Shown here: positions 1 through 64,000 of the stretch, piece by piece
Layout: each line of letters starts with the position of its first letter
Position numbering within the stretch: position 1 is the first letter of the stretch
Origin: Octopus vulgaris
Taxonomy: Eukaryota
Reading direction: 5' to 3'
Assembly (NCBI GenBank): GCA_951406725.2
Contig: OX597835.1
Location: 6,138,001-6,202,000 of the forward strand
DNA: 64,000 nucleotides
Position numbers and translations under genes: made by a program
The notes under the pieces: model-generated
Told to the model about the DNA's origin: nothing
Seen by the model: the letters and a program-made list of their open reading frames with translations, nothing else
Databases searched by the model: none

Positions 1-655
1 AGGCTAAGTCGACCTCGGCGGAATTTGAACTCAGAACGTAAAGACTGACGAAATACCGATTTCTTTACTACCCAGAAGGAGCTAAGCACAGAGGGGACAA
101 ACAAGGACAGACAAACGGATTAAGTCGATTATATCGACCCCAGTGAGTTACTGGTACTTATTTAATTGACCCCGAAAGGATGAAAGGCTAAGTCGACCTC
201 GGCGGAATTTGAACTCAGAACGTAAAGACTGACGAAATACCGATTTCTTTACTACCCAGAAAGAGCTAAGCACAGGGGGGACAAACAAGGACAGACAAAC
301 GGATTAAGTCGATTATATCGACCCCAGTGCGTAACTGGTACTTATTTAATCAACCCCGAAAGGATGAAAGGCAAGGTCGACCTCGGCGGAATTTGAACTC
401 AGAACGTAAAGACTGACGAAATACCGATTTCTTTACTACCCAGAAGGAGCTAAGCACAGAGGGGACAAACAAGGACAGACCAACGGATTAAGTCAGTTAT
501 ATCGACCCCAGTGCGTAACTGGTACTTATTTAATCAACCCCGAAAGGATGAAAGGCTAAGTCGACCTCGGCGGAATTTGAACCCAGAACGTAGCGGCAGA
601 TGAAATACCGCTAAGTATTTCGTCCGCCGTACTAACGTTTCTGCCAGCTCACCGC
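1..655 (-). mobile_element. tRNA-derived SINE (family C) with body amplified as a ~184-bp tandem array (about 3.5 units, runs off the window edge)
   Basis: Unit GTCGACCTCGGCGGAATTTGAAC...CCGAAAGGATGAAAGGC recurs at ~1, 185, 369, 553. Minus strand begins GCGGTGAGCTGGCAGAAACGTTAG (A-box-like) ... GGGTTCAAATTCC (B-box-like), followed by GCCTTTCATCCTTTCGGGG...AAGTACCAG, which resembles the conserved Meta/Sauria-type SINE central motif. Confidence 0.85.
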
Positions 656-656
656 T

Positions 657-799
657 TTAGGACACCGAATACCGCGTTATTAGCTTTGAGATTTCCTCTC
701 ACTTAGGCGCTGGGGGCATTGTCTGTGAGTCCTTTTATGCATCAAGCGCCTAAATGAGAAGATCTCTTAAGGTTAATAACGCAGTATTCGGTCTTCTAA
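657..799. repeat. Imperfect inverted repeat, ~55-bp arms (657-711 / 745-799)
   Basis: ACCGAATACCGCGTTATTAGC...CACTTAGGCGCT is complementary to AGCGCCTAAATG...GTTAATAACGCAGTATTCGGT. Confidence 0.85.
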
Positions 800-854
800 C
801 AAGGCATGCATGCTAAGTTGGTTATAAAGATTACCATTTATAATAATGTTTCAA

Positions 855-1265
855 AGGCCAGCAGTTTCAGGGTGGGAGAGTTCATCGATTACATCAACCC
901 CAGTGCATGACAGGTACTTTATTTTATCGACCCTGAAAGAATGAAAGGCAAAGTCAATCTCGGTGGAATTTGAACTCAGAACATTTAGAACCGGAAGAAA
1001 TGCCGTTAAGCAATTTTTCCGCTGCTTTAGAGTTTTTCCAGCTCACCGCCTGATAAATATTTGTTTCTATTTTAGGTATGAAATCTTGGAAGTTTGAGAA
1101 GTAGAGGTTAGATGATACTATCGATCTCAGTATTTGACTAGTATTTTATTTTATCGATCCCGGAAGGATAAGTGCAAAATTGGCCCTGACAGGATTTGAA
1201 CTCAGAAAGTTAAGCATTGTAACAACATATTGCAAAGAATTTTGTTGGATTTTTCTAATGTTTCT
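855..1265 (-). mobile_element. Two further diverged family C SINE copies (about 855-1051 and 1065-1265)
   Basis: Same ATCGACCC..GAAAGAATGAAAGGCAAAGTC...GGAATTTGAACTCAGAA motif as 1-655. Confidence 0.75.
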
Positions 1266-2079
1266 AAATAGTTTCTGGTAAATGAACTAAAACCAAAAGT
1301 CAAGATTCTTCAGCTACGATAGAATTACACGAACGACGGCACTGGCAAAAAACACCAAAAACCAAAAATTTATTTTTTTAAATTTATATAAAAGCAAAGA
1401 AAAACAGAAAAAAAAAAAACTAAAGCTAAAGTCTCTGCATTTTCAGATTTTCAGGACAGGTTGAACTGGGTCGTTGAGTGGGAAGGCAAATGGCATTAAC
1501 TGTCTTATTAAAATATATGAACAAATAATATTATTCGTTTATTTTTAAATATTGTCAACGATTCTTTTGTTGAAAGCATTTTTTGATGACAGCGTTTTTT
1601 TCTCTTTCACTTTTATCAAATTAATTGTGTTTTCCGTTCTGTTCGGTGTCTCACCTGTAAAATCTCACTATTCTTTCCCATATAACAGATATATATGTCA
1701 TTTTATGTATGTGGATGGATTCTTTAGAAATTTTGCCAATATTTAGTCGTGGTCATTTTTTGAATTATATTTATTTCATTTATTTTATTATTTTGTTACT
1801 TTTTCGTTTGGAGTTACGATTCTTTATTTTCAGTTGATTTGTTTTGCATTTTTTTCTTTTTCTGTTTACGTTTTTTTTTTTTAAGCTTCTAAGCTTTTGT
1901 AGTTTTTATTGTTCTTTATGTGTCTCTGTCGCTTCTTTTTAAATTTTCATGCTTGGATTATATATGGACCACATTATATATTCAGCAGACATCAGTCGCC
2001 ATACAAACTCATACGCATAACCATCCACAACCATACAAACGTACGCATTCATGCGGCTTCCTCGTATTTATTTGTGTGT

Positions 2080-2706
2080 GTCTACATATAATCACACACG
2101 TACATATATGTATGTATCAAAGTGCGCTTGTGTGTGTGTATATGTAAGAATGCATGCATTCAAAAACAATAATATATATATATATATATATACATATACA
2201 AACACTTTTGTCCGCACACACAAAAACACACATATATGTACATTATATATATATATATATATATATATACAACATATATATAGCTATATACATTATGTAT
2301 ATATACATATACACTATATATATATACCTATATACATTATATGTATGCATGTATATGTATATATTATGTATATATGCATATATACATTATATATATATAT
2401 ATATATATACATATAGTATGTATGCGTGTATATATATAAATATATATATACATCATACATATTATATATATACACATATAAAGGCTATATATACACATAT
2501 ATACATTACATATATAGACATAAATATATACACTGTAGATATATATATATATACATATATACTTTATATATATATATATATATACACATACACATTATAT
2601 ATATACATGTATATATTATATACATTATATATGTATATATATATATAATAATAATGCAATACGAATGTGCATTATTATTTTCATTAAAACTTCTTCCCTG
2701 TTCTTG

Positions 2707-2758
<52 letters not shown>

Positions 2759-2949
2759 GCATGCATATATGCATACATACATACATACATACATACATAC
2801 ATACATACATACATAGAAGCAAACATACACAGAAACACATATGTACACGGGTCTGCTCCTACAATAAAATGTGACCGTTAGCAAGTTATAAATCAGACAC
2901 GATCACACATTTCCATGCACAAACTCTTCCAAATCTCATTAAAAGACAA

Positions 2950-2985
<36 letters not shown>
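2080..2985. repeat. Degenerate (TA)n/(TACA)n microsatellite field
   Basis: Directly visible simple repeats. Confidence 0.95.
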
Positions 2986-2989
<4 letters not shown>

Positions 2990-3880
2990 TAAGCAATCAG
3001 TTAAATACAAATACATTCATCACCACCACCACTACACAGCCCCACACACACACGCACGCAAACACACATACACAGACGTCATGTAAAGTGACGCACGAAA
3101 GATAATACATATGTATAAACGACTGTATCTAGACGTCACTGTAAATAACGATTTTAGAGTCATATAAATTCGCGTGCGTATTTAGAATGTATATAATTAA
3201 TATAAGGATAGATAGATACTTAGATATAAATATACATATATATGTATTTACATACATATATATATGCATGCAAACATGCAAACATAGATCATGCATACAA
3301 TTTAAAAGTGTAGTGAAAGGCCGGACATGTTAGCAAATAGTTTTGTTAGTAAACATTTCCACACTCCAAGCTCTTTGAATACAATGATCATAAAATAGAA
3401 AGGCTAGTGTGCGGAGTTCGAACCACGTCCTATCGTCTTATTGTTTTTTTGTTATGTTTTGTTTGTTTGTTTTTTTGCTTTGGGATTTTGTGTTTTTTTG
3501 GGGGGGGTTGGGGTTTTTTTTTTGCTTTTAATATCTTGGAAGTACGTCGATCAGCTTGTGAAAGCACATGTACGTTATATAAAACTTTAAAATATTTTTC
3601 AAAAAATGTTATCAGTGGCCAGTATATCAAAATACCTTTTTAAGGGTGAAAATTATAAACAATTATATATAAAGGCAATCCTTGTGGATGAATCCAGAAA
3701 TCGGTCCGATTCGGGAATAACGAATTTTTAATATTTCTGTTTGCCTTCTTCGTTTCAGCACCCTGTATATTTGTAGTGAAAAATATTTATTTCTTTACTT
3801 TGTAGTGAAAAATATTGTATGTGGTCAGACGAGCTAAGGTCTATTTTTCAGCATATTGGCATAGAATTTTTTTCTTTTGC

Positions 3881-3975
<95 letters not shown>

Positions 3976-4091
3976 GTAGGTACTGCAAATTTAGGGTGAA
4001 TACTTGATAAGTGTAAGCACCTGTATACGCCAGATAGTGGCAGAGGTGAGAGAGAATATATCAAATGAAATCAAAAACAGAACACAGAGGA

Positions 4092-4189
4092 TATCGCGGT
4101 ACACGTGTTTCAAGCTTTATAAACGACCTGTTCCTATATCAGTGTATAACAGATATAAAAGATGGTTTAAAGCTCTCTTCAGCCGCATA
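4092..4189 (-). ncRNA. Type I hammerhead ribozyme motif, probably in a Penelope-like element remnant (~3975-4330)
   Basis: Minus strand: UAUGCGG-CUGAAGA-GAGCUUUA...UAAAGCUU-GAAA-CACGU-GUA|CCGCGAUA. Core intact, stem I (GCGG/CCGC then UAU/AUA), stem II 8 bp, palindromic stem III (ACACGUGU), GUA cleavage triplet. Confidence 0.75.
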
Positions 4190-4911
4190 CATTGTTATTC
4201 CAAAGAGTTACATCACACTATAAAAAATATGAAAAGTACATGTAGTATTACCCATTATAATAGGTATATCATATCTCCTTGAGAAAGTGTATTTGTAAAA
4301 TTTCGTAACTTATTAAAATGTTAAATTTAACATTCACTCTATGTTGACTAGTGATACAGTATGGACAGATTTTCGAAATCCAATGAACCTTTATACAGTT
4401 ATACAGTTACTTTCATTTACAAACACACACTGTCTCTTCCACTCTTTCTATATATATCTATCTATCTGTATATCCATTTATCTACGTATCTATCTATCTA
4501 GCTATCTATCTATCTTTAGACATACACACATACACAGACTGTGATACTCATGCTCTCTTATGCAGTCATATATGTTCACGCTTATATTGAGGCTAAAATT
4601 ATCCTGGAACACGGGTTCATATGCACACACACACACATACACACACATTCGCTCTCTATCTATCAATCTCTCTAACTTACATACATACGCAAGTTGTCCC
4701 TTACACAACCATATATATATTCACACTTCTATTGAGGCTTTTGAGTTTAAAATTATCCTTACGCACATACGAGTTCATACACACGCAGAAGTATACACAC
4801 AAACAAGTATACACAAACATACACTTAAAAAAAACACTCACACAAACATTAGACAAACACAAACACACACACTCACATAAAATCACATCTTTTAATACAT
4901 AACACTAATGC

Positions 4912-4946
<35 letters not shown>

Positions 4947-5371
4947 GTTATACACTTAACTATACACCACAGAGAGATTATTTTTATACAGCTTTATACA
5001 TTTGTGCAAAAATCATTTACTCACACCAGCATATACCCACATATACACACACATTCACATAAATAAAAAGTACGCACGCATACATATACATACATCCAGT
5101 GGCCAAAGGCGAATCATAGGAATTGGAAAGACTATACGATATGTTATGAAGGGTTATGTGATAGCGAGAGGCAATATGTGATATCCAGAAAGACACAAGA
5201 GGATGAGTGCATCGGATAATCCCTCGCTAAATGAAATGGTTTACTAAGAGAAATAATAGTGAAAGAGTTGATTGATTTCGTTAAAGTAATTAAAACACGA
5301 AGCACAAACAGATTCTCATTAATCCAGGGTCAAAACCTCCATGTTTATCCCCAAATATGTATGTGAGTGCA

Positions 5372-5416
<45 letters not shown>

Positions 5417-5481
5417 AAATGTATATATCAGATATATATGTGTAAATACATATATACATATATGTACATACACACATATAC

Positions 5482-5518
<37 letters not shown>

Positions 5519-5520
5519 CA

Positions 5521-5632
<112 letters not shown>

Positions 5633-6339
5633 CTTTGGCATTTTTTATGTTTTCTCCTTTATTATCCTCTTCTCTGTACTTTCCACTTAGATAAATGGAC
5701 GTTTGAACAGAGGGCTTTATACAGTATCAAGAAACGAAAGTTGAGTCAATCAGCGCGTATTTTACGTTGTGATCGTCCAGTTTGCTGCAAACACCAACCA
5801 AATCTCCGCCCCCTTCAAATCACGTTCTGCGATCTTAAAAGCAAAGTATACAGACTCATTGTAAAGTGTAACTCGCAGATATAGAAAAAGAAAAGGCGAG
5901 GTAGAAACGGCTGGAGTATATTTGATCATTGGTTTTAAGTCTGAACGATTAGGGTTGATCTCGTGATGACCATGCGCAAGAAGAGATAAGAATCGAAGAT
6001 AGCCATATGCCAACCAACTTACCTACCAACCTACCTACCTACCTACATACATACATACATACATACATACATACATACATACGGACATACATACATACAT
6101 ACATACATACAGACGGACATACATACATACATACATATATACATACATGCATACATACATACATACAGACAGACATACAGACGGACATACATACATACAT
6201 ACATACAGACTGACATACATACATACTTACATACAGACGGACATACATACATACATACATACATACATACATACATACATACATACATACATACATACAT
6301 ACATACATACATACGGACATACGGACATACATACACATT

Positions 6340-6590
6340 TACACTTTTTGCGCCCTTTTAAAGCCTAGCCAGACTCATGGGCTCGGTTTCAATGGCGTAT
6401 GTGTTCCCCAGCTGGACGAGACGCCAGTCCATCGCAGCGTTACTAATTTTTGCCGGCTGAGTGGACTGGAGCAACGTGAAATGAAGTGTTTTGCTCAAGA
6501 ACACAACGCGTCGCCCGGCCCAGGAATCGAAACCACAATCTTACGATCATGATGCTGACACCCTAACCCCTAAGCCACGCGCCTCCACAC
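6340..6590 (-). mobile_element. tRNA-derived SINE, family A (body variant 2, tail with GCGATGGACTGGCGTC.CGTCCAGCTGGGG)
   Basis: Minus strand GGAGGCGCGTGGCTTAGGGGTTAGGG...GGTTTCGATTCC Pol III head, then CORE-like TGTGTTCTTGAGCAAAACACTT. Confidence 0.8.
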
Positions 6591-6888
6591 ATATGTACTT
6601 AGTCATACATAAATACGGTCATATATACACACATACATACATACATACATACATAAATACATACATACATACATACATACATACATACAGACGGACATAC
6701 ATACATACATACATACATACATACATACATACATACATACATACATACATACATACATACATACATACATGCATACATACATACATACAAGGTTCATTCC
6801 AGAAATTTACAGATCTTTTAAGCGAGGCACTTATAACTGTCCTAGACTATTGTAATGTTAGAATTTCGTTACTGTACATCTAATAAGC

Positions 6889-7150
6889 GTGGAGGCGCAA
6901 TGGCCCAGTGGTTAGGGCAGCGGACTCGCGGTCGGAGGATCGCGGTTTCGATTCCCAGACCGGGCGTTGTGTGTGTTTATTGAGCAAAAACACCTAAAGC
7001 TCCACGAGACTCTGGCAGGGGGTGGTGGCAACCCCTGTTTTACTCTTTCACCCCAACTTTCTCTCACTCTCTCTTCCTGTTTCTTGAGTAAGGTTGCGAT
7101 GGACTGGCGTCCCGTCCAGCTGGGGGGAACACATACGCCAGAGAAATGCT
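6889..7150 (+). mobile_element. tRNA-derived SINE, family A (body variant 1, same tail type as 6340-6590)
   Basis: GGAGGCGCAATGGCCCAGTGGTTAGGGCAGCGGACTCGCGG...GGTTTCGATTCCCAGACC head, nearly identical to the copies at 17351 and 21131. Confidence 0.85.
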
Positions 7151-7369
7151 AAGTTCATTCTTACATGTGCACATATTCGCTGTTTTCTCTCTCTCTCTCT
7201 TTCTCTTCATTTCTCACACAAACTGAAGAACGAGAATACTATGTACACCAATCTACAATATTTATTTTGGGCCGTAAACTTATGATGAAGTCATAAGGGC
7301 ACTTTCGTGATATTTAAGGCATCTAAACGTGGCCGGATCCATCAGTGTTAGACTTTGACCCCAACCACT

Positions 7370-7416
<47 letters not shown>

Positions 7417-7433
7417 GTGTGTGTGTGTGTGTT

Positions 7434-7466
<33 letters not shown>

Positions 7467-8541
7467 TGTATGTATGTATGTATGTATGTATGTATATGGG
7501 AAGCTAGACTGAGAGACTGAAAGAAAGATTCGCCCCAAGAACTGGAGTAGTTCTTTAGTCATCGGCCTGCAAAGGCTGAAAGATGAAATGAACGTGGCTA
7601 TATTCGATTTGAGAGCGATGAATACCAGAAGGAATACCACAAAAAAGTTCATCCGATGCTCCGCCGAGCGACCCTGGCAGTTCGTTGCCCGATACACTAA
7701 TTTACTTGTATATTCAGGAAATTCTATATACAAGTAAATGTTCAGACTCCTTCCAGTCTGAAAATGTTTTAATTGTGTAAATTACAGAACTTCCTATGAG
7801 ATATAATTGTGTCGTCTGCACACGTTGAATGACCGGCGTCTGCTGCAGCAGACGATAACGACGCCGACGACGACGATGACGATGACGATGATAAAGATAT
7901 TTCTGTTTAAATACGAAACCAAATTAGTCCAAGGCATCCGACATCTTTTGCCCAAAAGACTATCTAATTATTACTTAGTTCAAATGAGACTTCTAAGTTT
8001 GTATACCACCCACACACACACACACACACACCCTTGCATATCCCACACCTACACACGCGCGTGCGCATGCACACATCTACACGTACATACATGCGTAAAG
8101 TGACCTGCTGAGAAAAAGAACTCAGAGTGGCAAGTGGCATGAATTTGAGGAACAACGACAAAGATAGGTATACTAAATAACATACAAGATAAATTCTTCA
8201 TTTATTCCAAATAACTTCGCTTCGAGAAAAATCTGAGCAAGTACTTAATGAGAATTGGAACATTCTCAGTTGGAGAAAGGGAGACAAACTCAGCCAATCT
8301 ACAATCTTCCGGAATTGGCGCACCATTAAGAAAAAGAATGTTTTGACGTGTTCCTCCCTCATTTCGCATCATCAGCACAGCAGATGCGATATCTTGACTA
8401 CAGTGTGATATAAGACTCAGATATATACAAAGGGAATATATAAAGCATATATAGCCTAAGGTAATTTGTATAATTATAACAACTGTTAAACATTAGATCT
8501 AGAGAGAGGGAGTAAGACAAACAGACAGACAGACTGGCAGA

Positions 8542-8573
<32 letters not shown>

Positions 8574-8670
8574 TACATACATAGACAGATAGATAGATAG
8601 ATACATACATACATACATACATACATACATACATACAGACAGACAGACAGACAGACAGATAGACAGGCAA

Positions 8671-8744
<74 letters not shown>

Positions 8745-9287
8745 GCCCAGTTAAACCCTACATAAAGGAATACCTTTGTTTTGGGTTTATCTTTTGATAT
8801 TAATCTACTCTATAGACTGCCAATAATAATGTCGAACTACTACGATTCCAGCAATGACACAAACGAAAACCAAAACTGGTTCTACGAATATTTTTATGAA
8901 ATGTTGCGGATAAAGCAAAACGGTTAATAAAATTCCCAAAGTAACATGGTTACGTATTCTTTGAGAAAACCTAAAATTGCGCGAGTGAAGCAGCGGACCA
9001 TTTTAGTTTTGTTACCTACTTTAAAATTAATCGACTTCATTTCATTAATTAAAATCCTTTGAATTTAAAACCATCCAAGCTTACATTTTGACTTAATTAA
9101 AATGTTATTAAAAACGTGATCACATAATAAAATATGATTTTATTTAAAATAAAGCAATAATATTTGAATTTATATAACGTTGCTAAATTTTCAATAATGG
9201 AATTGTCGAAATGAAATTTTCTACAATGCAAAATATTGATTGCAATTCTGCCAACCAGAATCTCCTCCATTAAAAACGTAGATATCC

Positions 9288-9369
<82 letters not shown>

Positions 9370-10054
9370 TATGTGTGTATGTATGTCCGTACGCGTTTTT
9401 GTGAATACATCAGCAATGTTGATATTAAAATCTATAACACAAACTGAACGATTTGAAAGATATTAAGTTTTATGATAATTTAAAACAACCAATCACTTAC
9501 TGAGTGAATCATTAAATAATTTGTGATCTTTTTGGTCATTTAATATCATCCAGTATAAAGATGCATGCAACTTTTATCTTTTACTTGTTTCAATCATTAG
9601 ACTGCGGCCATGCCGTGGCACCGCCTTCAAGAATTATAGTCGGATGTATCGACTGTAGTACTTTTTCGCTTTTCAGCTTCGTACTTATTCTATCGTTCAT
9701 TTTTGCCAAACCACTAAGTTACGAGGATGTAAACACTCAAACACGGGTTGTCTAGCGTTGGTGGGGGAGAGCAAATAGCTACAAAACAAACATTTGAAGG
9801 TGTAACGACGTTGATGCAGTTTTAAAATGATTTCAGTGAAACCAGTCAAATTAATTTTGCTTCAGCTAAGAATAGAAAACCGGGACGCAGGATTGATTTT
9901 GGGAGAGATTAACTTGAAGAAAAACAAATTGGTCCCAATATTATTACCGAACTTGCTGGGATACGAACTCATAAAGTCACTATAGCAATTGTGCCAATTC
10001 GCCCTCTCTAAATATTTTAAAGATTGCAGTAAAATTTAAATATAAGTTGTCTTT

Positions 10055-10265
10055 ACTGTTGTTGCTTATCCTCGGATCAGCCTGGTTCTGCTCTTGTCTG
10101 CTCCAACTGCGACCATCCCAACATTTTTACTAGGAAGTCAGTGCCTAGGATCATAGTACCCAATATGTCCTTCTTTTCTAAGATGATAGGGTTGTCATTT
10201 TAGGGAGATTTGTTTGCTATTTCTAAACGCTCAATCGATCGCATAGTATTTTCCTCATTGGCTCG
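10055..10265. repeat. Dispersed SINE-like repeat family D, diverged copy; others near 5770-5960, 12270-12365, 23030-23180, 26800-26970, 31760-31940, 33800-33920, 35290-35390, 58890-59000
   Basis: Recurrent motifs GTTGTTGTTTA.CCCCAGGTCAGCC and GGGAGATTTGGCTGCTATTTCTAG...CGACCACGTAGAGG at many loci in both orientations. Confidence 0.6.
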
Positions 10266-10773
10266 TTAAAAAAAAAATTAAAGATGGCACAGATGGTATG
10301 TCACGCGATCAGTACGATGCTTCTTAGAACACTCCCTTCCTTTGAGAATCTAGAATAGAATCTAAATGTATGAATACATACGATCTACATGCTATAGCTG
10401 TAGAATGATTTGAACTCGTCGCTTCAAGCTCACGAAACACTCATCAGCGTTGAAGTGCTGCGACGGATTGGCAAAATCTTTTGAGTGGTATTTGGGTGCG
10501 AATCTATATTCTCTGAGTTCAAATCACACTGAGTTACATACAGACTTTCATCTGAATTGGATCGATGAAATGAAGCACCAGTCAAGTGCAAAGATTATCC
10601 TCACTGATTTGACCCTTTTCTCAAAAGGTACGGCTTTGAAACCTACACCAGAAATCATAGAAAAGAAATTACCAATTTTTCTGTAGTTTATAGTGGTGAG
10701 TTATTCCTATAAATATGGTACCTATTTTGCCTTTGATAGACTCTTCCATTTGGCAATTAATCGGTTTAAATGT

Positions 10774-10814
<41 letters not shown>

Positions 10815-10867
10815 GCTACGATAAAGAGAAAAGGATTTATTTTATTGAAACTTGTTTAGAGAGGAAA

Positions 10868-11713
10868 ATGTCTTCGTGTTTAGAAAGGAACGGCGCAGAA
10901 ACAAGTTTGGAAGGTCCGTTTCCGTTACCAGTTGGTTATTTTGAATATGTATTATTAGCAATGTCCAAAAATTTCAAGAGAGGTTTTAATGAAGTGAGGG
11001 CTTCTTTAAATCAATTGAAATACGAAGAAAACATTCCACTGACTCAAACCATAGAATTCGCCATTTTGCATTTGTTAATCAACACGCCCTATTATTGTAC
11101 ACTCGAGAGAAATTTGCTGACCGATATTTTTCTATATCTCCCCCCTTCCGATCTCAATTGTACTCCAAGTATTTTAGACCTCACCGAATTTGTGATCCTG
11201 CGAACATCTAATCACATGCGTCGAATTACGCAGCAGATTCTTCACCCAAAACATAATGTATGCACGATCACTTTGGTGTATTTAAAGTTGGACATTCTTG
11301 ACTTCATTAGAAATCGAATTTGGGAACGGTTTCGGAACAGGCTGCTTCATCCAGGCTTCGAAGAAATCCTTTACTACCAAGAAATCCGTTCAAATAATAT
11401 CACAATAGCCTTAAGTAAAGCGCAGCTGAGTTCAGTCCACAAAGATATCGAAGATATGATGATCACTTTTCAGGAATGCATAAATTTTCTTTGGAACACT
11501 CGACACATTCTTCCTCCATTAATAGTCGACCACTTGGAATCTCACCCTGACAACTGGACCTTAAGTACTATTCAGCTTTTTCATGAGACGTACCGAGATT
11601 TACTCTTTCCGCCTTTTGACACCAATATGGCGCCAATTAGGTATGATTTCGCTTCTATTTCTAGAAGGTTGTACCACCACTTAGGGGTTCCCCTCATTGG
11701 TCCTATGTATTAG
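10868..11713 (+). CDS. Orphan uninterrupted ORF, 281 aa from ATG 10868 (MSSCLERNG...GPMY), family unknown; frame continues to TGA at 11920
   Basis: 846 stop-free nt of complex sequence in AT-rich DNA, with globular-protein-like composition. AAAATG start context, TATAAA at 10708-10713, AATAAA at 12057-12062. The supplied ATG at 10715 reads through a (CA)n(TA)n microsatellite and is less plausible. Confidence 0.6.
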   Translation: MSSCLERNGAETSLEGPFPLPVGYFEYVLLAMSKNFKRGFNEVRASLNQLKYEENIPLTQTIEFAILHLLINTPYYCTLERNLLTDIFLYLPPSDLNCTPSILDLTEFVILRTSNHMRRITQQILHPKHNVCTITLVYLKLDILDFIRNRIWERFRNRLLHPGFEEILYYQEIRSNNITIALSKAQLSSVHKDIEDMMITFQECINFLWNTRHILPPLIVDHLESHPDNWTLSTIQLFHETYRDLLFPPFDTNMAPIRYDFASISRRLYHHLGVPLIGPMY

Positions 11714-14700
11714 GGGTTAACTTCGGTGACAGACTGGCAGGGCTGTAAGAGGGTTGGACAAATAACTTGTATTCCGTTCCAGTCCTTCTGGTTGCTAAAA
11801 CCTGCCGACATTGACTTTACTTTCCCTCATTTCGTTCAGACCGAAGAAGAATCGATCTTTCTCGTTTGTGATTCGTATAATTCGTTTGCGTTCTTTAAAC
11901 TACAGATTCCACTCCATTGAATTCTTGAAAAGAACTAGTTGGACTTTAAAACAATTTTTATATTTATATGTTTTTATATTCGTGTTCATCTCGCCACTAA
12001 GTATACCATTATATAACTATACCATATATAACCGTTCTACTCGCCATTTCCTTCAAAATAAAAACGGTAAATGTTTAACTTAAAGTTTGCAACATTTTGT
12101 TCTGTCGTTTTTTAATTGTAATTGTATTTCCATTCTCGAATGACCTCGTCATCTCGACCAATAATCAAATCCGAAACCAAACTTTCGGCTGCATTCTCAG
12201 TCGAAACCGTACCTACAGCAAATGGACGGGGGTGAAATATTCAGGATGTTACCCGAGTTGTCACTTCCATTTTTATAAAGACGGTTGAATATGATTTGGG
12301 AGAGAATTTTTCACTCCTGTTTCTAGCAAGTGAAGTCGCAAGTAGAATTTCCCTCACTGGTTCGATATTAGTGACCAACTAAAAGAGGTAAGCTGGCAGT
12401 GTCGGCAGAGAGTCGGACACAATTCCTAACGCTCTTGGTTCAAATATAGTGCGGTTTACTTTACTTCGCCATTCCGGGTTCATTTCAATACGAGTCGGTC
12501 GTTATTGCTATTCGTATAATTGTGGTTCGATGTATTTCACTTGTTTATGGTGACCCCAAATGGTGTTTAGTAACGAACATTTGCCGAACCCCTACACCGC
12601 TGAACAATGCACATGAGATCATCATAACTATCCGCTGGTATTCAGTTGCCTCAAAAGAAATGTCGCTTTTGCTTCGTAAGTTCAAATGTTATGAAAATAT
12701 TTTGTTTGTGGTTAGAATACATTTCTAGTTTTTTTTCAACCAATTTCCGTCGCTAGTCTCGTGAAATTGTTCTAAACTCCTGGGAGCGAGTGAGACGCTC
12801 TTTGCGATGTATAAAATCTGATCATTGTCACATAATAGTCAAATATCCATTTTAAACTACATACTTGTTCTCTTGAAATAAGGACCCGTTGAATATATCA
12901 AGGTGTTCGTATATAATAACCATTCCGTTTAAAACCAACTGAAATTTCAAAAATAACAATTGAAGATTAGTAGCACTATTTGAAGAATACGGTTTGATAT
13001 GTTTGCCAACAGTTTCTCTACACAACGCAACACCTTCCAAAATCCAGCCTTGGATATTTACAGTATTTTGAGCAGGGTAGTAGTCTTGTTTTGTAGACTT
13101 GTAATTTGACAAATCTTTTTGTAAAGAAACTGGTCATCAGAGTGGCCATGTACCGTTAAACCCACGCCTAATCTACCGATAATTCCATTTTAAACCTAAT
13201 AAGGGCAGGTTCTCCATGTACTAGTTATTTTAATTGCTGTTAACATAAATCCTGCATTTTCATTAATATAAGAACTTTATTGACACTGCATAAGATTTTC
13301 ATTAAAGTAGGGAGCTTATGGACACCATATATAGTCTTAATTCTGAAGAAGGTGGAAAGACTCATTTTTGACCTATAGTCTCCTCATTCGGTACTGACAT
13401 AAAATAATCACCACCTGGAGTTCTACAAAAGTTTGATATGGGAAATAATTTCGATAAAGTAATCCAGGCGTGTCAGGAGGACGGACACTAATCGAGAAAA
13501 TGAAACCTAAAACGCGTTAGATTTTGAAGTTATTGTATCTGAGTTCAAATCACATCGGGTTCCACTTCATTAATGATTGCGTACTTCCATGTATATCTCT
13601 ACCCAAGCGGGTGGGGTTCACCTTTTATAGGTAATGTAAAAACAAAACATTAAAATGAGAGGTTCTAAAAGCTAGTTCTGGGTAGGGTTTAATCAAAACG
13701 AAAACAAAGTTGAATATCGTAAATGAAATTATTTGATATTTTAATTAACTTAATAAAATTAAAATAAGGAAGAGAACTGTATATTAATTTATCAATTACT
13801 TCAAAAATCCAGAAACTCTCCCAAACAACCCGAAATAAGTTTCGTATTCACTGAATTTCTTTTCCAAGTCGATTCTTGACGTCAACAGAGCAAAAATCAA
13901 TAGATCATTGGTTTGAATGCTATCAGGAATGGGGGGGGGTAGAAGTAATACTTGGCAATGTTTATGCAAATAGCATCAATTAATCAATCTCAATAGAACA
14001 TCTTGCTTATTTTATAAGTCTTTTTATTAGTCCCTTTGATAAGCACAATGTTATTTGGTTTGATTTAAATCTGAAATCTTAGTCGCGGCGTCGGAATCAA
14101 CTTGGGTTCAATAAAAATGTTTGACACTTACTCACAGACCTGTTGTCTCCTTAGATTTTTTTCTTCCCTTTATTGTTGTTGACAACAACTTTACAGTTAT
14201 TTTCTCAATGGCATCTAATTTACAACCCTTCACTCGAGATTCTTTTTATGAACAGACCAAATATTCAGTCACCGTTTACTCAATAAATATTCTTAAGATG
14301 GTTTATTTAAGCGGGAGATGTCAATTATATTCCCTGCCTTTGTTGTGTATTTTTAATAAGTGGTATCAAATCTTATTAGATATTTGAAAAGATATTCAAA
14401 ACAATAAATTTACAAACGAAATCGTATAAGAGATGAAATTGAAGAAAAAAATTCGACATTGATATTTATATCATTTGGTAGAGATCTAATGTTAACAAGT
14501 TCCTAGGTTACGTGTATGTGTGTCTTATGCACTTATGCAGTGTACTTTTTCATTATTGAATCAATTCATTATGTGAGAAACACAGACGATAGATTATCAG
14601 AATCATTGAACTCTTGAACAAAATGATTTGCTCTATTTATTACAGCTCTTTATATTCTGAGCTCAAATTTCGCAGTGGTGACCTTTTACTCTTTTAAGTT

Positions 14701-16627
14701 CCGTAGTCGGTAATATTAAGGACCAGAGTAAATTTAATCGATTTATGTTAAGGTTTTCCGAACCTCCTCACACAAAATACTACAACTGAGACTACAATCG
14801 CTTAAAAATCTGCTTGCACTTTAAGGGTGGATGAAGGTCCAAATATCTCAATTAACCAAATGTTCCTGCGGGAAGAGACTCCTAAGTTGTTGTTTTTTAT
14901 GACAATGATAAAACATTGTCACATAAGGCAACCACAGCCTCGACAATGTGGTAGCTGTAGAGACAGGGGTTGCAGCAGGGGTGTGCTAGTACTCATTTTC
15001 AGCTGAGTAGAATGGACCAATATGAGATGAGATTCCTTGTACAAAGAGATAGCACACTGCCTGTTCAGCAACTGAAACCACAACCTTACAATCGGGAGCC
15101 GAAAACGGGCCATCATGCTCTGTGTGTGTGTTTTGTATTATATCAATATGTATAAAATATGGATTATAAGCTATACCTCTTCAGAACGGTAACCCTAATC
15201 AGCTTCATCCTTGGTACATATGAAGGGGATATTCTGAAAGGGTTTAGCCGAACTAAACGACCCTAATGCTTGTTTCAAATCTGATACTTATTCATTAAGT
15301 TTGTTCGAACTCTTGATAAAAGCAAACCTTGCGCTGGAATTGTAATCAATGCTTATCTTACATAGAACATATTTCAAGCTTCATGCTGAACACAAGGTTA
15401 TATTTTTGGGCTTTATAGTATTTTTTTTTAACATAAAGCAAAGAAAAACCATCTGTGTGTGTGTTTAGGTGGATCAGAAGGAATCTGTATGGCTGTGTTC
15501 AATGTAGTAAGGTGAGATAATGTTTCTGTGCAGATGTGTTGAAAATCCGCTCTTCTATCGAGAAAGTGAGAGTATTTTGTATAAGATATGGAATAAATAA
15601 AATAAAACAGGAAAGACCTGATGACTGTAGAAAAATATTCCGATCGAACTGTTATTGCAGAAAATTCGATAAGTACAGTCACTCTTTGTATCATTTCTCC
15701 TCTGTTTCTTATAACAACACTTTATTTGGCTGTAAGCTTTTCTTTTAACAAGAACTGGACAGATTTTCTTTCCCCCAAAGAAGAATTCAATTTTCTGTTG
15801 GAACATAAAGACCTCATGAGGGAGATATGTCACCTTTTAACTAACGTAGACTAGAAATAAGAAACACGAGAGATTGGATTTAAAATAAAGAAAATCCAAT
15901 TATCTTTTAAACTTTTCTACATACTTAACTTTCAAGAATTCAACCCGCCTACCTTTATAGTACTACATGTGATAGTATCTTATCTGTTTTTTATTACCTC
16001 TATAAAAAGCGACAGCGCTGTCAATTTCACAATTGTTACGTTAGTGTTCTGTACTAGTATTGATTTCTGCCAACGTTAACTAAATACTCTATAATATATG
16101 ACATTCACAGATTTCTAAATTGATAGACTCAATGGCCATAACATGACAGTTTCCATTGCAACATTCATCATTATATATTCTTCTAATGGTTTTAGTTACT
16201 GGACAACGGCCAGACTGGAGTAGCATCTTTTAAACACCATGACGTAGACGGGTAGTTATTCTTTACCCTTCCTGATGCAAGGTGCAGTGGTAAAAACCTA
16301 TCCGTCTTGTAAATAGGCATAACTACTGAAGAACACACTTCTATATTTTTTGCTCCACGCACCGATTTTTCAGGCTCCCACCGATTCGCAAATCTATAAA
16401 GTATACAGCAGGGACTGCGTTCAATTTCCACAGCCTTACAACTATTTCTGTCTCCCCTTATGCACATACATATTGTACATGCGTATACATTCATTTATCT
16501 TTAACTTCTTTCAATCATTGGACTGCGCCCATGCCGTGGCAGCACCTTGAAGGGTTTGGGTCGAACGAATCGACCCCCAGTACTTATTACTCTTGGTACT
16601 TATTCTATCGGTACTTATTCTATCGGT

Positions 16628-17000
16628 CGGTGTTCGGGCTAAATTTCACGGTAGTTATGTCTATTTCTTTCAAGAACAGCTTGATGTATCGGTCAACAGT
16701 CAATGCCTTTGGAGAACATAAAGGTTAGAGTTGTAGTTGAGAAAGAATTAGTTGACATGGAGGACTGGAAGCCATCTGAATACTGGAAGAGGGTAATCTG
16801 TATCATGATGATCGGTGCTGGGTACCGAAATGTCAATATTATGACTGTTGCTCAATGCTCAGTGAACACTGTAAAGGCTGTGAGATGTGACATAGACATC
16901 TACTACGAAGCTGTGACCAGCAAGAAGAGACACAACGGGAATTCTGGCTGCGTTCGCACGCCAGCATTCATCCAGAATCTGGTGAACAGAGTATTTGGGT
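16628..17000 (+). pseudogene. Tc1/mariner-superfamily transposase N-terminal remnant (possibly DD37D/maT-like)
   Basis: From ATG 16757: MEDWKPSEYWKRVICIMMIGAG...AQCSVNTVKAVR...KKRHN...CVRTPAFIQ, a transposase-type HTH region. GGTGTTCGGGCTAAATT near 16629 looks like a TIR remnant. Confidence 0.6.
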
Positions 17001-17350
17001 CAATTTAGACATTGCAGAAGCTCAGTATTAATGGTTAAGAAAATTATACCACAATCATAGAGACTATTATACTCAGTGGGTGCAATTAAGAATGCAAATT
17101 TACCCTGAAACCAACTCATACCAACAAATGGATCCTTTCACTTTTGGAGACATCCATTAAATTTGGATAAACTTTGTCATGTCAGTCAATAAATTCCAAG
17201 ATCAAACATTGGCAACTCTAAGACTGAAGCTCGAGGAATTCTTCATTGTAGGACACCAAAGCCTTGTGAGTTGGAAGCCATTATAATTTATTTGTTTCTG
17301 CTTGTAAAACCCAAATCATTGTTTAACCGGAATTACTGGCACAATAATAT

Positions 17351-17733
17351 TTGGAAGCACTCCGTCGGTTACGACGACGAGGGTTCCTGTTGATCCGATC
17401 AACGGAACAGCCTGCTCGTGAAATTAACGTGTAAGTGGCTGAGCACTCCACAGACACGTGTACCCTTAACGTAGTTCTCGGGGATATTGAGCGTGACACA
17501 GAGAGTGACAAGGCCGGCCCTTTGAAATACAGGTACAACAGAAACAGGAAGTAAGAGTGAGAGAAAGTTGTGGCGAAAGAGTACAGCAGGGATCACCACC
17601 ATCCCCTGCCGGAGCCTCGTGGAGCTTTAGGTGATTTCGCTCAATAAACACTCACAACGCCCGGTCTGGGAATCGAAACCGCGATCCTACGACCGCGAGT
17701 CCGCTGCCCTAACCACTGGGCCATTGCGCCTCC
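17351..17733 (-). mobile_element. Full-length family A SINE with 13-bp TSD
   Basis: TSD GGCACAATAATAT at 17338-17350 and 17734-17746. tRNA-like head at the 17733 end; tail ...GTAACCGACGGAGTGCTTCC. Confidence 0.92.
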
Positions 17734-18358
17734 GGCACAATAATATACAGAACTGTCGAAGCTATGATGGGTACAGGTCTTATATCTTACATGAAACCTG
17801 TATCCATCATAATAAACTGGGATTCATTGTGACTAGTAACATTTCTTTAACACAGCATATATTACACTTCCAGTCTTTTATTGAGTCGCTTTTCTTCTGG
17901 GTTCTTCGGTTCCCTGTCGTTTATAAGAATGGTTTTATTACAAAGAGAGACCTCCCTCCCCACACCCCGTTTTCCACTCATTTTTCAAATTATTTTAAGA
18001 GTTGATAAATTTCAAGAATACAAACAAAGCAAATATCAATAATAGTTTCAAGTGAAATATGACTGTTTTCACATTTACTTTAATACCGTGTTATTAAAAC
18101 TGCTTCAATTAAAATGTAATTTACACAATTAATTTTCGAAATATATTATTAATATCGAATGTGTATCTGCAGCTTAGTGCAGGGTCACGAGACTGCTATA
18201 AGCGAAGTAGAAAGCAAATTCATTTCTTAAATGAACGGAAACTTTCCATGATATATTCACTTGTGAACTATTAAGCCGATTATGCCTCACTATGTAGAAA
18301 TCTAGACTATTTATAGCTATTTTTCAACTTGGACTACACTAGGTATTCTTCTAGTACG

Positions 18359-18428
<70 letters not shown>

Positions 18429-18443
18429 CATAGGCGCAGGCAT

Positions 18444-18829
18444 CGTGGCATTCCGTCAGTTACGACGACGAGAGTTCCAGTTGATCCCTTCAACGGAACA
18501 GCCTGCTCGTGAAATTAACGTGTAAGTGGCTGAGCACTCCACAGACACGTATACCCTTAACGTAGTTCTCGGGGATATTCAGCGTGACACAGAGAGTGAC
18601 AAGGCCGGCCCTTTGAAATACAGGTACAACAGAAACAGGAAGAAAGAGTGAGAGAAAGTTGTGGTGAAAGAGTACAGCAGGGTTCACCACAACCTTCTAC
18701 CGGAGACTCGTGGAGCTTTTAGGTGTTTTCGCTCAATAAACACTCACAACACTCGGCTTGGGAATCGAAACTGAGACCCCCCACGACTGCGAGTCCGCTG
18801 CCCTAACCACTGGGCAATTGCACCTCCAC
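18444..18829 (-). mobile_element. Family A SINE inserted into the 5' end of a family B SINE, 11-bp TSD
   Basis: TSD GGCGCAGGCAT at 18433-18443 and 18830-18840. Confidence 0.9.
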
Positions 18830-19250
18830 GGCGCAGGCATAGCTCTGTGGTAAGAAGCTTGCTTCCCAACCACATGGTTCCGAGTTCAGTCCCACTACGT
18901 GATACCTTGGGCAAGTGTTTCTATATATATATATATAGCCTCGGGTCGACCAAAGCCTTATGACTGGATTTGGTAGAAGGAAACTGAAAGAAGCCAGTCG
19001 TATTTATATGTGTGTGTGTGTGTGTGTGTGTGTGATTCTGTGTTTGTCTCACTGTCCCTGCTTAACAACCAGTGTTGGTGTGTTTACGTCTCCGTAACTT
19101 AGCTGTTCGGCAAAAAAAGTCGATAGAATACGTACTAGGATTTTTAAAAAATAAGTCCTGGAGTCGATTTGTTCGACTGAAAACCCATCAAGGGGTGCTC
19201 CGGCATGGCCGCAGTCAAATGATTGTAACAAGTAAAAGAACAAAAGAATA
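18830..19250 (+). mobile_element. Family B SINE (tRNA head, CORE-like block, internal microsatellite, ...GAAACAAGTAAAAGA tail)
   Basis: GGCGCAGG...TGTGGTAAGAAGCTTGCTTCCCAACCACATGGTTCCG.GTTCAGTCCC head; colinear with the copies at 23358, 45688, 55364 and 56418. Confidence 0.88.
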
Positions 19251-19691
19251 TATGTATATATGAAATCAATTACAGCCTCAACAACGAACTGTGATTTTTC
19301 AAAAGCATATCACGAGAAGCAATATTGGTCTGCGACTTCATCACTATATTTGTGTAAAATAGCACAAAAAAATACATAAGAATGATTGATAGTTTTCTGT
19401 GGCTGGTTAACAAAAAATATTAATAAATCTATGAGTGGCTTGAAACTTTTCCAGTATGGACGAATTGAAATAGCACAACATTTTTATTTATAATATCTGG
19501 AAGGCAAAGCAAGAAGTTTGTTGTCTGCAGCAAAACTGACATAGATTATCTCGGATTACAGGTGCGAAATTATTGAATATCTGCTTGCATCACTATACTG
19601 GTGTACATTATATGCTTTTTTCTTTTTTTGTCTCGAACTCAGATGAGTTGCGTCCTATTGTCGACTGCTTCTGCTGTTACTGCTGCTGTTG

Positions 19692-20178
19692 TCTTCTTCT
19701 TCTTCTTCTTCTTCTTCTTCTTCTTCTTCTTCTTCTTCTTCTTCTTCCAATCAGGACCCACGCCATTAGCCACAAAGAATAATCTCTAATTCGAGCCTAC
19801 ACTAAGCTACTAAAAATTGCGTGTGGCAACTTGAAGATCCACCCACCACACGCGATAGACTGGCGGTTGCACGGGTGCCAAAGCTACGTTGTTACCCTCA
19901 TTCCGTAAACGGTGGTTTTTAACGGGTGGAAAGCTGAACCATCCTGGGGTACAGAGGATTCGCAATCTAGACTAGGGTCTGAAAGTTTTACCACACCATA
20001 GTGGGTTACACCATGGTTCCTCTGCTTTGCGGCAGAAGCAGAAAGAAAGAGTGAGAGAAAGTTGTGAGAGTACAGCATAAGAGTACAGCGGGGTTCATCA
20101 CCACCCACCCCCGATGGAGCCTCGTGGAGCTTAGGTGTTTTTGCTCAATAAACACTCACAATGCCTGGTCTGGGAATC
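19692..20178 (-). mobile_element. Family A SINE variant with alternative ~290-bp tail ending in (GAA)n; head truncated
   Basis: Colinear with 34688-35180; (TTC)n tract at the left end. Confidence 0.82.
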
Positions 20179-20465
20179 TTTATGTCGAAATGGAGGGAGA
20201 TTTGGCTGTCATTTTTACCACATCCAGTAGCAGAGTACCCACTACCACCACCACCACTACGCCTTATTGGCTGTAATCCATTATATTGAATGTGTTGATT
20301 ATGCAGCAGATGAGGTGAAAAAGAGGCCGCGCAGTTCACAGAAACCTAATCTATTTGGAAAATGGCCGAATATTTAAACACTTGTTACTAAAGTCTTGCT
20401 TTGAACATATCTGATTATTTCTACTACGTTTAAGTGCTTTATGTTTAAGTGCTTATATGTTTGTT

Positions 20466-20525
<60 letters not shown>

Positions 20526-21130
20526 AGATATTTCAATACCCGACAAGTGAATACTAACGTAGTTGGATACGTGTTTCCAACATCACCAGTCACTAATTCA
20601 CTGTCATTCCGACGGCGATAGTAGTGAGAAGGGAGTGCCAATACATTGAGGCAAAGCAAATATCTAGAACGACTTTAATTAAATTAAAACTGAGAAAGAA
20701 AGTAAAATTACCGGATTTTTTTGCCTTTGAACGACAGATCGAGAAATTAATTTTTTTGTAACTAAACATTTTCAAACTTCGGACACTGGTAGAATGTTTC
20801 AGATAACACATCTTTTACGCTTAGTGTTATTGAGAAAAGTTTATATTTTCAAAGTTATTTCGTGTTAAAGTAGTCGTATTTCGGTAATTTCAACCAATCA
20901 ATGACGTGTATTCAGCTGAATAAAATTACTGCCGTTGTTTGTCAACAACAATCTCAACAACACCAGTGTCCGATGTTTGAAAGTCTTTAGTTATAAAAGA
21001 TGAATTTCTCGATCTGCTGTTTAAAGGGTTAAAGATCCAAATTACCTTCAAAGACACTAAACTTTTGGCGTTACCTATTTGGTATACTTGAATACGTACC
21101 AGGAGCTCTACGTTAAATAGGTTTATATAG

Positions 21131-21515
21131 GGAAGCACTCCGTCGGTTACGACGACGAGTGTTCCGGTTGATCCGATCAACGGAACAGCCTGCTCGTGAA
21201 ATTATCGTGTAAGTGGCTGAGCACTCCACAGACACGTGTACTCTTAACGCAGTTCTCGGGGATATTCAGCGTGACACAGAGAGTAACAAGGCCGGCCCTT
21301 TGAAATACAGATACACCAGAAACAGGAAGTAAGAGTGAGAGAAAGTTGTGGTGAAAGAGTACAGCAGGGATCACCACCATCCCCTGCCGGAGCCTCGCGA
21401 AGCTTTTAGGTGTTTTCGCTCAATAAACACTCACAACGCCCGGTCTGGGAATCGAAACCGCGATCCTACGACCGCGAGTCCGCTGCCCTAACCACTGGGC
21501 CATTGCGCCTCCACG
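21131..21515 (-). mobile_element. Full-length family A SINE with 16-bp TSD
   Basis: TSD AAATAGGTTTATATAG at 21115-21130 and 21516-21531. Confidence 0.92.
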
Positions 21516-22104
21516 AAATAGGTTTATATAGACTTAAACGGTACAATATTTTTAGCTCAACGCTTCTCTTCCCGCCAGCGCATTCAGTCGTTGATTCTAC
21601 CCAAAAGATTCCTTCTGCCGTTGTTCTTCTGCCGAGCTTTCTTCTCTGGTACAACCTCGTAAAACTAAATTAATCGAATGGTTTGTCTTTCTCTTAATTC
21701 CCATCCTTTCTCAATTGTTATCTCCCTCCTGTCCGTAGTGTTTCTAAGCTACAAATTTACTTTATCCTATCATCTCTCTCACCTCTTCTTTGCTTCTCAA
21801 ATAAATATAATCTTTAGTCTTTTAAATCTTGCGTTCATCGTTTTATGATGCTCAGGGCATCTGCTCATTACATGGGATTTCTTTTCTTTTCTTTTTTCTT
21901 TCCGATTTTGTAATAATTGCCAACACACCAAATAGCTACTTGACTCGTTTTATTGCCGGTTACTGGCCGCCTTCTGGAGAATGGCCTCCAACAAATAAGT
22001 AAATGAACTGAATTTTATGTAAATACCTTTTTACGTGTTTCTAAAACTACCTAATTATTGAGTATTGAACTCAGGATACTGTAAACTGTGTAATATGTGA
22101 AAAA

Positions 22105-22164
<60 letters not shown>

Positions 22165-22316
22165 CCGAAATGTATAGTATTAAATATCTATCACGGCTGG
22201 TCTCTCCAATATATATATATATATTGTTGCATCTTGAGAGGGTCAATATATATATATACTGTATATACATAGATTGATAGAAGTAGGTATACAGAAATAT
22301 ACATATATTTGTACGT

Positions 22317-22358
<42 letters not shown>

Positions 22359-23357
22359 TGTCTCTGTGTGTACAGTGAAGCTGCAATAAACAATGTGACA
22401 AATAGATAAAACCAGTTCTTGATACAAACTGGTTCTCTCTTCGATGGAATGGTATTGCATGAAACTTTAAAAAAAAAAAGGGATTTTCGGTGTCTCCAAG
22501 AAACTTTGCTTTAAGAGAATATTTCAGTTATTTCAATTTTATGACAGCGTCGCATGAAAACAGGGATTAGCTAGAAAGACTTAAGGATCCTGTTTCAGGT
22601 AATAAAAATGGTAAGTTAAGTCTAACAATGAAGAATAACGTATTGTCTCCAATCGTAAGCGAACATTCTTTTATAACCGATTATTTACTTATATAAAAGG
22701 CAGAAAGGTTTTGGTTTTTTGGTTTTTTTCTTCAACGGAATGGGATATATGTAATGGAAAATGTATTACTGCGAGCAGAGCGTTTGGTAAGAATCAAGGA
22801 TTAGATAAAGAATTTTACAGGAATAAATATTGTTTCTTTGGTTTTGCTTTTCGTTGCTTTTCTTTTTCAAGTTAAGAGAGAAAAGTCTTGGAGAGAAATA
22901 AGAATATTTTGTCAACAGTTCTTTTTCTAAGAAAGATATCACGATATGCTTCTGGTTTAGATATACCTTGGATATGTCACTTCAATATATCAATCGATTT
23001 AGTTGTAACAATACTGTTGTGAAGACCCCAGGGTTGCCTTGATCGATCAGATCAATGCTGTTCCAGTCGTTATCAAACGACCGTCTTTTACCCCGAATCT
23101 AGAACTAAAAATTCTAGTGTACGTCCTTATACTTTTAAAAAGTAGGAAATGATTTTAGAAAATTTGGTTGACATTTCAAAGTCATTCTTGGATCGATTGA
23201 AATATGTATTATAATAGGATTTATTATATTATATATATATATACAGTTATATATATATATATATATTGGTAAAAACGGTAAGATAACAAAAGAAAGAAAG
23301 AGACCTCAATATTATGTAAATAGAGAAAATTTATCTGTAAATTAATATGTTACCATA

Positions 23358-23758
23358 TAGGAATGGCTGTGTGATAAGTAGCTTGCTTACCAACTACATG
23401 GTTCCGGTTTCAGTCCCACTGCGTGGCAACACGGGCAAGTGTCTTCTACTATAGCCTCGGGCCGACCAAAGCCTTGTGAATGGATTTGATAGACGGAAAC
23501 TGAAAAAAGCACGTCGTATATATATGTGTGTGTGTGTGTGCGTGTGTGTGTATGGTTGTGTGTCTGTGTTTGCGCCCCCCAACATCACTTGACAACCGAT
23601 GCTGGTATGTTTACGTCCCCGTAACTTCGGCAAAAGAGACCGATAGAATAAGTACTAGGCTTACAAAGAATAAGTCCTGGGGGTCGATTTGCTCGACTAA
23701 AGGCGGTGCTCCAGCATGGCCACAGTCAAACGACTGAAACAAGTAAAAGAGTAAAGAG

Positions 23759-23760
<2 letters not shown>
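23358..23760 (+). mobile_element. Family B SINE
   Basis: Colinear with 55364-55822, with internal (TA)(TG)n. Confidence 0.88.
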
Positions 23761-23790
<30 letters not shown>

Positions 23791-24206
23791 CTCCGTTTTA
23801 ACTGCAAATCATACCAGCTGAAAGTATAAATAATGCATATAATGATTTTCTAATACATATCATTTGTAAATGAAAATTTTTAAGCATTTAATCATACCAA
23901 CGACTAAAGAATAACGAGGAAATTTTTGGGAAATATTACACAAACTTCCAGTTTGTGACTGATTTAAATAGCGTTTACTGTTTTGTGATTTTTCGGAAAT
24001 AGCATGTGTAGGGTGCTTGCTCCCTGAAGAATGTAGAATGTTTAATTAATCAAAAAATTGTCGGTCAGTTTCGTTTCTTTTCTGTTTGCGAAGAAAATGT
24101 CAAGATATATTCACATTTCTGTTTATTTTCCACGGCGTATTCATTACACACTGAAGTCTAACCACGCAAACTTTACCTCAGACTTTTTAGTAAATACATG
24201 TGTGCG

Positions 24207-24237
<31 letters not shown>

Positions 24238-24464
24238 GGTAAAAACGGTAAGATAACAAAAGAAAAAAGAGACCTCAATATCATGTAAATAGAGGAAATT
24301 TATCTATAAAATAATATGTTACAATTACTCAATAGTAATATAACGGTATTTTTTCATAGCATTTTTCAGATGGCCAGATAACCGAAGAGATGGTGTTGTG
24401 GATTTCCACTTCGGCATCTGAAACTCAGAGTTTTATCTTGACTATTGAGTAATTGTAACATATC

Positions 24465-24468
<4 letters not shown>
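24238..24468. mobile_element. Penelope-like remnant: 23-bp inverted repeats around a degenerate hammerhead motif; the left part recurs at 23268-23352
   Basis: ATATGTTACAATTACTCAATAGT (24314-24336) / ACTATTGAGTAATTGTAACATAT (24441-24463); AGATAA-CCGAAGA...GAAACTCAGAGTT|TTATCT at 24376-24438. Confidence 0.55.
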
Positions 24469-24507
<39 letters not shown>

Positions 24508-24761
24508 GAAGGTGGCTATACGCAATATAAAACTAAAAAGGAAAAATTCATAAGTCCCTAGTTGGGATACATACGTATATATACATATATATATATACAC
24601 ATATGTGTATATAATGTATAATTATTCATGCATATACATATATATATAAACGTAAATATTTTCATATATTTAATAATATACACTTATTTTCACATGCATA
24701 AATATATATAAATATATATCATATATGAGCATATATGCACGCAAATACTTAAATATATATA

Positions 24762-24814
<53 letters not shown>

Positions 24815-25208
24815 GGGTATATAATTATCTTTGTACGTGTGTGTGTATATATGTATATCCAAGATACTACGTAATGGGACCCAACGCAGAAGGAAGTGGT
24901 TACGAAATGAATTTGTATACCAAGCACTCTGTCACTATGAATCAATCATTTTAAACGCCAACCCCACTTAGCAACAACATATGACCCCTATAACATTGGA
25001 ATGATGTTTCGGTAGGAAGCAGGGGTGGGTTTAGATCCTCCCACCGTGCTATAATTAAAGAGCGTTGGTCGCAACTTGGTTCATTGCTCACCGATTCGTT
25101 GTTTGAGTTTTGAGAATTCTCAAAGAGGCTTTTGTGATCCACTGGTTGTGGCAAGTTGTATCTAATTAGGAGACAGGTGGGGATAAAACGATGCAGAACA
25201 GGAATGAA

Positions 25209-25242
<34 letters not shown>

Positions 25243-25380
25243 AAAGACATAACGAGAATACGAGAGAATTAAAGAACTATAGGAGAAGGGAAAAAGAGGG
25301 GAAATAGAGACAAAGAATTACCTGTGTGTGTGTATGTGTACGTATACATGTATGTGCATGCATGTATATATATATATATG

Positions 25381-25412
<32 letters not shown>

Positions 25413-25495
25413 TGTGTGTATGTATATATATATATATGTGTGTATATATATATATGTATGTATATATATATGTGTGTGTATATATATATATGTAT

Positions 25496-25530
<35 letters not shown>

Positions 25531-27039
25531 CGGAGAGTGGGTGAAGAAAATGCTAAAAAGTGTGCAGTGAGAAAAAGAAAGAAGAGTAGATCAAAACGGA
25601 GAAAAGAGAGACAAAGTGTGTGAGAGAGTGAGAGGGAGCGAGTGAGAGACAAAGAAATCAGAGAGAGAGAGAGAGAGAGAGAGAAACATAATAATAATAG
25701 AGAAAGAGAAGAAGACTTATGTCGTTAAAATGTTATTATTGCAAATGTCAAACTCGCTTGAATTTTTATGTTTTTCTTATCAGTAGCTTGGAAGTGAATT
25801 CATTTAACGACATTATCAATACAGTCGATTTTATCTGAGGAAAGTTCCATTTAAGTCAATTTAATGTCATTAGAAAGGCAGAAGGTTAAACGAGTGGCCC
25901 AGTCGATAAGAAATCTTCGAGCCAATTGATAGGTAGTTCGTCTTCCTACTTTGTTTATTTTACATCAGAATGGCCAAGACGCCATCTTTACATTTTCTTA
26001 TGGTTTAGTTTACAAAAGGCTGGGGCAGCGCTCATGAATTTTTCTATAAGGTCTACGAGGGCAGTGGAGGGAGAGAAGAAAACCACCATGTTTTATGAGA
26101 ATGTTCTTTGGTCCCTGCTTAATTCTGTATATATTCAAAGCAGATATAAAAAGGAGATAGTTATTGTGCTAAAATTTGAAACCAAATTAGTTGTTGTTTA
26201 GCTCAGACTAGATTCGAACCGGAAACCATTTATTTGTAAAAAAAATTGAGAGAAACAGCGTTCTTATCTACTGGGTCACTGACATCTTGGCCAGAAACAT
26301 CTCATATCTCACGTCTCAAGGGCTGCTTGGAAAACAAAAATAAATGTTTATGAAAATGGGGCAAAATCACGTGATTTAGATGTTTTGATAACCTCTTTAC
26401 AGCTTTGGACAAAGTACACACACACACACACACTCACGCACACAAGTGCACACATTCACACAGACGGGCTTATATACACACAAGCATACACACCTATATG
26501 CATATATACCCACTCACACACATATACACATACCATTAATTTACACAGAACCTTATGCAAAGGAAAATAAGGACAAATATTTCAGTCGGTTTTAAAATCA
26601 ATCGTTCGATAAGACCAAAGATATCGATAATTGATCACTGGTTCGGAATTTTCTTATCACAAAACATTTTCTCTCGATGGCTGGGATTTGTTCCTTTGTT
26701 GTTGTTGCTGTTGTTGTTGTTGTTGTTGTGCTTGCGTTTGTTATTCTTGTTGTTGCCATTATTGGTATTTTTGTTTGGTGTTGTATTTCGGACTCCAGGT
26801 GAGTTCAAATCAAGCAGACTTGTGATCACACCGTGACCATCCCACCTTTTCTCTGCGTTCAAGAAACACAGGGTTACATTATCCAATTTGTTCTTTTCTA
26901 AGACTGTTGGAGCATGATATGGCTGTTATTTCTAGAAGATCAGGCAACCACGTAGAGGCTACTTCGCTTACCCTCACACACACATACGCACATACATACA
27001 TACATACATACATACATACATACATACATACATACATGT

Positions 27040-27360
27040 GAAGGCGCGTGGCTTAGTGGTTAGGGCATTCGGCTCACGATTGTAAGGTCGTGAGTTCGAT
27101 TCCCGGTGACGCGTTGTGTCCTTGGGTAAGACTTTATTTTACGTTGCTCCAGTCCACTCAGCTGGCAAAAACGAGTTGTACCTGTATTTCAAAGGGCCGG
27201 CCTTGTTACACTCTGTGTCACGCTGAATCTCCCTGAGAATTACGTTAGGGGTACGTGTGTCTGTGGATTGCTCAGTCACTTGCACGTTAATTTCACGAGC
27301 AGGCTGTTTCGTTGATCGGATCAGCTGGGACCCTCGTCGTCGCAACCGACGGAGTGCTCC
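27040..27360 (+). mobile_element. Family A SINE (body variant 2 with the ...CCGACGGAGTGC tail)
   Basis: GAAGGCGCGTGGCTTAGTGGTTAGGG...GAGTTCGATTCCC head; tail matches 17351-17540. Confidence 0.88.
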
Positions 27361-28634
27361 AATGCATGCATACATAGGACTTAGACGAGACGAGTGCTGA
27401 AGATGGTGGAGTCCAGCTACAGGTAATTGACTGGACGGATTTGCCTACTTCCGTTCCTTATATGGCCTACCTTGTCAGTGTTCTATGCACCGAGTCTCCT
27501 TTCTGTTCAAGTTACAAAGGACGAATTTTATGGTCAAAGAACAATTGAAGAAATCCACAGCTAGGAACGACTACTGTTGCTTGGAGGCTTCGGTCAAGTT
27601 GTCCGAAGCAGTGTGAGATCGACAGCATAAATGACAAGGGTCAATTACTTGAGTTTTTACACGTATAGATTTTGTGTCACCAGCGCGACCACAGTGAGAT
27701 CAGTGGAACGTAAAAGAGGATAAAAGTGACCCTTGGGAAAGCCATGAGCAAGACAGCAGCACTTGAAACTGTAACAAATGAGACCAGGTGTGTCTAAATA
27801 TTAATTTATTTGATAATCCTATTGTTGATACATGCCAGTTTACATATAAACATGCATTTTAGCTTTAAGAAATGCTTCTATAAGATTTCTTACCTAAAGT
27901 TAACCACATTCCACCCAAAATCTCATGGTTTGTCACTAATAACAGGCAGCATATCATAGGTTCGCAATCACTGAATGACTGCCTTCTTTGCTGGCTGTCT
28001 TAAGCAACCCTCCACGTAGTCCTTCTTGGTCGGTTCTTTAGAAGTCAATGGCTTAGATGAATGCTTCTGGTTAGATTATTTTATAATTTGATATAGAAAG
28101 AAGATCTTTATTTCTAAGTCCATTACATTTCCCCCTTAAATCTCGCAGTGCGTCACTAATGACTGGACGTGTCTCATAGTTTCACAATGAATGGTCAATA
28201 GTCTACCTTGTTGGCTCCCTTGAGCGGCCACCCCGGTACTCCCTCATTGGCCGGTTCGTTAAGAGTTAAGTATGTTGACTATGTATACAATACAATGTCA
28301 ACAACGGGACACGATTTACTGAGCCTTTTTCCCTAAACTTGACCGTCCATGCTCTCGAAACTACCACAAGGCATTTCGCATTGTCTTCAACTATTTTGGC
28401 TATTTTATTCAAAATACAATATATTGAAGCTATAATTCTTTAATACTGTGTTGCATTTCTACATGAATTACTGACAAACAGTTCTTTTCCATTAATTTTC
28501 GCTTGGTTAATTTTCTCATTAAACCAACCAGATCCAAATACGAAATCAAAATATGGCTACTGGCCAGAGATACATCGTATTGCTTGCTGCTAGCGTTTCC
28601 ACAAAATTTCTCACGGTGTGATGATAATAATAAC

Positions 28635-28684
<50 letters not shown>

Positions 28685-29549
28685 GCTCAAAAGAAGGAGC
28701 TTTGTTGGCACTTTTATATTTTACAAATTTTGGGGGGTTTTTTCCCTTTTTTTATAATTTTGATTAGTTCAGGATTTGATTTTTTTTTTTTTTTTGGTTT
28801 CTTTCAAGTGTTGTTTAATTGTGTGGGTACTAACCACAATAGCTTTCAGGATATCAGCATTACCATCATCATCATCGTCATCATCACCCTGATCATCCTC
28901 GTCGTCGTTGTTGTTGTTATTATTATTGCCTGAGAAAAATGTCGTTTTGGAGATCGTAAATTATTGAAATTTGTTGCTTTGAAGAAAGTGATTTTAATTT
29001 TTTTTTTTTTTGTTCTTGAATCATTTTGTCATTTGGCCAAACAGTATTCTCTGGGGCTCGTTGGCTTTGTAAAAATTTGGCCCTTTCGGAAGCGAATTTC
29101 GATAAACCTTGTAATAGCAAATTTAAATTTTGTTTTTTGTTTTGTTTTTTTGTTAATGAACAATATGGCTTCGCATTTCAAGGGAGTAGTTAGCTTGTTC
29201 CCACAGCCAATGCGTCACCAGTTTCGTACCATTCTGTATTAGCAGAGGAAGTACGGACGACAACAACAATGTGAACATCAATGCCGACATCGACGGAAAC
29301 AACACCAATAAAAAGAAATGTGAAAAACAATACCTTTCACTACAACCATCGGGGCCAACCGAAACAACAACAACAACAAACAGAAACAAAAATAACATCG
29401 TCGTCGTCATTGTCGTTGTAATCATCATCATAATGGTCATCATCATCATCGTCATCGTCATCATCACCGTTATCATCTTCAATAAGAACAGCGACCACGT
29501 AGAGGCTGCTTCGTTTACCCTCCTATACACAAACACACACACACACACA

Positions 29550-29779
29550 CATATACATACATACATACATTCACATACATACATTCACATACATACATAC
29601 ATACATACATACATACATACATACATACATACATACATACACACATATATACATACATACATACATATATACATACATACATACATACATACATACATAC
29701 ATTCACATACATACATACATACATACATTCACATACATACATACATACACATACATACATACATACATACATACATACA

Positions 29780-29813
<34 letters not shown>

Positions 29814-29889
29814 CATACATACATACATACATACATACATTCACATACATACATACATACATACATACATACATACATACATACATACA

Positions 29890-29923
<34 letters not shown>

Positions 29924-29965
29924 CATACATACATACATACATACATACATACATACATACATACA

Positions 29966-29996
<31 letters not shown>

Positions 29997-30714
29997 CATA
30001 CATACATACATACATACATACATACATTCACATACATACATACATACATACATACATACATACATACATACATACATACATACATACATACATACATACA
30101 TACATACATACACACATATATACATACATACATATATACATACATACATACATACATACATACATACATACATACATACATACATTCACATACATACATA
30201 CATACATACATACATACATACATACATACATACATACACACATATATACATACATACATACATACATACATACATTCACATACATACATACATACATACA
30301 TACATACATACATACATACATACATACATTCACATACATACATACATACATACATACATTCACATACATACATACATACATACATACATACATACATACA
30401 TACATACATACATTCATACATACATACATACATACATACATACATACATACATACATACATACATACATACATAGATACATTCACATACATACATACATA
30501 CATACATACATACATACATACATACATACATACATACATACATACATACATACATACATACATACATACATACATACATACATACATACATACATACATA
30601 CATACATACATTCACATACATACATACATACATACATACATACATACATACATACATTCACATACATACATACATACATACATACATACATACATACATA
30701 CATACATACATACA
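29550..30714. repeat. ~1.16-kb (TACA)n tetranucleotide array with periodic TTCACA interruptions
   Basis: Directly visible. Confidence 0.97.
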
Positions 30715-30789
30715 TCGTCATCGTCGTTGTCGTCGTCATCATCATCATCATCGCCATCTTTACTGTCATCTTCAACAAGAACAGCACTG

Positions 30790-30821
<32 letters not shown>

Positions 30822-30859
30822 AGCAGCAGTAGCATAATGACGGTCATGTTTTCCCTAAA

Positions 30860-31561
30860 AATTATATTCCGGTGGTCGGAAATAAGGTAAATTAATAACT
30901 CGTCCGCGAAAATAATATTATTCCACCCTCGCTCTAGGGACCAATTCTGTGGATTTTTACTCCACTCTAAACCCTTTGCAATGTTTTTTTTTTTGAAAGT
31001 AGGGGTTTTCTCATTGCAACCCTCCCGTGAAATCCGGCTTTGTGCAGCTCCCGGCGAACAGTTTTTGTGGAAACTGGGTTCTCAAGATGGCCATTAAACT
31101 CTCCAGTAATTCTGGCAACTGTACTTTGGGGATACTTTCTAACAATTCGGGTAAGAGTCCGACGGTCCCTATCTGAAAGTTCTAGTTTTCTTCCGGAGTT
31201 TTGTTTCGACGAGGAGGTTTTTTCCCTCTTTCTCAAATGCTGTCATTACTTTCGAGTCAGTACTTCTTGATACACCAAACATTTAACATTTCGGCTGTTT
31301 TCGTTACGCTAGCGCCTGCCATACGAGCACCAATAATTTGACCTCTTTGAAAGTCCGATAGATCTGTCATTTTAAATGAATTTTAATAACCCTTTTTTTG
31401 ATGATATCTGAAAATAAACAGCAATTTTTAACAAAACATATTAAGCATCACTAATAATAAATCAAAAAACATAAAAGCAAACAAGCTTTTGACGGTTTTA
31501 TAGATATTTCAAACTTATGATGCTATGATGCTACGTATTCCATTATTTTGTTCAAACCCTG
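30860..31561 (-). mobile_element. Tc1-family transposon, 5' half (TIR plus frameshifted transposase)
   Basis: Minus strand TA|CAGGGTTTGAACAAAATAATGG terminus. ATG 31370 gives MTDLSDFQRGQIIGARMAGASVTKTAE...SGRKLELSDRDRRTLTRIVRK...VSTKTVRRELHKAGFHGRVAMRKPLLS...WNNIIFADE (paired HTH and first catalytic Asp). Confidence 0.9.
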
Positions 31562-32825
31562 TACCTGTTGGTTTAATTAGACACAAGTTGGTTAATCTTC
31601 CCCAATTATTGGATATCATTAAAAATTACTCTTCTGTTGTGTCCTCGGTAATTAAGTAGATCAGAGCCATCCCTCGCGATATCACGTTTGTTCTTTACTA
31701 ATTAATTGGAGAAATATAATGAGCTTGCTCTCTAAAACAGTCACATGGCGCCCTACTGGAGGCGACGAAGGTGCCTCTGCATACACGTTCTATTTGCTAG
31801 CAATAGCAACTAATTCTCCCTAAAATCATACCATGCTGTCTTACAAAAAAAAAAGAATATTGAATAATGTGGTCCTGCGTGTAATCTACTTGGCAAAATA
31901 TGAGTTGGTCACGGTTGGAATGGGTTTGACCACAGACATACAGGATTAAACAAGAGGTTTTTTAAGAATATAATTAAGGTAGATGTACAGGAAGACCACT
32001 AAAAAGGTGAGGTGATAGAGTAATATAAAGGAATAGGTTGAGAAAAAAAAGATGGTGGAAAACGTGAGATTGGCTGATGACGGCAGAAAGATGTAGCAGG
32101 GGAGAGATATTGTGTGTCGTTTCATGCATTGAGTCATTAAATTGTGACTGATTCCGTCATCAGGTTCTCTTCCCCTAGGTGAATGAGACTGTAATTCTGT
32201 AGATCAACATAAACAGCGAAGATGATCAGTGCCTGGTTTGGCGGTTATATTAGGGGTAGGTGACGAGACAATAATAGCAAGCTAATTCAGATATAGGGCC
32301 AGAAGAAGCTGTATGAAAGAGAAGCGAAAAGGGAACACTCTTTGGTTGGTTATGTTTTGTTAGTGTCATAGTAAGGGAGACATTGCCAGTCGATCAAAAT
32401 GGTCCTTTTTGGAGCAGTACAGTATTTAGAAGATTTATATTCTGAGAACGATGTATAGCATGGATTACCAGCGCCAGTACTGCAAGGAGGGCGTGCAATT
32501 TCTTATTATTATTACTACCCTATTTTCTTCTTTTGAAATTTTGCGTTCAGGACAACAATCCTTGTGGCTATACCCATACTACATCACCGTTCAGGCTTGG
32601 TGGATTCTCCGTCGGTTTCGACGATGGGCGTTCAGTCGTTCGACCAAATGTATTCCATTCAACTGGAATAACAAATACCAATTCAATTGTATAACAAAAC
32701 GAATATCTCCTCTCTATTCGAGAAACAAAAGCGTAAATGGGTAAATGTTTCGCTGACTCGGATACCCTTGGAGCATTTGTTTGGCCAAATCAGCGTGACA
32801 CAAAGTAAAGCGAATGGATTTTTAT

Positions 32826-33400
32826 ACTGGTTTCAAATTTTAGCACAAGGCCAGCAATTTTAGGCGAGGGGTAAGTCGATTACATCCACCCCAGTACTTA
32901 ACTGGCATTTATTTTATCGAACCCGAAAAGATGAAAAGCAAAGCTGCCCTCGGCGGAATTTGAACTCGGAACATAGAAAAACCGATGAAATACTTCTAAG
33001 TATTTTGGCTGGCCTGCTAACGATTCTTATTTCTTTACTGCCCACAAAGGTCTACACACAGAGGGGACAAACAAGGACAGACAAACGGATTAAGACGATT
33101 ATATCGACCCCAGTGCATAACTGGTACTTATTTAATCGACCCCGAAAGGATGAAAGGCAAAGTCGACCTCGGCGGAATTTGAACTCAGAACGTAGCCGCA
33201 GACGAAATACCTATTTCTTTATTACCCACAAGGGGCTAAACATAGAGGGGACAAACAAGGACAGACATAGGTATTAAGTCGATTACATCGACCCCAGTGC
33301 GTAACTGGTACTTATTTAATCGACCCCGAAAGGATGAAAGGCAAAGTCGACCTCGGCGTAATTTGAACTCAGAACGTAATTTGAACTCAGCTCGCCGTCT
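32826..33400 (-). mobile_element. Family C SINE with about 3 tandem body units
   Basis: Repeated GAGGGGACAAACAAGGACAGAC...ATCGACCCCGAAAGGATGAAAGGCAAAGTCGACCTCGGCG, as at 1-655. Confidence 0.85.
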
Positions 33401-33635
33401 CAGAATCGATTTTTATATTACAGACACAATCCACGGAGAGAGGAAAGGCGAAAATCGCCCCCAAGACTGAGGTCGTACCTTATCGTTGCAGTAAATATGA
33501 AAGACAAAATTGAATTCGATGTGATTTGAACTGGGAGTTAAACATTGTTGGGCCGAACACCACAAGGTGACATATGCAACGCTCCAAAGATTCTGCCAAC
33601 ACATTGTCTTTATTCGGACATAGTGTCACCATACT

Positions 33636-33806
33636 CTTTGACTCTTTTACTTGTTTCAGTCATTTGACTGCGGCTATGCTGGAGCACCGCCTTTAGTCGA
33701 GCATCTCGACCCCGGGACTTATTCTTTTGTAAGCCCAGTACTTATTCTATCGGTCTCTTTTTGCCGAACCGCTAAGTGACGGGGGACATAAACACATCAG
33801 CATCGG
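33636..33806 (-). mobile_element. 3' half of a family B SINE
   Basis: CTCTTTTACTTGTTTCAGTCATTTGACTGCGG.CATGCTGGAGCACCGCCTTTAGTCGAG. Confidence 0.85.
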
Positions 33807-34354
33807 CGACGTTATCCAATATAGATCACCTTTTCTAAGTAGTAAGAAATGGTTTGAAAGGGAATTAGTTACTATTTCTAACAGATCTAATGATCGCGTA
33901 GATTCCTCCCCTCACCTGCTTCCCCTTTGACTCAAATGACTTTCAATTGTATTCCGACATTTCTCGACATTTTTCTTTCTTTTTTTCAGATTTTCAGTTT
34001 TATTTCGTTTGTTCTTACATATACATCAGCTGAACAACATTCTTCTTCTTCTTCTTCTTTGCTTGTTGCTTTCTTCTTTCTTTCTTCTTTCTTTCTCTCT
34101 TTTTTACTTCTCTCTCCACTCCACCCCCACTCCCACTTACCCCATTTAATAATTCCTCTCTTTCAGTCATTTTTAATCCACTTGAAATATTTTATGTCGT
34201 AAGAAATATTGCGTGGCGGGTGGCTAGGTATTGTTTTATTTTTCATGTCATTTATTACATTAAATTTTCTGTTCCGTCTTTTGAGTTCTTGTTCTTTGAT
34301 TTTCTACAAGTTTTATGGCATTCTTTATTGCTAACTACTATTGCTCTTACTAAC

Positions 34355-34405
<51 letters not shown>

Positions 34406-34687
34406 CTCCTGCTCTACCTGCAATCTGACATTACATCTTTTCGTTTCCTTCAATGTTTCTATTCTTGCTCTCTTACCGCGCTGTTTTTATTTATTTATTT
34501 ATTTGTTGCCTCATTTTATTTATTTATTTTGATTTTCCTTGGTTAACATTGGCTGATTTCTATTCCATCTTGTATTTTCAAGAAATGAATCCTTCGATAA
34601 CATGGCACCGTCAGTTGTTACTGTTATTATTATCGTTGGTGATGTTATCGATTTCATTTATCTCTGCCGGCATACATGGTGTTGCTG

Positions 34688-35180
34688 TCTTCTTCTTCTT
34701 CTTCTTCTTCTTCTTCCAATCAGGACCCACGCCATTGGCCACAAAGAATAAGCTCTAATTCGAGCCCACCCTAAGCTACTAACAATGCGTGTGGCAACTT
34801 GAAGACCCACCCACCACACGCGATAGACTGGCGGTTGCACGGGCGCGAAAGCTACGTTGTTATCCTCATTCCGTAAACGGTGGCTTTTAACGGGTGGAGA
34901 GCTGAACCATCCTGGGGTACAGAGGATTCGCAACCTAGACTAGGGTCTGAAAGTTTACCACACCATAATGGGTTACACCATGGTTCCTCTGCATTGTGGC
35001 AGAAGCAGGAAGAAAGAGTGAGAGAATGTTGTGGTGAAAGAGTTACAGTGGGGTTACGGAGCCTCGTGGAGCTTAGGTGTTTTTGCTCAATAAACACTCA
35101 CAATGCTCGGACCGGGTATCGAAACCGCGTTCTTACGACCGCGACTCCGCTGCCCTAACGACTGGGCCATTGCGCTTCCA
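34688..35180 (-). mobile_element. Family A SINE variant with (GAA)n-ending tail, head intact
   Basis: Head GGAAGCGCAATGGCCCAGTCGTTAGGGCAGCGGAGTCGCGG on the minus strand; tail shared with 19692-20030. Confidence 0.85.
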
Positions 35181-35753
35181 CTGGTGTTGCTGTTGGTTGT
35201 TGCTGCTGTCGTTGTTGCTGCTATTGCTTTTGTTTTTGTTGCTACTGTTGTTATTTTTATTGCTGCTGTTTTTATTGTTGCTACTGCTGTTGTTGTTGTT
35301 GTTACTTGGCCTCAGATCAAACATGATGGACAAAATTCCATGATCAGCGGCAGGTAGGTTCGGCTGCTATCTCTAGTAGGTCAAGTAAGTCTCCATTTGG
35401 GGTCAAATTTCTACATAGGCATTAAAGAGGTGATCAGCACTGAACATGACATTTGGCTGGTGTTATAAGTATTTAAGAACGGCTTGGCTCAACACCACGT
35501 GGCTTGAAGTTTCGTGCGGCTGCAACTCACAAGGTTAGGTCTTTGAAACACAGCTACAATCCAATCGATGGATCTCTACACAGATTCCATCTTCCTAGTT
35601 TCATTCACAAGACATGGGTCAACCTAAGATTTCTGTAAAGACCTTTCCCCAGCAAACCACACAGCAAGATCGATCCCGGAACCTGTTGATAACGAAGCGA
35701 ACTCCTTAACTACATGGCGATGGCTACATCTAGAGAGAGAGAGAAGGGGGGAA

Positions 35754-36575
<822 letters not shown>

Positions 36576-37830
36576 GTATACGTCGTCCAAACAGACGGAA
36601 TGATATCCATGTTGCTGGTGTATCTCTAAAACAAAATATATGAATGGAATTATTTCATTATTTTATTTTTTTTTAAAAGTGATTATTCAATTGCTTAATT
36701 TTATTGTGAGGATGGCACGGTGAGGTCGCGATTGTGTCATATGAAGAACAATGTGTTCTGATACGAACAATAGCTTTCATGATAATTATTTCGTTAGTGT
36801 GTCTCAACGTGTTTTATTAAATATTTTATCGAAACATAAAACCTCCTGGTAAAAGCCAGCTAATTGCTTGATATTCATTCTTAATGACGTTAGAATTGCA
36901 CTTGTCAAAGAATCGTTAGAAACGCGATAATGTGAAAACCTATTGTTACATGCGAACATCTCATCAATATCGGTTGATCGGGGAGATTATTCATCGAAGT
37001 GTGAGATGGTGTTTATATTTTGTTGATTATTCAAAGAGCAGAGACGGCGGGGAGGGGGTGGCGTTTTAAAAGTAACAGAATTGAAGAACAAACAAAATAA
37101 ATTAATGCTTTATGCAAATATGGTGGCGCGATTGAGAATGATGTCGTACTGCAGAACCACCCGTGGATCCGGGTTCGATCTACTACTGTGCTGCGCTTCA
37201 GGGGCAAAAGCAATCTAACATGAGTTCCGGTTGATCAAATCTTTGGGAGCAAACATTTGGGAAAAGATACCTTTACAGAATCCCGATGAATATATGCCCC
37301 AGAACCGCCCCAAAATTAGACGCCATTATCTAAACCTTATTCTAGCATAATTAGATCACCGATAAAGGAAACTGTGCAATTCCAATGTTAGTGATCCCCA
37401 TAAACTATGATCCTCATAAACACTTTCAGCAGTACAGAATAACGAGACCAAGATATAAGGAATTCACAATCGAGCAAAACATTTGAGCATTCCCGTTACC
37501 AGCGGTCCATACTAGTATCACTATGGTTTCGACACCTGGACAGTACCATATACATATTTCATTGGATTTTTTCGTTGATGTAAAGCGCTCCAATCTACCA
37601 CGACTTTTGAACTTTTTGAATTGTTTGAACTTTTTCTATTATTCCTTTAACTGAAGAGCATAGGCTCGAAACGTAAAAGACTTTTTCATTTATCCCTAGC
37701 ATCAAACTAATACACTTGCTTGTTGTTCATACACCTATCTTCGTCTTTTGTTTTTTTTTATATTTCAACTCTGTGTGTGTGTGTGTGTGTGTGTGATAGA
37801 CCTATAGATATAACTAGAGAGAGAGTAGAG

Positions 37831-37888
<58 letters not shown>

Positions 37889-38389
37889 GAATAAAAAAAC
37901 GGACACACATATATTAATAAAACTACAATATTTTCGCCTCATAACAACTAATCTGTATATCTGTTTCATTCCAGAAAGTCGAGAAAAACATGGTAATCAT
38001 CAGAAAAATCTAAAAGGTGTATGACAGCCCTTTCTGATGATTGCGGGATTGTTTACTCAACTTTCTGGTATGAAACTGATTGGTAAATCGGGTTTATAAG
38101 ATATAATTATGCATTTTATTAATCGTATGTCTGGGCTATGCGAGGGCAGCGGGTACGCGTGTGTTTGAGGGAAGCGTCTTCCGAACTATCATGAATGTTT
38201 TCTAACTTATGTGAAATTTTAAGCAATGTGATATAACGCCTTCGTTTTTATATAAATAAGTATAAATTCTTGAAAACTTGTTCAGTTTTCCGTTGTTTTG
38301 TTTTTAGATACATTCATATATGTGCATGCGCATTTTTATACACACACACACGCATATACATACATATATTTATAGGAAATAATTTCTAC

Positions 38390-38425
<36 letters not shown>

Positions 38426-38447
38426 TAATAATAATAATAACAACAAT

Positions 38448-38496
<49 letters not shown>

Positions 38497-38525
38497 CATA
38501 GGCATATACATATACATATATATAC

Positions 38526-38589
<64 letters not shown>

Positions 38590-38645
38590 TTGTGTGTGCG
38601 TGTGTGGTTAGGTATCATGTGTGTTTGTGTATTCATATGTAGTTT

Positions 38646-38689
<44 letters not shown>

Positions 38690-38928
38690 TACATTTATAA
38701 GCTTATATGTGCGTGTATGTGCAAAACTATATGACATTTATAACTATATATATACACATATACACACACACACACATACACACACACACACCCACACTCA
38801 CACACACACAAACATATCTGCATACATCCATATGTTTTGCGTGAACATATGTGCACGTGTGTGCGTGTCTGTCGTAAATAATTTTATATGTACGCATTCA
38901 CCATACGTGTGTAAGAAGGAAAGAAGGA

Positions 38929-38964
<36 letters not shown>

Positions 38965-39361
38965 ATTCCGTTTACAATTATTTATTCTTATCTTGCTAAA
39001 ACCCAAACTAAACACTTATACAATTGAATTTTCCATCTGCCATCTGCAGTTTGAGACATTTCTATCATTTTTTTTTTCAACTTTTACTTAATTCTTAGAT
39101 AAAAATAAAGGAAGTTATTACATGTTGAACACAAAATACAATAGTTGAAGTAGTAGTAGTAGTAGTTGTAGTAGATGTTGTTGTTGTTGCTGTTGCTGAT
39201 GTTGTTATAATAGAGAGTTATTTAAATTTGACAGACTTATATCAACTGAACTAATCGCTGTTTTGCGTATATAGAGCCAGGGATGTTGGACTTGAGTTCA
39301 GATCCTCTGCACATTATTATTATTATTATTGTTGTTGTTGTTGTTGTTGTTGCTGTTGTTG

Positions 39362-40423
39362 CTATTTACTGCTGACTAAGTAGACTTGTTTTACAAGCCG
39401 CTCTCCGAAATCAATTTTTTTTTTCCAGATGTCATAATAGTTTTTACCAAAAGTACTCATATGCATGCGATTTCTTACAGTATGGAGAATCCTCATCGCA
39501 CAGAGGTTGTCAAAAAACATCATAAGATTTGTTCTATTCTTAGACAAAGTTCTTTTCCTTACAACACTGTCAATAATATATGCGACGGCTCCAAAACAAA
39601 AAGATGATGATTGCATAAAATAATGCCTGTCATACATAAATTAACCAAAAAATACAAGATTTTAAAAATATTCTAACGCAAATCATTACTTGATAAACAT
39701 GAGCTAAAAGAAAACGCAGATATTTTAACTGCACCAAATAGAAATCTTAGCAACAACACTTAGCAGTAGTAAACACGAACACGGACGAAAAACTGATTTT
39801 CATTAATCCTACCCAACAAGATAAACTCTTGATATGAAACATTTCCTCGAAAGATTGAAAGCTTCGAACATTTTGTGCATCGAACAGCTGCCTATCTTCC
39901 GCAAATAATTACTGAAGCTTCTGTAAGGAAAACTAATGTACTTCTGTCTTGCGAAAACACGACAGGTTATCTGATACTATGCAAATACGAATTGGAGGAG
40001 ATCATAGCAGATACTTTAAGTTTAAAATTATTCATTGCAAGAGCATGGTCATAAGATGCTATAAGGATAATTTTTAAAAGAAAAGACACCACGAAAACCC
40101 AAACCCAAATAGTACACTCTACATCTGCTAATAATCCGGCTCTGCAGTATTTGAGGAGAGACACAAAGCTACAGTCACATTCGTAAAACAATAGCGGTTG
40201 GTAGTAAGTATGTTTGCAGCTTTGTTAGTCATTGAATTATGCACAGAACTCCAAATATTACCCGCAAATGACTTTAAAATTGTGCGACCCTACCTAGTTT
40301 TGGGGGTTATTTTTGTAGTAAAGAAGAGTTGTGCAAAAAGCATACTTTACTTGGTAGCCCAAAGATTACTAAACCTTTTGATACCTCATACGTCAGAATC
40401 GGCTCCTCAGTTTTCGAATCCAT
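39362..40423 (-). pseudogene. Possible heavily decayed intronless membrane-protein coding remnant
   Basis: About 1.06 kb of unique sequence between microsatellites. Successive minus-strand open stretches from ATG 40423 (MDSKTEEP...GLVIFGLP; TIWVWVFVVSFLLKIILIA; NIFKILYFLVNLCMTGIILC; FGAVAYIIDSVVRKR...SSK*) are broken by many stops and frameshifts. Confidence 0.3.
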
Positions 40424-40456
40424 AAGGATCATACGCACTACACACGCACACACACA

Positions 40457-40493
<37 letters not shown>

Positions 40494-40879
40494 TTTTATA
40501 AATATATATAAGGTGGTGCTTCAGCATGGCCTCTGTCTAACGGCTGAAACAAGTAAATAATATTTAACGTGTATATATATATAATATGGGTGGCTTATTA
40601 GCAATTTAACAACTTAAAGGTTTGCCCTCTTGTGATAGTGGGTCAGTTCGACCATTATTTCTAACAAAGCCGGTACCACTTAATACCCTCTGTCACTTTA
40701 GTGACGTCTGTATATATATATAACCAAGAAAAAAACAACAAGAATGTTGCTTTTTTCTTGGTTATAATCAACCCATATATTTTTATGGTTAACACCATAA
40801 AGAATTCTGGTGCATCTAAGTTAAGCACCATATTCATTTGAATTTATTTGAATTCATTTGAATCTTAATTGTTTTGCTG

Positions 40880-40986
<107 letters not shown>

Positions 40987-41132
40987 GCACACATAAAACT
41001 GTTACATGATGGCCTGGCTGCCCGAAACTTCGAAGTCACTGTCAATACTATTTTTGCTAAAAGATAATAAATTTATTGAGTAATTCTTCAATTTCATGTA
41101 AAATGGTTTTTATTATAACATAAAAACAAACA

Positions 41133-41240
<108 letters not shown>

Positions 41241-41262
41241 CGCACAGAGAAAGGCAAAAAAG

Positions 41263-41332
<70 letters not shown>

Positions 41333-41466
41333 TAGTTGTGTGTATCTGCATACGTGCGTATATATGTGTGTGTGTGTGTGCGTGTATAACTATATGCATA
41401 AGAGCGCACATTAAAAGCACATGTCAATATACGTGATATAGGTGGATATATAATACACACACTAAC

Positions 41467-41497
<31 letters not shown>

Positions 41498-41839
41498 TAT
41501 ATTTATATCGATACACACAGCTGCCTGTGTAAAGACACTATGCTATTCCTTATCATGAAGACAAGAGTGTTTTTTTATATATACGATTCACTTCTAAATG
41601 TCTTATTTTTCCATTGTTAATGAAATGTTTAAAATATATTTTTATGTATTTTCTCTTGGTATTTGTCTCTCTTTTTCTCTCCTTGTCTCATTCCCTTTTT
41701 TTTCTCAGTGTCACTCTTTATCTAGTTTTCTTTTTCTCTCAATTTATATGTGTGAGTGCGTGTGCGCGCATGTGTATGTATGTATGTGGATGAATATATG
41801 TATGTATCTAGGATTTTTATGTTATGCCTACGCATATAT

Positions 41840-41843
41840 ACGC

Positions 41844-41875
<32 letters not shown>

Positions 41876-41932
41876 ATATAATATATACATACAAACATAC
41901 ATACAATATATGTATACATATATCTATATATT

Positions 41933-42019
<87 letters not shown>

Positions 42020-42139
42020 GGTGGTTGGTGGTTGTCTACTCCATATGCAGAGTTTGACCACCTCCTGTACCTACACCTAGCACCATCATGGCATCTGATG
42101 TGGGTTTTTAATATAATATATATATATATATGTATATAC

Positions 42140-42194
<55 letters not shown>

Positions 42195-42239
42195 TACATA
42201 TATTCATATATACATATATACATATATACATATATATAC

Positions 42240-42280
<41 letters not shown>

Positions 42281-42397
42281 CATATATATATATATATACA
42301 TATATATACATACATATATATATATACATATATATATACATATATATAAATACATATACATATATAATATATATACATATATATACATACATATATA

Positions 42398-42468
<71 letters not shown>

Positions 42469-42532
42469 TATACATATACATATACGTATATATATATACA
42501 ACTATATACATATAGATATATGCATATACATA

Positions 42533-42608
<76 letters not shown>

Positions 42609-42610
42609 TT
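41840..42610. repeat. Degenerate (TA)n microsatellite field (similar fields at 25325-25530, 38400-38680, 40885-41330, 48790-49400, 50255-50420)
   Basis: Directly visible. Confidence 0.95.
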
Positions 42611-44735
42611 TATAAATACGTATACCTATAAGTAAATATCTGTTTTATGGTTTTGTATATAAAATATCATACCAAAACACCTTCTCACTTTGTCTCAGTT
42701 TGTATGACTGTGAGTGTATGCCTGTGTGTAAATATATGAATAGATTAAGACATATATATATATAGAGAGAGAGAGAGAGGGGGGAGACCGATATACACAT
42801 CCTTATGTGTGTGTGTGTGTATGTGTGTTTGTGTATGTACAATTAGAGAAATATATGGATACGCACGTGTGTGTATGAGTGTGTGTGTGTGTGTGTGTGT
42901 GTGTATACATATAAATGTATATACACATAACGTATACATATATATGAATACATATTTATATAAATATATACACACATATTATACACAGGTACAAATATAT
43001 ATAAGTATATATATATATATATATATATATATTCGTGTTAAATATGCATATGTATGTACATGTGTGTGTGTATGTTTATATAAATACATAAGTGATAGAG
43101 AGAGAGGGGGGGCAAGGTTAGATATATAGACACTGAGACAAAGGACTTCAGGACAGAGAGAGGGAGAGAGAAAGAGGAGAGAGTGAGAAAGAGTGAGAGA
43201 GAGAGATAGAGAGAAGGAGAGACAGAAGGAGAGAGAGGTGGGAGACGGGTTGAAGGGGGTATTTTTATAAGCTTTTGTGACGGACTGTTACGATGGAAGT
43301 AGGTTTTGTTCAAGCACACAACAGACATTTCCTGAATCCTGTTCTATTTTCAGTATTATTTATGCAACGAAGCAGAAATATTTCGAAGCTCGTTTAGATA
43401 GCAAAGGCATTCGTATTATTTCCCGTAAATGATGGGAAAATAAAAAATAAAATAATTAAAATGGCGACAGTGACATTTCTATTGAATCGCTCCGAGATTC
43501 TGTAACTATCGGACGTTCTCAAGCGCCTTTCAGCTGTCTTTTTTGGACATTTGTCACGCGAACCTGTTTCGAAGCGAAACAACGTTATAATTGATAATAG
43601 CTGGAGGACAGTTTTGTGAAGAACGTAATCGCGCGTGATGCCCAACAAATAAGACAAGCCTTCATTTACGTTGCTATCCGCTCTAGAGTGTGTGTGTGTC
43701 CGGTGGTGGTATACTGATGGTCGTGATGGTGGTAGTGTTTGTATAAGTAACCACTGGTATAATTGCAAGAAGCACCATATTTCCTGGCGTCGTTTCTATC
43801 GTGTTACGAGTCGCTGGTTCTCCGCAGATGGTTAACGAAACGTTTTATCGGTCGTTACACTGTCGCTTGATTGTTACTGCCCACGACAACCACCAGTCAT
43901 CTCACCATCTGGTTGCTGACCACTAAGTACTAGATGGGATGAACAGATAAATTTAAAATGTACTGCAGTCATGTTCACAACCTGACAGCTGTTTCCGTGA
44001 TTCGAACGACCGATATTTCGGTTCTTGTTCTATTCATTATCAATGTCGATATCGTCACTACTCGGATCATTTATTGTTGTGCACGAATTGTCATGAAATT
44101 CTTAGATGAATAAAGCATTCGACAATCCAGCTTTCTGCTAATCCGCCATCGACCCTTTTCCTTGACTGGTACTTTATTCTTATCGAATGAGGTCGATGAA
44201 ATAAAGTAGACCCTTTCAGATTCACCAGACTTACTACTTTCATCAACTTTTCAATAAACACACTAAAAGGCATCACATTTCTCTCTCTCTCCTTCTCTCT
44301 CTCTCTCTCTCTCCCCCCTCTCTTTTCTCATCAAGAGGTACTTGAAGTAGATGAGAGCTTGGTCAGATATAAAAGTGCCTTGTTTTCAAACACTATATAA
44401 CAGTATCGTTACAACAGCTACGTAGTTATGTCTATACAACTACGTTTTAATACTCTTTGCTGCGTAATAAAACATTTACGATACTTATGAGTGAAATATT
44501 GTTTTATAGTTACATAATGGTGTCTTTATAACAGCTATTTTTTATATTTTACTCATTTCGGTCACTAGACTGCGGCCATATTGGCCTAGTATTTTTTTAA
44601 GTCTGGTACTCATTCTATCGATCTATTTTGCCGAACCGCTAACACACCAACGCCGATTGTCAAGCAGTGGGGTGGGGCAAATACAAACGCAAACACGCAC
44701 ACACATAGACATACATACATACATATATATAGGAG

Positions 44736-45000
44736 GAGACCCCCTTCGGTCATGAATGACCATGGGATTGCACCTATAAAGTTACCTTCCGAGGCACAAG
44801 TCATGCATACCAGCCTCCACTCTCCACACCACTGACGATATCCAAGAGAAAGGCAAAGGCCGATACTGCTGAGCGAACTGGATTAACGTGAAATAAAGTG
44901 TCTTGCTCAAGAGCACAACACGCAGCCCAATCCGGCAATCAAGCTCACAGCCTCACGACCGTAAGCTCTACGCCCTAACCACTGAGCCATGCGCCTTCAC
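44736..45000 (-). mobile_element. Family A SINE (body variant 2) with another distinct tail (...GGTCATTCATGACCGAAGGGGGTCTC)
   Basis: Minus-strand head GAAGGCGCATGGCTCAGTGGTTAGGGCG and TGTGCTCTTGAGCAAGACACTTTATTTCACGTT block. Confidence 0.7.
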
Positions 45001-45041
45001 ACACACAAACACACACACATGCACACACACACACGCACACG

Positions 45042-45100
<59 letters not shown>

Positions 45101-45109
45101 CGGGACACA

Positions 45110-45592
45110 CAAGTCATATCAAAAAGTTTGTCATGTTTTCGGTGATGATTCTCCAAAGTCAGTTCACAAATTTTCATGATGTTTTCACTCGTTCGGGAGG
45201 TCGACGATCACCCTGAGCGAGGCTGGTCATCAAGCGACAAGCGACCATTCCTAAAGCGTGGAAACCACTCGTTAACTTGTGTTTTGCACATGGCAGCGTC
45301 CTTGTAAGTTGTTCGAATCATGACAACTGTTTCGGCCGCGGTTTTCCCCGGCAGAAAACAGAATTTCACGGAAGCACGACGTTACTTTGTTTCAGGCATC
45401 GCAAAAATCGACGAGCAGAAGAGAAAGACAGCAAAACAAAGATGCACCACGTGCCAGCATGACCTAGCTGGACGACACCGGTCGGCAGACTGATGCCTGA
45501 TGGTCGCATCAAGTGGTTTCTAGCGACGAAAGTCTGAACTACAACGGGTTTGTCCCAGAGAACGTTCCCAATTACTTTTGGGTACTCCCTCG
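45110..45592 (-). mobile_element. Mariner transposon 5' remnant
   Basis: Terminus CGAGGGAGTACCCAAAAGTAATTGGG. ATG 45399 gives MPETK*RRASVKFCFLPGKTAAETVVMIRTTYKDAAMCKTQVNEWFPRFRNGRLSLDDQPRSG*SSTSRTSENI, the mariner N-terminal HTH and GRP-like linker, with stops. Confidence 0.88.
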
Positions 45593-45632
<40 letters not shown>

Positions 45633-45687
45633 AATAGAAATATGTTACAAAAAGAAAATAGAAACTACACGTGAAAAAATATATATT

Positions 45688-46105
45688 ACTCTCTCTCTTT
45701 TACTCTTTTACTTGTTTCAGTCATTTGACTGCGGCCATGCTGGAGCACCGCCTTTAGTCGAGCAAATCGACACCGGGACTTATTCTTTGTAAGCCCAGTA
45801 CTTATTCTATCGGTCTCTTTCGCCGAACCGCTAAGTGACGGGGACGTAAACACACCAGCATCGGTTGTCAAGCAATGCTAGGGGGACAAACACAGATACA
45901 CAAACACACACACATATACATATATACATATACATATACATATACGACAGGCTTCTTTCAGTTTCCGTCTACCAAATCCACTCACAAGGCATTGGTCAGC
46001 CCGGGGCTATGGCAGAAGACACTTGCCCAAGATGCCACGCAGTGGGACTGAGCCCGGAACCATGTGGTTGGTAGGCAAGCTACTTACCACACAGCCACTT
46101 CTGCG

Positions 46106-46194
<89 letters not shown>

Positions 46195-46374
46195 TTCTTT
46201 CAGTTTCCGTCTACGAAATCCTTCTTTCAGTTTCTATCTACCAAATCCATTCACAAGGCTTTTGATCGGGCCGAGGCCAGAGTAGAAAACACTTGCCTAA
46301 GGTGACACGCAGTGGGACTGAACACGGAATCATGTGGTTGGGAAGCAAGCTTCTTATCACACAGTCACGCCTGC
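45688..46374 (-). mobile_element. Full family B SINE (45688-46108) plus a second 5' half (46192-46374)
   Basis: Reverse complement of the family B sequence seen at 55364-55822. Confidence 0.88.
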
Positions 46375-46399
46375 TATATAAGTGTTTCTGATATTTGTT

Positions 46400-46580
46400 T
46401 CAAATTTTGGCACAAGGCCTGCCATCTGGTGAAGGGGGAAATCGATTAGATCGATCACAGTGCTCAACTGATTCTTATTTTATCGGACCTCGGAATCTGA
46501 ACTCGGAACGTGAAGACGGACGAAATGCCGCTAAGCATTTTGTCCGGCGTGCTAACGATTCAGCCAGCTCGCCGCCTTAA
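46400..46580 (-). mobile_element. Family C SINE (other copies about 47880-48070, 48161-48255 +, 51880-52045, 53655-53865, 59040-59190)
   Basis: GAACTCGGAACGTGAAGACGGACGAAATGCCGCTAAGCATTTTGTCCGGCGTGCTAACGATTCAGCCAGCTCGCCGCC. Confidence 0.8.
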
Positions 46581-46902
46581 GTGTTTCTAATATTGGGAAA
46601 GGGTTTAGTCGATTACATCGACCCAAGTAGTTGACTGGTATATTATTTCAGAGCTAGCCATCTAGCCAGCTAGACAGACAGACAGACGGATGAACGGACG
46701 AACGGACCGACGGACAGACAGACAGACATTTTAGAGAAGTGAGGGAGAGGAAGCTACACTATAATAAATATAATCACTCTTCATTATGTATTGAGTACAT
46801 TTACTTAACACGTAAAAATTATGTGTGTTTGTATTTTTTTTTTTTTTTTTTTTTTACTTGTTTCAGTCATATTGACTGCGGCCATGCTGGAGCACCGCCT
46901 TT

Positions 46903-46910
46903 AAAAAAAA
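46903..46910 (-). terminator. Pol III oligo(T) terminator of tRNA-Ala
   Basis: T8 on the minus strand, 5 nt after the discriminator base. Confidence 0.8.
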
Positions 46911-46915
46911 TATTC

Positions 46916-46987
46916 TGGAGATGCCGGGGATCGAACCCGGGGCCTTTCGCATGCAAAGCGAACGCTCTACCACTGAGCTACATCCCC
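46916..46987 (-). tRNA. tRNA-Ala (anticodon TGC)
   Basis: GGGGATGTAGCTCAGTGGTAGAGCGTTCGCTTTGCATGCGAAAGGCCCCGGGTTCGATCCCCGGCATCTCCA, 72 nt, full cloverleaf with the G3:U70 Ala determinant, anticodon arm TTCGC-TT-TGC-AT-GCGAA and eukaryotic TTCGATC T-loop. Confidence 0.97.
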
Positions 46988-47451
46988 CGATTATGTGTAC
47001 ATATATGCAAATCTGTCAAGATATGTGTGCGTACCTGCTTTACGACTATGTAATTGCGAATGTGTACGTTTGGCTGTTTTGTCAGCCGTAAATGAAGACA
47101 AGACAATTCGGTGGAACTTACAACTAATCATGTGTGCTAACGTGCAAGAATCCTTCCACAATCAAAGTAATTCCATAAGTGGCGACATAAGTGAATAGCT
47201 CGAACCGAGTGAAGAGGGCGCCTCCGTTAGATTTGACATTTCAAAGTTTAATGCATTAAAACTCCGAGAGGAGCGCCGTGAATTTTCTAAGCTTAACTTT
47301 AATATAAGTAATCTAGTGAAGCATATGAAACATTATTAAAACTAACATATTTTATGTGTGTTTATATTAGATACGAACAAATATATAGAAATACGTTTAT
47401 GGAGACGAGAATAGATTTGTTTGCCCGGCAGACACAGAGAAAGGAAACTAA

Positions 47452-47549
<98 letters not shown>

Positions 47550-47737
47550 CATATATATATATATTATATTATATTATATTATATTATATTATATTATTTT
47601 ATTTTATATTATATTATATTATATTATATTATATTATATTATATGCTGAGGAAGAGAAGCACTTTTAAATTTATGTGTACAAGTGCACCATGTGTGTATA
47701 TATGTGTGTGTATCTATATATCAGTGTATATCTATCC

Positions 47738-47820
<83 letters not shown>

Positions 47821-48258
47821 CTAACATAAGAAAAAGTATTCAATACACAAAGGAAAGTTTTAAATGGTTGCTTATTTAAGCGCCAGGCCCGAAAATTTGT
47901 AAAGGGTCGTTTGACTCAAGACCGCAGTATGTAACTGGTACTACATTTTATCCAACACCGTAAGAGTGAAAGCGCAAGTTAACAGCGAAGAGATTTTAAT
48001 TCAGGATGTAAAGAACCAGCAGAAAAATCGAAGGACATATTTTTCTGATATTCTAACGATTCTGCCTATCCAAGAATTTAATGACGATAATTAAAACATA
48101 TAATCTACACTGCATTACTCTGAGTTTCACATTACTGCATGAAAGATGAATATTTATGAAACCGGTGAGCTGGCAGAATCGATAACACGCCAGACAAAAT
48201 GCTTCACGGCATTTCGTCCGCCTTAAACTTTCTGATTTCAAATTCCGCCCAGGTTGTA

Positions 48259-48311
<53 letters not shown>

Positions 48312-48804
48312 TAATGCGATAGAAAACTTTGCCGGCTTTATAAGTTGAGATTTGCATGCACCTGTACGTGTCTTCTTTACGAAATTGTTTAAAGCAAAAG
48401 TTCAAAGTTCTACGGAAGGTTGAATGCAGAGGTTGAATGTTTCGTCGACTCAGTGCATTGGCTGACAGGATTCTGGTATCAAAGATGGCCATTCCTGAAT
48501 ATAGCTTTGGAAAGCTACTTTACCCAGCACACATTCCAGGCGTTGTACTCTTTGAATTTACCAAATGTGAAACATCATTTGAAGAATTGCTAATTCTCAT
48601 GGAATGAACAACTGCAGCCGGCAACACAACAGTCGCTGGTTGAGAAGAAGAATGAAGAAAAAATGTTCTGAAGGGAATTTCTCAAAAAATAAATTTTAAA
48701 TGTAAAAAAAAAAGCGGGGTGGTTCTTTCTTTTTTCCATACTGTCATGTTCCATTAAGTATGCCTGGCTTACACTTATGCAGTAACTGTCTTGTGTGTGT
48801 GTGT

Positions 48805-48843
<39 letters not shown>

Positions 48844-49057
48844 TGTATGTGCCTGTGAGTTTGTGTATAAATACATATGCGTACATTCATTATATAGATG
48901 TATACATATACAAACGCATGTATATGCATATATATATATAAATGCACATATACCTTACATACATATGTGTGGTTGTGTGCACTGTGTGTGTGTGTGTATG
49001 TGCGTGAGTGTATGTATGTATATGTATACATATATATACATTTATATGCTTACATAC

Positions 49058-49088
<31 letters not shown>

Positions 49089-49136
49089 CATATATATATG
49101 CATACATATATATATACATACATATATATATATATG

Positions 49137-49172
<36 letters not shown>

Positions 49173-49244
49173 TATATACATTTATATGCTTACATACATA
49201 TATATATACATATATATATATACATACATGCATATATATATGTA

Positions 49245-49276
<32 letters not shown>

Positions 49277-49291
49277 AATACATAACATAAA

Positions 49292-49324
<33 letters not shown>

Positions 49325-49822
49325 GCAGGCACACATATATGTATATGTATTCATATATATATATGTATACATATGTCTATGTATGTATGTATGTAGGTAG
49401 GTATGTATGTATAGTAATCTAACTTACTCGAAGCGTACTTCTGGCTATATAATATGTCTCTCAAGTACTTATGTTGACTTTTGTGTATCGTGCGTGTATA
49501 TCTATATGGATGCGTGTATGTATATAGGTGCACACATTATTCTGCGTACCTGTGCTTTTGTGTGTGTATGTGTGTGTGTGTGTGTAAACGTAAGTACATA
49601 ATTAAATCCCTACCACGGTTTCACGCAGGTATCCGAGTAAATAATCACGATCTTCAAAAGATTTGAAGTAGAAATAGAAATAGCGACGCGATACTTCTGC
49701 AACGTTTCCGCATCTGTTCATTTCTGTATTTGTATTGTAGAATTCCTTACATTCCCTGAGAATAGTTATTAACTACTCTACGGATGCCCGCTTCAAGCGA
49801 TAGTAGGGATTGAATTATTTAA

Positions 49823-49853
<31 letters not shown>

Positions 49854-49962
49854 AACACACACACACGCTCATACACGGATATCTATCTCTTGTATTCAGT
49901 TGTGTATGCATGCGTAGTTGCGTTAGCATGTACGTATGCATGTGTATAGATGGTTAGATAGC

Positions 49963-50063
<101 letters not shown>

Positions 50064-50252
50064 GGCTATAGAAATATACATGCATATGTGAATATATATA
50101 TATATTATAGCCATATTTGTATACGTATATACATGTAGGTATATGTGCGTGCATATGCATATACAACGTATGTACATGTACATACATGTATGGATATATA
50201 CATGGCGGTGCCCCAGCATGGCCACAGCTCGTAAGCTGAAACTAGAATCAAT

Positions 50253-50338
<86 letters not shown>

Positions 50339-50340
50339 TA

Positions 50341-50423
<83 letters not shown>

Positions 50424-50704
50424 GGAGGCGCAATGGCCCAGCGGTTAGGGCAGCGGACTTGCGGTTGTGGGATCGCGGTTTCGATTCCCAGACCGGGGCT
50501 GTGACTGTTTATTGAGCAAAAAACACCTAAAGCTCCACGCGGCTCCGGCAGTGGATGGTGGCGATCCCTACTGCACTCTTTCGTCACAACTTTCTCTCAC
50601 TCTTTCTTCTGTTGGCTTGCTCACTTAGCCAGCGGGCTGGCGTCATTTGGAGGCTAAAACAATGCGAAGCACATTGTGACCAGCGATGTGTAGCAACATC
50701 TGAT
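50424..50704 (+). mobile_element. Family A SINE (body variant 1) with tail ...GACCAGCGATGTGTAGCAACATCTGAT
   Basis: Head and body as at 6889; diverges after CTTTCTCTCACTCTTTCTTC. Confidence 0.85.
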
Positions 50705-51438
50705 ATATACATACATTTATATATTATAATTACATGCATATATGTGTAGATACACACATCTTTGTACATGTGTATATATTTGAATATATATACGCACATA
50801 CATGCTTATGTTTCGATATATATTCGTAATACATATGTATACATATATGCATATTTATCTTCATATATATACATTTATGTATGTATGTGTGTGAGTGTGT
50901 GTATACAGTTAAGTAATGAGCGTATGTATATGCATTTATTTCGGCATAGATATTGGTATTTATGTTTCTATGCATAATGGCTACTCTGTTGAGTTGGTCG
51001 TTGATGATGATGATAATGATGATAATGGCGATGTTTTTCTTTTTTGTCGATGGTGGTGGTGGTGATGGTGATGATGTGGAGGTGGTGATGGTGGTATTGA
51101 TGCTGTTACTTTTGCCTATTATTTCAACTCTAAGTCAAACAACTTTTAATTCTTTGATAAATCCATTTATATTAGATTTCTTCGGTTTCTTTCCCATTCT
51201 AACTTTCCTCGTCAAATATACGTTGACACATCACGTCTCAGCTGTAAGTTAATATCTCTAAGCATTAGGCGCAGACATGGCCGTATGGCGAAAAAGTTTG
51301 CTTAGAATTCTCGTGGTTTCAGATTCAGTTCCACAGAGCTGTAACTTGAGCAAGTATCTTCAGCTATAGTCGGAGGTGGATATAATGTACGTGGATATGT
51401 AGTACGTGGACGGATATAGTGTGTAGCAACCCGTCATA

Positions 51439-51835
51439 TCTTTATATATAAAAGTGAAGTCGTGTTAGTGTCTGTCTCCTACGATTTAGATTCCTAACTA
51501 CTCCCACATTTTGCGATGCAGTTTAACCAAAACCGAGTATCTTATAGTCGTGATTCATATCGAACCATTCTGGGTATTAGCGCGCGTCTACGATGAGTCT
51601 ACGATTTTTAAAATAATTTACCATCATTTTTTTCCATTTTAATGTATATTTTTTTAAATAAAGGGAAGGAACTCTCTAAAAATGTCTACGATGAGTCAAC
51701 GATTTTTAAAAAAATTTACCATAATTTTTTTTCCATTTTTAATGCATTTTTTGCTATTTTTTTGCTATAACTCTCTAAAAATGCTTTATAGTTATTTCCC
51801 TTACAAACCCGAGCAACGCCGGGCGATACTGCTAG
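51439..51835 (+). mobile_element. Non-autonomous Helitron, 397 bp
   Basis: A|TC 5' end, subterminal hairpin CCCG(A)GC-AAC-GCCGGG at 51808-51823, CTAG|T 3' end, no TSD. Internal ~60-bp duplication (about 51587 and 51684). Confidence 0.88.
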
Positions 51836-52193
51836 TATATATATAAGAATTTTTTATGTCAATATCAAAGCAGAGTTTAAATTGATTACATCGATCCCTA
51901 ATACTTGACTGCTACATATACTTTATCGACCCTGAAAGAATGAAAGGTAAAGTTGACCTCGGCTGCATTTGAACTCAGAACGTAAAGACGGATGAAATGC
52001 TGCTCAGCGTTTTATCCGACGTGCTAACGATTCTCCCATCTCACCGTTATAATGCAAGCTGTGCCCTCATGAAGCATATATACGTATTCCAGAAATCCAA
52101 GGTATATTTGTAGATGTTATACTTTATATGGGAGTTGAAAATTCTCAGGAATATTGTTAAATACAGGCAAATACTTATTGTAGACTAATTACA

Positions 52194-52330
52194 TACCGTA
52201 AATCCTCGAGTATAGTCCGCCCTTGAATATAATACGCAGGGTATTTTTAGGGAGGCTGTACTTCTGAAAAACCTAAACCTTGTGTATAATACGCACCCCT
52301 TCTCTAACTTGAGTCGTGCGTAATTAAGCC
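52194..52330. mobile_element. Single end of a pogo/Tc1-mariner-type DNA transposon or MITE
   Basis: TA|CCGTAAATCCTCGAGTATAGTCCGCCC terminus with TATAATACGCA subterminal repeats; no partner end found. Confidence 0.5.
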
Positions 52331-52814
52331 AGCAGCACCTAGTCGAACAAACACTTCTGCGCATGTGTAATACAATAATGGTGATGTTCTTAACTGTTAT
52401 ATGGGAATGTAAATATGTTTGAAAATTATTTTTGTTACATGTTACTGGAACACAGAATGTAGAGAATGGGGGAAAATACCGCAAAGCATTTTCCAATACT
52501 CTAACGACTCTACTAACTCGCCACATTATTCATGTATAAAATAATAGCGAAAAAGGCAGCGTCACTACGCCGTATGTTGGTAATATGAGATGTTTCATTT
52601 GAACAACTGAAAATAAACGTCTCTGCTTTGTTACATACATGTAAATCATGTGGACGTGATCAATGACAACTCAAGAGCCAACAAGTTCGATCCAGTTCCA
52701 TCTAAAATTATAATGAAATACTTCACAAGAGAATATTCCTATGACAGGATATCGAGTTACCAATTGGATTCAGAAACATAAACTTCAAAGTCAATACAGA
52801 CAGCTTTTTGGTTT

Positions 52815-52884
<70 letters not shown>

Positions 52885-52924
52885 CGTGTGTGTGTGTGTC
52901 CGTGCGCGCATGCGTATAACTATG

Positions 52925-53540
52925 TGTTGACTCAACCCATAAAAATGCATTTTTTCATACTTCTTTAAGTTTACAAAATTAAGATAAACAAAGTTCTTTT
53001 TTAATCTAAAATATACTCTCCTTCATTTTCTACAATGCTCTCCCATCCAGCTGGTGGACTTGTAAGGCCCCTCTTCCAAAATTTACTTGTCCGTGACGAG
53101 AAGTACTCCTCCAGTACAGTTCTGACCTCGTCTACAGAATTCATATTTTTTCTATTCAAATGATTTTGAATACTTCGAAATAAATGATTATCAGATGGGG
53201 CAATGTCCGGCGAATAAGGTGGGTGGGGTATCGTTTCGCATTCAAATGCTTAAACCTTTGGAACGTCATCCACGCCGTATGTGGCCAAACATTAACCGGA
53301 TGGAAGAACACCTTTCGTATTGAAACCAAAGGTGGTCGTCTTCCGATGGCACGCAGGTATCGATAAATGGTTGAATGACCAAAATCCATGCGTCTCTGCT
53401 AATTCAACAGTTACGATGGGATTTCGTTCCTACAGGGTTTGCAGGACAGCCTCGTCGAACTCTACAGATCTTCCAGGACCAGGCTCATCTTCCAGGGATT
53501 AATCTTCTCTTTTCGCTCCTTTGCGCCACATGGTCTCAAC
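52925..53540 (-). pseudogene. Internally deleted mariner transposase remnant
   Basis: Minus-strand pieces DEPGPGRSVEFDEAVL; NVWPHTAWMT (HDNARPH-like); TIPHPPYSPDIAPSD (YSPDLAPSD motif); SVDEVRTVLEEYFSSRTSKFWKRGL...WESIVENEGEYILD*. Confidence 0.88.
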
Positions 53541-54434
53541 TCTCCTCCCCTCTTCATCTAACATCCTCCCCTCGCCTCTCTCTCCCTCACACCTACATCT
53601 TCTTTCTTCTCTTCACTCCTACCCACCTTCTCCTTCCTCCCTTCATCGTCACCCCTCAAATTTTGGCACAAGGCCATCATTTTCGGGGAAGGGAGGAAGT
53701 CCGATTACATCGACCCCACTACTCAACTGATATTTATTTTATCGACCCCAAAATGATGAAAAGCAAAGTTGATCACAACGGCATTTGAACTCAGAGTATG
53801 AAAACGTACGAAACGTCGCCAAGCATTTTTTCCCGACGTGCAAACGATTTTGCCATTTCAGCGCCTTCGTCTTTAATACTGAATAATACGTAAACAATAA
53901 CTATTTCTGTCTGAAACCGAGAAAAGAAATGAAAACTGGTTTTGTAGATGAAAATAGTAAAAGAATTAAAATATTGTGACGTGATTGGTCCAAATAATTA
54001 AGATCTTAGATAATTTTCTGCCAATAAAACAGCCTTTAGGTTTTGGTCAACGATCAGAGCTGGCCAAAAAGAGAGTCTAAAAAACAGGTGTTAGCTATAT
54101 ATTCGTTGGAAATTTCGCCAGTTTCAATGAGATTTCACAGCGTACAACATAGATACGCAGATATATTTGGGTGCGTGAGTATGTATGTTGTGTGTGTGTG
54201 TGTATAAATGTATTTTTTTCTCCAGGGCGGTTCACTGAAGCTGATGTGATTTTGTACGCAGCCACCATCTGTTCTCCAATCGAATTAGGCAAACACGTGT
54301 CAAGCTCCCATCAACTAATAACACCCGGGAGGCTGTTTGTGTTGTTTCGAGACAAAAATAGTGACGAACGTCTTTGTACTTTTCATTCATTTATTCATAT
54401 ACATACATACATACATACATACATACATACATAC

Positions 54435-54473
<39 letters not shown>

Positions 54474-54555
54474 TGTATGTATGAATATCTATATGTATGA
54501 TATACATATGCACATATTTCTACGTGTACCCTATATACAGAAATATATACATATG

Positions 54556-54935
54556 TGCAGGCATGGTTGTGTGGTAAGAAGCTTGCTTCCCAAACACTTG
54601 GTCCCGGGTTCAATCCCACTGCGTGAGACCTTAGTTAATTGTCTTCTACTACAGCCTCGGGCCCATCAAACCCTTGTGTGTAGATTTGGTAGACGGAAAC
54701 TGAAAAGAAACCCGTCGCGTGTGTGTGTGTGTGTGTCTGCGTTTGTCTCCCCCACCATCATCGCTTAACAACCGGTATTGGTGTGTTTACGTCTCTGTAA
54801 CTTAGTGGTTCAGCAAAAGAGAACGATATAATAAGTACAGGGCTTAAAAAATAAGTCCTGGAGTAGATTTGTCCGACTAAAACCGTTCAAGGCGTAGCTC
54901 CAGCATGGCTGCTGCCAAATGATTGAAACAAATAA
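54556..54935 (+). mobile_element. Family B SINE
   Basis: Colinear with the other family B copies. Confidence 0.85.
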
Positions 54936-54940
54936 AAAAT

Positions 54941-55526
54941 GGTGCTAGGAAAATACGGTCCCGGAAAATTATGTTCCGGAAAATTCGGTCCCTATAAAGT
55001 TGGTCCCAGACAATCTTTCAAATCGGTGTCCGGTCATTTCGCCCACTATGGAGTCTTGTTAGCCCACGCATCATTTCCAATTTTAAGAAACCCTAATATG
55101 GCTGCAAAATATTTTAAAAGTGAAAAAAAACAAAGACAAATTGATTGATGAACTTAATTATGTTTACGACTTTCATAACTTTAGCTCCGATGCGACAAAG
55201 AAAACGTGGCGCTGTGAGATTCGCAACACATGTTGTGTTCGTGTTCATACAAAGAATAAACCAGGTGAACCTATAATTATTTCAACAATTAATAGTCATG
55301 ATCACGAATCAGCACCGAATGAAGTGGAAGCACGATTCGCCATTTCAGCATTAAGAAAAAAGTTGCGCAGGAGTGGCTGTGTGGTAAGTAGCTTGTTTAC
55401 CAACCACATGGTTCCGGGTTCAGTCCCATTGCGTGGCACCTTGGGCAAGTGTCTTCTACTATTGCCTCGGGCCGACCAAAGCCTTGTGAGTGGATTTGGT
55501 AGACGGAAACTGAAAAGAAGCCTGTC

Positions 55527-55595
<69 letters not shown>

Positions 55596-56165
55596 CGTGT
55601 GTGTGTTTGTGTGTCTGTGTTTGTCCCCCTAATATTGCTTGACAACCAATGCTGGTGTGTTTATGTCCCCGTTACTTAGCGGTTCGGCAAAAGAGACCGA
55701 TAGAATAAGTACTGGGCTTACAAAAGAATAAGTCCCGGGGTCGAGTTGCTCGATTAAAGGCGGTGCTCCAGCATGGCCGCAGTCAAATGACTGAAACAAG
55801 TAAAAGAGTAAAAGAGTAAAGAGATGGAGTTGAAACAAGTACACGAGTTCTCATTTCAGAAACGACAAATAATATTAGTGAGAATGCGAAATATGAATCA
55901 CCACGGCTACAAACAGTTTCCAGGAGTATTACAAACTCGTGCGATAAAGATTTTGGCGCTCCACCGTTGCCTTTTCATCGAACTGGATTTCAAGTGCCTG
56001 ATTTGTTTAAATACTTGGAAGGCGGGGATTTGTTCCAGCAGTGCGGCACAAGCTGTAATGATGAAAAGAGGATTTTAATTTTTGCCTCTAACGAAGGTCT
56101 TCAACAACTGGAAAACACCTAATTTTTTAGGAATGCATGGCACATTTAAATCATCACCAAGTGCA
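54941..56165 (+). mobile_element. MULE (Mutator-like) transposon remnant: FLYWCH finger and start of the DDE domain, split by a SINE
   Basis: GG-starting end with GGAAAAT..GGTCCC subterminal repeats. From ATG 55098: KLIDELNYVYDFH...TWRCEIRNTCCVRVHT...HDHE (FLYWCH). After the SINE: ...RILIFASNEGLQQLENT*FLGMHGTFKSSP (decayed DGTF motif). Confidence 0.85.
55364..55822 (+). mobile_element. Young-looking family B SINE inserted in the MULE transposase
   Basis: Intact head, long internal (TA)n, (TAAAAGAG)n tail. Confidence 0.92.
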
Positions 56166-56199
56166 ATAGTTTCGAAGGCTTCTTGCAGAAACCTAGTTT

Positions 56200-56261
56200 G
56201 TCCCGAGCCTGATGAGATAGGTTTCAATAAGAAAGCTACGAAACTTTAAATCGCATGGGGC
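56200..56261 (+). ncRNA. Slightly decayed type I hammerhead ribozyme motif
   Basis: GUCCCGAGC-CUGAUGA-G(A)UAGGUUUC-AAUAA-GAAAGCUAC-GAAA-CUUUAA-AUC|GCAUGGGGC. Stem I pairs at 8 of 9 positions; stem III is one base short of the palindrome ACUUUAAAGU. Confidence 0.5.
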
Positions 56262-56417
56262 CGAATCAAACTGCTTGAAAGGATATAAGTAACTCCTACT
56301 GAATGTGTTGAGTGTCTTTCTTTCGTTTATACACTCACTCGTGTGTGTGTGTATGTATGTGTGTGTGTGTTTGTGTGTGTATGTGTGTGTGTCACAAGAT
56401 CTATTTACAGTATTTTT

Positions 56418-56624
56418 TTACTCTTTTACTTGTTTCAGTTATTTGACTGCAGCCATGCTGGAGCATCGCCTTTAGTTGAGCAAATCGACCCCAAACTTTA
56501 TTCTTTGTAAGCCTAGTACTTATTCTATCGGTCTCTTTTGCCGCTAGGTTACGAGGACGTAAACACACCAGCATCGATTGTTAAGTGATGCTGGGGTGAC
56601 AAACACAGACACACAAACATATAT

Positions 56625-56689
<65 letters not shown>

Positions 56690-56852
56690 CGACGGGCTTC
56701 TTTCAGTTTCCGTCTACCAAATCCACTCACAAGGCTTTGGTCGGCCCGAGGATATAGTACAAGACACTTGCACAAGGTGCCACGCAGTGGGACTGAACCC
56801 GGAACCATGTGGTTGATAAGCAAGCTACATACCACACAGTCACTCCTACGCA
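56418..56852 (-). mobile_element. Family B SINE, inverted relative to 55364-55822
   Basis: Reverse complement of the family B sequence. Confidence 0.9.
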
Positions 56853-57928
56853 AACATTTTTTATTTTTATTTTTATTTTTTTTATTGATGTCGTGAAAAC
56901 TCGCAAATATTTTCGAGTTTAATGCGACCCAGATTCTTAAAGGCAATAGATACGTCGACAAGTTTACTTGTTTACTTGGCATGTGATGAAGAATATATGC
57001 TATCTTACATCTTTATCAAATGGCGTGGTAACTTTGGAATTGGCAATCCCATGTGGCTACATACTCTCTCGTCAGTTTATTTTTAAAGTAAATTCGTCAG
57101 AAATATTATTTTCTGTTTTCTCATTTCGCAAGCATGTCTCTTGGTGTTCCAGATATCAAATTAGACATTTTGTTTTTATCTCAACAACTAATCACTCTTT
57201 AGCTTTCATCTCTTAAATCTCTTCGGACGAAATTATAATCAACTAGACAAGTCTAATCTAATAAGACAAATTTATTTATTCATTTAGTGTTGTGTCAATC
57301 ACCCTGAATCTGATGGGTCAGATGCCATGGTGATGGCGTCATCTTTGTATGTTACCACAGACTTCCTACATCCCAGGTAAAGTGGGATACCCTCTCACTG
57401 GGATACATTTTCAGCACTTCCTGCAGCAGTGTTTCAAGAGGTAAAATTGCTCACAATGGCGTTTGGAGAGACTATTTGAACGACCGAACATGGGATAACA
57501 AGCTGTAACCAATTTAACTCGAAGACCGAGCAGATGTAGTTGCACAATGCATCCCCTATCCAGTCCCAGACCATTATACCGAAATAAAAATCACAATCAT
57601 CTGGGGCATGCCAGACCCGACTGAAAGGAAGGCCATAGCAACTGGCCAGACATAAGTAACGAAAATATGTACGTTGAGAGACATCTCAATCCATTTTAAC
57701 CGAAACATCAATCAGAAACGAAGCCGAAAAATTGTCCAAGCGTGGAATGGGAGGAAACAGGATGCGGTGTATGGAAGTGAAATCCGTACCAAGAATAACT
57801 GGATCGAAGAGTATGATAAAGAAGAATATGAATAAAAACATTCAAAACCGTGCCAAGGCATTCAAAACTAATTCTTGCTCTAAGAGAACAAGTTCTCGTT
57901 GCATTTCTCAAACCATAACTACTACTAC

Positions 57929-57997
<69 letters not shown>

Positions 57998-58480
57998 CGG
58001 CGGTGATAATGAAGATGATAGTTGTAGTGGTGCCGATAAGGATGTTGTTGTTAGTGGTGGGAGGTGATGGTGGTAGTGGTGGTGGTGGTGGTGGTGGTGG
58101 TGGTGGGAGATGATGGTGGCAGTGGTGGAAGGTGAAGCTGTTGGTGGTGGGAGGTGATGGTGGCAGTGGTGGGAGGTGATACTGGTGGTGGTGGTGGTGG
58201 TGGTGGTGGTGGTGGGAGATGATGGTGGCAGTGGTGGGAGGTGAAGCTGGTGGTGGTGGGAGGTGATGGTGGCAGTGGTGGGAGGTGATACTGGTGGTGG
58301 TGGGAGGTGATGGTGGTCGTGGCAGTGGTAGTGGTGGTGGTGATGGTGGGAGGTAATGGTGATAGTGATGGTGGTGGTGGTGGTGGTGGTGGTGGTGGTG
58401 GTGGTGGTAGTTGCTGCCGTTGCAGTGAGAGTGGTAGTGATCTTGATGATGGTGAGGAGGAGGAGGAGGAAGCGGAGGAG
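57929..58480. repeat. (GAT)n then GGT-based compound minisatellite with a duplicated higher-order unit
   Basis: GGTGGGAGATGATGGTGGCAGTGGTGG.AGGTGAAGCTG...GATACTGGTGGTGG occurs at about 58102 and 58211. Confidence 0.9.
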
Positions 58481-59829
58481 GGTATGGAGATTTATGATAA
58501 TGCTAACAGTCGGTAATTGTTGACTAAAATATGAAAGTATGAAAATAGAATGCCGATGAGTTAATTAAGAAGTATTATACGACCAAATTAGTTACTTTTC
58601 TTCGTGGAACCCCTGAAGCCCTTTAAAGCCATTGTCGTTAAGTCACTGCTTCTGGAATATTAAATGAGATAAAGAAAGAATCTTCTATCCTCCATCCACC
58701 GCCCACCTGCCTACCGTGACCATCCCCGAGGTAAGTTGCTCGTAAGTTACTTCTCTACATCCCAGAATGCAATTAGATACTTCGTCTTTCAATAGCCCAG
58801 TCTACTCGGCTGTATATCGGTACCACACGATAAATACACTGACAAATTAACAAGATGGGTAATGGAGGTTCAACTCCTCCACTTTATGAGTTGCTGTTGT
58901 TATTTAACCACAGGTCAGCCTTGATCAATTAGATTTACGTTTAAAGGCATTCCAACATGGCCATCGTGTCTTTTTATATTTTTACAAGTATAGCAGTACT
59001 ACATTAGATCTTTTCTGGAGTTCCCTAAAATACAAGCTTAGATCCTGGTCCAGTACTTGGATCGTACTTTACTTTATCCTCATCGAAAAATGAAAGGCGA
59101 AGTTGCTTTCGGTAAAATTTGAACTCCGAACGTAAAGAGCCGGGAAAAAAAAAGAAAGATAATGTATCTGTTCCGACGTTTTGAAGATTCTACCACCGCA
59201 CCACCATCATCGCCCTTTTTAGCGTAAAAGGAAAAAATCAAATTAATTATACAACACTAGAAACCCTCTGCCTTTAAAGAAATTAAAATGAAATGTTTGC
59301 GGCGAAAATATCTTTCATCATAGAGCTACTCGCTCACGGCTGACCTGGGGCTAAACAACAACAACACGAATAATAGACGACGACGGTGATGACAAATATT
59401 CAAAGAGGAAAGAAAGTGGCAATTTTATACGTTTTAATTTTATTCCTTGGAAAATTTCGTGTCCTTTTTCCGAAATAAAAGCGAAAAAAAATGTCTAGTT
59501 TTTTGTCGGTGTTTTTCGTAAAAGTTCCTTGTAGCCAAGATTCTGTATGAGGTGCATGGGAAGGCAGGTAGAGAAGCGGGAAGGGGACCACTACCCCCCA
59601 AAACATTGTCTTTGTTCCCTTGGTTTCGTGCTGTGACGTTATTTCGGGCTTGGAATGCTGTTAGCTTTTGATGTTCTTTGGTTTCAACAAAATTCAAAAT
59701 CCGTTTCAAAATACCTTCAGAACCAACGAACTTCCTGATAATTACTCACTAAATTAAAATTAATTAATTAAATATGATGATCGAGTTTTGTCGTGTTTGG
59801 TGGGTGGCGGGTGTCGTCTAACCACTGGT

Positions 59830-60220
59830 TGTACCACCACCGCTACCACAACATTCACTAGCGGTACCAGTACAATTATCAATATCACAATCACCACCAC
59901 TACCAATACAACCACCACCACACCACTACCATCACATTCACTTGCGCTACCACTACTATCACCGCCACCACCACCACCATCACCACCATCACAGTCATTA
60001 CCACCACTACCATCCCCACCACCATCATCACAATCATCACCACCATCAACACCGAAACCACTATTTCTACTACAACCATCACCACCACCACCACTACAAC
60101 TACCTGTACAATACCACTACTACTATCTCGGCCACTACTACTACCACTACTGTTACACTGTTAAAACTGCCATTTTCATCCTCATCCTTACTATTGCCAT
60201 CATTATAATCATCGTCATCG

Positions 60221-60276
<56 letters not shown>

Positions 60277-60316
60277 GTCATCGTCATCATCATCATCATC
60301 ATCGTCATCGTCATCG

Positions 60317-60348
<32 letters not shown>

Positions 60349-60364
60349 GTCGTCATCGTCATCG

Positions 60365-60411
<47 letters not shown>

Positions 60412-60463
60412 GTCATCGTCATCATCATCATCATCATCGTCATCGTCATCATCATCATCATCG

Positions 60464-60495
<32 letters not shown>

Positions 60496-60529
60496 GTCAT
60501 CGTCATCATCATCATCATCATCGTCATCG

Positions 60530-60561
<32 letters not shown>

Positions 60562-60670
60562 GTCATCATCATCATCATCATCATCGTCATCGTCATCATC
60601 ATCATCGTCATCATCGTCATCGTCATCATCATCATCATCGTCATCATCATCATCATCATCATCACCATTG
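59830..60670. repeat. CAC-rich tract followed by a ~480-bp (ATC/GTC)n trinucleotide array
   Basis: Directly visible. Confidence 0.95.
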
Positions 60671-61245
60671 TCGTCTTCCTCCATTATCGTTAAAAATGTC
60701 GACGTCGTCATCATTGATATACCATCTCCCACTCCTTCTCGACACACTCTAGCAAAGGACACCATTAACCATTTAGCGACCTCCCCTGTTCACGTTCTGA
60801 AGGACTCAATACTGAACACTACGTGTTACTGTTGTTGCTGTTGTGCTTGTAAGCATCGCCCTCGTTGTTATTGTTGTTGTTGTTCTTGTCCTTGTAGTCA
60901 TCGACACGGTTTTTCCACATTTACAAGTAAAATTCATTTAGATTCATTTCGCCGTGCAATTATTTTTACAATTTGAAAAACAAAAAAGGTTAACCCAGCA
61001 GAGTTCATTGAAAGACAGGGGCAAACAAATAATGTTTTATTAGAAACACCAGAACACTTCCAAATGGGTGCAATTGATTGTCCGCATCCTGCTGAGTTAT
61101 ACTTTTTCTTTCCAAATTTTTCAAATTGTAATGGGAATTTATGAACGCTTTGTATATACGCTGTTGATAGTCCAGTTACTGCGGTATTTGTCCTGAGATA
61201 ACATCTCTCCTGATCGTATTTTGTTCCTAACACAATAAATATAAA

Positions 61246-61451
61246 GTATTATAGCCATCTCAATATGGCTGACCACAAAGGGGGGGGGGGATGTTACTGT
61301 ATCTTTTTAGCCCCAGGAGATCATCGACTCCAGCTGATCTCCTGGGGCTAAAAAGCTACAGTAACCTTTGAGGTTAGCCATATTGAGATGGCTAAAATAC
61401 TTTACATTGTCGAGCGATTACTGTTTACATCTCGTTCTGAGATTTAATAAT
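61246..61451 (+). mobile_element. Fold-back insertion 1: ~70-bp inverted arms, 47-bp tail, 14-bp TSD
   Basis: Arms 61242-61323 / 61335-61404; direct repeat ACAATAAATATAAA at 61232-61245 and 61452-61465. Confidence 0.8.
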
Positions 61452-61930
61452 ACAATAAATATAAATTTTTACATACGCCATCTTTTCATGCATTTGTGAT
61501 GTTTCCTGGGATTATTAGATGTCAAAGATCTTTTAACACTCAGGCACCCGCAGCCAGCTGACCCAAGCGACCCAACCAATACATGGAATATAAAGGTTTA
61601 CAGTAAAATCTTGTGCTATCAATGACAAAGGTGTTCACATCAGAATCACATACAGTTTTATTCTCCAGGGCCTTGTTATTTGACTGACACTCCCATTTAC
61701 TCTTACCTTGCAGACATAGGATCTTTAAAACCTTCAGCATATTAAACCAATTACATTTTTCAAATATGAAATAATTTAATGAAATCAGATCCACACTTTC
61801 GTTTGAGATACGAGTACATTTAAATAAATCTCTCATACGAGTATATTCTATCAGGTTTTCAAGTTTCGTGCTAGTATATTTTATTTTTCCATTTTCAACT
61901 TCGTTACCGAGTTAATAATTTTAACTATAA

Positions 61931-62212
61931 GAAATATTGAATTTCTAAATCTCTCGTAGAGACATGTACGGTGGTGGGGCGATAGAATGGTTGTATACTG
62001 TCAATCTAATAAGAACGTGACAGTAGGGGGTACACCACCGCTGTATAGCCCTAGGAAGCATCGAACGCCTCCTGATGGCTTTGACACAAATGTATATAAG
62101 GACACAGGGAAAAATGTCAAAGCCATCAGGAGGCATTCGATGCTTCCTAGGGCTATACAGCGGTAGTGTACCCCCTACTGTCACGTTCTTATTAGATTGA
62201 CAGTATACAACC
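61931..62212 (-). mobile_element. Fold-back insertion 2: 99-bp inverted arms (2 mismatches), 57-bp tail, 14-bp TSD
   Basis: Arms 61988-62086 / 62115-62213; direct repeat AATTTTAACTATAA at 61917-61930 and 62213-62226. Confidence 0.85.
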
Positions 62213-62950
62213 AATTTTAACTATAAAATTCATTTATGCATAAAGCAACAGAGCTCTCACCCTGCGAGCCATTGTTTTCCCAACCATTATAATTTCTCTA
62301 CTCTGTAGAGAAATTATGTAATGCATTTCAGAGATAATAAACAACAGTTGCTGATAACCTTGGAACATTCATTATTATTGGGTTCTATCTTTAACCCAAT
62401 TAATTTAATCATTTTAAACCTAGCTTCAGTTTTTATGTTTCTAATAAAACTCATATTAAACTCTATTAAATTTATGCTCCATTAAACTTTATGTTAGTGT
62501 AGTTAATTTTTCATCAGTAGCTGAGTTTTAGTTCTAATTTAACTGATTATTTAGCTACAAAGACAAGAATTTATTCTAGATTATTCGATAGCATAACTTT
62601 TATTGATTTACGAGAATATTTTATCTTTTACTTGTTGCAGTCATTAGGCTGCGCCATGTTGGAGTAACGCCTTGTAGAATGTTTTGGTCGAATGAATCAT
62701 ACTTATTTTTATTAAGTACTTACTTTTTGTTAAATCTGGTATTTATTCTATCTATATACATGCATATATGAGTACAGGACATCAAAAAAACGTTGAACAC
62801 AATAAGAAGCGAAAACATAAAAACAAACACATAGAAACGAACTTTTTTCAAAACAACGAAAAGAACAGAGTACAAGACATACAACACAAGGAATATTCCC
62901 CCTTCTTCAGTTGTCCCTGTTTCATCTACTCCGCGTTTCGAAGGTAAGTC

Positions 62951-63190
62951 TTTTCCAGCTGGCTACGGACACATGGTCTGTGTCTGTATACTGTGAGAAG
63001 AGAATAACAAACTACTTTTAAATCTCTGAGCGAGAAATAAGTTGTTACAGTACCGTACAGTAAAGTCTATGTTCCAATGCAACGTGGTAGTCCTGCCTAG
63101 GACAATGTTACTACTATTTAGTCCCAGGAAAATATTTTTTTCCAGCCGGCTACCGGCACATGATCTGTGTCTGTATACTGCGAGCAAGGG
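62951..63190. repeat. ~50-bp direct repeat pair related to the fold-back element motif
   Basis: TTTTCCAGC.GGCTAC.G.CACATG.TCTGTGTCTGTATACTG.GAG at 62951 and 63138. Confidence 0.7.
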
Positions 63191-63239
63191 AATCTACTGC
63201 TCCCTTTCTAGCTGTAGCGATACCTGTAGCCAATAAGAA

Positions 63240-63275
<36 letters not shown>

Positions 63276-64000
63276 AATGCAAATTATATTTGTAAAGACG
63301 ATCATACTGAAGATCTACGGAGAACTTGCGTAAGTAAAATTACGTAACTGTAGATAGTGAAACATGTTTATGCTTAATCAGTATTTTTGTTACTTTTCAT
63401 TTGTTTTTCTCGCTTACGTTCTGGTGTTTGCTAAATTTTCTTGAGAACATTTCTTAGTGGTAAGTCCATAGCGTATCTACTTCTAGCATGAGGGTTGTCC
63501 ACATAGTGGTCATCCCTCTCATATGTATGCGCTTATATATTTATTTATTTCTATTTCAAACCTTAGTCGAAAATTTCTGCTACTCTCAGTTCTAATTCTA
63601 ATTACTAACCTGTATTTTGTTTTGTTTTTTATTCCTTTATTAACTTAGACCATATTTTTCCTATCGCGTCATATTTCTTATCTCATTATATATTTTCACA
63701 CACTTCGAATTTCACTTTATATTTCATGTGAATATTTCATTTTAAAATTCAATTCTTCCAAGATATATCTAATTGTTCCCAATAACAAAAGCTAATTGAC
63801 AGACAAATTATCAATTTGACACAATCTTGTAAGGACCAATGTTATTTTATGCACGGTTTGCTAGTTCTTCAGCTCCTCCTACGCATTAACCATGCGAATG
63901 CGACAAGCTGTAAGTCTACCAACCAAAACACAAATTCTTATCTATTCACCGATACATTAACTATAATTTTAAACTATGTTATCAAATTTATTTTAGGCCA

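Follow-up and report, generated by a model that had tools for sequence, protein, structure and literature searches.

Two well-preserved hairpin inserts in the octopus genome come from two related retrozyme families and show a published Penelope-like layout

Two neighbouring hairpin-and-tail inserts in the window, the whole 64,000-nucleotide stretch of Octopus vulgaris DNA analysed here, are real and well-preserved insertions of two related retrozyme families (A and B) in the layout published for Penelope-like elements (PLEs). Each insert, with a probability that we put at nearly nine in ten, consists of two 5'-truncated copies of a 3' end, set head to head between target-site duplications (TSDs) and likely written by a reverse transcriptase (RT) and GIY-YIG endonuclease borrowed from a PLE. 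The layout has already been published for PLEs and the A and B inserts themselves are mostly ordinary.

A preliminary description had reported one architecture in two neighbours of opposite orientation. Both indeed have long arms and a one-sided tail of 44-57 nt, with the tail on the right in element 1 (61232-61465) and on the left in element 2 (61917-62226). Their parts, and a further relative nearby, are as follows.

61232..61245, no strand: element 1, left copy of the 14-bp TSD, ACAATAAATATAAA; site empty in organism E, net 220 bp shorter
61246..61336, minus strand: element 1, tail-less arm, inverted family A monomer from about 221 to 312; 88% to L046:1622-1976
61335..61451, plus strand: element 1, arm with the tail, covering 234-355 of the family A monomer up to the long (T) site; 93%
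61408..61451, plus strand: element 1, tail of 44 nt, the interval between the two fixed end sites of family A (end-site histogram)
61429..61443, plus strand: element 1, mini stem-loop of the tail (61429-61446 including the trailing TTA)
61452..61465, no strand: element 1, right copy of the 14-bp TSD, ACAATAAATATAAA
61917..61930, no strand: element 2, left copy of the 14-bp TSD, AATTTTAACTATAA; the empty site of organism E skips exactly 296 bp
61931..62088, minus strand: element 2, tailed arm, family B monomer from 204 to about 361; 97% to L012:1792-2155
61931..61987, minus strand: element 2, tail of 57 nt; the end-site interval of family B is 53 nt
61946..61962, minus strand: element 2, mini stem-loop of the tail, then TTTA
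62090..62212, plus strand: element 2, tail-less arm, family B monomer from 178 to about 304
62213..62226, no strand: element 2, right copy of the 14-bp TSD, AATTTTAACTATAA
63018..63209, minus strand: relative of family A, older and further diverged, spanning monomer 163-351 and ending with the tail; absent from the preliminary description

Arms of 70 and 99 bp had been given. The larger figure is exact, the stem of element 2 (61988-62086/62115-62213) having 99-nt arms that are 98% complementary. The smaller is not, as element 1 pairs over 44 and 31 nt (91% and 97%) with a 12-nt bulge between, making about 75 bp and not a clean 70. The tail-less arm of element 1 stops at the short (S) site, has an expanded G run inside and holds 13 bases that are missing from the tailed arm; in element 2 the tail-less arm holds 26 nt (monomer 178-203) missing from its partner. 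Each tail carries the mini stem-loop first noted, with its TTA or TTTA. Both elements lack an ORF and are truncated downstream of the hammerhead motif of their source monomers. Without the promoter-like and ribozyme half, the window copies are most likely dead.

Both sites were found empty in a related organism (E), in all three of its DNA runs, with contigs joining the flanks directly. At element 2, position 61915 is joined to 62212, skipping 296 bp, which is the spacing of the TSD copies. At element 1, the joint runs from 61217 to 61444 and has 6 other letters in it, so that 220 bp are missing on balance, again the TSD-copy spacing. Because organism E joins the flanks without an insert, both window elements are true insertions; and as the perfect 14-bp repeats lose one copy's worth of length at the empty sites, the TSDs first reported are genuine. 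In all four of the runs X1, X2, X6 and X8 (closer organisms or samples), contigs pass from unique flank into the element, and no empty-site joint occurs among the joints listed for them. Judged by those joints, the insertions are thus probably older than the corresponding splits. Elsewhere in the genome, a direct repeat of at least 10 bp flanks 23 of 29 inverted copies lying outside microsatellites, against 2 of 812 mismatched flank pairs; the TSD measures 8-16 bp in 25 of these 29 and is 82% A+T. One copy lies inside a host repeat, the only one of 42 insertions comparable in this way, and three empty paralogues hold its 14-mer once.

Repeats of organism E match 61299-61355, 61413-61469 and 61926-61982, that is, the tails and part of an element 1 arm and hardly the arms of element 2. 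This suggests that the tail may be the best-conserved part across species. In depth profiles, other high-copy repeats flank both elements (62620-62950 and 61151-61242).

Searches of the genome (2.8 Gb, 227 contigs) with each insert returned 1890 and 3207 first-look candidates, which are not copy numbers, and the best 40 of each were scored; copies found with whole inserts as queries were chosen for likeness to the window layout. The source of element 1 is a 354-bp monomer (family A) and that of element 2 a monomer of about 365 bp (family B), both forming head-to-tail partial tandems. Each monomer has a TA-rich, TATA-like stretch, followed by a type I hammerhead motif at about 97-145 and by the region seen in the window. 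Six-frame translation of the monomers revealed no long reading frame. The preliminary description had noted the lack of a tRNA head, and ARAGORN predicted no tRNA gene in any of the four monomer loci, although a decayed head could escape such detection; a tRNA-derived SINE was rejected on this result.

Families A and B are collinear along the whole monomer, and some 180 nt of their 3' halves align with a score of 59, against 23 ± 3 and a maximum of 37 in 200 shuffles. The arm motif common to elements 1 and 2 is real and is explained by this homology. The relative at 63018-63209 reached a local alignment score of 79 (23 ± 3, maximum 37, in 200 shuffles), and with a partial repeat near 62950-63005 beside it, it apparently forms a partial tandem. 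A third family, C, is homologous to A and younger, with a 353-bp unit and 98% identical copies on many contigs (L169:1305-1860, L174-L202). It has a canonical CUGACGA core, forms arrays of at least five units, ends at the same two sites and is the best candidate among the families for tests of ribozyme cleavage and circular RNA. In the A and B insertions, arms exceeding one unit (22 of 146) would fit a circular RNA or a multimeric transcript equally. Run X17, guessed to be RNA, gave only short family-matching contigs with no unique flank.

Against the Rfam model Hammerhead_HH9, family A scored 35 bits (E 3.7e-5 and 2.3e-5), under the gathering cut-off of 52. Of its cores, 33/41 read UUGA(U/C)AA, the U3-A8 variant known from PLE hammerheads (PMC4209133); stem II shows paired, covarying changes and loop III remains palindromic (CGCG/UGCA). 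The family B motif was recognised by pattern alone. Its cores are CCGAUGA in 42 of 43 cases, with C at core position 4, and neither of two monomer loci matched Rfam at E<=0.05, so the predicted ribozyme activity of family B is doubtful. Truncation points at the 5' side do not cluster at the predicted hammerhead cut site, and their pile-up at monomer 170-250 is biased by the queries used. Rfam miRNA matches were dismissed, as they lie in microsatellites and generic hairpins. With non-coding tandem units of 354 and about 365 bp, TSDs above 4 bp, and no LTR, PBS or tRNA head, the A and B monomers are, by sequence, non-LTR retrozymes, i.e. non-autonomous PLEs with a predicted hammerhead.

A census of 120 loci minus 10 duplicates gave 110 insertions, 83 of them inverted and 27 without any inversion. 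One short (tail-less) and one tailed end are paired in 74 of the 83; nine have a damaged end and none has two ends alike. The asymmetric hairpin and tail, with a TSD varying from 8 to 16 bp, is thus kept in many copies. The same pair of ends was present in 25 of 30 insertions from the ribozyme-half query sets, which imposed no selection for ends. Outward ends fall at two fixed sites, 309-314 (about 311) and 353-355 (about 355) in family A and about 310 and 363 in family B, and the tail is the 44-53 nt interval between them. The tail, first described as unique, therefore belongs to a high-copy monomer, of which it is the fixed 3' end.

Junctions were counted in 73 of the 74 short/tailed insertions, leaving out one with more than one inversion. 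These contain 70 distinct junctions, two of which recur (three and two times). The thrice-seen junction joins different subfamilies (L023 versus L004/L009), indicating a hot spot. Arms extend from about 40 nt to more than 800 nt (over two units), full monomers and tandems included. In 50 of the 73 insertions, both window elements among them, each arm has some sequence that its partner lacks; the end-unbiased sets gave 14 of 24. Flanks of (TA)n or (TAA)n accompany 21/55 family A and 43/55 family B insertions (64/110 in all), as a raw, uncorrected share.

How such inserts are written is suggested by their strands. Followed inward from its flank, either strand opens in antisense to the RNA, the pattern that would arise if a cDNA had been primed at both 3' ends of a staggered cut. 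We consider it probable that the inserts arise by a staggered cut of 8-16 nt, two-ended cDNA priming at different start sites, early stopping, and joining with fill-in. The endonuclease would make the cut in AT-rich DNA and each 3' end there would prime one cDNA, one per RT start site. Both cDNAs would stop early, leaving 5'-truncated arms, and would then join via a few complementary bases before fill-in. A junction overlap of at least 1 nt was seen in 43 of 73 insertions, an approximate count taken from BLAST ends. LINE-1 twin priming is a known precedent in which both target strands prime cDNA, the products are joined by microhomology and the TSD is kept. It gives an inversion of non-overlapping parts of the RNA and a poly(A) end, whereas in families A and B one 3' region is copied into both arms, starting at two fixed sites, and an inverted duplication with no poly(A) results.

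The two arms of a copy usually agree at polymorphic sites, with discordance in only 9 of 155 comparisons in family A and 4 of 136 in family B, against 52 and 46 expected from random pairing. Taken together, the 50 of 73 insertions whose arms are no self-copies, the inward antisense starts and the arm concordance point to two-ended priming, possibly on one RNA. That both cDNAs are usually copied from the same RNA molecule is a tentative reading, to which we give slightly less than even odds. Somewhat more speculative is the extension of this rule to PLE integration as such, with the inner start site priming one strand, the outer site of the same transcript priming the other, and the second cDNA displacing the first before the two are joined. 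We found no statement of the one-RNA two-ended model in the literature searched.

Priming could also be two-ended on two RNAs, with the likeness of the arms owed to conversion or to one dominant source locus; this is a serious competitor, though we think it somewhat less likely than not. Concordance could indeed also reflect later conversion between arms, or activity of one subfamily or source locus at a time, and some copies (L007, L036 and L054 among them) have discordant arms. The predicted PLE dimer, moreover, extends both strands in vitro (PMC11167929). Against two RNAs, concordance is some six- to eleven-fold above random pairing, and at position 62010 both arms of element 2 carry a base present in only about 0.3% of contig depth. 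Two RNAs alone also do not explain why one end is short and the other tailed.

Self-priming, in which one cDNA (or antisense template) folds back and copies itself into the inverted arm, is the published proposal (PMC3846280). It would account for the alleles common to the arms within a copy, and its geometry fits 23 of 73 insertions, including several near-symmetric palindromic junctions. It is nevertheless unlikely, because the mutually missing arm sequence in the other 50 lies beyond what one folded cDNA can supply and because the fixed stop of the second end, which matches the published pair of RT start sites, is left unexplained. Of the fold-back by a LINE or Penelope RT first suggested, a Penelope-type RT thus remains likely, but a self-copying cDNA is ruled out in these 50 insertions, the two window elements among them.

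The preliminary description had preferred to see the hairpin and tail themselves as mobile, in the form of a non-autonomous retroposon with a long double-stranded hairpin for its RNA. The layout and rough size common to many copies and the two recurring junctions speak for this idea, but it is very improbable given 70 distinct junctions among 73, the thrice-seen one crossing subfamilies, arms as variable as those above and 27 of 110 insertions without inversion. The hairpin is made anew each time from a 354-365 nt source. Despite their long inverted repeats, a MITE, foldback DNA transposon or Helentron-type (HINE/DINE-1-like) rolling-circle element can be set aside almost entirely, as the TSD varies over 8-16 bp and one terminus lacks the last 44-53 nt; a MITE or other TIR DNA transposon, which needs matching termini and a fixed short TSD, is ruled out by the same two features. 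Helentron derivatives do have a 3' stem-loop beside a T-rich end that resembles the tail. None of these classes is known for strong truncation at the 5' side, for tandems arranged head to tail or for a hammerhead motif. The original view that the elements were retroposed and are not MITEs is borne out by the variable long TSDs, the 5' truncation and the one-sided tail.

Published PLE traits include an inverted 5'-truncated copy, a one-sided tail of 30-40 bp, a long TSD and a microsatellite bias (PMC8557442, PMC3846280), and the window inserts match this described Penelope pLTR at the level of layout, one of the outcomes that the preliminary description had named as refuting its reading. Insertions of endonuclease-bearing PLEs such as Pen2a_Av share with families A and B the head-to-head pLTR arrangement, one-sided tail, 5' truncation, partial tandems and microsatellite bias (PMC3846280, PMC8557442). 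The TSD of Pen2a_Av-type rotifer elements is 8-10 bp, compared with about 8-16 bp in families A and B. Unlike the Pen2a_Av type, the A and B source is non-coding, the tail is 44-53 nt against the printed 30-40, and the window copies are minimal (about 200-280 bp) with neither ORF nor ribozyme.

Retrozymes have been argued to be non-autonomous PLE derivatives (10.64898/2026.07.22.740005). Animal non-LTR retrozymes resemble families A and B in their head-to-tail monomers (350-390 bp in mussel, 354-365 bp here), type I hammerhead with a short helix III, lack of an ORF, TSD above 4 bp and co-occurrence with autonomous PLEs (PMC7229834, 10.64898/2026.07.22.740005). The C at core position 4 in family B is unusual among them. 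Circular RNA and cleavage have been shown for some published retrozyme families, whereas A and B are known from sequence. Tandems and monomers are reported in the accessible text of the animal retrozyme papers; inverted short/tailed insertions are not described there, and the word "inverted" is absent from that of PMC7229834. The octopus genome repeat annotation (PMC13282606) gives Penelope-like families and, in its accessible part, does not describe the hairpins, although its library may name them.

The closest biochemical parallel to two fixed ends is Poseidon of the green anole. Work in vitro showed that its tail is the stretch separating two internal start sites of the RT, and that the enzyme both cuts AT-rich DNA and extends it on either strand (PMC11167929). 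Like the end sites of families A and B, both start sites lie 3' of the hammerhead, and the targets are again AT-rich. Poseidon differs in being autonomous, with an ORF that starts in the pLTR. In its accessible text, the study does not pair either start site with a strand, leaves the inversion unexplained, and leaves open the steps of PLE integration after priming (PMC11167929).

The host genome does contain PLEs with RT and GIY-YIG domains in open, intact-looking 781-aa frames. By inspection, their cysteine-rich linker is of the Neptune/Nematis type; these PLEs have a U3-A8 hammerhead motif of their own and likewise pair a short with a tailed end. A partner was sought by a Pfam GIY-YIG genome search (best 150 of 6136 first-look candidates scored), by BLAST with either monomer as query (word size 7) and by an additional family C search. 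None of the 52 GIY-YIG loci examined (32 stretches and 20 search loci, partly overlapping) carried an A or B terminus, nor thus an autonomous RT element with the same tail, so we can only infer the mobilising PLE enzyme. Two apparent links were rejected. A 74% match at L145 lies 1.3 kb past the PLE stop, beyond the element's end and unrelated DNA, and family C copies beside PLE fragments (L145, L169 and L179) look like separate insertions.

Several other elements were seen during these searches. A high-copy PLE with many open 781-aa RT and GIY-YIG frames (L141:2745-5090, L142-L144, L148) has probably been active recently; it also has an upstream frame of about 480 aa with no clear Pfam family, CCAAT/TGACG-rich promoter-like repeats in its 3' region and a U3-A8 hammerhead motif. 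A second PLE family (L145:4806-5480) has a 3' hammerhead-like motif, identified by eye, which shares the C at core position 4 with family B. Another hammerhead-bearing element (L079:27-291), whose stem II and 3' end resemble those of family B, sits in (TA)n near a PLE copy. Within the window, a plus-strand frame at 55087-55632 encodes a FLYWCH zinc finger (E 2.5e-6) and is interrupted by a short repeat; it is likely a remnant of a Mutator-type transposase. The 337-codon stop-free frame at 10700-11713 (plus strand) had no Pfam match at E<=0.01. Inverted-repeat elements at 20713-21038, 24298-24479 and 40719-40766, with arms of 47-78 bp, are unrelated to families A-C by BLAST and possibly MITE-like.

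Repeat pipelines can misfile hairpins of this kind under MITEs or unknown repeats, although retrozyme families produced them. Families A and B, each with thousands of candidate loci, supply young, abundant, non-coding copies that form a large sample for the steps of PLE integration that follow priming. If true, the one-RNA two-ended rule would account at once for a tail on one side, the inversion, a TSD that stays intact and the common arm alleles, and would replace the published self-priming proposal. Stems of 75-99 bp could also serve as substrates for ADAR or Dicer if they are transcribed within an intron or UTR.
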